Assembly: GCA_016716715.1 (NCBI GenBank) | Contig: JADJVE010000006.1 | Location: 129,259 to 193,258, forward strand | Direction: 5' to 3' | Length of the DNA: 64,000 nucleotides | Source of the DNA: Acidobacteriota bacterium | Lineage (GTDB): Bacteria > Acidobacteriota > Thermoanaerobaculia > UBA5066 | Shown here: piece after piece, positions 1 to 64,000 of the stretch | Layout: each line of letters begins with the position of its first letter | Numbering within the stretch: position 1 is the first letter of the stretch | Translations under genes and position numbers: made by a program | Notes under the pieces: generated by a model | Told to the model about the DNA's origin: nothing | Databases searched by the model: none | The model's input: only the letters and a program-made list of their open reading frames with translations

Positions 1-258
1 GATCGCCCGCTCCCGCGCGCCGCCTTCCGCCTCCGATGGACGCCCGGACCCGCTGGCTCCCGCTACTCGGTTCTCGTCGCAAAAGAAGATCTGACGCCGG
101 TCGCGCGCGCCGAGGGCCTCACGGTGCCCGAGTTCCTCGTCGAGGACCGTCTCCTCGCGGATCTCCCTACGGGTTCCAACGTCGTCTGGAACGTCCGGTC
201 GACATCACCTGATTCACCTGGCCTCTCTTCTCCGACGTTCGTGACGACCGTGGAGTGA
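1..258 (+). CDS. 3' end of an upstream gene (partial, about 85 codons, stop TGA 256-258); function unknown
   Basis: Frame 1 is open from the window edge to the TGA at 256-258 and reads as plausible protein (..VPEFLVEDRLLADLPTGSNVVWNV..). It is not in the ORF track because it has no start inside the window. Confidence 0.3.
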   Translation, partial: DRPLPRAAFRLRWTPGPAGSRYSVLVAKEDLTPVARAEGLTVPEFLVEDRLLADLPTGSNVVWNVRSTSPDSPGLSSPTFVTTVE

Positions 259-262
259 CGCC

Positions 263-2866
263 GTGCGGCGCGGACTCCCGGCAGCCGCCGCGATCGTCAT
301 CCTCGCGTCGTCGTCGTCGTCTCGCGGCGATTCGCTCGAGGACTGCGAGCGGCTGCTCCGGAAGGGAGACGAAGAACGGGCCGCCCTGTGCTTTGAAAAG
401 GCGAGCTGGATTCCCGCCTCGGCGCCGGCGGTCGGGACGCGGCTCTCCGCGCTCCGGGACGAGGGCAGAGCCGGCGGCTGGCTCCTTCGCGTCCTCGGAG
501 CACGTGAGGCCTTCGCTGGCGCGCCACAGGCCGAGGCGACGCTCGTGAGCGCCGTCGCCGCATTCAACGCGGCCGGAGATCTCCGGGGAGAGGCCGTGGC
601 GCGCGCGGCGCTGGCGGACTTCTTCTCGCGGAAGAGGCGGTTCGAGGAAACCGAGCGGGAGCTCCGGCGGGCCGACGAGCTCGCCACGAAGTCCGGTCGG
701 CCGGACGCGGTGGCTCGCGTCCGGCTTCAGGAGGCACTCGTCGCAAGTCGTCGTCAGGACCCTGTCGGCGGGCTCACGAGGCTGGACGCGGGAGAGGAAG
801 CCGTGCACGCGTCCGGCGATGACTCTCTGCTCGCGAACTGGCACGAGACGCGGGCCGTGCTGCTCTGGACGGTGGCCCGGTATCCGGAAAGCCTAGCGGC
901 GTACCGGAGTCAGATCGCGGTCCTCGAGCGCCTTGGAGAAACCGCGCGCATCGCGAGCGTGCTCGCGAACATGGCCTTCTCGACGCGCGACGTGAAGCTG
1001 AAGCGCTCGCTCGCCGAGGAGGCGCTCGACCGGGCGGAACGCACCGGAAACCTGAGGGCGGAGGTCACCGCGCGCTTCACTCTCTCGGAGATCGACGACG
1101 GTGAAGAAGGACTGACGCACGCCCTTCGGGGGCTGGTCGCGGCCCGCCGGCTCGGTGACGGTGTCCAACTCCGGATGGCCCTTCGCGCCGCGGGATTCCG
1201 TCTGGCGAAGAGTGGCCGCCGAGAGGGCCTCGATCTCTTGCGGGAAGCGGTCGAGAGTGCCACGCGGGCAGGTGACCCAGCGGAAGAGACGCGTTGCCGG
1301 TTCGTTTTCTCGCGGGCACTATGGGAGGTCGGGCCCCGCGAGGAGGCGGTCCGTGCCTCACTCGCCAGCCTCCACGCCGCCGAGGCGACACGCACCGGGC
1401 CGGCCTCGGCGGAGTCTCGCGCCGTGCGCTTCGGGCAGTGGAATCTCCTCTATTACCGCGCCGCTGGCTACCTGCTCTCGGGCGCGCTTCTCGACCGGCC
1501 TGAAGACGTCCCGACGACCGATATCGCGCTGGCCTTTCGGATCTCGGAACGCATGAAGGCGAGAAGCCTCCTCGACTCCCTCGACGCGGCAGCCCAGATC
1601 CGCGACGTCGCGCCGGCCTTCGCATCTCTGGAGGACGTGCGGGCGGCCCTCGCGCCCGACGAGGCGCTCCTGTCTTTCCTGATCAACGCAGAGCATTCGA
1701 ATGTTTCGTCAGCCTTCGACGGCGGCTCCTGGGTCTTCACGGTCTCTCGGGAATCGGTCCGCTTCTTCCGGCTCAAGACCCACCGAAAAGGGCTCGAGGA
1801 GCAGGCGTCCCTGCTCGTCGGACTCGTGGAAGGCCGCTCGGGGCACGAGGCGACGGGGGCCGCGGCTCTCTACGATGTCCTCCTCAAGGAGGCTCTGTCT
1901 TCCCTCCCGGCCGGTGTGAGGCGTCTGCTCGTCGTTCCCGACAGGGCGCTCCACACCCTCCCGCTGAATCTCCTGCGGCCGAGCCCCGGAGTCGACCCCG
2001 TCGTCTCGAGGTACGAATTCGTGACGATCCCGTCGGCGACGGTCTGGCTGCGGCTGCGCGGTCTCGCCCGACCGGGAGCTGCCGCTGTCTCGTTCGCGGA
2101 TCCGAGCCTGTCGCCGGCCGCCGGATCGGCCGCCGCGGGCCCGGTCGAGCGGTCGGGCCGCCTGGGACCTCTGTTGTTTGCGCAGCGCGAAGGGCGGTCT
2201 CTCGTGGCCCGCGCCGGCTCGGGCAGCCGTCTCCTCGTCGGCGCCGAGGCGAGCGAACGCGCGCTCAAGAAGACGTCGTTCGCGTCTTACGGTGTCCTTC
2301 ACCTCGGAGCTCATGCCCTCGCGGACGACGAAGGCGCCGTGCGCTCCGTGCTGCTCCTCGCGCCCGGAGACGGCGAAGACGGCCGGCTGAATCTCGAGGA
2401 GATCCGGCGGCTTCCCCTGAGCGGCCAGCTCGTGATCCTCGCGGCCTGCCGGAGCACCACCGGCGCGTATATTCACGGAGAGGGCGCTCTCGGACTCTCT
2501 TCGGCCTTTCTCTTGAGCGGCGCCCGCGCCGTTCTCGGAACGCTCTGGGCCGTCCGGGACGACGAGGCCGAGGAATTCTCGAAGGCGTTCTACGCGAACC
2601 TCGCCGGAGGGCGCACGGCCTCGGCGGCCCTGGCGGCCACGCAGAGGAACCTACGCGCGCGGGGTCGGCCTCCGGCCGCGTGGGCGGCGTTCGTTCTGCT
2701 GGGCGATGGAACGATCACCCCGATCCGGGCGGCCGGAAATCCGTGGATCGCGGCGCTTGTGATTCTCGTCACGGCCGCGAGCCTCGCGGCGATCCTGATC
2801 CTGATGGCCCGCCGAAAAGCGGAAGGTCCGTCCGACGGTTTCGCGCGGTCTCCCGAGCAACGCTGA
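263..2866 (+). CDS. CHAT-domain (caspase-like) protein with N-terminal TPR-like repeats and a C-terminal TM anchor
   Basis: 867-aa ORF. The C-terminal half has the CHAT His/Cys dyad context (VLHLGAHAL ... LVILAACRSTTG). The N-terminal 500 aa are alpha-helical, Ala/Leu/Arg-rich repeats. The last about 35 aa are a hydrophobic helix (WIAALVILVTAASLAAILILM) followed by basic residues. Confidence 0.8.
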   Translation: MRRGLPAAAAIVILASSSSSRGDSLEDCERLLRKGDEERAALCFEKASWIPASAPAVGTRLSALRDEGRAGGWLLRVLGAREAFAGAPQAEATLVSAVAAFNAAGDLRGEAVARAALADFFSRKRRFEETERELRRADELATKSGRPDAVARVRLQEALVASRRQDPVGGLTRLDAGEEAVHASGDDSLLANWHETRAVLLWTVARYPESLAAYRSQIAVLERLGETARIASVLANMAFSTRDVKLKRSLAEEALDRAERTGNLRAEVTARFTLSEIDDGEEGLTHALRGLVAARRLGDGVQLRMALRAAGFRLAKSGRREGLDLLREAVESATRAGDPAEETRCRFVFSRALWEVGPREEAVRASLASLHAAEATRTGPASAESRAVRFGQWNLLYYRAAGYLLSGALLDRPEDVPTTDIALAFRISERMKARSLLDSLDAAAQIRDVAPAFASLEDVRAALAPDEALLSFLINAEHSNVSSAFDGGSWVFTVSRESVRFFRLKTHRKGLEEQASLLVGLVEGRSGHEATGAAALYDVLLKEALSSLPAGVRRLLVVPDRALHTLPLNLLRPSPGVDPVVSRYEFVTIPSATVWLRLRGLARPGAAAVSFADPSLSPAAGSAAAGPVERSGRLGPLLFAQREGRSLVARAGSGSRLLVGAEASERALKKTSFASYGVLHLGAHALADDEGAVRSVLLLAPGDGEDGRLNLEEIRRLPLSGQLVILAACRSTTGAYIHGEGALGLSSAFLLSGARAVLGTLWAVRDDEAEEFSKAFYANLAGGRTASAALAATQRNLRARGRPPAAWAAFVLLGDGTITPIRAAGNPWIAALVILVTAASLAAILILMARRKAEGPSDGFARSPEQR

Positions 2867-2909
2867 GAAGAAACGGGCCTCGTCTCCGTCTTCTGGACGG
2901 AGGAAGAAA

Positions 2910-5900
2910 ATGCGCCGTCGGTGGAACGCCCGGATAGGTTTCCTTCTCTTCATCCTCCTCGTAGTGCCGGGAGGTCTTGGCTGCTGTGTTGGAAGCGAAA
3001 GGCTCTTTGCCTGGCACTGCTGGTACCCGGAGGATCATCGCGGCGAACTGCGCACCCGGCTCCCGATGGTCGACGTCGGAGCTCTCGCGGCGCCGGCCGA
3101 GCTGAACGGAGGGGCGGTCTCGGACCTTGGCGAGCTTCGAGCGCTCGGATGCGACCTGTCGTGGATGGCGCCTCCCGCCGGATCGGTCCTCGCGTATGGC
3201 GAGTCCTCGTGGATCGCATCCCCGTCCGTTTCGAACGGCTGGGGATTCATTCCGCTTCGCGCGCTGACCGGCCGCGCTTCGACGGCGCGGGCCGCTCGTT
3301 GCGGGGGCGACTGGCTCTACACGGCGACAGACCGGGGGCTCGAGTCCGCTTCGCTCCGGTCGGGGTCCTCCCGCCGCTTCTCGTCGAGCTTCGCTCATTA
3401 CGCCACGGGTGCTTCAGCCGTCCTGCCCCTCGCGGACGGGACCGTCCTTGTGGGCCTGACCCAGACACCGTCCACGGGCGGGGCGAGCCCGGTTCTTCGC
3501 TGCGACCCGGCGACAGGAAGGTGTGACGCGGCGGCGAGCGGGATCGTCGTCTTCGGTGCGGATCGCGCGCTCCTGCTCATGACGGCCGCCGACGGCTCGA
3601 TCCTTCTCGTCATGCGCGCTTCCGGGGCCTGGCGTTCCACCGACGGCGGCCGGACGTTCTCGCTGTCCAGCACCGGCCTGCCCTCGAACCAGGTCTCCTC
3701 TGCCGCAGACGTGGACGGCCACCCGGCCGTCGTCGTGTTCGGCGCCGTCTGGCGCAGCACGAACAGCGGGGCGTCCTGGTCGATCGCGCGCGCGGGGAGC
3801 ACACCCGCGGACCTTCCGCCGACGACGCTCGGGGCTGTCGGCGGCGGAAACGGAGTCCTCCTCGCGGGAGTGAACGGAAGCACGACGAGCAACCCGGCCA
3901 TCTATCGGTCCACGAACGGCGGGGCGTCCTGGACGGGCCCGCACGCGGGAATCGGCGGCCGGACTCTGAACCGGCTTCTGGCGACACCCGAGGGCACGTG
4001 GGCCGCGACGAACGCGGGCGTCTTCTTCTCGGGAGACGGCGGCGTGACATGGCAGGGTCGAAACGCCGGGCTCACGAACCTGACCGTCCCCGGCATGGCG
4101 GCCTGCGGGGGTTCGATCCTCGCGGCGACGCCGGGCGAGGCGAGCGGGCTCTATCGGTCCACGAACGGCGGCGCGACGTGGACGACGGCCGGTCCCTCCT
4201 TTGCGAACCAGAACATCGGCGTCCTCGCGGCGACCGGATCGCTCGCCTTCGCGGGGGGGGCCAGCCAGTCCCTCAATTACTCGACGGACTGCGGCGCGAC
4301 CTGGATCGGCGCGTACAACCTGCCGGGAAACACGTTCCCGCTGACCCTGACCGCGGCGGACGGGTATTTCTATGCCGCGAATCTGCTCGGCACCAGCCTC
4401 TATCGAACCTCCGACATGTTCCTGGGATGGCAGGCGGTCTCCCCGCCGGTCCCGTTCGCAGCGAGGACCCTCGCGGTCAGCGGGAGCAACATCGTTCTCG
4501 CGAGCGGGTCCGTCCTGTACCGGTCGATCGGCGGGGCTCACTACGTGGCGGGAGGGGCCCTCTTTCCGGGCGGCCTTTGGGAAGTTTCGAAGGTGGCGTT
4601 CACCGGGAGCACGCTCTGGGCCGCCGTCGGCGGGGCCTCGGGCACGCAGTACGGTCTCTTCCGAAGCACGGACGTCGGCGCGACGTGGGCCCGATCCCAG
4701 ACAGGCATCCCGAACGACGAGCCCGTCTACGACATCTCGGCTTCCGGCTCGCGCCTCTACGCGGGCACGCGCGCCGGTCCGTACGTCTCCGACGACGGCG
4801 GCGCCACCTGGACGCTCGTCTCCGAGAGCGCGCGCGGTCTCGCCGTGCGCTCCATCCTCGCATCGGGAGGAACCCTTCACCTCGGCACGGCGGGCGAGAG
4901 CGTTCTTTCGCTTCCGACGATCGGGGCCACGCGCCGGCTCGTACCCGTCGTCCTCGACGTCGACACGGGCACGACCCGCTACACGACCGACATGAGCGTC
5001 ACGAACCGCGGGACGTCCGACACGCAGGTGACGATGACGTACACGCCGTCGCTCGGCTCGGGAGGCGGCTCCGTGAGCGTCCCCGTGAGAGCCCGCACGC
5101 AGTTCGACGTCCCCGACGTGATCGGCTATCTCCGCCAGAACGGAGTTCCCGTGGCGACCGACGGGCAGCAGGCCGGAACGCTCCTCCTCTCGTTCACAGA
5201 CGTCTCGGACCCCGAAGCCGTCGGCGTCCTCGCGCGCACGGCCGCGGCCACCACCGCGCCGCAGCCCGCGGGCCGGGCCGGGCTCGCGTACGCGGCCATC
5301 GATCCGGACGCGGCGTCGGCCGGGACGCTCCGCGTCTACGCCCTGCGCGAATCCGCGACGGACCGCTCCAACGTGGCCGTCTACAACACCTCCAGCCAGC
5401 CGGTCACCGTCGAGGTGAAGGCCGTCTCCGGCGACGGCAGCGGCGCAAGCGCCATCGTGGCCGCCGCCGACGTGCTGCCCGCGTGGGGATGGAAGCAGTA
5501 CAACCGCGTCCTGAACACCGCCGGCATGACGAACGGATGGGTCGAGGTGAAGAGAACCTCCGCCGCCGGCTCCTTCTCGGCCTATGGGGTCATCAACGAC
5601 AACGGCACGAACGACGGCTCCTTCGTCACACCCAATGCCGTCGAGCCGCGCCCGCTCTTCATGAACGTTCCGGTTCTCGTCGAGACGGGAGCTTTCCTCA
5701 GCGAGCTCGTCCTGACGAACGGCTCGACGAAGCCCGGCGACTTCGTCCTGACGTACGTCGAGGCGCTCGAGACACCCGGCCCGGGAAACCAGAGCATCCT
5801 CATCACGCTCCCGCCGAAGACCCAGCGGATCATCCCGAACGCCATCGACTGGCTGCGCAGCCACAACATCGCCGTCGGCGCCGCCGGCGGCGCCGACGCC

Positions 5901-6380
5901 GGCGCCCTGAACGTCTTCGTTTCGTCGGGAGCCGCGGTGGGCGAAATCTTCGCGGGCTCGCGCACCGCCGCGCCCTCTCCCGCCGGCGGCCAGTTCGGCC
6001 TCTTCTCGTCCGCGGCCCTCGCGGGCGACGAGGCGGCGGCGACGGCCTTCCTCTACGGCCTGCGCGCGGATGCGAACAACCGCTCGAACGTCGCGGCGGT
6101 CAACACGGGTTACGGCGCCCAGGCAGGACCGATCACGCTTCTCTTCGAGATCTTCGACGGCGCGGGCGGAGGCGTGCGCGCCAGCCAGTCGATGACGCTC
6201 GACCCGGGCGAGTGGGGGCAGCTGAGCGGCCCGCTCGCCCAGGCCGGCGTGAGCTCCGGCTGGGTCAAGGTCTCCCGCACGGCCGGAAGCGCCCCGTGGA
6301 TCGCCTACGGAGTCGTGAACGACGGAGGCCAGCCGGGCCAGAGGACCGGCGACGGCGCCTACGTGCCGATGGCGCGATGA
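2910..6380 (+). CDS. Large secreted BNR/Asp-box repeat protein with three C-terminal repeated modules of unknown function
   Basis: GGAGGAAGAAA lies upstream of the ATG. The N-terminus is a signal peptide (MRRRWNARIGFLLFILLVVPGG). There are at least 9 SxDxGxTW-type repeats (YRSTNGGASWT, FRSTDVGATWA, SDDGGATWT ...). The C-terminal about 500 aa carry about 150-aa repeats ending ..SGWVEVKRTSAAGSFSAYGVINDNGTNDGSFV / ..SGWVKVSRTAGSAPWIAYGVVNDGG. Confidence 0.8.
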   Translation: MRRRWNARIGFLLFILLVVPGGLGCCVGSERLFAWHCWYPEDHRGELRTRLPMVDVGALAAPAELNGGAVSDLGELRALGCDLSWMAPPAGSVLAYGESSWIASPSVSNGWGFIPLRALTGRASTARAARCGGDWLYTATDRGLESASLRSGSSRRFSSSFAHYATGASAVLPLADGTVLVGLTQTPSTGGASPVLRCDPATGRCDAAASGIVVFGADRALLLMTAADGSILLVMRASGAWRSTDGGRTFSLSSTGLPSNQVSSAADVDGHPAVVVFGAVWRSTNSGASWSIARAGSTPADLPPTTLGAVGGGNGVLLAGVNGSTTSNPAIYRSTNGGASWTGPHAGIGGRTLNRLLATPEGTWAATNAGVFFSGDGGVTWQGRNAGLTNLTVPGMAACGGSILAATPGEASGLYRSTNGGATWTTAGPSFANQNIGVLAATGSLAFAGGASQSLNYSTDCGATWIGAYNLPGNTFPLTLTAADGYFYAANLLGTSLYRTSDMFLGWQAVSPPVPFAARTLAVSGSNIVLASGSVLYRSIGGAHYVAGGALFPGGLWEVSKVAFTGSTLWAAVGGASGTQYGLFRSTDVGATWARSQTGIPNDEPVYDISASGSRLYAGTRAGPYVSDDGGATWTLVSESARGLAVRSILASGGTLHLGTAGESVLSLPTIGATRRLVPVVLDVDTGTTRYTTDMSVTNRGTSDTQVTMTYTPSLGSGGGSVSVPVRARTQFDVPDVIGYLRQNGVPVATDGQQAGTLLLSFTDVSDPEAVGVLARTAAATTAPQPAGRAGLAYAAIDPDAASAGTLRVYALRESATDRSNVAVYNTSSQPVTVEVKAVSGDGSGASAIVAAADVLPAWGWKQYNRVLNTAGMTNGWVEVKRTSAAGSFSAYGVINDNGTNDGSFVTPNAVEPRPLFMNVPVLVETGAFLSELVLTNGSTKPGDFVLTYVEALETPGPGNQSILITLPPKTQRIIPNAIDWLRSHNIAVGAAGGADAGALNVFVSSGAAVGEIFAGSRTAAPSPAGGQFGLFSSAALAGDEAAATAFLYGLRADANNRSNVAAVNTGYGAQAGPITLLFEIFDGAGGGVRASQSMTLDPGEWGQLSGPLAQAGVSSGWVKVSRTAGSAPWIAYGVVNDGGQPGQRTGDGAYVPMAR

Positions 6381-6389
6381 AACGGGCCC

Positions 6390-7805
6390 TCAGCGCCTCC
6401 GGCGCTCGCGCTCGGCTTCCGGAATCCTCTCGATCGGGGCGTCCGTTTCCGCAAGCGTGTAGAGGAGGGCGGCGATCGCCGAGACGCCCGTGTTGAGCTC
6501 CTCGCGGTCGATCTTGTCGAACGTGTCGTCCGCCGTGTGGTGGATGTCGAAGTAGCGCGAGGAGTCCTGCACGGGCGAGAACATCGGGACGCCCGCAGCG
6601 CGCATCGGAGAGATGTCGGCGCCGCCGCCGCCCTTCGTCACCTCACCGAGCCCGAACGGCGCGAGCGCCGCGCCCAGCTCCTTCATGAGCGGCTCCGTCG
6701 CCGGGCCCGCGCTCCAGGCGAATCCCCTCACGCGTCCCGCGCCGGAGTCGGTCTCGACGGCCGCCACGTGCTTGATGAGCTCGTCCGCGTGGGCCTTCGC
6801 GTAGGCCCGTCCGCCCGCGAGGCCGTTCTCTTCGTTCGCGAAAAGGACGACGCGAATCGTCCGGCGCGGCCGTTTCGGGAGCTTCCCGACGAGGCGCGCC
6901 GACTCGATCGCGATCCCGCAGCCCGCGCCGTCGTCGATGGCCCCCATCCCGAGATCCCACGAGTCGAGGTGGCCGCCCACGAGGACGATCTCGCCGGGCT
7001 TCTCGCGGCCCGGGATCTCGCCGACGACGTTGGCGGTCTGCGCGTCGGGGAGCGTCCGCGCCCCGAGCTTCATCTTCAGGCGCACGCGCGTCCCCTTCGA
7101 CAGGTACGAATGGAGGAGGTCCGCGTCGTTGACCGCGAGCGCCGCCGCGGGAATCTTCGCGTCGCCCTCGGCGTAGTTCATCGCGCCCGTGTGCGGGAAG
7201 CGCGCATTCGACGTGCCGACCGACCGGATCACGACGGCGACGGCGCCAACCTTCGCCGCCCGGCTCGCTCCATTCGACCGGATGGGTACGGTCGCACCGT
7301 AGCCGCTGCCCTCGCCCGTGCGCTCCATGACCTTCCAGATCAGGACGATCTTCCCCTTCGCCTTCTCGCCGAGAGCGTCGACGCCCTCGAGCGACGTCGC
7401 TTCGACGACGTCGGCCTCCACGCCTTCGGGCGCCGTCCCGACGCTGCCGCCGAGCGCGCAGAGCGAGAGGCGGAGCGGGATCGGGAGGAGGAGCTCGCCG
7501 CTCTCCTCGCCGCGCTCCCAGTGCGGCGCCGTCACGGGTTCCGTGTGAACGTTCGAGAAGCCGCGGGCCTCGAGGGCCCGCTTGGCCCACGCGACCGCGA
7601 GGGCGTCGCCGCGCGAGCCCGCGAGGCGCGGGCCCGCGGCCTCGAGCAGCTCGCGGATCGTCTCGTAGGCGCCGTCCGTGGCCTTCCCCGAGGTGACGAG
7701 CGACGCGACGTCCGCGCGCATGCCGTCCGTCAGGAGCGGCGGGGCCGACGCGAGAGGAGCGGCGGCGAGCGCGGACGCGAGCAGGCCCACGGCGAAGATC
7801 TTCAT
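6390..7805 (-). CDS. M28-family metallopeptidase (aminopeptidase), secreted
   Basis: This is the C-terminal 471 aa of the giant 6390..11657 ORF, starting at MKIFAVGLLASALAAAPLASA (signal peptide). It has the M28 zinc-ligand context (GGHLDSWDLGMGAIDDGAG ... FANEENGLAGGRAY ... DIHHTADD). The start is in frame with the ORF stop. Confidence 0.8.
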   Translation of the reverse strand: MKIFAVGLLASALAAAPLASAPPLLTDGMRADVASLVTSGKATDGAYETIRELLEAAGPRLAGSRGDALAVAWAKRALEARGFSNVHTEPVTAPHWERGEESGELLLPIPLRLSLCALGGSVGTAPEGVEADVVEATSLEGVDALGEKAKGKIVLIWKVMERTGEGSGYGATVPIRSNGASRAAKVGAVAVVIRSVGTSNARFPHTGAMNYAEGDAKIPAAALAVNDADLLHSYLSKGTRVRLKMKLGARTLPDAQTANVVGEIPGREKPGEIVLVGGHLDSWDLGMGAIDDGAGCGIAIESARLVGKLPKRPRRTIRVVLFANEENGLAGGRAYAKAHADELIKHVAAVETDSGAGRVRGFAWSAGPATEPLMKELGAALAPFGLGEVTKGGGGADISPMRAAGVPMFSPVQDSSRYFDIHHTADDTFDKIDREELNTGVSAIAALLYTLAETDAPIERIPEAERERRRR

Positions 7806-8710
7806 GAAAGCCTTTCGAGGAGCTTGTTTTCGAGCACCTGCGGGCCGGGATCCGCCTCGAGGCGCAGGTAGTGGCCGGCGGCCGCGAGCAGCGCGGCCTG
7901 CGGGACGAGACCGACGATCTCGGAGCCGACGACCGAGACTCCCTGGCGCTCGGCCTCGCTCTTCACGGTCTCGAAGACGCGGTGGAGCGGGGTCTTCTCG
8001 AAGTTCGTCATGTTGATCGAGACCTGCACCTGGCCGCGCGCTTCGAGCTTCACTCCCATCGCCTTCACGAAGCGGTAGCCGCCCGAGAGGTGGCGGATCG
8101 CCTTCGCGATGCGGTCGGCCACGGCGAGGTCCGCGGTCGCGAGGTTGATGTTGTAGGCGATGAGCGGCGCGCGCGCGCCGACGACGACGGCGCCGCCGGA
8201 CGGATGGGGCACGGCCGGCCCGAAGTCGGGCTTCCACGCGGGGTCTTCCATCTTCTTCGCGAGGCCCTCGAATTCGCCCTTGCGGATGTTCGCGAGGTTC
8301 TGGCGCTCGGGCGTCGCGGCCGCGTCCTCGTAGAGGTACACGGGAAGGGAGAAGCGTTCGGCGAGCGTCTTTCCGAGCGTCCTCGCGAGGGCGACGCACT
8401 CGGCGTTCGTGGCGCCGCGCACGGGGACGAACGGGATGACGTCGACGGCGCCGAGGCGCGGGTGCGCGCCCCTCTGCGTCCGGAGGTCGATCGCCGCGAG
8501 CGACGCCTCGACGAGCGCCGTCATCGCGGCGACGAGCGGCTCGCCGTCGCCGAGAAACGTGAGGACCGAACGGTTGTGGTCGGAATCCGACGTCCGGTCG
8601 AGGAGGACGACGCCGGGCGCCGCCTGGACGGCCGCCGCGGCGATGGCCGCGACGACCTCGTCGCGCCGCCCTTCGCTGACGTTCGGGATGCATTCGATGA
8701 GCCGTGCCAT
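7802..8710 (-). CDS. Glutamate formimidoyltransferase (FtcD N-terminal-type formiminotransferase)
   Basis: The internal start MARLIECIPNVSEGRR is the canonical formiminotransferase N-terminus. The product is 302 aa. The upstream part of ORF 7802..9709 is Ala/Gly/Arg-rich junk. Confidence 0.8.
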   Translation of the reverse strand: MARLIECIPNVSEGRRDEVVAAIAAAAVQAAPGVVLLDRTSDSDHNRSVLTFLGDGEPLVAAMTALVEASLAAIDLRTQRGAHPRLGAVDVIPFVPVRGATNAECVALARTLGKTLAERFSLPVYLYEDAAATPERQNLANIRKGEFEGLAKKMEDPAWKPDFGPAVPHPSGGAVVVGARAPLIAYNINLATADLAVADRIAKAIRHLSGGYRFVKAMGVKLEARGQVQVSINMTNFEKTPLHRVFETVKSEAERQGVSVVGSEIVGLVPQAALLAAAGHYLRLEADPGPQVLENKLLERLS

Positions 8711-8777
8711 GTCGCCTCCCGCGAGGCCGCGATCGTACCCGACGCGTCGGCGGGAGGTTCTTGCTAGCATTCGTCCA

Positions 8778-10763
8778 ATGGCTTCGTACGCGGGCAGCGC
8801 CGCCCTTTCGCCGGAGGCGCGGGACAAGGTCCTCCAGACCTTCCGGCACACCCTTTCTCTCGCCCAGTCCGGCAAGGCCGACGAGGCCCTTCTCGGCTGC
8901 GACTTCATCCTCAAGATGGACGGCCGCTTCGCTCCGGCCCGGGCGCTCCTGGACGCGCTCCGCACCGCGGCGCCCGGCGCCCCCGTGGACGTCAATCGCT
9001 TCTCGGAGTTCCTCGGATTCGAGAGCGCGGTCGAGGAGCTGCCCGGCTCGGCCGAGCTGCCGGCCGTCCCGAAGGCGCCGCCCGCGCCGCCCCTCCGCGA
9101 CGCGTTCCCCGGGGCGGCCCCGTCCGCCCCCCAGGGCGCCATGGACGACCTCGTCTTCGGCGACGAGGCCGCGCCCCGGGCCCCGGCGGCTCCTCCGACG
9201 CCGCCACCCGCGCCCGCCGTGCCGCCGCCGCCCTCGTTCGCCCCCGTTGCCGGCAGCGACCCGTTCGCCGGTCTCGACGACCTGAGCCTCGGCGGAAGCG
9301 GGAATTCGCTGGTCGGCGCGCCCCTCGAAGCCCCCGCCTCCTTCGCGCCCGGCGCGCCGCCGCCGATGCCCGCTCCGGCACCGGAACCCGGGCCGGCGGA
9401 CGCACCCGCGGCGCCCGAGGCCAAGCCGGCCGCCGCGCCGCGCCCCATGTCCGGCGCCGGCGGCCAGGTCGACGCGCGCATCACGCAGTTCCTCAAGCAG
9501 GGCGACGAGGCCTTCGCGCGCGGCAACGCGCAGGAGGCGATCGACCTCTGGAGCCGGGTCTTCCTCATCGACCTCTCGAACGAGGAAGCCTCGCGGCGCA
9601 TCGATTCGGCGCGGGAAGCGCAGGCCGAGACGGCCCGCAAGATCGACATGCTCCTCTCCGAGGGCGTCCAGTCGTACGAAGCGGGCGACCTCGCGGGGGC
9701 GCGCAACAAGTTCCTCGACGTTCTCGCGCTCTCCGAGCACGACGCGACGGCCCGCGGCTACCTGAACCAGATCGAGGCCGCGCTCTCGACGCCCGGAGCG
9801 GGCGGCGCGCCCGCGTCTACCTCGACGCCCGACTCGGACTTCATGCGGAACGAGATCGAGGCGCCGCACGCCCCGTCGTTCGCCGACGACGTTTCGCCGA
9901 TCGAAGACGGCATGTCCGCCTCGGGGTCCATCCCGGAGCGCGCGACGCTCCCGAAGGTCAAGAGCCGCGTCGACCTGCGCGTCCTCCTCGCCGCCGGCCT
10001 CGTTCTCCTCGCCGTCGTCGGCGCGGGGACGTACTGGTTCCTGCGCCGAAACCGCCCGGCGCCCGCGACGGCCGCAGGCCCCGGCGCCCCGAAGACCGGC
10101 GGCCCCGTGCGGCCCGCCGACGACGCGTTCCTGAAAGCGCAGGCGCTCTTCGACGCCGGCAAGATCGACGACGCGATCGGCATCCTCGTGAAGATCCCCG
10201 ACGCGGACCCGCGCCACAACGAGGCCCTCGTCCGGATCGAGAAGATGAAGTCCTCCGCGGCGCCCACCCCCGCGCCGGCCGCGCCGAGCGATGCGGCGCT
10301 CGACGAGATGCGCGTCGCGGGCTTCGCCGCGATCGCCTCGAGCCGCTACATCGACGCCGTCAAGAACCTCGATCCCGTCGTGAAGACGCGCCCGCAGGAC
10401 GCGGAGGCCGCGGCCGCTCTCAGGAAAGCCCTCGAGCAGGTCGCCGCGCTCTCGAGCGCGGTCCGGTCTTACAACGAGGGCGACTACGAGAGCGCGATCA
10501 AGCTCCTCTGGGAAGCCCGCAAGGGCGACGCGAAGAACCAGGACGTCGAGGAGTACCTCGTGAACGCCTACGTGAACGCGGCGATCCAGGCCCTCCAGGC
10601 CGGGAACATGGCGAAGGCCCTGGCCGCCCTCAAGGAGGCCACGGAGCTGCGGCCAGGCGACGCCGACGCCCAGAGGCTCCTGCGCTTCGCCCGCAAGTAC
10701 CCGCGCGGCGCCACCGACCTTCTCTCGAAGATCCTCATCAAACACCTCGCCGTCCGGCCCTAG
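8778..10763 (+). CDS. TPR-repeat membrane protein with a Pro/Ala-rich linker (function unknown)
   Basis: The ATG is at MASYAGSAALSPEARDKVLQ. TPR-like helices (FARGNAQEAIDLWSRVFLID, YEAGDLAGARNKFLDVLAL, ALQAGNMAKALAALKEATEL) flank one TM helix (VDLRVLLAAGLVLLAVVGAGTYWFL). There is a proline-rich low-complexity segment. Confidence 0.6.
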   Translation: MASYAGSAALSPEARDKVLQTFRHTLSLAQSGKADEALLGCDFILKMDGRFAPARALLDALRTAAPGAPVDVNRFSEFLGFESAVEELPGSAELPAVPKAPPAPPLRDAFPGAAPSAPQGAMDDLVFGDEAAPRAPAAPPTPPPAPAVPPPPSFAPVAGSDPFAGLDDLSLGGSGNSLVGAPLEAPASFAPGAPPPMPAPAPEPGPADAPAAPEAKPAAAPRPMSGAGGQVDARITQFLKQGDEAFARGNAQEAIDLWSRVFLIDLSNEEASRRIDSAREAQAETARKIDMLLSEGVQSYEAGDLAGARNKFLDVLALSEHDATARGYLNQIEAALSTPGAGGAPASTSTPDSDFMRNEIEAPHAPSFADDVSPIEDGMSASGSIPERATLPKVKSRVDLRVLLAAGLVLLAVVGAGTYWFLRRNRPAPATAAGPGAPKTGGPVRPADDAFLKAQALFDAGKIDDAIGILVKIPDADPRHNEALVRIEKMKSSAAPTPAPAAPSDAALDEMRVAGFAAIASSRYIDAVKNLDPVVKTRPQDAEAAAALRKALEQVAALSSAVRSYNEGDYESAIKLLWEARKGDAKNQDVEEYLVNAYVNAAIQALQAGNMAKALAALKEATELRPGDADAQRLLRFARKYPRGATDLLSKILIKHLAVRP

Positions 10764-10778
10764 ACCGGACCGCCGCAG

Positions 10779-11477
10779 ATGGCCGAGCCGCCGCGCGATC
10801 CCCTCGCCGAGCACCCACTTGCTCCGGAGCCGGAGAGCGGGCGGAAGCGGGCGGCCGGTCGGACGCTGGACCTGTTCGGCGACGCGGCCGAGACTCCGCT
10901 CCACACCGGCGTTCCGCCCCGGGACGAGCCCCGCGCGGCCGCCGAGCCGCCGCGTGAGCGCACGCGGTCGGCGGTCCGCCCCGCCGAAGAGATCCTCGCG
11001 CCGCCGCGGCCCGGCGAGGTCGAGTCCGAGCCCGGCGACGAAGGCCCCCATGCCGTCGCATTCGCGCGCCGCGTCGCGGCGGGGCTCGCGGACCTCCTGA
11101 TCCTCGCGCTCGTCGGAGCGGTCGAGCTCGCCGCGGGCGCGCTCCTTCTCGACCTGCGCTTCCCGCCCGCGGCGTTCGCGCCGCTCGCGGCGTTCCTCTT
11201 CCTCGCGGCGCTCGTCCTCCTCGTCCTCGCGCCGTTCGTCTGGGGCACGACGCCGGGGATGGCGCTCGCGGACCTTCGCATCCGGGCGCGCGACGGCGGA
11301 TCGCCGACCCTCGCCGCGGCGTTCCGGAGGTTCCTCGGCTTCCTGCTGACGGGGGCGCTCGCCGGCGTTCCTCTCCTCGTCGCCGCATTCGACCGCCGCG
11401 GGCGCACGCTCGCGGACCTGCTCTCCGGCACGACGATCGAAGGCGTCGAGGCGCCCGAGCCGGCCGGACAGCCCTAG
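10779..11477 (+). CDS. RDD-family membrane protein
   Basis: Pro/Glu-rich N-terminus, then two TM helices and the RDD motif context (LADLRIRARDG ... RTLADLLSGTTI). Confidence 0.75.
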   Translation: MAEPPRDPLAEHPLAPEPESGRKRAAGRTLDLFGDAAETPLHTGVPPRDEPRAAAEPPRERTRSAVRPAEEILAPPRPGEVESEPGDEGPHAVAFARRVAAGLADLLILALVGAVELAAGALLLDLRFPPAAFAPLAAFLFLAALVLLVLAPFVWGTTPGMALADLRIRARDGGSPTLAAAFRRFLGFLLTGALAGVPLLVAAFDRRGRTLADLLSGTTIEGVEAPEPAGQP

Positions 11478-11485
11478 GGGGCCGC

Positions 11486-13180
11486 GTGCGGCTCGCCCTC
11501 GGCCAGATCGATACGACCATCGGGGACTTCGCGGGCAACGCCGCGAAGATCGAGGCGGTTCTGGCGCGCGCCGAGGAGGCCGGCGCCGACCTCGCCGCCG
11601 TCCCCGAGCTCGCGCTCTGCGGCTACCCGCCGCGCGACCTCCTCGAGCGCCCGTCATTCCAGCGCGAGGCCGCGCGGGCTCTCGCCGCGCTCGCGAAGAG
11701 GACGAAGGGCACCGCGCTCCTCGTCGGCACGTTCGTCCCGAATCGCAAGAAGACGGGCAAGCCGTTCCACAACGTCGCCGCCCTCCTCCACCGCGGGCGC
11801 GTGCGCATCCTCGCGAAGAAGACTCTTCTCCCGACGTACGACGTCTTCGACGAGGGGCGCTGGTTCGAGCCGGGCGCCGGTTGCGCCGTCGTTCCCTTCC
11901 GCGGCGAGAGGCTCGGACTGCCGGTCTGCGAGGACCTCTGGAACGACAAGGACTTCTGGCGCGCGCGCCGCCTCTACCACGAGGATCCGGGCGAGGCGCT
12001 CGTCCGGCGCGGGGCGACGCTCATCGTCTCGATCTCCGCATCGCCGTTCTCCGAAGGCAAGGCACGGCTGCGCCGCCGGATGCTCGCGCGTTACGCCCGG
12101 GACGGCCGCGTGAGCGTCGCGTATCTGAACCTCGTCGGCGGCAACGACGAGCTCGTCTTCGACGGAGGGTCGATGGTGCTCGACGACCGCGGCCGCGTCG
12201 GCGCGCGCGCGGCGCTCTTCGAGGAGGACCTCCTCGTCGCGGACGTCGTGCGCGCAGCGGACGGCCGCGCGCGGGTCGTCCCCGTGTCGGGCGGCGTTCC
12301 GGCGGACTCCGGCGACGACGCCGGGGGCGAGCCGCTCGAATCCCTCCGCCGCGCGCTCGTCCTCGGGATCCGCGACTACGCGTGGAAGTGCGGGTTCCGG
12401 AAGGCCGTCCTCGGCCTTTCGGGCGGGATCGACTCGGCGCTCGTCGCGGCGCTCGCCGTCGACGCGCTCGGGAAGGAGAACGTCACGGGTCTCGGGATGC
12501 CTTCTCCGTATTCGTCGGAGGGCTCGGTCGCGGACGCGCGCGCGCTCGCCGGGAACCTCGGAATCCGCTTCGAGGTGCTGCCGATCGGGAGGCTCTTCGA
12601 GGACGCCAGGGCCGCGCTCCAACCCGTGTTCGCGGGGCGCCCCGAGGACGTCGCGGAGGAGAACGTCCAGTCGCGCCTCCGCGGGCTTCTCGTGATGGGT
12701 TTCTCGAACAAGCGGGGCGCGCTCGTCCTGACGACCGGGAACAAGAGCGAGCTCGCCGTCGGCTACTGCACGCTCTACGGCGACATGTGCGGCGGCCTCG
12801 CGCCGATCTCGGACCTCCCGAAGATGCGCGTCTACGCGCTCGCGCGGCATCTCAACGCGCGCGCCGGCCGCGACCTCATTCCGCTCGCCTCGCTCGAGAA
12901 ACCGCCCTCCGCCGAGCTTCGGCCCGGCCAGACGGACCAGGACTCGCTGCCGCCGTACCCCGTCCTCGACGCGATCCTCGAGGGGCTCGTGGAGCGCAAC
13001 CTCACGCTCGACGCGACCGCGCGCGCCACCGGCGCCCCGCGCGCGCTCGTGGAGCGGATCGCGCGGATGATGGATCTCTCCGAGTACAAGCGCCGGCAAG
13101 CCGCGCCGGGCCTGAAGGTCTCGGCGAAGGCGTTCGGCACCGGGCGCCGCGTGCCGATCGCCCAGAGGTCGCCGCTTTGA
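11486..13180 (+). CDS. nadE: Glutamine-dependent NAD+ synthetase
   Basis: N-terminal nitrilase/CN-hydrolase domain (MRLALGQIDTTIGDFAGN... CEDLW) plus a C-terminal NAD synthase PP-loop (LGLSGGIDSALVAAL). 564 aa. Confidence 0.9.
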   Translation: MRLALGQIDTTIGDFAGNAAKIEAVLARAEEAGADLAAVPELALCGYPPRDLLERPSFQREAARALAALAKRTKGTALLVGTFVPNRKKTGKPFHNVAALLHRGRVRILAKKTLLPTYDVFDEGRWFEPGAGCAVVPFRGERLGLPVCEDLWNDKDFWRARRLYHEDPGEALVRRGATLIVSISASPFSEGKARLRRRMLARYARDGRVSVAYLNLVGGNDELVFDGGSMVLDDRGRVGARAALFEEDLLVADVVRAADGRARVVPVSGGVPADSGDDAGGEPLESLRRALVLGIRDYAWKCGFRKAVLGLSGGIDSALVAALAVDALGKENVTGLGMPSPYSSEGSVADARALAGNLGIRFEVLPIGRLFEDARAALQPVFAGRPEDVAEENVQSRLRGLLVMGFSNKRGALVLTTGNKSELAVGYCTLYGDMCGGLAPISDLPKMRVYALARHLNARAGRDLIPLASLEKPPSAELRPGQTDQDSLPPYPVLDAILEGLVERNLTLDATARATGAPRALVERIARMMDLSEYKRRQAAPGLKVSAKAFGTGRRVPIAQRSPL

Positions 13181-13875
13181 GCTCCGCGGCAGCGGGAGAG
13201 CCGACGTATCCCTGGAAGGAGATTCCGGGGTCGTCGCACGTCATCCTCCTCGAAAGGGTGCTGGCACGGGGAAGGGGCCTTGCGGTTCTCGACCTCGGGT
13301 TCGGGGCCGGCCACTTCGGGGAGCGCATTCGTCCGGCGTGTCGCTACCTCGCGGGCATCGAGCTCGACCCGCGCGCGGCCGCGGAAGGCGCCCGGTTCTT
13401 CGACGACGCCGTAACGGGCGACATCTTCGAAGGAATCTCGACGCCCTGGAAGGAGCCGTTCGACGTCATCGTCGCGGGCGACGTCCTCGAGCATCTCCCC
13501 CGCCCTGGCGAACTCCTCTCGGCGCTCAAGCCGCTGCTGAAATCCGACGGAACGCTCCTCGTCTCGCTCCCGAACGTCGCAAACGTCACGGTGCGCGCCG
13601 CGCTCCTCGCGGGCCGCTTCCCGTACGCGGATCGCGGGATCCTCGACCGCACGCACGTGCGCTTCTACACGCGCGCCTCGGCCCGCGGCCTCCTCGAGGG
13701 CTCGGGGCTGCGGATCGGCTGGGAGACGGCGACCGCGATGCCCGTCGAGCTCGCGCTCCCGGCGCTCGGGACGCCTCCGCTTGCCGGGCCCGTCCGCGCC
13801 GGCGCGCGCCTCCTCGCGGCCGCCTGGCCGACTCTCTTCGGATACCAGTTCGTCTTCGAGGCGGCCCCCGCGTGA
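13177..13875 (+). CDS. Class I SAM-dependent methyltransferase
   Basis: SAM-binding motif VLDLGFGAGHFG and DVIVAGDVLEHL. The start is uncertain. I chose TTG 13177, which overlaps the nadE stop (TTGA); there is no ATG before the SAM motif. Confidence 0.65.
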   Translation: MSSAAAGEPTYPWKEIPGSSHVILLERVLARGRGLAVLDLGFGAGHFGERIRPACRYLAGIELDPRAAAEGARFFDDAVTGDIFEGISTPWKEPFDVIVAGDVLEHLPRPGELLSALKPLLKSDGTLLVSLPNVANVTVRAALLAGRFPYADRGILDRTHVRFYTRASARGLLEGSGLRIGWETATAMPVELALPALGTPPLAGPVRAGARLLAAAWPTLFGYQFVFEAAPA

Positions 13876-14648
13876 GCGCCGGCGCCCTCGACACCCGGAC
13901 ACGGCGGGAGGCCGCGCCGTCGCGCAGCGCCGTCGACCTCACGATCGTGATCCCCGCGTACAACGAGGAGGCTCGGCTGCCCGCCTCCCTCGGCACGATC
14001 GCGGCATACCTCTCGGCCCGGGCTTCCGCGCCGCGGATCGAGGTCCTCGTCGTGGACGACGGTTCCTCCGACGCGACGGGACCGCGCGCCGAGGAGGCCG
14101 CGCGGCGGCACGCCCTTCCCCTGCGCCTCCTGCGCCTCGCGGAGAACCGCGGCAAGGGCGCCGCGGTGCGCGCGGGCTGCCTCGAGGCGGCCGGCGCGCT
14201 CGTCCTCGTGTCGGACGCCGACTTCTCGACGCCGGTCTACGAGTGGGAGAAGCTCGCCGCGTCCGGCGCACCCGTCGCGATCGGCTCGCGCGCCCTCGAC
14301 GAGGCGCTCGTCAAGGAGAAGCAGCCCTTCTTCCGGCAGGCCATGGGCAAGCTCTTCAACCGGCTCGTCCGTCTCGTCGCCGTGCCGGGCATCCACGACA
14401 CGCAGTGCGGCTTCAAGCTCTTCACGCGCGAGGCCGCGCGCGAGATCTTCTCGCGCGCGAAGGTGGACCGCTTCGCGTACGACGTCGAGGCGCTCCTCCT
14501 CGCGCGGCAGCTCGGGTACGCGATCGCCGAGGTGCCCGTCCTCTGGTTCAACTCGGCCGACTCGCGCGTGACGCTCCTCGGCGGCGCCCAGGCGTACTGG
14601 GACGTCCTCCGGATCCGCTTCACGACGCGCGCGCGGCGCGTCAGCTGA
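13872..14648 (+). CDS. Family 2 glycosyltransferase (dolichyl/polyprenyl-phosphate glycosyltransferase-like)
   Basis: The GTG start overlaps the upstream stop (GTGA). GT2 motifs are present: DLTIVIPAYNEE, EVLVVDDGSSD, LVSDADFSTP, TQCGFKLF. The longer ORF 13338..14648 is antisense-style junk before this point. Confidence 0.8.
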   Translation: MSAGALDTRTRREAAPSRSAVDLTIVIPAYNEEARLPASLGTIAAYLSARASAPRIEVLVVDDGSSDATGPRAEEAARRHALPLRLLRLAENRGKGAAVRAGCLEAAGALVLVSDADFSTPVYEWEKLAASGAPVAIGSRALDEALVKEKQPFFRQAMGKLFNRLVRLVAVPGIHDTQCGFKLFTREAAREIFSRAKVDRFAYDVEALLLARQLGYAIAEVPVLWFNSADSRVTLLGGAQAYWDVLRIRFTTRARRVS

Positions 14649-14940
14649 GGCGCCTGAGGAGCGGCAGGGCCGCGAGCGCGAGGAGCGCCGCAAGCGCGAG
14701 GCGTCCGGCGCCGCCGACCGCCGGGACGTCCGGCACGGACATGTCGAGGCCCGGGTCCGGCCCCGCCGCGTAGGCCGCGAGGATCGCCGGTGAGGCCGAC
14801 CCGCACGCGCCGTCCAGCAGCAGGACGTCGTACGCCCCTGCCGCCGGCGCGGCCCCTACGGGCGCGTGCGTGAAGAGCGCCGAGGGCCCTCCCGGCAGCG
14901 TCGTCGAGAGCACCGCCGTCCCGCCGAACGGCGCCCCCAC
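14641..14940 (-). other. Possible displaced C-terminal segment of the PT-linker protein (ends ..GGAGRLALAALLALAALPLLRRLS, sorting-signal-like)
   Basis: A short ORF in a different frame immediately 3' of the PT-repeat gene. It ends with a hydrophobic helix plus Arg-rich tail, reminiscent of a C-terminal sorting/anchor signal. This would be consistent with a frameshift inside the repetitive PT-coding DNA. Confidence 0.3.
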
Positions 14941-14977
14941 CGCCCAGGTCCCATTCGGGACGAGCGCGAGGCACGCC

Positions 14978-16084
14978 TCAAGCCCCGCGACAGGAACCTG
15001 TCCCGACGCATGGATCGTCCCGCCTGGCGCCGGCTTCGGCCCGTCGATCCCGACGGCCCCGCCAGGCGGCAGCGGCGTCCGCGTCGACGTCGGCGTGACC
15101 GTCGGCGTCGCCGTGGACGTGAAGGTCGACGTCGCGGTCGACGTGGGCGTCGGGGTCGCGGTCGGGGTCGCGGTCGGAGTCGCGGGTCGGAGTCGGCGTC
15201 GGCGTCGGCGTCGGTGTCGGCGTCGGCGTCGGCGTTGGCGTGGACGTCGCCGTGAACGTGGACGTCGCCGTGAACGTGGACGTCGCCGTGAAGGTGAGCG
15301 TCGGTGTCGGTGTCGGCGTCCGCGTGGGCGTCACCGTCACGGTTGGCGTGCGTGTGAACGTCGGCGTGATCGTGAGTGTCGGCGTTCTCGTCGACGTGCG
15401 CGTCGGCGTAGGGGTCGGCGTCACGCAGATCGCCGTCGCCGTCGCGACGATCGCATTGCCCGCGTCGCGGATGTTCACCGTGATGGTCCCGGAGAGGCCG
15501 TTGATGGTGAGGACGAGGTTCTGCCCCGCGTTGAGTTTGAAGGTGCCGTTCGTCAGGAACACGCCGTTCTGGAGGATCTCCCACGTCCAGTTCACCGTCA
15601 TGCTGCCGCCGACGTTCGTGATCGTGAAGGAGGAATTCAGCGCGTTGTCGCACGTTCCGGTGACCGTGACGTTCGGCGGCACGGGCGTCGGCGTGAAGGT
15701 CCGCGTCGGGGTCGGGGTCGGCGTCACGCAGATCGCCGTCGCCGTCGCGACGATCGCATTGCCCGCGTCGCGGATGTTTACCGCAATGGTCCCGGAGAGG
15801 CCGTTGATGGTGAGGACGAGGTTCTGCCCCGCGTTGAGTTTGAAGGTGCCGTTCGTCAGGAACACGCCGTTCTGGAGGATCTCCCACGTCCAGTTCACCG
15901 TCATGCTGCCGCCGACGTTCGTGATCGTGAAGGAGGAATTCAGCGCGTTGTCGCACGTTCCGGTGACCATGACGTTCGGCGGCACCGGAGTGGGCGTGGG
16001 GGTCTGGCCGCTCGCGCGGGTCGCCGGGAGAAACGCGGCGGCCAGCGCTCCCGCCAGGAGCAGGATTTTCGGCGCCCGCGTCAC
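14978..16084 (-). CDS. Secreted protein with two tandem, nearly identical ~100-aa domains followed by a Pro-Thr-rich linker; probably frameshifted or truncated
   Basis: Signal peptide MTRAPKILLLAGALAAAFLPATRASG. Domain 1 and domain 2 (TGTCDNALNSSFTITNVGGSMTVNWTWEILQNGVFLTNGTFKLNAGQNLVLTINGLSGTI.VNIRDAGNAIVATATAICV) are about 99% identical. Then come TPTPTPT linkers. The tail RDSDRDPDRDPD.. looks like out-of-frame translation of the PT repeats. Confidence 0.6.
   Translation of the reverse strand: MTRAPKILLLAGALAAAFLPATRASGQTPTPTPVPPNVMVTGTCDNALNSSFTITNVGGSMTVNWTWEILQNGVFLTNGTFKLNAGQNLVLTINGLSGTIAVNIRDAGNAIVATATAICVTPTPTPTRTFTPTPVPPNVTVTGTCDNALNSSFTITNVGGSMTVNWTWEILQNGVFLTNGTFKLNAGQNLVLTINGLSGTITVNIRDAGNAIVATATAICVTPTPTPTRTSTRTPTLTITPTFTRTPTVTVTPTRTPTPTPTLTFTATSTFTATSTFTATSTPTPTPTPTPTPTPTPTPTRDSDRDPDRDPDAHVDRDVDLHVHGDADGHADVDADAAAAWRGRRDRRAEAGARRDDPCVGTGSCRGA
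15419..16003. repeat. Direct tandem duplication, 2 x about 303 bp (>97% identical), embedded in short PT-coding microsatellite-like repeats (about 15060-15420)
   Basis: GTCACGCAGATCGCCGTCGCCGTCGCGACGATCGCATTGCCCGCGTCGCGGATGTT... occurs at about 15419 and again at about 15722 with only a few substitutions. The unit length is a multiple of 3, so it keeps the reading frame. Confidence 0.85.
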
Positions 16085-16102
16085 GAGACCGCGGACTCTA
16101 CC

Positions 16103-17389
16103 TCAGAGTCCGTAGAGCGGAAACGCCGACGTGAGCTCGCGCACCTTCGCCTTCACGCGCGCCTGAACGGCGGCGTCCTCGGGCACGGCGAGGACCTCGG
16201 CGATGAGCCCGCCGATCGCCTTCATCTCACCCTCGCCCATGCCCCGCGTCGTGACGGCCGGCGTCCCGATGCGCAGGCCCGACGTCACCATGGGCGGGTT
16301 CGGGTCGAACGGGATCGCGTTCTTGTTCACGGTGATCCCGGCGGCGTCCAGCGCCTTCTCCGCGACCTTGCCCGTGAGGTTCTTCTTCCCCACGTCCACG
16401 AGGAAGAGGTGGTTGTCCGTCCCGCCCGACACGAGGCGGAAACCCTCCGCGGCAACGCTCGCCGCGAGGGCCTTCGCGTTCGCGACGACCTGCCGCTGGT
16501 AGGCCGCGAACTCGGGCGTCGCCGCCTCGCGGAGCGCGACGGCTTTCCCGGCGATGACGTGCTCGAGCGGCCCGCCCTGGATTCCCGGGAAGACGGCCTT
16601 GTCGACTTCCTTCGCCCACTCCGGCGTGCAGAGGATCAGGCCCGCACGCGGGCCGCGGAGCGTCTTGTGCGTCGTCGTCGTCACGAAGTGCGCGTGGCCC
16701 ACCGGAGAGGGATGGACGCCTGCCGCAACGAGGCCGGCGATGTGCGCCATGTCGACCATGAGGAGCGCGCCGACGGAATCCGCGATCGCGCGGAAGCGCG
16801 GGAAGTCGAGCGTGCGCGGATAGGCGGAGGCGCCCGCGATGATGAGTTTCGGCTTTTCGGCCGCCGCCGTCGCCGCGAAGGCGTCCCAGTCGATCGTTTC
16901 GGTGTCCTTCGAGACGCCGTAGGAGACGACGCGATAGAGCTTGCCGGAGATCGACAGCGGGTGGCCGTGCGTGAGGTGCCCGCCGTGCGCGAGCGACATC
17001 CCGAGGATCGTGTCGCCGGGCTTGAGACACGCGATGTAGACGGCGGTGTTCGCCTGCGAGCCCGCGTGCGGCTGGACGTTCGCGTGGATCGCATCCGGGT
17101 TGCCCGGGGAGAACAGGGCCTTCGCGCGTGCGATCGCGAGGGACTCGGCCTCGTCCACGTGGACGCAGCCGCCGTAGTAGCGCTTGCCCGGGTAGCCCTC
17201 GGCGTACTTGTTCGTGAGCGTGGAGCCGACGGCCTCCATGACGGCCCGCGACGTGAAGTTCTCCGAGGCGATGAGCTCGATCCCCTCGTTCTGGCGCGCC
17301 GTCTCGGCGGCGACGATGCGGGCGATCTCGGGATCGGCCTCGGCGAGGGAGCGGTTCAGGAGCGAGGCGGGGCGGACGGCGGTCGACAT
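16103..17389 (-). CDS. glyA: Serine hydroxymethyltransferase
   Basis: Full-length SHMT (428 aa) with the PLP-lysine context ([16 protein letters not shown]) and a typical N-terminus ([31 protein letters not shown]). Confidence 0.95.
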
Positions 17390-17411
17390 GGGGTCCTCCG
17401 GAAACGCGATC

Positions 17412-18773
17412 TTACGGCGCGCCGGGCGCGTGGCGCGGGTACGCCGAGAACATCGAGTCGTACTCCGAGAGCGCGTAGCTGTCGGTCATGCCCGCGAGGT
17501 GGTCCGCGATGGAACGCAGGAAGAGCGGCTTTCTGAGGTAGTTCCCCGCGATCTCGGCATCCAGCCGCTTGAGCGGAACGTCCCGGAGGTAGGTCACGCC
17601 CGCGAGGTCGCGGTAGCGCAGGAGGACGTAGTCGGGCAGGAGGCGCGGGTTCCGGTACCACGCCGCGAAGAGCGCCGCCACGACGAGCTGGGCGCGCCCG
17701 TCGTGCTGCGCGACTCGGTGGCTGTGGATGATGTGCTGGTAAATGAACTCCTTGAGCTCCTCGTAGAAGCGCTGCCCCGCCTTCGACGGCGCGACGAGCG
17801 AGCCCGGGAGCTTCCGCCGCTGCGCGTAGAAGTCGTCGGGCGTCTTCACGGACTTCGCCTCGAGCCACTTCCCGATCGCCGTCCGGGAGGACGTGATGAG
17901 GTCCGTGACGAGGAGGTGGATCATCCCGCGGATCAGCATCCCCTGACGCACGGCCTTGTCCGTCGCGCCCGTCCACGCGGGCCCGAGGGCCTCGACGACG
18001 GCCTTCGAGATGGCGAGCCCGAGGACTTTTTCGAAGTCCACGAGCTTCAGACCGTCCTCGAGATCGTGCGCCTGCTGCGCGTACTCGTCGGCCCATGCGA
18101 CGGCCTGGCCTTCGAGGTGGCCGCCCGAGGAGAGGTTCAGCCCTTCGGCGTCCACGTCGGGGAACGGGAAATCCCGCCGCCACGTCGTGTGTTTGAGGAT
18201 CCCTTCGCGCGTGTCGTTCGTGAGGTTCAGGCCCGGGTGTTCGTAGCGTTTCTCGAGGACGTCGACGACGCGCACGGCCTGGTAGTTGTGCTTGAACGCG
18301 CCGACCTGCGCCGCGAGCTTCGCGTCGAGCGGGAACGAGGGCTCGGTGCCCGTGAGAATGCGGTTCAGGACCTTCTCGCCCGAGTGGCCGAACGGCGTGT
18401 GCCCGAGGTCGTGCCCGAGCGCGCAGGCCTCGGCGAGGTCCTCGTTCAGGCCGAGGGCCCGTGCGACCGTCCGCGCGACCTGCGTGACCTCGAGCGTGTG
18501 CGTGAGCCGCGTGCGGTAGTGGTCCCCCTCGAACGGGATGAAGACCTGTGTCTTGTGCTTGAGCCGGCGGAACGCGCGCGAGTGGATGATCCGGTCGCGG
18601 TCCCGCTGGTACTCCGTCCGGTAGTCGTAGGTCTTGCCTTCCTCGGCGACCGGGTAGCGGCGCACGGCGCGCGAGGCGCGCGAGGCGTAGACGGCAAGGC
18701 GCGCGTCTTCCAGCGCCTCGAGGGCCTTCTTGTCGTAGGCGGGGACGAGGCTCTTCGCCGGGCTTTCCGTCAC
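17412..18773 (-). CDS. dgt: dGTP triphosphohydrolase-like HD-domain phosphohydrolase
   Basis: HD motif context ([45 protein letters not shown]). 453 aa. Confidence 0.85.
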
Positions 18774-18783
18774 GCGTCCGATC

Positions 18784-20286
18784 TTAGCCTCCGGCCGGCG
18801 CGCTCTTCTGAAGATCCAACTCCACGGCGGCCTCGTCCTCTCTCGGCGTGGAGTACTGGGAGTAGGGATCCGGCCGGCGCGGAGTCCATTCGATCGTGGC
18901 CCGCCAGCCCCTCTCGACGATCACGCCGTCGCAGCGGAAAAGCGGCACGCGAGCTCCGCGACGCCCGAGATAGGCCGGAAAGGCATAGCAGGACATCACG
19001 GGTGGGCCATCGCGAAAGCCCCACGGCACGTTCTTCAGGAAGAGCGCGGGCGCATCGGCCTTCGCCTCGGCCTGAGCCATGACCGACCGCGAAAGACGCG
19101 CGGCCTCGCGCCACCGGCCGCCCGCGGAACTGCCGCTCGCAAGAGATCCAAGCACGAAACCCGCGACGAGAACGACGGCCGCTGCACGGGCGGCCCGAGC
19201 GGCGATCGGAGAATCGCGCAGCGCCGCCGGCGTCTCGAGAGCGGCGGCCACCCCGATTCCGAAGAGGATCGCCGCCGGGAGCGAAGGCATGTACAGGAGA
19301 CGGCCTCCACCGGCTCCTCCCGGCACGAACGGCATCCAGATCACGAGACCGAGAAACGCCCCGGATGCGAGACAGAAGCCGGCGCCCGCGAGCGCTCCCG
19401 CCGACCAGAGTCCGGAAATGATCCCGGCCACGCCCAGGAAACCTGAAACGCGGACGAGAGAGCAGACCGCGGAAGGTGCCTCGAAGTACGGCGCGGCGGC
19501 GAACCCCTTTGCGAAGGCGCCGATGTGCTCCAGGAGCGGCGCACCGCGGAAGAGCGCCACCGCCTCGCCGTAGTGCGTGGAAGTCAAGGGCATGACGCGG
19601 GACCTCACGACAAGGAAGACCAGCGTCGCCAGTGCCAAGGAGCCGACCGCGATCCCAACCCCGGCGCGACTCCCACATCGCGGCCGGCGACGCCTCTCCA
19701 TCGCCAGGACGGGGAGCAACGCGAGCAACCCGACCGCGGGTTCCTTCGCAAGCAAGGCCAGGAAGAAGAACGTGACGGCGATCAAGGCGAGAGCAAAGCG
19801 CAAGCCACACCTGGTTTCCGACCTCAACGCCCCCGCCCAGGCAAGCAGGGAGAGCAGGACTCCCGTTGCACACAGCGCGTCGAACCGACAGGCGGGCCAT
19901 ACGCGAACCTCGATCGTGGCCGGAAACAGGAGAAAGAACGTCGCGGCGAGCCCGGAAACGAGCGCCGTTTCACCGAATGCAAGCAGAACGCGCCAGAGGA
20001 GGGCAGCGTTGAGCAGGAAGAGGAGCGCGGTCACCACCACGTACCCGGCCGGCCATTCCCAACCGAAGAACCGAAATTCGGCCCACAACGAGCCGAAGGC
20101 AACCGGCCGAAACGTGCTCACCATCGTCTGCCTGAAGACGTCGGCGAAGACATGCCGCTGACAGAGGTCGAGATGCGCGAAGTCGTCGTAGACGAAGAAC
20201 GCGTCCCGGAGGGCCGGGGCCCAGACGGTCGCACCGAGCAGGAGCGCGGACCCCGCGAAGAGGACGAGCCCCGGGTTCCTTCGCAC
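18784..20286 (-). CDS. Polytopic integral membrane protein (possible GT-C-type glycosyltransferase); N-terminus set at a GTG just after the folC stop
   Basis: About 500 aa with 10 or more hydrophobic helices. The upstream 400 aa of ORF 18784..21471 is Arg/Gly-rich antisense of folC, so I trimmed it. The family assignment is tentative. Confidence 0.5.
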   Translation of the reverse strand: MRRNPGLVLFAGSALLLGATVWAPALRDAFFVYDDFAHLDLCQRHVFADVFRQTMVSTFRPVAFGSLWAEFRFFGWEWPAGYVVVTALLFLLNAALLWRVLLAFGETALVSGLAATFFLLFPATIEVRVWPACRFDALCATGVLLSLLAWAGALRSETRCGLRFALALIAVTFFFLALLAKEPAVGLLALLPVLAMERRRRPRCGSRAGVGIAVGSLALATLVFLVVRSRVMPLTSTHYGEAVALFRGAPLLEHIGAFAKGFAAAPYFEAPSAVCSLVRVSGFLGVAGIISGLWSAGALAGAGFCLASGAFLGLVIWMPFVPGGAGGGRLLYMPSLPAAILFGIGVAAALETPAALRDSPIAARAARAAAVVLVAGFVLGSLASGSSAGGRWREAARLSRSVMAQAEAKADAPALFLKNVPWGFRDGPPVMSCYAFPAYLGRRGARVPLFRCDGVIVERGWRATIEWTPRRPDPYSQYSTPREDEAAVELDLQKSAPAGG

Positions 20287-20294
20287 AGGCGATT

Positions 20295-21503
20295 CTAGCC
20301 GCGGAGCGCGAGCACCTCTCCGGCGAGATAGAGCGAGCCCGCGACGAGGATCGGCCCGTCGCCGCCCGCGGCCTCGAGGCGCGCGAGTCCTTCCGCCACG
20401 GACGGCGCCGTCTCGAGGTCCGGCCGGCCGAGCCGCTCGGCGAGGCGGCGCGCGTCCTCGGCCCGCGGCGAGGCCGGGGCCACGAGAACGATCCGGCGTG
20501 CGCGCGCGGCGAGCGGCGCGAAGACCGCCGTGAGGTCCTTGTCGGCCATCCCGCCGAAGAGGAGGTCGACCGTGCCCGAAAGGCCGGCCGCGTCGAGGTG
20601 CGCCGCGAGCGCGAGGGCGCCCGGCGGGTTGTGCGCGCCATCCACGAGCAGCGGCCGCCGGCCCGAACTTTCGATCCGCTCGAGCCGCCCGCGCCAGCGC
20701 GTCGCCCCGAGTCCGCGCGCGATCGCCGCGTCGTCGAGCGGCGCGACCGCGCGCGCGGCGGCCACCGCGAGGGAGACGTTGCCGAGCTGGTGCGCGCCCG
20801 CGAGCGGGGAGAGGCCCTCCCAGTGCGGCGCGGGCGGGATTTCGACGAGGCGCGCGCCGATCCGCCGGGCCTCCGCGTGGAGAACGGCGCGCGGCCCGTC
20901 CTCCGTGCCCTCCGCCCCGACGAGCGCGGGCTGGCCCCTGCGGAAGATGCCGGCCTTCTCGCGCGCCACGTCCTCGAGCGCGGGCCCGAGGACGTCGAGG
21001 TGGTCGGCGGAAACGTTCGTCACGACGGAAACTTCGGGCTCGAGGACGTTCGTCGCGTCGAGCCGCCCGCCGATCCCGACCTCGACGACGGCGACCGAAA
21101 CGCGCGCCCGCCTGAAAAGCTCGAACGCGGCGACCGTCATCGCCTCGAAGTACGTCGGCCCCCTGTCGCCGGGCGCCGAGACGGAGGCGACGAGAGAGAG
21201 GGCGGAGTCGAGCGCCGCGAAGGAGACGTCCCGATCCAGAAGGCGCACGCGCTCCGTGACGGACACGAGGTGCGGCGACGTGTAGAGGCCGCACGGCACG
21301 CCCGCGGCCGTGAGGATCGCGGAGACGGAGGCGGCGGTGGAGCCTTTTCCGTTCGTTCCTCCGATGAGGATCGAGGAAAAGGAAAATTCGGGATTTCCCA
21401 GAAATGAAAGAAGGGAGCGGGTGCGCCAGAGCCCGGGTCGAATGCGCTGCGGGCCGAGGGCGTCCAGCCACGCCAGCCCCGGAGAAGCGACGACGGCGCT
21501 CAA
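20295..21503 (-). CDS. folC: Bifunctional folylpolyglutamate synthase / dihydrofolate synthase
   Basis: Mur-ligase-type P-loop (LIGGTNGKGSTAASVSAILTAAG). 402 aa. It lies directly downstream of accD, as in the E. coli accD–folC arrangement. Confidence 0.85.
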   Translation of the reverse strand: MSAVVASPGLAWLDALGPQRIRPGLWRTRSLLSFLGNPEFSFSSILIGGTNGKGSTAASVSAILTAAGVPCGLYTSPHLVSVTERVRLLDRDVSFAALDSALSLVASVSAPGDRGPTYFEAMTVAAFELFRRARVSVAVVEVGIGGRLDATNVLEPEVSVVTNVSADHLDVLGPALEDVAREKAGIFRRGQPALVGAEGTEDGPRAVLHAEARRIGARLVEIPPAPHWEGLSPLAGAHQLGNVSLAVAAARAVAPLDDAAIARGLGATRWRGRLERIESSGRRPLLVDGAHNPPGALALAAHLDAAGLSGTVDLLFGGMADKDLTAVFAPLAARARRIVLVAPASPRAEDARRLAERLGRPDLETAPSVAEGLARLEAAGGDGPILVAGSLYLAGEVLALRG

Positions 21504-21568
21504 GTCCCGGGCCCCATTAACCTTCTAAGAAAATCCGAGTCCGAATCTTCTTCTCCCGGTCCCGGCCA

Positions 21569-22414
21569 TCAGCTCGTCTGGAGCAGCCGCAGCACGCGCG
21601 CGAGCGTCGCGCGCATCTCGGGGCGCGGGACGACGAGGTCGACGAAGCCGTGGTCCTGCAGGAACTCCGCGCGCTGGAAGCCCTCGGGCAGCGTCTGGCG
21701 GATCGTCTGCTCGATGACGCGCGGGCCCGCGAAGCCGATGAGCGCCTTCGGCTCGGCCATGTTCACGTCGCCGAGCATCGCGAAGGACGCCGTGACGCCG
21801 CCCGTCGTCGGGTCCGTCAGGACGGAGACGTACGGGATCCGCGCGGCGGAGAGCCGCGCGAGCGCCGCGGAGACCTTGCCCATCTGCATGAGCGAAAGGA
21901 TCCCCTCCTGCATGCGCGCGCCGCCCGAAGCGCTCACGATCACGTAGGCCTTGCGCTCCTTGAGCGCGAGCTCGGCGCAGCGCGTGAGCACCTCACCCAC
22001 GACCGAGCCCATCGAGCCGCCCATGAACGCGTAGTCGAGGACGGCGACGACCGCCGGGACGCCGTCGATCTCGCCCTGCGCGGCCTGGATCGCGTCCGGC
22101 CGCCCCGTCTTCGCCTCGCTGTCCCGCAGGCGGTCGCGGTAGCGCTTGCCGTCCTTGAACTTCAGCGGGTCGATCGGGCGCACGCCCTCGAAGAGCAGCT
22201 GGGCGCCGTCGCCGAGGAGGAGCCTGATCCGCTCGGCTGCCGGCATCCGGAAGTGGAACCCGCACTTCGGGCAGACGCGCACGTTCCGCTCCAGCTCCTT
22301 GAGATAGAGCGTCTCGCGGCAGCCCTCGCACTTGAGGAACAGCCCCTCGCCGAGCGAGGCCGCGGTCTTGGGGTCACGCGGGGCGCGCGGGCCCTTGTCC
22401 TTGCGAAACCACAT
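21569..22414 (-). CDS. accD: Acetyl-CoA carboxylase carboxyltransferase beta subunit
   Basis: N-terminal Zn-ribbon (CEGCRETLYLKELERNVRVCPKCGFHFR) plus a carboxyltransferase domain (GGSMGSVVGE .. GGARMQEG). Confidence 0.9.
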   Translation of the reverse strand: MWFRKDKGPRAPRDPKTAASLGEGLFLKCEGCRETLYLKELERNVRVCPKCGFHFRMPAAERIRLLLGDGAQLLFEGVRPIDPLKFKDGKRYRDRLRDSEAKTGRPDAIQAAQGEIDGVPAVVAVLDYAFMGGSMGSVVGEVLTRCAELALKERKAYVIVSASGGARMQEGILSLMQMGKVSAALARLSAARIPYVSVLTDPTTGGVTASFAMLGDVNMAEPKALIGFAGPRVIEQTIRQTLPEGFQRAEFLQDHGFVDLVVPRPEMRATLARVLRLLQTS

Positions 22415-22429
22415 GGGTGAACGACGATC

Positions 22430-23215
22430 TTACCGCGCCGTGCGTGGCCCGAACGAGACGAGAGGTTTGCCGCCGGGGCCGGGGCTCACGCACGCCGAGA
22501 CGGCGAAGAGCTCCGAGAGGAGCCGGTCCGTGAGCGTGGCGCCGACCGGACCCTCGGCGAGGACCCGCCCTCCCGCGAGGAGGACGGCGTCGTCCGCTCC
22601 CTCGGAGGCGACGTCGATCTCGTGCGTCGAGAAGAGGACGCTCCCGCCCGCGGCGGCGCGGCGGCGCATCGCGTCGAGGACGAGGAAACGGTGGCGCGGG
22701 TCGAGGTTCGCGGTCGGCTCGTCGAGGAGAAGAACGTCCGGGGCGCCCGCGAGGACGCGGGCAAGGAGCACGCGCTGGCGCTCGCCGCCCGACATGGCGC
22801 GGATGTCCGCGTCCGCGAGCGCGGTCGCGTCCATCTCGAGGAGCGCGGAGGCGGCCGCCTCGCGGTCCGCGAGACCCGGCGCTCCGAACGCTCCGAGGTG
22901 CGGGGTGCGGCCGAGAAGAACGAGGTCGCGCGCCCGCATCGGGAAGAGAGGCTCGAAGCCCTGCGGAAGGTAGCCGATCGCGCAAGCCGCTTCCTTGCGC
23001 GGCACGGACGCGAGGCTCCGCCCGCCGAGGAGGACTACTCCGGCCCTTGGCTTCAGGACGCCGGCAAGGACTTTGAGGAGCGTGGACTTGCCCGAGCCGT
23101 TCTCGCCGAGGAGCACCGTGACGCGCCCGGGCGCGAGGCCGAGCGAGACGCACTCGAGAACGGCCTTCCCGCCGTACCCGGCCGAGAGGCCGCGCGCCTC
23201 GAGCCGCGGCGTCAC
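22430..23215 (-). CDS. ABC transporter ATP-binding protein, iron-siderophore/cobalamin importer type (FecE/BtuD-like)
   Basis: Walker A LLGENGSGKSTLLKVLAG, signature MSGGERQRVLLARVLAG, Walker B LLLDEPTANLD. I chose the GTG start at VTPRLEARGLSAGYGG (261 aa) rather than the 586-aa ORF. Confidence 0.85.
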   Translation of the reverse strand: MTPRLEARGLSAGYGGKAVLECVSLGLAPGRVTVLLGENGSGKSTLLKVLAGVLKPRAGVVLLGGRSLASVPRKEAACAIGYLPQGFEPLFPMRARDLVLLGRTPHLGAFGAPGLADREAAASALLEMDATALADADIRAMSGGERQRVLLARVLAGAPDVLLLDEPTANLDPRHRFLVLDAMRRRAAAGGSVLFSTHEIDVASEGADDAVLLAGGRVLAEGPVGATLTDRLLSELFAVSACVSPGPGGKPLVSFGPRTAR

Positions 23216-24219
23216 GGGCGGGCCCTCAGGAGGACGAGAAACGCGGGCGCGCCGAGCAGGGCCGTCACGGCTCCGACGGAAATCTCGGCCGGCGCGAACA
23301 GGGACCGCGAGAGGGCGTCGGCCGCGACGAGAAGGGCCGCGCCTCCGAGGAACGACAGGACGAGGAGCGCGCGGTGTCCGGGCGCGAGCCGGCGCACGGC
23401 GTGCGGGACGAGGAGGCCGACGAAGCCGATGATCCCCGTCGTCGCGACCGCGGCGGCGGCGAGGAGCGAGGCCGCGAGGTACGCGATGCGCTTCACCGTC
23501 TCGACCCGGACGCCGAGCGTCGCGGCCGTCTCCTCGCCGAGCGCGAGCGCGTCGAACGCGCGGGCGAGTGGCAGGAGGAGGGCGAGGCCGAGCGCCGCAT
23601 AGACGGCCAGCGCCTTCACGGCGCCCGGCGTCGCGCCCGCGAGCGAGCCGAGCATCCAGAACACGAACGACTGCGTGCGCGCCGCGTCGCCGAAGGACAG
23701 AAGGAAGAGGAGGACCGCGGACGCGAGCGCGTTCACGACGACGCCGGAGAGGAGGAGGCGCCCCCGGTCCAGCCGCCCGCCGACGGACGCGCCGGCGCCC
23801 ACGACGAGGACCGCCACGAGGGCGCCGAGGAAGCCCGCGAGCGGGAGCGCGAACGAGCTTCCCCACGCGCCGCGCGCGCCGAGGCCGAGGAGAGCGCCGA
23901 GGAGCGTGCCGCAGGCCGCGCCGCCCGAGACGCCGAGGAGGTAGGGGTCGGCGAGTGGGTTTCCGAGGAGCGCCTGCAGAGCCGCGCCCGAGACCGCGAG
24001 CGCGCCGCCCACGAGCGCGCCCAGAAGCGCGCGCGGAAGCCGCAGCTCGCGCACGATCGTCACGGCCTGCGCGTCGCCGGAGCCGAAGAGAGCGTTCCAG
24101 ACCTCTCCGGGCGAGAGCCGCACGCTCCCGAAGAGGAGCGAAGTTCCGACGAGGGCGAAGAGGGCGACGAGGAGAACCGCCGCCGCCCACGCGGAGCGGC
24201 CGGACGGGGCCGGCGTCAC
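23212..24219 (-). CDS. FecCD-family ABC permease (BtuC/FepD-like)
   Basis: 335 aa with about 9 TM helices and the FecCD signature region (LLGNPLADPYLLGVSGGAACG). The start overlaps the substrate-binding-protein stop (GTGA). Confidence 0.85.
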   Translation of the reverse strand: MTPAPSGRSAWAAAVLLVALFALVGTSLLFGSVRLSPGEVWNALFGSGDAQAVTIVRELRLPRALLGALVGGALAVSGAALQALLGNPLADPYLLGVSGGAACGTLLGALLGLGARGAWGSSFALPLAGFLGALVAVLVVGAGASVGGRLDRGRLLLSGVVVNALASAVLLFLLSFGDAARTQSFVFWMLGSLAGATPGAVKALAVYAALGLALLLPLARAFDALALGEETAATLGVRVETVKRIAYLAASLLAAAAVATTGIIGFVGLLVPHAVRRLAPGHRALLVLSFLGGAALLVAADALSRSLFAPAEISVGAVTALLGAPAFLVLLRARP

Positions 24220-25085
24220 GGCGCGCTCCCGAGAGCCGCGAGCGCTTCGAGCGCGTCCACGAGGCGCGGTCCCGGCCGCTCGAGGAGGTCTCCGGGCAGC
24301 GTCGCGACGCGCCCGTCCCTCACCGCGGGCACCACGCGGAACGCGCCGCCCTGAAGCGCCGCGCCGAACGCCTCCGCGTTCTCGGCGGTGGCGGGCCGGA
24401 CGACGAGGTCCGGATTCCACGCGGCGAGCGTCTCGAGCGAGACGCGCGGCCAGTCGCCTGCGGCCGCCGGCACCGCGTTCGTGAATCCGGCGCGCGCGAG
24501 CACGTCGCCCACGAACGTCGCCCGGCCCGCGACGACCGGCGGGTCGGGCCACACGAGGACGAGGGCGGTCTTCCCGCGGTGCGCGCGCCCGCGCGCCTCG
24601 GCGGCCGCGATGCGGCCCTTCAGCGACCCGACGAGCGCCGCGGCCTTTTCCGGCTCGCCGATGGCCGCGCCGACGCGCGTGACGTCGTCGAGCACGCCGT
24701 CGAGCGAAGTCCCGGAGGTCACGAGCACGTTGAGCCCCACCGCCGTGAGTTTCTCCCAGGCGGCGCGGTCGGTCCCGTCCCGCGAGACGACGACGAGGTC
24801 CGGCGCCAGCTGCACGACGCGCTCGAGGTCCGGGGCGAAGCCGCCGAGCCGCGCCTTGCCCGCGGCGCCGGGCAGGTCGCGGGCGAAGTCGCTGACGCCC
24901 ACCACGCGCGGCGCCGCGCCGAGAGCGAAGAGGATCTCCGCCGCCGAAGGGGCGAGCGCGACGATGCGCCGGGGCGGAGCGGGAGTCGGGACCGGGGCGG
25001 CGAGGAGCGCCGCCAACAGGAGGAGCCGGAGGCTCAGGATTCCTCGGCTTCCTCGAGGTCGTTCGGGACGCCCAGCCTCAGGCAC
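24216..25085 (-). CDS. Periplasmic substrate-binding protein, BtuF/FhuD-like (cobalamin / Fe3+-siderophore)
   Basis: Signal peptide (LSLRLLLLAALLAAPVPTPAPP), then RIVALAPSAAEILFALGAAPRVVGVSDF typical of BtuF-type class III binding proteins. The start is uncertain; the called ATG overlaps the upstream small ORF by about 50 nt. Confidence 0.75.
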   Translation of the reverse strand: MPEAGRPERPRGSRGILSLRLLLLAALLAAPVPTPAPPRRIVALAPSAAEILFALGAAPRVVGVSDFARDLPGAAGKARLGGFAPDLERVVQLAPDLVVVSRDGTDRAAWEKLTAVGLNVLVTSGTSLDGVLDDVTRVGAAIGEPEKAAALVGSLKGRIAAAEARGRAHRGKTALVLVWPDPPVVAGRATFVGDVLARAGFTNAVPAAAGDWPRVSLETLAAWNPDLVVRPATAENAEAFGAALQGGAFRVVPAVRDGRVATLPGDLLERPGPRLVDALEALAALGSAP

Positions 25086-25261
25086 GCCGCGGCGTACATC
25101 TGGCGCGCGGCCTTCTGGGCGTTCTGCAGGTCGGCCAGCCGTTCCTTGACCTTGGAGAGCTCGGCCTGGATGTCGCCCTCGAGCTGGTCGATCTCGGCCT
25201 TCGTGACCGACCGCGTGTGCTCGTAGAACTTCTTTTGCTCTTCGGAAAGGCTCATGCGCAA
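25034..25261 (-). CDS. Small (about 73 aa) charged coiled-coil protein between the kinase and the ABC importer genes
   Basis: GAGGAG RBS is 6-7 nt upstream of the ATG. Lys/Glu-rich heptad-like sequence (EEQKKFYEHTRSVTKAEIDQLEGDIQAELSKVKERLADLQNAQKAARQMY). Local GC is lower than in neighbouring genes. Confidence 0.4.
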   Translation of the reverse strand: MRMSLSEEQKKFYEHTRSVTKAEIDQLEGDIQAELSKVKERLADLQNAQKAARQMYAAACLRLGVPNDLEEAEES

Positions 25262-25277
25262 CTCCTCGGGCGAACGG

Positions 25278-28200
25278 TCACGGACGAACGGCGATCGGGA
25301 AGGTCTTCCACATCTTGACCTTCACGCCGTCCTTGGTCGCCGGCTCGATTGTCGCACCCTTCAGGGCGCGCGCGGCCGCGTCGTCGGCAAACTTGTAGCT
25401 CGAGGGCCGGATGAGGCGGGTCTCGACGACGACGCCCCTCTCGTCGACGAGCGCCATGATGACGGGCGTCCCGATGGATCCGTCCGGGGTCCGCTTGACC
25501 TGCCGGGCCTGCATCGGCAGGCCGCTCATCGGCCCAAGGCGCACGAGCCTCGGCTCGACGACGCCTTCACCGGGGCCGACGAGCTCGCCCTCCTTGACGG
25601 GCGCAGTCGTTGCGGCCGGGATCACCGGCGCCTTCTCGGGAGCGGACACTTCCGTCGGAACCGGCGCGGCGGCCGCGGGTTCCTGCTTCGGCGCGGCCGC
25701 GACGACGGGCGGCGCCACCACGGGAGGGGCCGCGACGGGCAGCGGCTCCGGCGCCTTCACGGCCGCCTCCTTCGGGGCCTCGGCAACGGTCTTCGGCTGG
25801 AGCGTCAGGACGGCGGGCGCCGGCGCGGCTCCCGTCTTCGCGCTTGCGGCCTTGGCGGCGGTCGCGGCCTTCTCTCGCTCGGCGGCGAGCCGGCGCGCCT
25901 CGGCCTCGACGGCCTTCGGGTCGACGACCCTGGGCCCCTCGGCCGCGGGAGCCGGGGCCGGCGCGGACGCCGTTTCCGGCGCGGGCGCCGAGACTTCGGT
26001 CTTCGGCGCGGGCGCCGGCGGAGCGGCCTTCGGGCCCGACCACCTGTCCTTCGTCATGAAGAGCGCGACGCCGACGAGCGCGGCGGCCGCAAGGCCGATC
26101 CCCGCGACGAGACCCGTGCGGCTCCCCTTCGACTCGCCCGCCGCCGGGATCGACGCCGCGGCCTCGGCGGCCGCGCGCGGCGCCTCCCGTCGCGGCACGG
26201 CAGCGCTCTCGCGCGGCGCGGGCGCCGGAGGCGTGTACGGGATCTGCATCTCTCCCGTCTGGTGGATGAGGAGGCCCCTGCCCTTCTTCTGCAGCACCGG
26301 AGCCGCCGCGGGCGCGGGCACCGAGTCGCGCGCCTTGTCGAACGCCGCGTCGATCTCGTCGCCCGTCGGGGACGACTCGGGGGCCTCGAGGAGACGGTGC
26401 AGGTAAATCGCGACGTCCGCGGGCCCGGGCGACGGCTGGAACGCGTAGAGGACCGCGTGGAGGTCCTTCTCCATCTCGGACGCGTTCTGGTAGCGCTCCT
26501 GCGGATTCTTCGCGAGCGCCTTGAGGACGATCTGGTCGACGCGTTTCGACACCTCGACGCCGCGCGCGGACGGAGCTTCGACCTCGCCCTCGCGGACGCG
26601 CTCGAGGACCGACATGTCCGTGTCGCCCTCGAAGAGCGGCGCCCCCGTGAGCATTTCGTGGAGGACGGCGCCGAGCGAGAAGACGTCGCTGCGGCGGTCC
26701 ACGCGCTTTCCCCACGCCTGCTCCGGGGACATGTACTGGAGCTTGCCCTTGAGAGCCCCCGAGATCGTCGTCGAGACCTTGCTCGCGGCCTTCGCGATCC
26801 CGAAATCGCAGAGCTTGATGTCGCCTTCGTAGCTGATGAGGATGTTCTGCGGCGAGACGTCGCGGTGGACGAGGTTCAGCTCGGTCCCATCCGCCGCAGG
26901 CCGGCGGTGCGCGTAGTCGAGCGCGTTCGCGATCTTGGCTGCGACGAAGAGCGCGAGCTCCGGCGGGAGGGGGTACGAACGCTCCTTGCCGAGCTTCAGG
27001 AGCGTGCGGAGGTCCTTGCCCTCCACGAACTCCATCGCGATGTAGTGCCACGCGTCGACCTTCCCGAGGTCGAAGATGTGCGTGATGTTGTTGTGGTTGA
27101 GCTGCGCCGCGAGCTTGGCCTCGTCGATGAACATCGTGATGAACGCGTCGTTCGCCGCCATGTGCGGGACGATGCGTTTGATCGCGACGATCTTCTCGAA
27201 GCCCTCTTCGCCCCGCATGCGGGCCTTGAAGACCTCGGCCATGCCGCCGGAGCCGATCTTCTCGAGGAGCTGGTACCGCCCGAACTGGCCGGGCGCCGGC
27301 GTGACGCGCCGCGGCGGGGCGGCCGGCGCCGCCACGCGGGGCGGCGCAGACGGCGTCAGCGCCGCGGCGGTCGCGGCGGGGGCCGGGACCGCGGACGCGG
27401 GCCGCGGCGCCGGAGGCTCGAGGGGCGGAGTCTTCAGCCGCAGCGTTTCGCCGGAGACCTCGCGCGCGGCAGGGCGAACCGTCTTCGCAATCGGCATCAG
27501 CCCCGAGAGCGTGTCCTTGAGGAGCTTGTCCACCGATGCGTTCGCGGCGGGATCGGCCGGTCGGGCGGATCCGGACGCGGCCGACTGCGCGAGCGCGCCG
27601 AGCGCCTGCTCGACGTTGATGCGCGCGGTCCGCTCGGTCGGGACGGGACGCAGCGGCTCGTCCGCGGCGGGGAACGGGCCGCTCACGGGCTTTCGTGGAG
27701 GGGGCATGAGGCCCGAGAGCGTGTCCTCGAGACGCTTCTGGAGAACCGGGTCCGCCGCGGGTGACGAGACACGCTTCGCCGGCGGAGCCGGAAACGCCGG
27801 GTTCGTGGCGGACGAGGAGCGCGGAGGCGGCATGCCGGTCGTCACCATTTGAGACGGCACGGTGTCGTTCGAGCCGCCCTCGCCGAGCCCGGTCAGGACG
27901 TCCGAGAAGATGTCGTACGCCGAGAGAAGAGGTGCGCCGGGGTCGCTGGCGCCCGAGGGGGGCGACATGTCGAGGACCGGGCGCAGACCCAGCGCCATCG
28001 CGACTTCGGCCTGGAAGACCTCTTCCGTGAAGGGCTTCTCGAGAATGCTCGTCGCGCCGACGCGCTGGGCGTCCGAGCGCTTGTTGCGCCCCTTGTAGCC
28101 CGACATCATGAGCAGGATCGGCGGCGTCGGCCCCATGGCCTGCATGCCCTTGATGACGTCCGGCGTCCGCATCTTCGGGAGAACGGACGAGACGAGGACG

Positions 28201-28343
28201 AGGTCCGGCCGGACGCGGCGGTAGGCCTCGAGGCCCTCCTCGCCGTCGCGCGCCGCCACGAGCTCGACGTCCGGCTGCGTCAGCAGGAATCCCCGGATGC
28301 GGTCGAGATACCGCGGTTCGTACTCGATCAACAGGAATTTCAT
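25278..28343 (-). CDS. Multidomain signalling protein: N-terminal response-regulator receiver + Ser/Thr protein kinase + one TM helix + Pro/Ala-rich periplasmic linker + C-terminal TonB-C-like domain
   Basis: REC domain: MKFLLIEYEP...DLVLVSSVLPKM...ILEKPF. Hanks kinase: GSGGMAEVFKA, AIKRI, HRDVSPQNILI, DFGIAKA, SPEQA. TM: TGLVAGIGLAAAALVGVALFM. A long AP-rich low-complexity region. The C-terminal about 100 aa match the TonB C-terminal fold (..VVEPRLVRLGPMSGLPMQARQVKRTPDGSIGTPVIMALVDERGVVVETRLIRPSSYKFADDAAARALKGATIEPATKDGVKVKMWKTFPIAV). Confidence 0.85.
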   Translation of the reverse strand: MKFLLIEYEPRYLDRIRGFLLTQPDVELVAARDGEEGLEAYRRVRPDLVLVSSVLPKMRTPDVIKGMQAMGPTPPILLMMSGYKGRNKRSDAQRVGATSILEKPFTEEVFQAEVAMALGLRPVLDMSPPSGASDPGAPLLSAYDIFSDVLTGLGEGGSNDTVPSQMVTTGMPPPRSSSATNPAFPAPPAKRVSSPAADPVLQKRLEDTLSGLMPPPRKPVSGPFPAADEPLRPVPTERTARINVEQALGALAQSAASGSARPADPAANASVDKLLKDTLSGLMPIAKTVRPAAREVSGETLRLKTPPLEPPAPRPASAVPAPAATAAALTPSAPPRVAAPAAPPRRVTPAPGQFGRYQLLEKIGSGGMAEVFKARMRGEEGFEKIVAIKRIVPHMAANDAFITMFIDEAKLAAQLNHNNITHIFDLGKVDAWHYIAMEFVEGKDLRTLLKLGKERSYPLPPELALFVAAKIANALDYAHRRPAADGTELNLVHRDVSPQNILISYEGDIKLCDFGIAKAASKVSTTISGALKGKLQYMSPEQAWGKRVDRRSDVFSLGAVLHEMLTGAPLFEGDTDMSVLERVREGEVEAPSARGVEVSKRVDQIVLKALAKNPQERYQNASEMEKDLHAVLYAFQPSPGPADVAIYLHRLLEAPESSPTGDEIDAAFDKARDSVPAPAAAPVLQKKGRGLLIHQTGEMQIPYTPPAPAPRESAAVPRREAPRAAAEAAASIPAAGESKGSRTGLVAGIGLAAAALVGVALFMTKDRWSGPKAAPPAPAPKTEVSAPAPETASAPAPAPAAEGPRVVDPKAVEAEARRLAAEREKAATAAKAASAKTGAAPAPAVLTLQPKTVAEAPKEAAVKAPEPLPVAAPPVVAPPVVAAAPKQEPAAAAPVPTEVSAPEKAPVIPAATTAPVKEGELVGPGEGVVEPRLVRLGPMSGLPMQARQVKRTPDGSIGTPVIMALVDERGVVVETRLIRPSSYKFADDAAARALKGATIEPATKDGVKVKMWKTFPIAVRP

Positions 28344-28369
28344 TATTCGAAAAATCTATTATCGCCCGC

Positions 28370-29704
28370 ATGTCGGGCGTGTCAACGAATCCCCGCGAGA
28401 GGCGCCTCTTCGTCGAGGCGCTCGGCTGCAAGGTGAGCCGCATCGACGCGGGTTGGGCCGCGGCGACCTTCGCCCGCGCGGCATCGCCGGCGGGGGCCGA
28501 CGTCGTCCTCCTCCACGGCTGCGCGGTCACGGAGCGCGCCCTGCGCGACGGGCGGCGGGCCGTCCGCCGGCTCCGCCGCGAGAGTCCGGAGGCGACGCTC
28601 GTCGTCTCGGGTTGCTTCGCCGAGGACGAGGCCCTCGGCCTCGCCGCGATGCGCGAGGTCGACCTCGTCGTCCCTCTCGCCGCGCGCGCCGGCCTCGGGG
28701 CGCTCCTCGACGCTCGCGACGCGGGCCTTCTCCCCGGCAAGATCGCGGGCGACGACGGAACCTGCGGCGCTGCACTCTTCGCGATGCCCGCCGAGGGACG
28801 GGCCGCGTCGGCGCTCCTCGACGCCGGCCGCACGCGCGCGTTCCTGAAGATCCAGGACGGCTGCCGCCGGCGCTGCGCGTTCTGCATCGTCCCGAAGCTG
28901 CGCGGGGCCGAGCGCAGCGCCTCGCGCGCCGACGTCGCGGACGCCGTGCGGGCGCTGGGCGCATCGGGCGTCCCCGAGGTCGTCCTGACGGGCATCCACC
29001 TCGCGGCGTTCGGCGGGAGCGAAGGCGACGAACGCGGCCTCCTCGCCCTCCTCGATGACCTCGAGCGCGACCCACCGGCGTGCCGCGTGCGCCTCTCGTC
29101 GCTCGAACCGATGGAGGCCGGCGTCGAGCTCGCGGCGCGCGTCGCGGCGTCGCGCGTCGTCGTCCCGCACCTGCACCTTCCGCTCCAGTCGGGGTCCGCC
29201 TCCGTCCTCAGGCGGATGCGCCGCGGGATCGTCCCGTCGCGCTATCGGTCCCTCGCCCTCGCGGCCGTGCGCGCGAACCCGCGCCTGCACCTCGCGACCG
29301 ACCTCATCGCCGGCTTCCCGGGCGAGACCGACGCCGAGTTCGAGGAGACGCTGCGCTTCGTCGAGGATCTCCCGTTCGCGTCCCTTCACGTCTTCCCGTT
29401 TTCCCCGCGCGCCGGGACGGACGCGGCCGCGTGGCACCGCGAGAGCGCGGTGCCGGCCCGCACGGTGACGGAGCGGGCACGTGCGCTTCGCCGCCTCGGG
29501 GACGCAAAGGCCGCCTCCTTCGCGGCCCGCGCGTCCGGCACGGTCGCGGACCTCGTCGTCCTTCGCGGCGGACGAGGCCTGACCGACCACTACCTCGACG
29601 TCGGGCTGCGCCTCCCGGCCGCCGACGCGGCGCCCGGCCGCCGGCTCGCGGTTCGCCTGGCCGCATCTCCGGAGGACGGCACGCTGGAAGCGCATCCCTG
29701 CTAG
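28370..29704 (+). CDS. mtaB: Radical-SAM methylthiotransferase of the MiaB/RimO/MtaB family (MtaB-like)
   Basis: N-terminal MTTase domain (LGCKVSRID...LLHGCAVTERA), radical-SAM CxxxCxxC (GCRRRCAFCIVP), and a C-terminal TRAM-like region. Confidence 0.8.
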   Translation: MSGVSTNPRERRLFVEALGCKVSRIDAGWAAATFARAASPAGADVVLLHGCAVTERALRDGRRAVRRLRRESPEATLVVSGCFAEDEALGLAAMREVDLVVPLAARAGLGALLDARDAGLLPGKIAGDDGTCGAALFAMPAEGRAASALLDAGRTRAFLKIQDGCRRRCAFCIVPKLRGAERSASRADVADAVRALGASGVPEVVLTGIHLAAFGGSEGDERGLLALLDDLERDPPACRVRLSSLEPMEAGVELAARVAASRVVVPHLHLPLQSGSASVLRRMRRGIVPSRYRSLALAAVRANPRLHLATDLIAGFPGETDAEFEETLRFVEDLPFASLHVFPFSPRAGTDAAAWHRESAVPARTVTERARALRRLGDAKAASFAARASGTVADLVVLRGGRGLTDHYLDVGLRLPAADAAPGRRLAVRLAASPEDGTLEAHPC

Positions 29705-29736
29705 ACTTCGCCCCCCTAAAAAGCCTGAGGTGAGTC

Positions 29737-30477
29737 ATGTCCGGTCACAGTAAGTGGAGCACGATCAAGCACAAGAAGGGCGCCGCCGACGCCAAGCGCG
29801 GGAACCTCTTCACGAAGCTGATCAAGGAAATCACGATGTCCGCCAAGGTCGGCGGCGGGATCATCGAGTCGAATCCGCGCCTGCGCTCGGCGGTCCTCGC
29901 CGCGAAGAAGGCGTCGATGCCCTCGGACAACATCGACAGGGCGATCAAGCGCGGCACGGGCGAGCTCGAGGGCGTCACCTACGAGGAGCTGATGTACGAG
30001 GGCTACGGTCCGGGTGGTGCTGCGCTCCTCATCGAGGTCATGACGGACAACAAGAACCGTACGGCTTCGGAGATCCGCCATCTCCTGACGAAGTACGGCG
30101 GCAACATGGCCGCTTCCGGCGCCGTGGCGTTCCAGTTCTCGAAGAAGGGCTACATCGCGGTCGAGAAGAGCGCCGTCAAGGAAGATGCGCTCATGGAGCT
30201 CGCGCTCGAATCGGGCGCCGAGGACTTCAAGGCGGAGGACGCGGACGTCTTCGAGGTCTACACGGACCCGATGTCCTTCGAGACCGTGAAGGCCGCGATC
30301 GAGGCGAAGAACATCGCCGTCCAGACGGCCGAGATCCAGATGGTTCCGCAGAACACGGTTGCCGTTGAGGACAAGGCTCCCGCGCTCATCAAGCTCCTCG
30401 AGATGGTCGAGGACAACGACGACGTGCAGAAGGTCTGGTCGAACGGCGACATCGACGAGAAATACCTCCAGGAGTAG
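29737..30477 (+). CDS. yebC: YebC/PmpR-family transcriptional regulator
   Basis: [22 protein letters not shown]...: highly conserved YebC N-terminus; 246 aa. Confidence 0.9.
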
Positions 30478-31008
30478 ATGAGGATCCTCGGCGTCGATCC
30501 GGGGAGCCGAGCGGCCGGATGGGCCGTCGTGGACTTCACGGCGGCGCCCCGGCTCGTGGCGGCCGGCGTCATCCGGCCCCCGTCGGCCCTCCCCTTCGCC
30601 GAGCGCCTCGCCCACCTCCACCGCGCACTCACGGAGATCGCCGGGCGCGAGGCGCCTCAGGCCGCGGTCGTGGAGAAGGTCTTCGCGGGCGTCAACGCCC
30701 AGAGCCTCATCACCCTGGGCGAGGCGCGCGGCGTCCTCCTCCTCGCGCTCGCCCAGGCCGGTCTCGCTCCGGCCGAAATCACGCCCGCCGAGATCAAGCG
30801 CGCCGTGGCTGGCTCGGGCACCGCCGAGAAGGAGCAAGTCCGCCGGATGGTCACCGCCCTCCTCGGGAAGCGCCTCGCCCTCGACGCATCGGACGCGGCC
30901 GCGGCGGCCCTCGCGCACGGCTTCGTCGTCGCCCGGCGGGGCGCGACGCGCGGCCCGGAGGCGCTCACCGCCGCCGCGCGCGTCGTCGTCCGGCGCCCTG
31001 CGGGCTGA
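30478..31008 (+). CDS. ruvC: Crossover junction endodeoxyribonuclease RuvC
   Basis: MRILGVDPGSRAAGWAV... (catalytic Asp in VDPG), ..TPAEIKRAV.GSG.AEKEQV. It follows yebC immediately, the conserved yebC–ruvC arrangement. Confidence 0.9.
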   Translation: MRILGVDPGSRAAGWAVVDFTAAPRLVAAGVIRPPSALPFAERLAHLHRALTEIAGREAPQAAVVEKVFAGVNAQSLITLGEARGVLLLALAQAGLAPAEITPAEIKRAVAGSGTAEKEQVRRMVTALLGKRLALDASDAAAAALAHGFVVARRGATRGPEALTAAARVVVRRPAG

Positions 31009-31058
31009 CGCGTGTTGAGGAAAGCCGCCTCCGGCTGCTATCGTCCGGACGGCAACTG

Positions 31059-31958
31059 ATGTCTTTTCAAGGTTCTCTGAACGAGCTGCCGCTCGCCGAC
31101 ATCGTCCAGCTGGTCGCGGTTTCCGGCAAGACGGGCATGTTCTCGATGACGCGTGCGTCCGAGAAGGGATACGTCTATCTCCAGAACGGGCAGATCACGC
31201 ACGCGAAGGTCGGCGACGTCGAGGGGGACGACGCGATCTACGCGCTCGCGCTCTGGAACCAGGGCACGTTCCAGTTCTCCCCGGGCGTCGAGAGCGACGC
31301 GCACACGATCACGCGCTCGAACACGAATCTCCTCCTCGAAGCCGCCCGCCGCAGCGACGAGTGGAAGATCCTGTCGCGCAAGATCCCGGCGACCGACTCC
31401 GTGCCCGTCCTCGTCGCGCGCGACGGCATGACGGGCCCCGTCACGCTGACGCCCCTCGAGTGGCGGGTCGTGACGAAGACGGACGGCCAGCGCTCGATCG
31501 AAGACATCGCCCGCGGCCTGAAGCTCTCGTCCTTCGACGTCGCCAAGACCCTCTACGGGCTCGTGACGGCCGAGCTCGTCGAGATCTCCAAGGCGCGCGC
31601 CGCCACCGCCCGGGTTCTGTCCACGGTCGCGGCGCCAGCCATGCCTCCCGCCACGGGCCAGAGCGTCGCGAACGTTTCGACGCACAGCGGCGCCTTCCAG
31701 GCTCTCTCGAAAGGCGACGAGAAGCGCAGCCTCCAGATTCTCTGCACGAAGGTGAAACAGGAGGCCGAGGGCGCGGCCGGAGCCGCCGGAGACGTCTCGA
31801 TCGAGCGCCCGTACCGCGCGGCGCTGGCCGAACTCGACCGCGGCCGGGGTCTCGACGTCGTGCGCGACCTGATCCGGACCCTGGAAGAGGCGATCGCCGC
31901 GCTGCGCGGCCCGGCGGCCGCCCGCGGGTTCCGCGAGAAGATGAATCCCCTCCTCTGA
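31059..31958 (+). CDS. DUF4388 (PATAN-like) domain protein
   Basis: The internal ATG gives MSFQGSLNELPLADIVQLVAVSGKTGMFSMT..GYVYLQNGQITHAKVGD.., the DUF4388 N-terminal signature. The 5' part of ORF 30519..31958 overlaps ruvC in another frame and was discarded. Confidence 0.7.
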   Translation: MSFQGSLNELPLADIVQLVAVSGKTGMFSMTRASEKGYVYLQNGQITHAKVGDVEGDDAIYALALWNQGTFQFSPGVESDAHTITRSNTNLLLEAARRSDEWKILSRKIPATDSVPVLVARDGMTGPVTLTPLEWRVVTKTDGQRSIEDIARGLKLSSFDVAKTLYGLVTAELVEISKARAATARVLSTVAAPAMPPATGQSVANVSTHSGAFQALSKGDEKRSLQILCTKVKQEAEGAAGAAGDVSIERPYRAALAELDRGRGLDVVRDLIRTLEEAIAALRGPAAARGFREKMNPLL

Positions 31959-32104
31959 CCGTTAAGTCCTTCCCCTCGTTTGCTCTCGAAGGCCGGGACG
32001 GGTTAGACTCAATCGGCAATTTCCCGTCTTCTGAGCATCGGTTCGAGGCAAGTCCCCGCCAAACCCGGGCACGCACGCCCGATGCAGGCGGCAAAGGAGA
32101 TTCG

Positions 32105-33490
32105 ATGAGACGGATGCGGACCCGACTGTCCCTCGCCGCGGCCGTGTGTTTCGTGCTCTCCCTCCCGGCGCGGGCGCAGGTCGCCCCGACCCTCTCGGGC
32201 GAAACGGGCCTGTTCGAGATCACGACCGCCGACATGCTTGCGGGCGGCCGATTCTCCCTGGGCCTGTCGTGGAGCATGTGGCCCCGGACGGCGGCGCCGG
32301 TCCCCAACTCGTCGCCGTATCCGGACGACCCGCTCCGCTACGACCTCCAGCGCATCGGCGGCAGCATCGGCTACGGCCTCACCGACCGCTGGGAGCTCGT
32401 GTTCGGGACCGGCGGGAACCGGTACAACGCCGACTCGTACGCCTGGCACGGCATGGTCAACGGCCGCGCTCTCTACGGCGGCTTCACGCACTCCGAGATG
32501 GACAAGGTCCGGATCGGGACGAAGCTCCTCCTCAACCCGCGCGATCCGGTGCGCGTCACGATTTTCGGCGGCATCGCGATCCCCACGCAGTCCGAGAACG
32601 ACGTGAACGCGATCGGGACGTATCGCGCCGACTACGATTTCGGCACCTCGTTCACCTACGGCTGGGTCACGTTCCAGTCGAGCTACGTCCTCAAGGGAAC
32701 CATCGGAACCGGCTCGCCCTCGCCGGGCGGGTTCCCGAGCGGCTATACCCTCTCCAACGAGTGGCGGAACGCCGTCGGCATCGCGGTTCCCATCGTGCCG
32801 AGGGTCTTCAAGGCCATCGGCGAGATCAACCGGGTCCACTACGACGGCGGAACGACCCAGGCCTCGGACTACTCCGAGGCGCTCATCGGCGGGCGCGTCT
32901 GGTTCGGCGACTTCTCCGCCTCCGGCGCGGTTCGCATCGCGATCGACCAGTGGTCCAAGTACGGGTCGACCCCCACCCCCATCGGCGGACTCGTCCAGTT
33001 CGCCTACGCGCCGCCGGTCCTGCAGCCCGCGAAGACCAAGATCGTCCTGCCCGACGAGCCCCCGCCGCCGCCGGAACCGGTGCCCGCGGCCCCCGCGCCC
33101 GCACCCGTCGTCGCACCCGCGCCGGCCCCGGCCGAGACCGCCGTCGTGACCGCTCCCGCCGCGCGCCCGGCGACCTCGACGACGGACGAGATCCTGTTCG
33201 ACCCGGCCAAGAGCCGCCTGACGAACATCGCCAAGGCGATCCTGGACGGCGTCGCCCTCCGCCTGAAGAACAATCTCGCGGCGGCGTGCACCGTCTCAGC
33301 CTGGACGGACGCCAAGGAGAAGGGCGACCGCGCGGCGCTCGCGAAGGCCCGCGCCGAGGCCGCGAAGGACTACCTCATGAAGAGGCACGGGATCGACGGC
33401 TCCCGCATCGCGACCGAGGTGAAGGGCGACGGCGACGCCGGCGACGCCACCCGCAACCGCCGGGCGGTCGTCTCGGTCACGTTCCCCTGA
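32105..33490 (+). CDS. OmpA-family outer-membrane protein (N-terminal beta-barrel-like region + C-terminal OmpA/MotB peptidoglycan-binding domain)
   Basis: Signal peptide MRRMRTRLSLAAAVCFVLSLPARAQ. The C-terminal OmpA-like domain is ..ILFDPAKSRLTNIAKAILDGVALRLKNN...TDAKEKGDRAALAKARAEAAKDYL...NRRAVVSVTF. There is an APAPAPV linker. Confidence 0.8.
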   Translation: MRRMRTRLSLAAAVCFVLSLPARAQVAPTLSGETGLFEITTADMLAGGRFSLGLSWSMWPRTAAPVPNSSPYPDDPLRYDLQRIGGSIGYGLTDRWELVFGTGGNRYNADSYAWHGMVNGRALYGGFTHSEMDKVRIGTKLLLNPRDPVRVTIFGGIAIPTQSENDVNAIGTYRADYDFGTSFTYGWVTFQSSYVLKGTIGTGSPSPGGFPSGYTLSNEWRNAVGIAVPIVPRVFKAIGEINRVHYDGGTTQASDYSEALIGGRVWFGDFSASGAVRIAIDQWSKYGSTPTPIGGLVQFAYAPPVLQPAKTKIVLPDEPPPPPEPVPAAPAPAPVVAPAPAPAETAVVTAPAARPATSTTDEILFDPAKSRLTNIAKAILDGVALRLKNNLAAACTVSAWTDAKEKGDRAALAKARAEAAKDYLMKRHGIDGSRIATEVKGDGDAGDATRNRRAVVSVTFP

Positions 33491-33510
33491 GCCTCTCCTG
33501 ATTCGACCCG

Positions 33511-33537
33511 CCACGGCAGCGTTACACTGACGCTGCC

Positions 33538-33541
<4 letters not shown>
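33511..33541 (+). terminator. Perfect 11-bp stem / 9-nt loop hairpin (CCACGGCAGCG-TTACACTGA-CGCTGCCGTGG) 20 nt after the ompA-like stop; no U-tract
   Basis: Read directly from the sequence. It may act as a transcript-end or stability element. It overlaps the annotated GTG start of the next ORF, so the true AI-2E start may lie further downstream. Confidence 0.4.
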
Positions 33542-34829
<1,288 letters not shown>

Positions 34830-35735
34830 CTAGCCGGCCAGGTTCTTCCGCCGCACCGCGAGGAGGCCGCCGGCGACGCCGGCGGCGACGCCGAACGCGA
34901 GCAGGAGCAGCGACGTCGACCCGGGCAGGAACCGCACGGCGAAGACTCCGAGAAACGCGTTCTTCGTCGCGGCGACCCACGCGATGACCCCGCGGTACAC
35001 GAGCCAAAGCCCCCCGACCGCGAGCGCCGCGCCGAGGAGGCCCTGCGCGAGGCCGCCGAGGACGAACGGGCCGCGGATCAGGAGCTCGGGCGCGCCGACG
35101 AGGCGCAGGATCTCGATCTCGTCGCGGTGAAGGAGGATCGTGAGCCGCACGACGTTCGCGATCGTGAACGCGGCGCCCAGCGTCAGGAGCGCCGCGAGGA
35201 CGAAGCCCGCGATCTTCGCGAGCTGCACGGCGCCGCGCAGCCGGCGGATCCAGTCCACGTCGAACTGGACCTCCTCGACCGCGCGGTGCGCGGCGAGGTT
35301 CTTCAGGAAGCCCGGGATCGCCTCGGACGCGACGGCGGACGGCTCGAGCTCCAGCTCGAGCGACTCGGGGAACGGGTTCGTCGGGAGCGCGCGAGCGGCG
35401 GGCGCGAGGGAGCGCCACCAGTCCGAGAAGCGCGCGCGCGCCTGCTCGGGCGTCACGCGCTTCGTCTTCGCGACGAGGCGCGAGTCCCGCGCGACGCGTT
35501 CGAGGTCCGCCCGGTCCGCATCCGTCACGCCGGGCCTCAGGAACACCGTCACCGCCGACTCGTCCCGCACCGTTTCGACCACGCCCCGGAGGTTCTCCGC
35601 GACGAGGAAGAACGCGCCGACGAGGCCGATCGAGATCGCGATGAGCGCGACCGAGAGTGACGTCATGCGGCGCGCCCTCACGAGACTCTCGGCCGTCTCG
35701 CTCCATAGCGCGCCGAGCGACGCCGCGCCCTTCAC
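34830..35735 (-). CDS. ftsX: Cell-division ABC transporter permease FtsX
   Basis: 301 aa with the typical FtsX topology: N-terminal TM, large periplasmic domain, three C-terminal TMs (..LRLVGAPELLIRGPFVLGG..). Confidence 0.85.
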   Translation of the reverse strand: MKGAASLGALWSETAESLVRARRMTSLSVALIAISIGLVGAFFLVAENLRGVVETVRDESAVTVFLRPGVTDADRADLERVARDSRLVAKTKRVTPEQARARFSDWWRSLAPAARALPTNPFPESLELELEPSAVASEAIPGFLKNLAAHRAVEEVQFDVDWIRRLRGAVQLAKIAGFVLAALLTLGAAFTIANVVRLTILLHRDEIEILRLVGAPELLIRGPFVLGGLAQGLLGAALAVGGLWLVYRGVIAWVAATKNAFLGVFAVRFLPGSTSLLLLAFGVAAGVAGGLLAVRRKNLAG

Positions 35736-36442
35736 CGGGGCGACTCCTCGCGGCGGTGGGCCGCCTGCGGGGGAAGCGCCCCCTCCACGAGCCCCTCGAC
35801 GACGCCCCCGCCGTCCAGCGTCAGGCAGCGGCGCCCCGTCTCCCGGATGAGGTCCTGGTCGTGCGTCGCGACGAGCACCGTCGTCCCGCGCAGGCTGATC
35901 TCGACGAGGAGCTTCATGACCTCTTGCGCGAGGCGGTGGTCGAGGTTGCCCGTCGGCTCGTCGGCCACGAGGAGCACGGGGTCGTTCACGAGCGCGCGCG
36001 CGAGCGCGACGCGCTGCTGCTCGCCTCCGGACAGCTCCTCGGGGAGGGCCGACATGCGGTGATGCAGCTCGACGAGGCGCAGCGTCTGGTACGCGCGGCG
36101 CCGGCGTTCCGCCGCGGGCACGCCGAGGAACTTCTGCACGTACGTGACGTTCTCGAGGACCGTCCGGCGCGGCAGGAGCTTGTAGTCCTGGAAGACGACG
36201 CCCATCGAGCGGCGGAGCGACGGGACACGCGACGGCGGCATCCCGCTCACGTTCATTCCGTTCACGATGATCTGTCCCTCGGTGGGCGCTTCGGCGCGGA
36301 AGATCATCCGGAGGAGCGTGGTCTTGCCCGCGCCGGAAGGCCCCGTCAGGAACAGGAACTCGCCCTTCTTGGCCTGGAACGTGACGTCCTTGAGGACGCG
36401 GCGGCCCTGGTATTCCTTGGCGACCCGGTAGAACTCGATCAC
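35732..36442 (-). CDS. ftsE: Cell-division ABC transporter ATP-binding protein FtsE
   Basis: The GTG start at VIEFYRVAKEY is in frame with the stop at 35732. Walker A GPSGAGKTTLL, signature LSGGEQQRVALARAL, Walker B LLVADEPTGNLD. The upstream 460 aa of the ORF are junk. Confidence 0.9.
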   Translation of the reverse strand: MIEFYRVAKEYQGRRVLKDVTFQAKKGEFLFLTGPSGAGKTTLLRMIFRAEAPTEGQIIVNGMNVSGMPPSRVPSLRRSMGVVFQDYKLLPRRTVLENVTYVQKFLGVPAAERRRRAYQTLRLVELHHRMSALPEELSGGEQQRVALARALVNDPVLLVADEPTGNLDHRLAQEVMKLLVEISLRGTTVLVATHDQDLIRETGRRCLTLDGGGVVEGLVEGALPPQAAHRREESPR

Positions 36443-37902
36443 GCGGGGGGCCCGAGCATTTCCTTCAGCAAACGGTTCACGACCGCCGGGGCGGCCTTGC
36501 CGCCCGTCGCCTTCATGACCTGCCCGACGAACCACCCGAACGTCGCGGCCTTTCCGCCGCGGTAGGCGGCGACCTGCTCCGGGTGCGCGGCGATCACCGT
36601 CGCGACGGCCTCTCCGAGCGCGCCCTCGTCCGCGATCTGGACGAGGCCCTTCTCCTTCACGACGTCGCCCGGCGCCTTCCCGGTTTCGATGACCTCCGGC
36701 AGGATCTCCTTCGCGATCTTTCCGGAGATCGTCCCGGCGTCGATGAGCGCGACGAGGGCCGCGAGGTGACCCGGCGAAACGGGCACGCGCCCGGCCTGCC
36801 GGTCCGCGTCGGACATCCGGCCGAGGAGGTCCGACAGGAGCCAGTTCGCGACCGCCTTCGGGTTCGACGGGTGCGCGGCGACGGCCGCCTCGTACCAGTC
36901 CGCGAAGGGCCGCGACGAGCACAGGAGCTCCGCGTCCGCGTCCGGCAGCGCGTACTGCGCCGCAAACCGCTCCGCGCGCGGCTCCGGCATCTCCGGCAGC
37001 GAGGCGCGCACCGCGTCGACCCACACCGCGTCCACCTCGAGGGCGCCGAGGTCGGGGTCCGGGAAGTAGCGGTAGTCCATCGCCTCTTCCTTCGTCCGCA
37101 TCGTCTTCGTCGCGCCCGTCGCCGGCTCGAAGAGGCGCGTCTCCTGCACGACCGTGCCGCCCGCGGAGAGGACCGCCGCCTGCCGCGCGATCTCGTGCTC
37201 GAGAGCCTTCTTCACGTGCGCGATCGAGTTGAGGTTCTTGATCTCGACCTTCACGCCCAGCGCGCTCGCGCCGCGGGGCCGGAGCGAGACGTTCGCGTCG
37301 CAGCGCAGCGAGCCCTCCTCCATGTTCCCGTCCGAGGCGTCCACCCAGCGCACGAGGCGGCGCAGCCGCAGGAGATAGTCGAAGGCCTCCTCCGGCGAGG
37401 CGATCTCGGGCTCCGTCACGATCTCGATGAGCGGCGTGCCGGCCCGGTTCAGGTCGACGAGCGAGGCGGACGACGCCACGTCGTCCCACGGGACCTCGTG
37501 CATGGACTTGCCCGCGTCCTCCTCGAGGTGGATCCGGTTCAGCCGGATCTCCCGGCGGCCGGCGTCCGTCTCGACGGCGACGCGGCCCCCGGTCGCGAGC
37601 GGCCGCTCGTACTGCGAGATCTGGTAGCCCTTCGGGAGGTCGGGATAGAAGTAGTTCTTCCGTTCGAAGACGGACCGTGCCTGAACCGCGCACCCGGCCG
37701 CGAGCGCGACGCGCAGCGCGAGCGTGACCATCTCGCGGTTCGGGACCGGCAGCGTGCCGGGGTAGCCGAGGCAGACCGGGCACACCGCGGTGTTCGGCGG
37801 AGCGCCGAAGGTCACGGGGCACGCGCAGAACGTCTTGCTCTTCGTCTTGAGCTGCGCGTGCACCTCGAGCCCGATCACCGGCTCGAACGGGGACGTCGGC
37901 AT
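36439..37902 (-). CDS. gatB: Asp-tRNA(Asn)/Glu-tRNA(Gln) amidotransferase subunit B
   Basis: MPTSPFEPVIGLEVHAQLKTKSKTFCAC... is the canonical GatB N-terminus; 487 aa with a C-terminal YqeY-like domain. Confidence 0.9.
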   Translation of the reverse strand: MPTSPFEPVIGLEVHAQLKTKSKTFCACPVTFGAPPNTAVCPVCLGYPGTLPVPNREMVTLALRVALAAGCAVQARSVFERKNYFYPDLPKGYQISQYERPLATGGRVAVETDAGRREIRLNRIHLEEDAGKSMHEVPWDDVASSASLVDLNRAGTPLIEIVTEPEIASPEEAFDYLLRLRRLVRWVDASDGNMEEGSLRCDANVSLRPRGASALGVKVEIKNLNSIAHVKKALEHEIARQAAVLSAGGTVVQETRLFEPATGATKTMRTKEEAMDYRYFPDPDLGALEVDAVWVDAVRASLPEMPEPRAERFAAQYALPDADAELLCSSRPFADWYEAAVAAHPSNPKAVANWLLSDLLGRMSDADRQAGRVPVSPGHLAALVALIDAGTISGKIAKEILPEVIETGKAPGDVVKEKGLVQIADEGALGEAVATVIAAHPEQVAAYRGGKAATFGWFVGQVMKATGGKAAPAVVNRLLKEMLGPPA

Positions 37903-37940
37903 CCCGCGAGTGTAGCGGAGGAGCGTGGGTTCGGACGGCG

Positions 37941-39166
<1,226 letters not shown>

Positions 39167-39170
<4 letters not shown>

Positions 39171-40570
39171 CCCGCGTCCGGGACGAGCTTGCCGGGGTTC
39201 AGGATTCCCTTGGGATCGAGCGCCGCCTTCACGGCCCGCATCGCGGCGAGAAACGCGGGCGGGCGGCGCAGCGGGAGGAATTTCCGGAGCGTCAGGCCCA
39301 CGCCGTGCTCGCCCGTGATCGTCCCGCCGAGCGCCACGGTCTCCTCGTACACCGCCGCCATGACCGCTTCGACCGCCGCCTCGTCGAACGCGGCGCTCCC
39401 CTCGTTGAGGAGGCGCACGTGGAGGTTGCCGTCCGCGGCGTGTCCGTAGGCGAAGGCCCGGAGGTGCGCCTCGGCGGCCCGTTTCCTCACGCCCGTCACG
39501 AGCGCGACGAGCTCCGAGCGCGGGACCGCGAGGTCCAGCTCGAACGAAACCCCGAGCTCGTGGATCGCCTCCGCGATGCCGCGGCGGACGTCCCAGAGCG
39601 CGCGGCGGCGCGGCTCGTCGGCCGCGAGCGCGACGTCGAGCGCTCCGCACTCGAGGAGAACCTCTCCCGCCGCCGTGATCTCGCGCTCGACGTCCTCCTC
39701 CGCCGCGCCGTCGAAATCGAGAAGGAGCCGCGCCTCCGCCTCGGGAAACGGCACGGGAACGCCCTTCTTCTTCGACGCGACCTCCACCGCAGGCCTGTCG
39801 ACGACTTCGCAGGCCGACGGCACGAGGCCGCGGCGGTGGATCTCGAACACGGCCTTGACGGCGGACTCCAGCGACGCGAACGGCGCGAGGACCGTGGCCC
39901 CGGCCGCGGGCTTCGCGATGAGGCGCAGCCACGCCTTCGTGACGACGGCGAGCGTCCCTTCGCTTCCCACGAGGAGCGACGTGAGGTCGTAGCCCGCGAC
40001 ATCCTTGCGCGTCTTGCCGCCTGTCTCGGCGACCGAGCCGTCCGCGAAGACCGCCTCGAGGCCCATCACCCAGCGTCCCGTGACGCCGTACTTCGCGGCG
40101 TGCGGCCCGCCCGCGTTCTCGGCGACGTTGCCGCCGATCGTGCACGAGCCGCGCGAGGCCGGGTCGGGCGGGTAGTACAGGCCCTTCTCCTCGACGGCTT
40201 CCTGGAGCGTCTGCGTCACGACGCCCGGCTCGGCGACGGCGACGAAGTTGTCCGTGTCGATCTCGAGAATGGACGTCATCCGGTCGAGGGCGAGGCCGAG
40301 CCCGCCGAAGACCGCAAGCGCGCCGCCCGACATCCCCGTGCGGCCGCCCTGCGGCGTGACGGGGATCGCCCGCTCGTTGCAGAACGCGAGGAGGCGCGAC
40401 ACCTCCGCCGTCGTGCGCGGCCGCGCGACGGCGGCCGGGACGGCGACGAGGTCGCGCGTCCAGTCCTTCGCGTACGGTGCGAGGTCGTCCGCAGCCGCGA
40501 GGAGGTGCGTCTCTCCGACGATCGCCGCGAGGGCGCGCGCTTCCTCGGGAGAGATTTCGCGCCGCGCCAC
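39167..40570 (-). CDS. FAD-linked oxidase, GlcD / D-lactate dehydrogenase-like
   Basis: FAD-binding PCMH domain (VTPQGGRTGMSGGA...) and a C-terminal FAD-oxidase domain (EHGVGLTLRKFL). 467 aa. Confidence 0.85.
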
Positions 40571-40584
40571 GCGGCGATCTTAAG

Positions 40585-41454
40585 ATGGCGCCCATGACGC
40601 GCGTCGCCTTTCTCGGGCTCGGCGCCATGGGCGCCCCCATGGCCCGGCGGATCCTCGCCGCCGGCCTTCCCACGACCGTCTGGAACCGCAACCCCGCCCG
40701 CACGGCGCCTTTCGCGGCGCTCGGAGCCTCCGTCGCGCAGACGCCGCGCGCGGCGGCCGCGGCGGCGGAGATCGTCTGCACGATGCTGTCCGACCCCGCG
40801 GCCGTCGAGGCCGTGGCCTCCGGCCCCGACGGGCTCCTCGCGGGCCTCGCGCCCGGAGCGCTCTGGCTGGACTTCTCGACGGTGACACCCGCGGCATCGC
40901 GTTCCTTCGAAGCGCTCGCCCGCGAGAAGGGAGCGCGTTTCTGCGACGTCCCCGTCGCGGGCAGCGTGAAGCCCGCGACGGACGGGACCCTCAAGATCCT
41001 CGCGGGCGGAGATCCGGCGGACCTCGAGAAGGCGATTCCGGTTCTCGAGGCCGTCGCGAAGGGCGTCCTGCACTTCGGAGCCGTCGGACAGGGTTCGGCG
41101 ATGAAGCTCGTCAACAACCTCCTCTTCGGCGTCACGCTCGCAGCGTTCGGCGAGGCGCTCGGCCTCGCCAGGCGCCTCGGCCTGCCCGAGAAGGAGACGA
41201 CGGAGTGGCTCCTCTCGATCCCGTCCGTCTCGCCGTACATCAAGGCGAAGCTGGACCACCTCGCGGCGGGCGGCGAGCCGCCGGCGTTCCAGCTCGCCCT
41301 CATGGAAAAGGACCTGCGCCTCATGGTTGAGGCGGGCGGCGGCCCGGCGGCAGCGCCCGTCGTCGAGGCCGCGCGTGCCGACTACGAGCGCGCGCGAAAG
41401 GCGGGCCTAGGCGAGAAGGACTTCTCGCACGTCCTCAAGTTCCTCAAGAGCTAG
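40585..41454 (+). CDS. NAD(P)-dependent oxidoreductase of the 3-hydroxyisobutyrate / 6-phosphogluconate dehydrogenase family
   Basis: Rossmann GxGxxG at the N-terminus (MTRVAFLGLGAMGAPMARR) and the family motif (SAMKLVNNLL). The internal ATG gives 289 aa. It is divergent from the FAD-oxidase gene with only about 14 bp between the start codons. Confidence 0.8.
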   Translation: MAPMTRVAFLGLGAMGAPMARRILAAGLPTTVWNRNPARTAPFAALGASVAQTPRAAAAAAEIVCTMLSDPAAVEAVASGPDGLLAGLAPGALWLDFSTVTPAASRSFEALAREKGARFCDVPVAGSVKPATDGTLKILAGGDPADLEKAIPVLEAVAKGVLHFGAVGQGSAMKLVNNLLFGVTLAAFGEALGLARRLGLPEKETTEWLLSIPSVSPYIKAKLDHLAAGGEPPAFQLALMEKDLRLMVEAGGGPAAAPVVEAARADYERARKAGLGEKDFSHVLKFLKS

Positions 41455-42161
41455 CAGACGTTCTTCAGCGCTTCGCGGACCGAGAGGCCCGAAAGGCGCG
41501 CCCGGTTCTTCTCGACGTACCTCACGATGGGACGCTCGTCCGTCCACGCGTACGACCGGAGCGCCCAGCCGATCGCCTTCCTCAGGAAGAACTCCTTCGA
41601 CCCGATCGACGGTTCGATCAGCTTGAAGAGAAGATCGAGGTCCGTCTCGCTCTTGAACGAGTTCTGGCAGAGGATCGCGCTGCGTCTTTTCCACATGTCT
41701 TCGCCCCGGCTCCACGCGCGCATCGCCTTGCGCATCGGCGCGGGCTCGTTCCGGAGGATGTCCCCGAGGCGCTTCGACGCGAGAGTGTCCACGAAATCCC
41801 ACCACGCGCCCGTCACGATCATCTCCTCGTACATCGGGAGCGCGTCCATCGTCTGGAACGGCCGAGCCCGCCGGTCGCCCGTCAGACCGATCGCGGCGTA
41901 GCGCTCCTCTCGGAACTTCGCGCCGCGCCAGAGCGCGAGAACGTCCCTCCGCCACGCGGCCGCGCCCGTCACCGGGTGCGCGGCGAAGACCGCCCTGCAG
42001 ATCGCCCGGAGCGGGACCGCGCCGACGCCGTGAAACGGCATCTCGGACTTCATGTACGCCCGTGCGCCTGCGGCTCGCTCCGGCGAGCCGGCCCGGGCCA
42101 GCTCCCGGCGGAGGACCGCGAGGAGATCCGGGCCGGCCGATGCCGTCGCGCGGGTCTTCAT
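41451..42161 (-). CDS. DNA alkylation repair enzyme (AlkD/HEAT-repeat family)
   Basis: 236 aa; ..RAYMKSEMPFHGV....FREERYAAIGL...KEFFLRKAIGWALRSY match the DNA_alkylation family. Confidence 0.8.
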   Translation of the reverse strand: MKTRATASAGPDLLAVLRRELARAGSPERAAGARAYMKSEMPFHGVGAVPLRAICRAVFAAHPVTGAAAWRRDVLALWRGAKFREERYAAIGLTGDRRARPFQTMDALPMYEEMIVTGAWWDFVDTLASKRLGDILRNEPAPMRKAMRAWSRGEDMWKRRSAILCQNSFKSETDLDLLFKLIEPSIGSKEFFLRKAIGWALRSYAWTDERPIVRYVEKNRARLSGLSVREALKNVC

Positions 42162-42736
42162 CGGACGGCAGCGGACTGAAAGTAGAAGTCGAGCATCGCG
42201 TTCAGCGGTGCCGCATTCCCCCGCAGCCTGCTACGAAGTGCTGCGCCCTCCCAGCAATCGACGAGGACGCTCGCCATGCGCCGCGTATCCGAGCCGGACT
42301 GGATGTCGCCCCTTCTCCGGGCCTCTTCCAGGCAAACCGCGAGGCGCCCGGCTATCTCGGAGAAGCACCCCTCGATCTTGCGCCTGAAGGTGTCGCTCAC
42401 GCCGGACAGTTCCTGCCCGAGTCCGCCCAGGAGGCAGCCCATGTAACCCTCTTTCCGGTAGTGCTCCTGCGTCAGCTCGAAGAAGCGGCGAACGCGCCCT
42501 AGAGGGGGGCGGCCCTCGTCTGAGAGACAGGCGTCGAGGGCCCCGTGCACGCCCTGCATGTACTGGTCGATGACCTGGAGCGCGAAGTCCTCCTTGTCCC
42601 GGAAGTGATGGTAGAAGGAGCCCTTCGGAGTGCCCGTGGCGGCAAGCAGCGCCTGGATGCCCAGATCGTTGTACCCATGCTCCAGGAGCATCTTCAATCC
42701 GGCGTCGAGGAGGCGCTGCTTGGTCGGATGCGTCAT
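42158..42736 (-). CDS. TetR-family transcriptional regulator
   Basis: Internal ATG (MTHPTKQRLLDAGLKMLLEHGYNDLGIQALLAATGTPKGSFYHHF = TetR HTH). 192 aa. The N-terminal 79 aa of the ORF are junk. Confidence 0.8.
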   Translation of the reverse strand: MTHPTKQRLLDAGLKMLLEHGYNDLGIQALLAATGTPKGSFYHHFRDKEDFALQVIDQYMQGVHGALDACLSDEGRPPLGRVRRFFELTQEHYRKEGYMGCLLGGLGQELSGVSDTFRRKIEGCFSEIAGRLAVCLEEARRRGDIQSGSDTRRMASVLVDCWEGAALRSRLRGNAAPLNAMLDFYFQSAAVR

Positions 42737-42768
42737 CGGAGTCGGGCCATCTTCTCCGAAACGACCTT

Positions 42769-43152
42769 CTACTTCACTTTCGCGATCATGTGGGCGATGA
42801 CCTGGCTGTGCTCGCGTTGCGGACTGAACATGACGATTTCCGCGTCGGCGTCCACCTTGACGTTGTGGCCGGGCGGCCAGTAGAAGAGATCGTTCGTCTT
42901 CACCGTCTCCTGCGCGCCCCTGGCGTCGGTCGTCGTGAGCTGGCCGCGCACGACGAAGCCCCAGTGCGGACACTGACAGAGGTTGCCTTCCAGCCCCTGG
43001 AAGAGAGGCGTCGTGTCGACGCCCGCCGCGAGCGTGAAGTACTCGCCGCTGATCTTGTCGAATCCGCTCGCATCGCCGAAGTCCGTTCGCTGACGGATCA
43101 CGGCGCCCGGAATCTGCATCTTCACATCCACGTTGTCCTTCGCGACCCTCAT
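42769..43152 (-). CDS. Cupin-domain protein
   Basis: 127 aa with a small beta-barrel motif context (..GNLCQCPHWGFVVRG...LFYWPPGHNVKV). GGAGG RBS upstream. Confidence 0.75.
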   Translation of the reverse strand: MRVAKDNVDVKMQIPGAVIRQRTDFGDASGFDKISGEYFTLAAGVDTTPLFQGLEGNLCQCPHWGFVVRGQLTTTDARGAQETVKTNDLFYWPPGHNVKVDADAEIVMFSPQREHSQVIAHMIAKVK

Positions 43153-43177
43153 GACCGTACCTCCTCTGTTGGTGGGT

Positions 43178-43210
43178 TCTCGAACTAGACCGATCGGTCT
43201 AATTCTCGAA
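43178..43210. promoter_or_regulatory. Candidate TetR operator: perfect 16-bp palindrome TAGACCGATCGGTCTA flanked by direct repeats TTCTCGAA, 25-60 bp upstream of the cupin–tetR operon
   Basis: Read directly from the sequence (TTCTCGAA-C-TAGACCGATCGGTCTA-A-TTCTCGAA). It is positioned where a self-regulated TetR promoter would be. Confidence 0.5.
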
Positions 43211-43262
43211 GCCTACACCCTTCACGGGCGCTGTCAATGGGACGCCGGCTCTCCGCCGGGCT

Positions 43263-44285
43263 TCAAGCCCGGCGGTAGCGCTCGCGGATCGTCGGGATGA
43301 GGTACCCGGAGAACGCCGACTCGAGGCCGTACTTCGGCGCAAATCCCCAGTCGGAACGCGCGGCGCTGTCGTCGACGTCCGCCGGCCACGAGTCCACGAT
43401 GCCTTGCCGCTTGTCGTCGGGCTCGAACGTGACCTGCGCGGCCGGGAACGACTTCACGACGAGGTCGCGGATCTCCCCGGCTGACGGCGCGAACGCGCCG
43501 ACGTTGTAAACCTGCCGCGAGAGGGTCCCGCCCGGCGCGGCGGCGAGCTTGAGCAGCGCGTCGACGCCGTCGGGCATCGCCATGAACGGGATCCGCGTGT
43601 CCTCGCGGACGAAGCACGCGTACGGCTTCCCTTCCGCGGCCGCGTGGATCATCTCGGGCGCGTAGTCGGACGTCCCGCCCGACGGGACCGTCACGGCCGA
43701 GATGAGGCCCGGGAAACGCAGGCAGCGGAAGTCCACGCGCCCGCCCTGGTTCTCGGACGAGAGCTGCTTGTAGTGCCGGGCGTAGTAGCGGCCCAGGTGC
43801 TCGGCGTAGAGCTTGTTGCAGCCGTACATCGTCGTCGGCGTGTTGTGCTCGCCCTCCTTCACCTTGCCCGCCATCTGCTTCGTCGCGAGGTCGGGGAGGC
43901 CGTATGCCGCGATGGAGGACGGGTAGAGGAACGTGACGGGCCGGCCGTGCGACTGGCGCTCGCTCTGGGCGAACTCCAGCATGTTGATCATCCCTTCGAC
44001 GTTCACCTGGTGCGCCGTCACGGGCGTGAACTCGCCGCGCGTCGAGAGCAGCGCCGCGAGGTGGAAGATCATGTCGATCTCGTACTCGGAGAGAATGCGC
44101 TCGAGGACGCTCCGGTCGAGGACGGAGCCCGTGAACTCCCGCGCGACGAGGCGTCCGAGCGACGGGTCGAGGGTCTTGAGGTCCAGCGTGAGGATCGGGC
44201 GGGTGCCCTCGGCCGCGAGGCGGGTGATGAGGCCGTGGCCCATCTCGCCGCTCGCGCCGGTGATCAAAACGACGGGTGTTCTCAT
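43263..44285 (-). CDS. NAD-dependent epimerase/dehydratase family protein (L-threonine dehydrogenase-like extended SDR)
   Basis: 340 aa. N-terminal GxxGxxG (VVLITGASGEMGHGLI) and a catalytic YxxxK (MYGCNKLYAE). Confidence 0.85.
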   Translation of the reverse strand: MRTPVVLITGASGEMGHGLITRLAAEGTRPILTLDLKTLDPSLGRLVAREFTGSVLDRSVLERILSEYEIDMIFHLAALLSTRGEFTPVTAHQVNVEGMINMLEFAQSERQSHGRPVTFLYPSSIAAYGLPDLATKQMAGKVKEGEHNTPTTMYGCNKLYAEHLGRYYARHYKQLSSENQGGRVDFRCLRFPGLISAVTVPSGGTSDYAPEMIHAAAEGKPYACFVREDTRIPFMAMPDGVDALLKLAAAPGGTLSRQVYNVGAFAPSAGEIRDLVVKSFPAAQVTFEPDDKRQGIVDSWPADVDDSAARSDWGFAPKYGLESAFSGYLIPTIRERYRRA

Positions 44286-45340
44286 CAGGCCACGGCGACC
44301 CGGGTCTCGAGGTAGACGTCCTGGATCGCGTTCAGGAGGGCGACGCCCTCCTTCATCGGCTTCTGGAACGCCTTGCGCCCGGAGATGAGACCCATGCCGC
44401 CCGCGCGCTTGTTGATGACCGCGGTCGCGACGGCCTGCCCGAGGTCGTCCTTGCCGCCCGCCGCGCCGCCGGAGTTGATGAGGCCCGCCCGGCCCATGTA
44501 GCAATTCACGACCTGCCAGCGCGTCCACTCGATCGGGTGCGCCGGGACGAGCTTCGCGTACGCCTCGGCGTTCGGCTTGTTCCCGAACGGGAGCGCCGGG
44601 AAGCCGCCGTCGTTCTCGGGCTGTTTCTGCTTGATGATGTCCGCCTCGATCGTCACGCCGAGGTGGTTCGCCTGCGAAGAGAGGTCCGCCGAGACGTGGA
44701 AGTCCTTCTCCTTCGTCTTGAACTCCGGGTTCCGGAGGTAGCACCACAGGACCGTGAACATCCCGTAGTCGTGCGCCTGCTGGAAGGCGTGCGAGATCTC
44801 CGTGATCTGCCGGCGCGAGTTGTCCGACCCGAAGTAGATCGTCGCCCCGATGCCGGCGGCGCCCATGTCGAACGCCTGTTTGACGGTCCCGAAGATCGTC
44901 TGGTCGTAGGAGGTCGGGAGCGTCAGGAGCTCGTTGTGGTTGATCTTGACGATGAACGGGATCCGGTGCGCCCACGTGCGCGCGACCGAGCCGAGGACGC
45001 CGAGCGTCGAGGCGACCGCGTTGCAACCGCCCTCGAAGGCGAGCCGCACGATGTTCTCGGGGTCGAAGTACTCCGGTGCGGGCGCGAAGGAGGAAGCGCC
45101 CGAGTGCTCGATCCCCTGGTCGACGGGCAGGATCGAGAGGTACCCGGTGCCCGCGAGGCGGCCCTTGTCGAACATCCAGGAGAGGCTCCTGAGGACGCCG
45201 GCGGGGCGGTCGGAGGGGACGAAGACCCGGTCCACGTAGTCGGGCCCGGGGAGGTGCAGCATCGAAGCGGGTACGCCCTTGGCTTCGTAGTCGAGGAGCG
45301 AGGCGCGTTCGCCGAGCTGCTTGCGGATGGTCTCGAGCAT
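44285..45340 (-). CDS. Class I fructose-bisphosphate aldolase (DhnA/FbaB type)
   Basis: 351 aa from [22 protein letters not shown].. The Schiff-base lysine context is ..[14 protein letters not shown].. The first 350 aa of ORF 44285..46414 are junk. It overlaps the epimerase start by 1 nt. Confidence 0.8.
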
Positions 45341-45445
45341 CAGGGCCTCCTGCCGAGGATGGTGGAACCCCATCCTAGCCGAACGGCGAGGTCGAGACGG
45401 CGTATCGGCGCCGCCGCGAACGGGCCGCCGTGGCATCCTCGCGGC

Positions 45446-46384
45446 GTGCCCGAGCCCGCCTCCGCCCCGCCGCAGACGATCGTCTCGAGCTTCGTCCACA
45501 CGACGTTCGGGCTCTGGTTCCCTTTCTTCCGGTGGATGGCGCGGACGCTGCCGAGCGCCGCCGTCGCCCGCCTCGCCGAGGCGACGGCCGAGCGCGCGAT
45601 CTGGGAGCGCGAGAGCGTGCGGGAGGCGATCCTCGACAACACGTCCGCCGTCCTCGGCTTGCCGCGAAACTCGCGGGAGGTCGAGCGCGCCGGGCGCGAA
45701 ATGGTGTCGCGGCACTCGCGGCTGTGGATCGACCTCCTGCGCTACTCGGGGCGGAGCGACATCGACCCGAAGTCCCTCCTCGCGTCCCGCTTCGGAGACC
45801 AACGCCTCATCGAGGCTCAGAAGGAGGGCAGGGGCTCGATCCTCCTGACGGCGCACGTCGGCAACTTCGAGCTCGGCGGCCTCTTCCTCGCGCAGCTCGG
45901 TCTCGAGGTCGCGGTCGTCTACGTGCCCGACCCGTCCCCCGTCATCGAGAAGCACCGCAGTGACGCGCGGAAGATGCTCGGCGTGCAAGGCATCGCGGTG
46001 GACAAGACGCCCTTCGGCTTCCTGCCCGTCTTCCGCGCCCTCGAACGGAACATGTGCGTCGCCATGCAGGGAGACCGTGACGTCTCGGGCACGGGCCGGA
46101 CGATGCCGTTCTTCGGGAAGACCGCTTCTTTTCCGATCGGACCGTTCCGGATCGCGCAGGCTTCGGGGGCGCCGATCTTCCCCGTCTTCGTCCTGCAGGA
46201 AGAGGACGGCCGCTACCGGACGATCGTCGAGGAAGCCATCCGGGTTCCCCACGCGCGCGGCGCCGCGGCCGGCGAGGCGGTCCTGGCGGGACTCGCAGAG
46301 TTCGTCGCGCGGATGGAGGCGACGATCCGCGCCTACCCGACGCAGTGGTACCGCTTCGCGCGGTTCTGGGAGAGCGAGGAGTGA
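45446..46384 (+). CDS. Lysophospholipid/lipid A-type acyltransferase (LpxL/HtrB-like LPLAT family)
   Basis: ..[21 protein letters not shown]...[21 protein letters not shown].. are typical of late acyltransferases. The start is uncertain; alternatives are GTG 45446, ATG 45359 and ATG 45536. Confidence 0.7.
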
Positions 46385-48105
46385 GACCCGCCGCGGGCGG
46401 GACGCTCGCGGCACTCGGCGCCGCCCTTCTCCTCGGCGCGTGCGCTCCCTCCCGGCCGGCGGGCGCGCCGGCCGCCGCCGCGCCGGACCCGAAAGTCGAG
46501 ACGCAGGGCGAAGTCCGCCGCCTGGGTTCTTCGTGGGTCGGGCCCGTCGTGCCGCCCGGCTCGGAGAACGGCATCCTCGTCGGGCGATTCACGGGAGCGC
46601 CTTACGACCTCGGTCTCGCGTTCGGCCGCCTGACGCGCCCGTGGATCCGCTCGCAGGAGACGCACCTCGACACGCTGTTCGCGGCGCTCATCCCCGGCGG
46701 CCTCAAGCGCTCTTTCATCCGGCAGCTCTCCGCGTTCCGGCTGCGGTCGCTGCCGGACGAGATCCCGCCGGACCTTCTCGTCTCGATCGCCGGCCTCGCG
46801 GACGGCTACGAGCCCGTGCCGCCCGCCTCGGGCTGGAATGCGTGGCGCCGGATGCTGGACCTGCACGCGCTGCACGACGTCTCACAGCGATTCGTGGACG
46901 CACCCGCGCTCGCGGCCGCGTGCACGGGTTTCCTCGCGAAGACGCCGGACGGCGTGCTTCTCGCGCGGAACTTCGACTTCGAGGGCGGCGACGTCTTCGA
47001 CCGGCAGAAACTCGTCTCCGTCCTCCGTCCCGACGGGAAGATCCCCTACCTCTCCGTGGGCTTCTCCGGAATGCTCGGCGTCGTCACGGGTTTCAACCGG
47101 GAAGGAATCGGGGTCGCGCTGCAGGCGATCGCCGGCGGCGAGTCCGCGGGCTCGGGCGAGCCCGTCACCCTTCTCCTCGCGGACGTCCTCCGGAACGAGT
47201 CGACGTTCGACGGGGCGGTGGAGCGCCTCCGCCGCGGGAAGGTCTTCGTCTCGGACCTCATCCTCGTCGCGGACGCGAAGTCGGGCCGGATCGCGATCGT
47301 CGAGAAGAGCCCGTCCGCCTTCGCATTGCGTGAGACCACGGGCGCCTGGCTCGGCGCGACGAACGAAGCCGAGGACGCCGCCGTGAAGGCGCGCGCCCGC
47401 GCGCTTCCGCCGGAGTCGACGTCGCGGAAGAGGCGCGCGCGGCTGGACGTCCTCCTCTCGCAGGAGGGCGCCACGCTCGACGTGCCGCGCGCCGTCGCGA
47501 TCCTGCGCGACCGGACGGGCGCCGACGGCGCGGACCTCGGGCACGGCAACCGCAACGCGATCGACGCGTCCATCGCGGCGCACTCCGTCGTCCTCGACCT
47601 CACGCACCGCCGCGCGTGGGTGGCGGCCTTTCCGCACACGCTCGGGGCGTACGTGCCCGTCGACCTCGAGGCCGTCCTCGCGGCCGGGGACGGCCCACCC
47701 GCTCCCGGCGCCGCGATCCCCGCCGACCCGTGGCTCGGCTCGGGCGGTTTCGGCAGGTACCGCGAGGCCCGGGCGGCACTCGCCGAGGTGCGCACGCTCG
47801 AGCGGAAGGCCGGTGCGGGCTGGCTCGAGGCCGCCGCAGCAGCGGCCGGGCGCGCCCACGCGCTGTGCCCTGATTTCTCGGAAGCGACCGCGAAGCTCGG
47901 CGAGCTCGAGCTCCGCCGCGGAAACCGCGCGCGCGCGCAGACGCTGCTCGACGAGGCTCTCGCGCGCGACCCAGGCCCGGCCCCCGTTCGCGCGGCGGTC
48001 CTCGCATGGCGCGACGCCGCGGCACGCGGCGGTGCGCTTCCGAAGGACGGCATCCCCACCATCCCGACGCCCGACGAGCTCATCGCGGAGCGAGCGAAGA
48101 GATAA
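46381..48105 (+). CDS. Lipoprotein of the acyl-CoA:6-aminopenicillanic-acid acyltransferase / peptidase C45 (Ntn-hydrolase) family
   Basis: Lipobox LLLGAC at the N-terminus. A putative autoproteolytic nucleophile context ([14 protein letters not shown]...[11 protein letters not shown]) is consistent with C45-family Ntn hydrolases. The assignment is by motif only. Confidence 0.6.
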
Positions 48106-48119
48106 GAGAATTTCTTTGC

Positions 48120-48989
48120 TTAAGAGAAGAACGCGAGGGTGACGGCGGCGCAGGAACCGTAGGCATCTCGCGTCTCGTACCGGCGATTTCGGATTTTCTT
48201 AGAAGGTGAATGGGGCTCGGCAAGGTCTCGCGCGATCTCCCACAGGCCCGTCGCACCGAGGCGTTCGATCACCGCACCGCCGCCGCCCCGCGCGCCACCC
48301 AAACCAACACCTTCTAAGAAGTCTTCACGTTTCTCTTCGAACCTCGCGGTCTGCGGATCCGGATCGAAGGTGAGAGCCGCATCCACAAAGACGGCTCTCT
48401 TTCTCTTACTCAAAGAAATCTCTTCCTCTTCGTTTTCTTCTTCTTCCGCCTCGAGGAGCACCGCGGCCGACGACTCGACGAGCGTAGCGTCCGCCTCGCG
48501 CATCGCGTCGTCGATTCCCTCCGCCGCGACGACGAGGATGCGGTCGGCGTCGCCTTTCGCGATGCGCGACGCCGCGAGGACGAGGGCCTCGAGCCCGGCC
48601 GTGCGCCCGGAGACGAGCGTCTCGGCGGGGCCCCCGAGGCCCCAGCCGATCGCGAGCTCGCCCGCGACGGTGTTGTGGACGGTCGCCGCGAAGACGGACG
48701 GCGCGAGGTCCTCGACGCGCGCCGCCGCCGCGAGCAGTCGCTCGTGCTGCGCCATCGCGTCGCGGCAGCCGAAGGCCGTGCCGACGACGACGCCGAAGCG
48801 CGGGTCGGGCGCGGCGCCGGGAACGGCGGCCTGGACGCCGGCCGCCGAGAGGGCGCGTGCGCCGGCGAGGACGCCGGAACGCCCGAAGCGGTCCATCCGC
48901 CTGAGGCGGTTCGCGTCCACGAGCGCGTCGCGAAGAGCGCCGCCGCCGCCCTCGACCGTCGCCGCGAACGCGAGAACGGCGCGCCTCAA
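48120..48989 (-). CDS. Short beta-ketoacyl-synthase-like protein (KS-partner / chain-length-factor-like), probably translationally coupled to the upstream KS (TTGA overlap)
   Basis: About 290 aa with weak KS-like segments (VVVGTAFGCRDAM...GATGLWEIARDL). Its 3' 250 nt are unusually AT-rich and contain inverted repeats. The alternative ATG at 48896 gives 258 aa. Family membership is tentative. Confidence 0.45.
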   Translation of the reverse strand: MRRAVLAFAATVEGGGGALRDALVDANRLRRMDRFGRSGVLAGARALSAAGVQAAVPGAAPDPRFGVVVGTAFGCRDAMAQHERLLAAAARVEDLAPSVFAATVHNTVAGELAIGWGLGGPAETLVSGRTAGLEALVLAASRIAKGDADRILVVAAEGIDDAMREADATLVESSAAVLLEAEEEENEEEEISLSKRKRAVFVDAALTFDPDPQTARFEEKREDFLEGVGLGGARGGGGAVIERLGATGLWEIARDLAEPHSPSKKIRNRRYETRDAYGSCAAVTLAFFS

Positions 48990-50128
48990 GCGCGCTCCAG
49001 GACGAGTGCGGCGTCCGTGCCCGAAAACGCGGCGGACGTCGAAAGGACGACGTCCACGCGGCGCTCCGTCCGGTACGGCGCGCCCGAGACGACGAAGAGG
49101 GGCGAGCCGGGGCGAGCGGCGCGGTGGCGGGCGGTCGGCGGGACGTCTTCGGCGCCGAGGACGAGGACGGCGAGGACGGCCTCGAGAACGCCCGCGGCGC
49201 CGAGCGTGTGGCCGATCGCTCCCTTGAGGCCGTGGACCGGCACCGATCCTGCTCGGGGACCGAGGACGTGCGCCAGAGCGGCTTCCTCCATCGCGTCGTT
49301 GAAGACGGTCCCGGTTCCGTGGGCGCTCACGAAGCCCACGTCGGCGGCCGTGCGCCCCGCGTCGGCGAGAGCCGCAGCCGCGGCCCGCGCAAGGCCGGCG
49401 CCCGCCGGATCGGGCCGCGTCATGTGGAACGCGTCCGCCGCCGAGCCGTAGCCCGTGACGCGCGCGAGGACGCGCGCGCCGCGCCGGAGGGCCTCGGCTT
49501 CGTCCTCGAGGAGAAGAAACGCCGACCCCTCTCCGAGAGTCAGGCCGTCGCGTTCGGCGTCGAAGGGACGGGCGGCCGTCGGGCTCAGGGCGCGGAGCGC
49601 GTCGAAGCCCGAAAACACGAACGGCGAGAGCGTGTCCGCGCCTCCCGCGAGGACGCGAACGGCGCGGCCCTCGCGAATCCACGCAGCCGCGAGGCCGATC
49701 GCGGCGGTGCCGGAGGCGCACGCCGTCGAGACCGCGGCAACGGGCCCGCTCGCGCCGTGCCGCCGGGCGAGGAGCGCCGCGAGGGCCCCGGGCGACACGC
49801 GGGTCTCGCGGCCCGCGAGCGTCGTGCCGACGGCGACGCCCGCGTGAGGGCCGAGGGCCGCGAGCGGTCCCATCGCTTCGGCCGCCGCCGCGAGCGCGAG
49901 CCTCTCGGTGCGGCCTCGCGTCTCGCCGGCCGGATCGGCGGGGACGACTCGGATTTCCGCGCCCGTCTTCGCGACGAAACGGGACACGTCGAAGAGCGTG
50001 ACCGGCGCGATCGCGCTGGCGCCGCTCCACGCCCCGCGTTGCAGGGCGGGCACGCCCGGGCCGAGCGCGGTCACCGCCCCCATCCCCGTCACGGCCACGC
50101 GCCGGTCCCTCGCCCTCTCTCCGCCCAT
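48986..50128 (-). CDS. Beta-ketoacyl-ACP synthase (KAS I/II-type)
   Basis: AAGGA RBS before the ATG. RRVAVTGMGAVTALG N-terminus; active-site Cys (AVSTACASGTAAIG); both His (SAHGTGTVFND; KGAIGHTLGAAG). Confidence 0.85.
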   Translation of the reverse strand: MGGERARDRRVAVTGMGAVTALGPGVPALQRGAWSGASAIAPVTLFDVSRFVAKTGAEIRVVPADPAGETRGRTERLALAAAAEAMGPLAALGPHAGVAVGTTLAGRETRVSPGALAALLARRHGASGPVAAVSTACASGTAAIGLAAAWIREGRAVRVLAGGADTLSPFVFSGFDALRALSPTAARPFDAERDGLTLGEGSAFLLLEDEAEALRRGARVLARVTGYGSAADAFHMTRPDPAGAGLARAAAAALADAGRTAADVGFVSAHGTGTVFNDAMEEAALAHVLGPRAGSVPVHGLKGAIGHTLGAAGVLEAVLAVLVLGAEDVPPTARHRAARPGSPLFVVSGAPYRTERRVDVVLSTSAAFSGTDAALVLERA

Positions 50129-50199
50129 CTCGTCCTTATAATCCCTCGCCGCGCCGCTTGCGTGGCGCGCTTGCCGGGGCGAACCCGCCCGCTCCTCCC

Positions 50200-50931
50200 A
50201 TGAAGATCCTCCTCGCGTCCGACGACCACCAGCCCAACGAGGCGTACCGGGGTGCCCTCCTCGCAGCGGGAGCATTGCCCGGTGAGATCCTCCTCGCGCT
50301 CCCGGGTCCGCCGCTTCCCGAGGCGTTCGACGGCCTGCTCCTCGCGGGCGGGCCGGACGTCGACCCCGCGCGCTACGGCGAATCCCCCGCAACCCCGACG
50401 CTCAGCGTGCGGACCCGTCGGGACGCGCACGATTTCGCCGCGTTCGCCGCCGCCGAGGCGCAGGGCGCGCCCGTCTTCGGAATCTGCCGCGGCCTGCAGG
50501 TCGTGAACGTCGCCCTCGGCGGCACGCTCTGGCAGGACCTCCCCTCCCAGCGCGACCGCGGAGTCGCCCACGACACCGACGCGGCCGGCCGCGGGCGGGA
50601 CTTCCGCGCGCACGCCGTGCGGCCGCGCGCGGGCCAGGCGCCCTCGCCGTTCGCCGCCGCCCTCGCGCGGACGACCGACGTCAACTCCCGGCACCACCAG
50701 GCCGTCAAGGACCTCGCCGCCCCGCTCGCCTCGCTCGCGGCCTCGCCGGACGACCTCGTCGAGGCGGTGGAGCGTCCGGGGGGCGCGTGGCTCGCCGCCG
50801 TCCAGTGGCACCCCGAGGATCTCGTCGCCGACCCGCGCCAGAAGGCGCTGTTCCAGGTCTTTCTCGACGCCTGCCGCGCGTTCGCGCGGTTGCGCAGCAA
50901 TACGCTCACCTCCAGCAAGGAGTTCGCATGA
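50200..50931 (+). CDS. Class I glutamine amidotransferase-like hydrolase (peptidase C26, gamma-glutamyl-GABA hydrolase family)
   Basis: Catalytic Cys context GICRGLQVVNVALGG and His (WHPE). The internal ATG is at MKILLASDD. Confidence 0.8.
   Translation: MKILLASDDHQPNEAYRGALLAAGALPGEILLALPGPPLPEAFDGLLLAGGPDVDPARYGESPATPTLSVRTRRDAHDFAAFAAAEAQGAPVFGICRGLQVVNVALGGTLWQDLPSQRDRGVAHDTDAAGRGRDFRAHAVRPRAGQAPSPFAAALARTTDVNSRHHQAVKDLAAPLASLAASPDDLVEAVERPGGAWLAAVQWHPEDLVADPRQKALFQVFLDACRAFARLRSNTLTSSKEFA

Positions 50932-64000: not shown

Follow-up and report, generated by a model that had tools for sequence, protein, structure and literature searches.

A frameshifted gene for a repeat-rich surface protein of Thermoanaerobaculia: homogenised Ig-like domain copies and a probable assembly indel in the Pro-Thr linker

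Several described bacterial systems share features with the gene reported here. Simple-sequence contingency loci underlie the phase-variable surface genes of Neisseria, Haemophilus and Campylobacter. Pro-Thr linkers, or 'PT boxes', occur in bacterial surface proteins and in secreted enzymes such as the cellulases of Cellulomonas fimi, and are represented in Pfam by the PT repeat PF04886. The PEP-CTERM/exosortase system relies on tripartite C-terminal sorting signals (NCBIfam TIGR02595, with the variants VPLPA-CTERM and IPTL-CTERM), and PEP-CTERM proteins are common in the phylum Acidobacteriota. Periscope proteins and fibrillar adhesins are surface proteins that carry tandem, near-identical folded domains in variable number (PMC8201768).

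The gene studied here is located directly downstream of glyA in a 64,000-nucleotide stretch of DNA, hereafter the window, from an uncultured Acidobacteriota bacterium (Thermoanaerobaculia) of soil or sediment, and encodes a cell-surface protein rich in repeats. Its underlying biology is ordinary and unsurprising to specialists in bacterial surface proteins. The glyA stop codon is separated from the GTG start by 18 nt, and GAGG was read directly in the sequence about 12 nt upstream of the GTG. Every element of a first-pass annotation of this DNA was recovered, on the minus strand (16084 to 14641) and with small corrections only (Table 1). The signal peptide is, judging from its n/h/c-region pattern, probably of the Sec type. 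The product is probably exported and anchored in the membrane at its C terminus: the predicted Sec signal peptide is followed by two Ig-like β-sandwich domains, each closed by a pair of cysteines, and by a Pro-Thr stalk of 121 amino acids, after which come a conserved β-rich, membrane-proximal domain, a single hydrophobic helix and RRLS. The membrane topology of the protein, and its surface or binding role, are likewise predictions.

Table 1. Positions of the features of the gene, and of a second indel, in the window
Feature	Position	Strand	Remark
Whole gene	14641..16084	-	one 480-aa ORF once one C is removed
ORF-A	14978..16084	-	368 aa as the window stands
+1-frame remainder of the gene	14641..15183	-	
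GTG start codon	16084-16082	-	read in the sequence
Signal peptide, Sec-type, MTRAPKILLLAGALAAAFLPATRA then SG	16010..16084	-	predicted from n/h/c-region pattern
Cys-clamped Ig-like domain copy 1, 90 aa, C...C	15719..15988	-	
Cys-clamped Ig-like domain copy 2	15416..15685	-	2 aa unlike copy 1
303-bp tandem duplication, 2.0 copies, DNA level	15399..15998	.	
Pro-Thr-rich linker	15061..15424	-	121 aa in the repaired protein, 71% P+T
Frameshift site, CCC run (GGG on the + strand), one base surplus	15184..15186	-	
ORF-A out-of-frame tail RDSDRDPD...	14978..15183	-	stop at 14978-14980
Conserved C-terminal β-rich domain, two invariant Cys (GAVGID...CLALVPN...LLLDGACG...)	14713..15060	-	
C-terminal hydrophobic helix + RRLS, after the conserved (V/I)PA(V/I) motif	14644..14712	-	
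Stop codon of the downstream frame	14641-14643	-	
Second single-base indel, separate gene (histidine kinase, one base missing)	53985..53995	+	

As the window stands, the gene is split. The ORF had been described as decaying into out-of-frame repeats, and this was evident in ORF-A, where PTPTPT gives way to RDSDRDPDRDPD; the hydrophobic helix with RRLS that had been noted in another frame was also present. The +1 frame in question encodes the rest of the Pro-Thr linker (ATPTATPTATPTPTSTATSTFTSTATPTVTPTSTRTP) and a conserved domain of ~100 amino acids, and then ends in VPDVPAVGGAGRLALAALLALAALPLLRRLS and the stop codon. The frame change could be narrowed down to a few bases: at the shift, the sense strand reads ACT CCG ACC-C-GCG ACT, and the antisense GC3 frame switches exactly at the CCC run. 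One surplus C, which turns CC into CCC, sits between two stretches of 6-nt periodicity, and its deletion restored a single ORF. Note that a frame HMM using GC content only assigned the PT/Ig region to the wrong strand, since GC3 is ~100% in the antisense GV frame as well, while a codon-based frame HMM was better and still mis-called the linker. Nanopore errors are commonest in long homopolymers, and the CC to CCC change, not being a long-homopolymer context, speaks against an error.

Homologues of the gene were found in a single frame in six other related Thermoanaerobaculia assemblies, four of which hold complete ORFs. Two of these (L003 and L006) are syntenic with the window on both sides, with glyA upstream and GT2, methyltransferase and NadE genes on the opposite side, a third (L008) has only glyA upstream, and the fourth (L004) lies in a different neighbourhood. 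The remaining two (L001 and L002) are cut at a contig end; their frame is unbroken across the linker and into the C-terminal domain. The repaired protein could be aligned with the L006 orthologue in a single frame over residues 1-460, and the C-terminal fragment, being in frame in the related homologues, was confirmed as part of the same gene. Frames were tracked by tblastn, as lists of nucleotide gaps between the window and the related loci proved too noisy for counting frameshifts. Besides the window, the only frameshifted copies were L005 gene 1 and L007. The former has one extra C, GAC[C]GTC, relative to its 99%-identical paralogue, L005 gene 2, which reads in one frame. The latter carries at least six single-base insertions in this gene, and its neighbouring GT2 and TPR genes are also frameshifted. 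The density of frameshifts in L007 is at least six in 1.4 kb of gene as against two in ~9 kb of flanks, which could represent real decay or strain heterogeneity specific to the gene. Both L005 and L007 are Microflora Danica MAGs, whose assembly used Nanopore reads alone and a single round of Medaka (PMC12313526). The intact contigs are taken, from their names (k141_, JGI Ga..., 'opera'), to be of short-read or hybrid origin.

A second single-base indel was located at ~53990 of the window, where it splits a PAS histidine kinase gene that is one ORF in L009 (96.6% nucleotide identity); at this position the extra base is likewise present in L046 and L050. It is not impossible for two real pseudogenes to lie within 64 kb. 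The fault at 15184-15186 is, like this second one, a base-level indel. The extra C is probably a consensus or base-calling indel of the assembly (a probability of about 70%) and not the organism's own, in which case the real product would be the 480-aa protein. If the indel is an error, the RDSDRDPD tail is not real protein sequence.

The main alternative is that the extra C is a real and very recent mutation, the gene being either a young pseudogene or the source of a truncated product that is released and not anchored. This is unlikely, though credible: the frameshift stands in the sequence, frameshifts recur in two other lineages and are denser in the gene than in its flanks in L007, and the intact paralogue beside the frameshifted L005 copy would relax selection. 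It has to be set against the observations that the frameshifted copies of known source all come from Nanopore-only assemblies, whereas the assemblies inferred to be short-read or hybrid are all in frame, that another single-base indel is present in an unrelated conserved gene of the window, and that the domain downstream of the lesion has no further damage. Such a truncated product would keep the signal peptide and both Ig-like domains but only half of the PT stalk, and would end in 69 junk residues. A broader version, in which the window, L005 gene 1 and L007 represent three independent lineages with genuine frameshifts and recurrent indels in the GC-rich PT linker release or silence a membrane-anchored surface protein in Thermoanaerobaculia, is quite improbable. 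If true, it would mean contingency-like behaviour without a classical hypermutable tract, and on a fast-diverging family of Ig-like domains.

The first-pass annotation had offered phase variation by slippage in the PT repeats as one cause of the split. Slipped-strand mispairing in the linker would then act as an on/off switch or as a switch between anchored and secreted forms, and the lesion does lie inside a repetitive tract, beside (GGCGTC)n, and would leave the exported N-terminal part of the protein intact; the linker is frameshifted in two lineages, those of the window and of L005 gene 1. This form of phase variation is nevertheless unsupported, since slippage by the 6- and 18-nt repeat units preserves the frame and hypermutable tracts are absent: no homopolymer exceeds 5, and perfect repeats of at least three copies have units of only 2 (CG x3), 3, 6 or 18 nt. 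The positions of the indels also differ among the window, L005 and L007, and the homologues are in frame, so a contingency locus is very improbable. Gain or loss of whole repeat units was ruled out as the source of the frameshift, the lesion being one extra C. The other proposed cause was an assembly artefact, which is the most likely cause of the split, but as a base-level indel and not by way of the suggested repeat collapse, because units of 6, 18 or 303 nt cannot shift the frame. Near-identical 303-bp units and low-complexity 6-nt repeats do assemble poorly, and the short-read contigs of relatives (L001 and L002) end in or beside the gene; a collapse or mis-join that would have misstated the count of 303-bp or PT units is still improbable, as the independent assemblies L003 and L006 also have two domain copies and a linker of ~111-121 amino acids. 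Such a collapse would be compatible with the extra-C error and could not yield the frameshift alone. Programmed +1 ribosomal frameshifting, by which the two frames would be joined in translation, is hardly conceivable. The frames do overlap with no intervening stop at the junction, but the shift is absent from L002, L003, L004, L006, L008 and L005 gene 2, other frameshifted copies carry their indels elsewhere, and the site ACC CGC GAC places no stop codon in the A site, while CGC should be a common codon, as expected from the genome GC3 of ~94%.

The duplication upstream of the linker was analyzed at both the DNA and the protein level. Tandem Repeats Finder reported a period of 303 with 96% matches and a score of 1137, and by our own count the best-phased 303-bp unit is identical at 292 of 303 positions. 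A core of ~270 bp (15411-15681 versus +303) has four mismatches only, or ~98.5% identity, and the two 90-aa domains differ at two residues, M/T and A/T. The identity of more than 97% given previously is therefore correct for the core that encodes the domain but a little high for the full unit, while the reading of the two units as two copies of a Cys-containing domain was borne out. The domain copies share 98% DNA identity in both the window and L005 gene 1, and 96% in L007. Copies from the same genome were always closer to each other than were copies at the same position in different genomes, and comparison of the window with L007 gave 10 lineage-fixed sites and no position-fixed site. Of the two origins that had been suggested, a very recent duplication or gene conversion, these counts make gene conversion the better one, and the domain copies are shown here to evolve in concert, homogenised by gene conversion. 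Intragenic gene conversion or unequal crossing-over would keep the two Ig-like copies near-identical, and the same recombination process may alter the copy number (1 to 3) among related genomes. The number of Ig-like copies is 1, 2 or 3 among related species-level genomes, a comparison made between species.

The AF2 model of the Ig-like domain is a seven-strand β sandwich (pLDDT ~80). Foldseek searches of the PDB with this domain returned only generic tandem Ig/FnIII-type sandwiches with low TM-scores and high rmsd, and so appear to offer no specific functional lead. A word-indexed homologue search with the domain gave no match and an exhaustive phmmer search was required, which yielded 116 homologous clusters at 50% identity. 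Members of the family contain up to 19 matched stretches per protein, and the family co-occurs with PKD, PD40, dockerin and sortase modules. No PDB sequence was matched by a profile built from 36 sequences of the domain (best E 0.26). When the whole protein, a single domain and the C-terminal fragment were scanned against Pfam and NCBIfam, no family passed the threshold, and NCBIfam scans of eight homologues gave no model covering the Ig-like domain. Pfam PPC (PF04151) was considered and rejected, as it scored 22.6 bits with the whole protein and 13.7 bits with one domain, below the gathering threshold of 25.9 bits. No paralogue of the Ig-like domain or of the tail was found elsewhere in the 64-kb window. 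The Ig-like domain family is fast-diverging and widespread, and is without a Pfam or NCBIfam model.

The Pro-Thr linker had been attributed to short tandem DNA repeats, and these are present as 6- and 18-nt units: Tandem Repeats Finder detected an array at 15073-15332 (period 6, 43 copies, 72% matches), and a perfect 18-nt x3 repeat lies inside the linker at 15239. Across the family the linker ranges from 63 to 265 amino acids with 59-71% P+T. A Pfam scan gave no PT hit for the linker, probably on account of composition filters.

The C-terminal domain is 60-86% identical to the matching regions of four other proteins (P0001-P0004); past the shift it is of full length and 86% identical to those of L001 and L003. 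Its AF2 model was of low confidence (pLDDT 55) and too poor for a fold search. A scan of metagenome contigs for this domain gave no match. In the 147-aa C-terminal fragment a helix was modelled at residues 125-146 (pLDDT 80-85), and the tail LALAALLALAALPLLRR is nearly invariant among five sequences. The helix with RRLS is presumed to be a membrane anchor, which is plausible. The earlier description of this tail as sorting-signal-like stands in so far as a membrane anchor is plausible, and does not extend to curated sorting-signal models, none of which was hit in an NCBIfam search of the 147-aa fragment at E<=10. The one tail search that was run had another member of the same family as its sole match.

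In four metagenome contigs the public gene calls cover only the last 74-148 residues of the protein, and the Ig/PT part is annotated with antisense ORFs. This surface-protein family largely escapes public gene calling, and the miscalls suggest that PT-linked surface proteins of high-GC bacteria are under-represented in protein databases. The lesson is that, where a frameshift turns up in repetitive, high-GC DNA assembled from an uncultured organism, orthologues and the remainder of the contig should be consulted before phase variation is invoked; in this case, both comparisons favour consensus indels. The widespread and unmodelled N-terminal Ig-like domain deserves a family model.

The locus resembles the contingency loci in being a surface-protein gene with a frameshift inside repetitive DNA, but it has no hypermutable tract, its repeat units are multiples of three, and the position of the lesion is not conserved among relatives. 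The extreme C terminus recalls PEP-CTERM proteins in its short conserved motif, hydrophobic helix and RR, although the motif is (V/I)PA(V/I) with no PEP, and TIGR02595 and its variants were not matched at E<=10. The linker is of the PT box kind, a long (P/T)n segment joining folded domains and encoded by short in-frame DNA repeats. In comparison with periscope proteins, the gene has one to three domain copies and no long rod, its spacer is a disordered PT stalk, the repeated domains are N-terminal and distal with no separate ligand-binding head domain, the variation seen is between species and not between strains, and the anchor is a hydrophobic helix with RR and not LPXTG. With the same proteins, however, it shares tandem Ig-like domains of very high DNA identity (98% for the core in the window) that are modelled as β sandwiches, a copy number that varies among related species-level genomes (1, 2 or 3), an N-terminal export signal and a C-terminal anchor, both of them predicted here, and intragenic recombination as the likely driver.

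The surface-protein gene lies on the minus strand and is read in two frames. ORF-A, the longer part, passes from a signal-peptide-like start through two 90-residue units (…TGTCD…AICV…), the Cys-bounded or Ig-like domains, and a Pro/Thr-rich (PT) stretch into out-of-frame sequence (RDSDRDPDRDPD…). In the +1 frame the PT linker goes on (ATPTATPTATPTPTSTATSTF…), followed by a domain of ~100 residues and the end …VPDVPAVGGAGRLALAALLALAALPLLRRLS* at 14641. The frame junction reads ACT CCG ACC-C-GCG ACT on the sense strand, and removal of one C from its CCC run (window 15184-15186) gave an ORF of 480 amino acids. The 303-bp duplication, PT linker, out-of-frame decay and C-terminus in another frame described in the first-pass annotation were confirmed, since the duplication, the linker, the frame junction and a one-base repair could all be seen in the sequence. 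Its figure of >97% identity between the copies held for a core of ~270 bp with four mismatches, but not for the full unit, in which 292 of 303 bases were identical at the best phase (96% by Tandem Repeats Finder). The two copies differ at two residues at the protein level.

Coordinates of the features discussed, in window numbering
Feature	Position	Strand	Description
Large CHAT-domain protein	263-2863	+	Pfam CHAT, 184 bits; at the window start
ORF next after the CHAT gene	2910-6380		N-terminal ~700 nt with atypical codon usage
GT2 glycosyltransferase	13872-14648	+	convergent with the surface-protein gene; 8-nt overlap of the 3' ends
Surface-protein gene	14641-16084	-	split by one extra C
ORF-A	14978..16084	-	368 aa; starts with signal-peptide-like N-terminus
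Period-6 array (PT linker)	15073-15332		Tandem Repeats Finder: 43 copies
303-bp tandem array	15399-15998		Tandem Repeats Finder: period 303, 2.0 copies, 96% matches, score 1137
Split histidine-kinase gene	53580-55504	+	N-terminal 137-aa domain + PAS-PAS-HisKA-HATPase; base missing at about 53990

The C-terminal 147 residues, used as a query, matched four database proteins (60-87% identity), each recorded as a short ORF (116-152 aa); six-frame translation of the contigs showed these calls to be annotation failures. Loci L003 and L004 each hold one complete ORF comprising a signal peptide, two Cys-bounded domains, PT linker, C-terminal domain and tail, while L002, whose 5' end is lost at the contig end, carries three domains, linker and C-terminal part in a single frame, and the linker of the partial contig L001 leads into the C-terminal domain without a change of frame. 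Synteny with the window was seen in L003, where glyA lies upstream and the GT2, methyltransferase and NadE genes are on the other side; L008, also with glyA upstream, has an intact gene. Scanning of species-representative genomes gave three syntenic loci, L005-L007, in Acidobacteriota/Thermoanaerobaculia MAGs, at 86-89% DNA identity to the window. The gene is a single intact ORF in L006. L005 has two tandem paralogues. Gene 2 is intact; in gene 1 the linker contains a single additional C (GAC[C]GTC), as judged by comparison with the 3' half of gene 2, which is 99% identical. In L007 at least six single-base insertions were found within the gene. The C-terminal fragment was thus substantiated as part of the same gene, being in frame with the upstream part in L001-L004, L006, L008 and L005 gene 2.

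The L005 paralogues lie side by side (L005:3520-6360) and have N-terminal domains of different subtypes; over the 450 nt at the 3' end they share 99% identity, and in gene 2 the protein sequences of domains 2 and 3 are the same. The L007 assembly (CAVZPE010000016) is indel-rich, since the neighbouring GT2 and TPR genes are frame-broken too, and the indel density is much greater inside the surface-protein gene (at least six in 1.4 kb) than in the flanks.

Across the whole 64 kb, a Viterbi pass based on codon usage marked one other same-strand frame change without a stop codon, near 53976, and GC3 (~0.9 in real frames; the genome is 71% GC) switches frame at about 53960-54000. Downstream of 53990 the frame encodes a PAS-PAS-HisKA-HATPase kinase, and the sole start codon of the new frame is at 54035. 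On L009, a metagenome contig 96.6% identical over 4.75 kb, the kinase gene is one ORF with one base more at ~53990 (CCCGCGCCCC vs CCCG-GCCCC in the window), and this base is also present in two more distant relatives. The window therefore carries at least two disruptions of otherwise conserved genes by single-base indels, an insertion and a deletion, both in a G/C-rich context. The genes within ~7 kb on either side of the surface-protein gene align full-length and in a single frame to their L006 orthologues.

The most likely cause of the split is a consensus indel of the assembly (probability about 0.7). The frameshifted copies of known source are all in long-read-only assemblies, L005 and L007 being Microflora Danica MAGs (PMC12313526), and all other assemblies are in frame; to judge from contig names, the intact loci come from MEGAHIT, JGI or hybrid OPERA assemblies. 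That the extra C is a real, recent mutation is unlikely. An assembly fault had been proposed earlier in the form of repeat collapse, and this part of the proposal fell away as a cause of the frameshift, since units of 6, 18 or 303 nt leave the frame unchanged; collapse could still have affected the copy number.

Phase variation by slippage in the PT repeats, the other explanation offered at first, found no support and is very improbable. The longest homopolymer in the gene is 5, and perfect repeats of at least three copies have 3-, 6- or 18-nt units, except for a trivial CG x3; gain or loss of such units by slippage leaves the frame intact, and the lesion is a single C. Programmed frameshifting is more remote still, and was rejected because the indel sites are unlike among the window, L005 gene 1 and L007 and because homologues are in frame. 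Beneath the split is an ordinary repeat-containing surface protein, though one that is unannotated and unmodelled.

Public gene calls in four loci (L002:1-1472, L003:1370-2800, L004:3651-5528 and L008:~170-1267) keep only the last 74-148 amino acids, with antisense ORFs called across the region that codes for the Ig-like domains and PT linker. GC3 is likewise ~100% in the antisense Gly-Val frame of (ACGCCG)n, and this probably misled the gene finders. The pairing with the GT2 gene is kept in L001-L003 and L005-L007 and absent in L004 and L008; glycosylation of the PT stalk by the adjoining GT2 is only a guess.

For the repaired protein neither Pfam nor NCBIfam gave a family above threshold; the PPC score of 22.6 bits falls short of its cut-off (25.9). 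With a single domain as query, exhaustive phmmer searching gave 116 cluster representatives at E<=1e-3, 67 of them reaching 1e-10, with 1-19 matched stretches per protein and lengths of up to 4431 aa. The matched proteins examined also contained PKD, PD40, Big_3_5, Big_12, PASTA plus dockerin, or sortase domains; in them the repeated domain had no Pfam/NCBIfam model at the curated threshold, the best being short sub-threshold or biased matches (e.g. PPC, bMG6, LacZ_4). P0012 (647 aa), one of the proteins from this search, has an unusual architecture that combines two copies of the Cys-clamped Ig-like domain and a PT linker with a sortase catalytic domain at the C-terminus (Pfam Sortase, 78.5 bits). 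Alignment of 36 domains showed two Cys and a single Gly to be invariant, and a profile of these domains found no relative among PDB sequences. AlphaFold2 (single sequence) predicted two seven-stranded beta sandwiches with pLDDT ~80 in the domains, for which Foldseek returned only generic tandem Ig/FnIII-type sandwiches at low TM-scores. The C-terminal domain is conserved (65 invariant columns in five sequences, including two Cys), and its model is poor (pLDDT 55) save for a confident terminal helix. The tail matched none of the curated sorting-signal models, and a single tail search matched solely another member of the same family. We infer that the protein is Sec-exported and anchored by the C-terminal helix, with the Ig-like domains shown at the tip of the PT stalk, a position that leads us to read it as adhesin-like or binding-protein-like.

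Domain copy number across the family is one (L008), two (window, L003, L004, L006, L007 and L005 gene 1) or three (L002 and L005 gene 2); linker length ranges from 63 to 265 aa, and the inter-domain linker keeps its position across loci. Copy-to-copy DNA identity was 98% in both the window and L005 gene 1, 96% in L007, 90% in L004, 78% in L006 and 74% in L003, always higher than the identity of same-position copies between genomes (92-93% for window vs L007; 61-77% for other pairs). Comparison of the window with L007 gave 10 sites at which both copies of one lineage are fixed and none shared by position; the other pairs had 18-42 lineage-fixed against 0-5 position-shared sites. Because within-genome identity is higher and the site patterns are lineage-fixed, the copies bear the signature of concerted evolution, which suggests gene conversion or unequal crossing-over; of the earlier alternatives, 'very recent duplication or gene conversion', a single recent duplication is the one disfavoured. 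As domain DNA (15416-15988) is 67-71% identical between the window and L006 and the flanking genes 89%, the Ig-like domains either diverge much faster than their flanks or have been exchanged. The architecture is unlike that of the 'Periscope' surface proteins (PMC8201768), and the family was therefore not assigned to that class; the behaviour of its repeats, however, is similar to that described for them.
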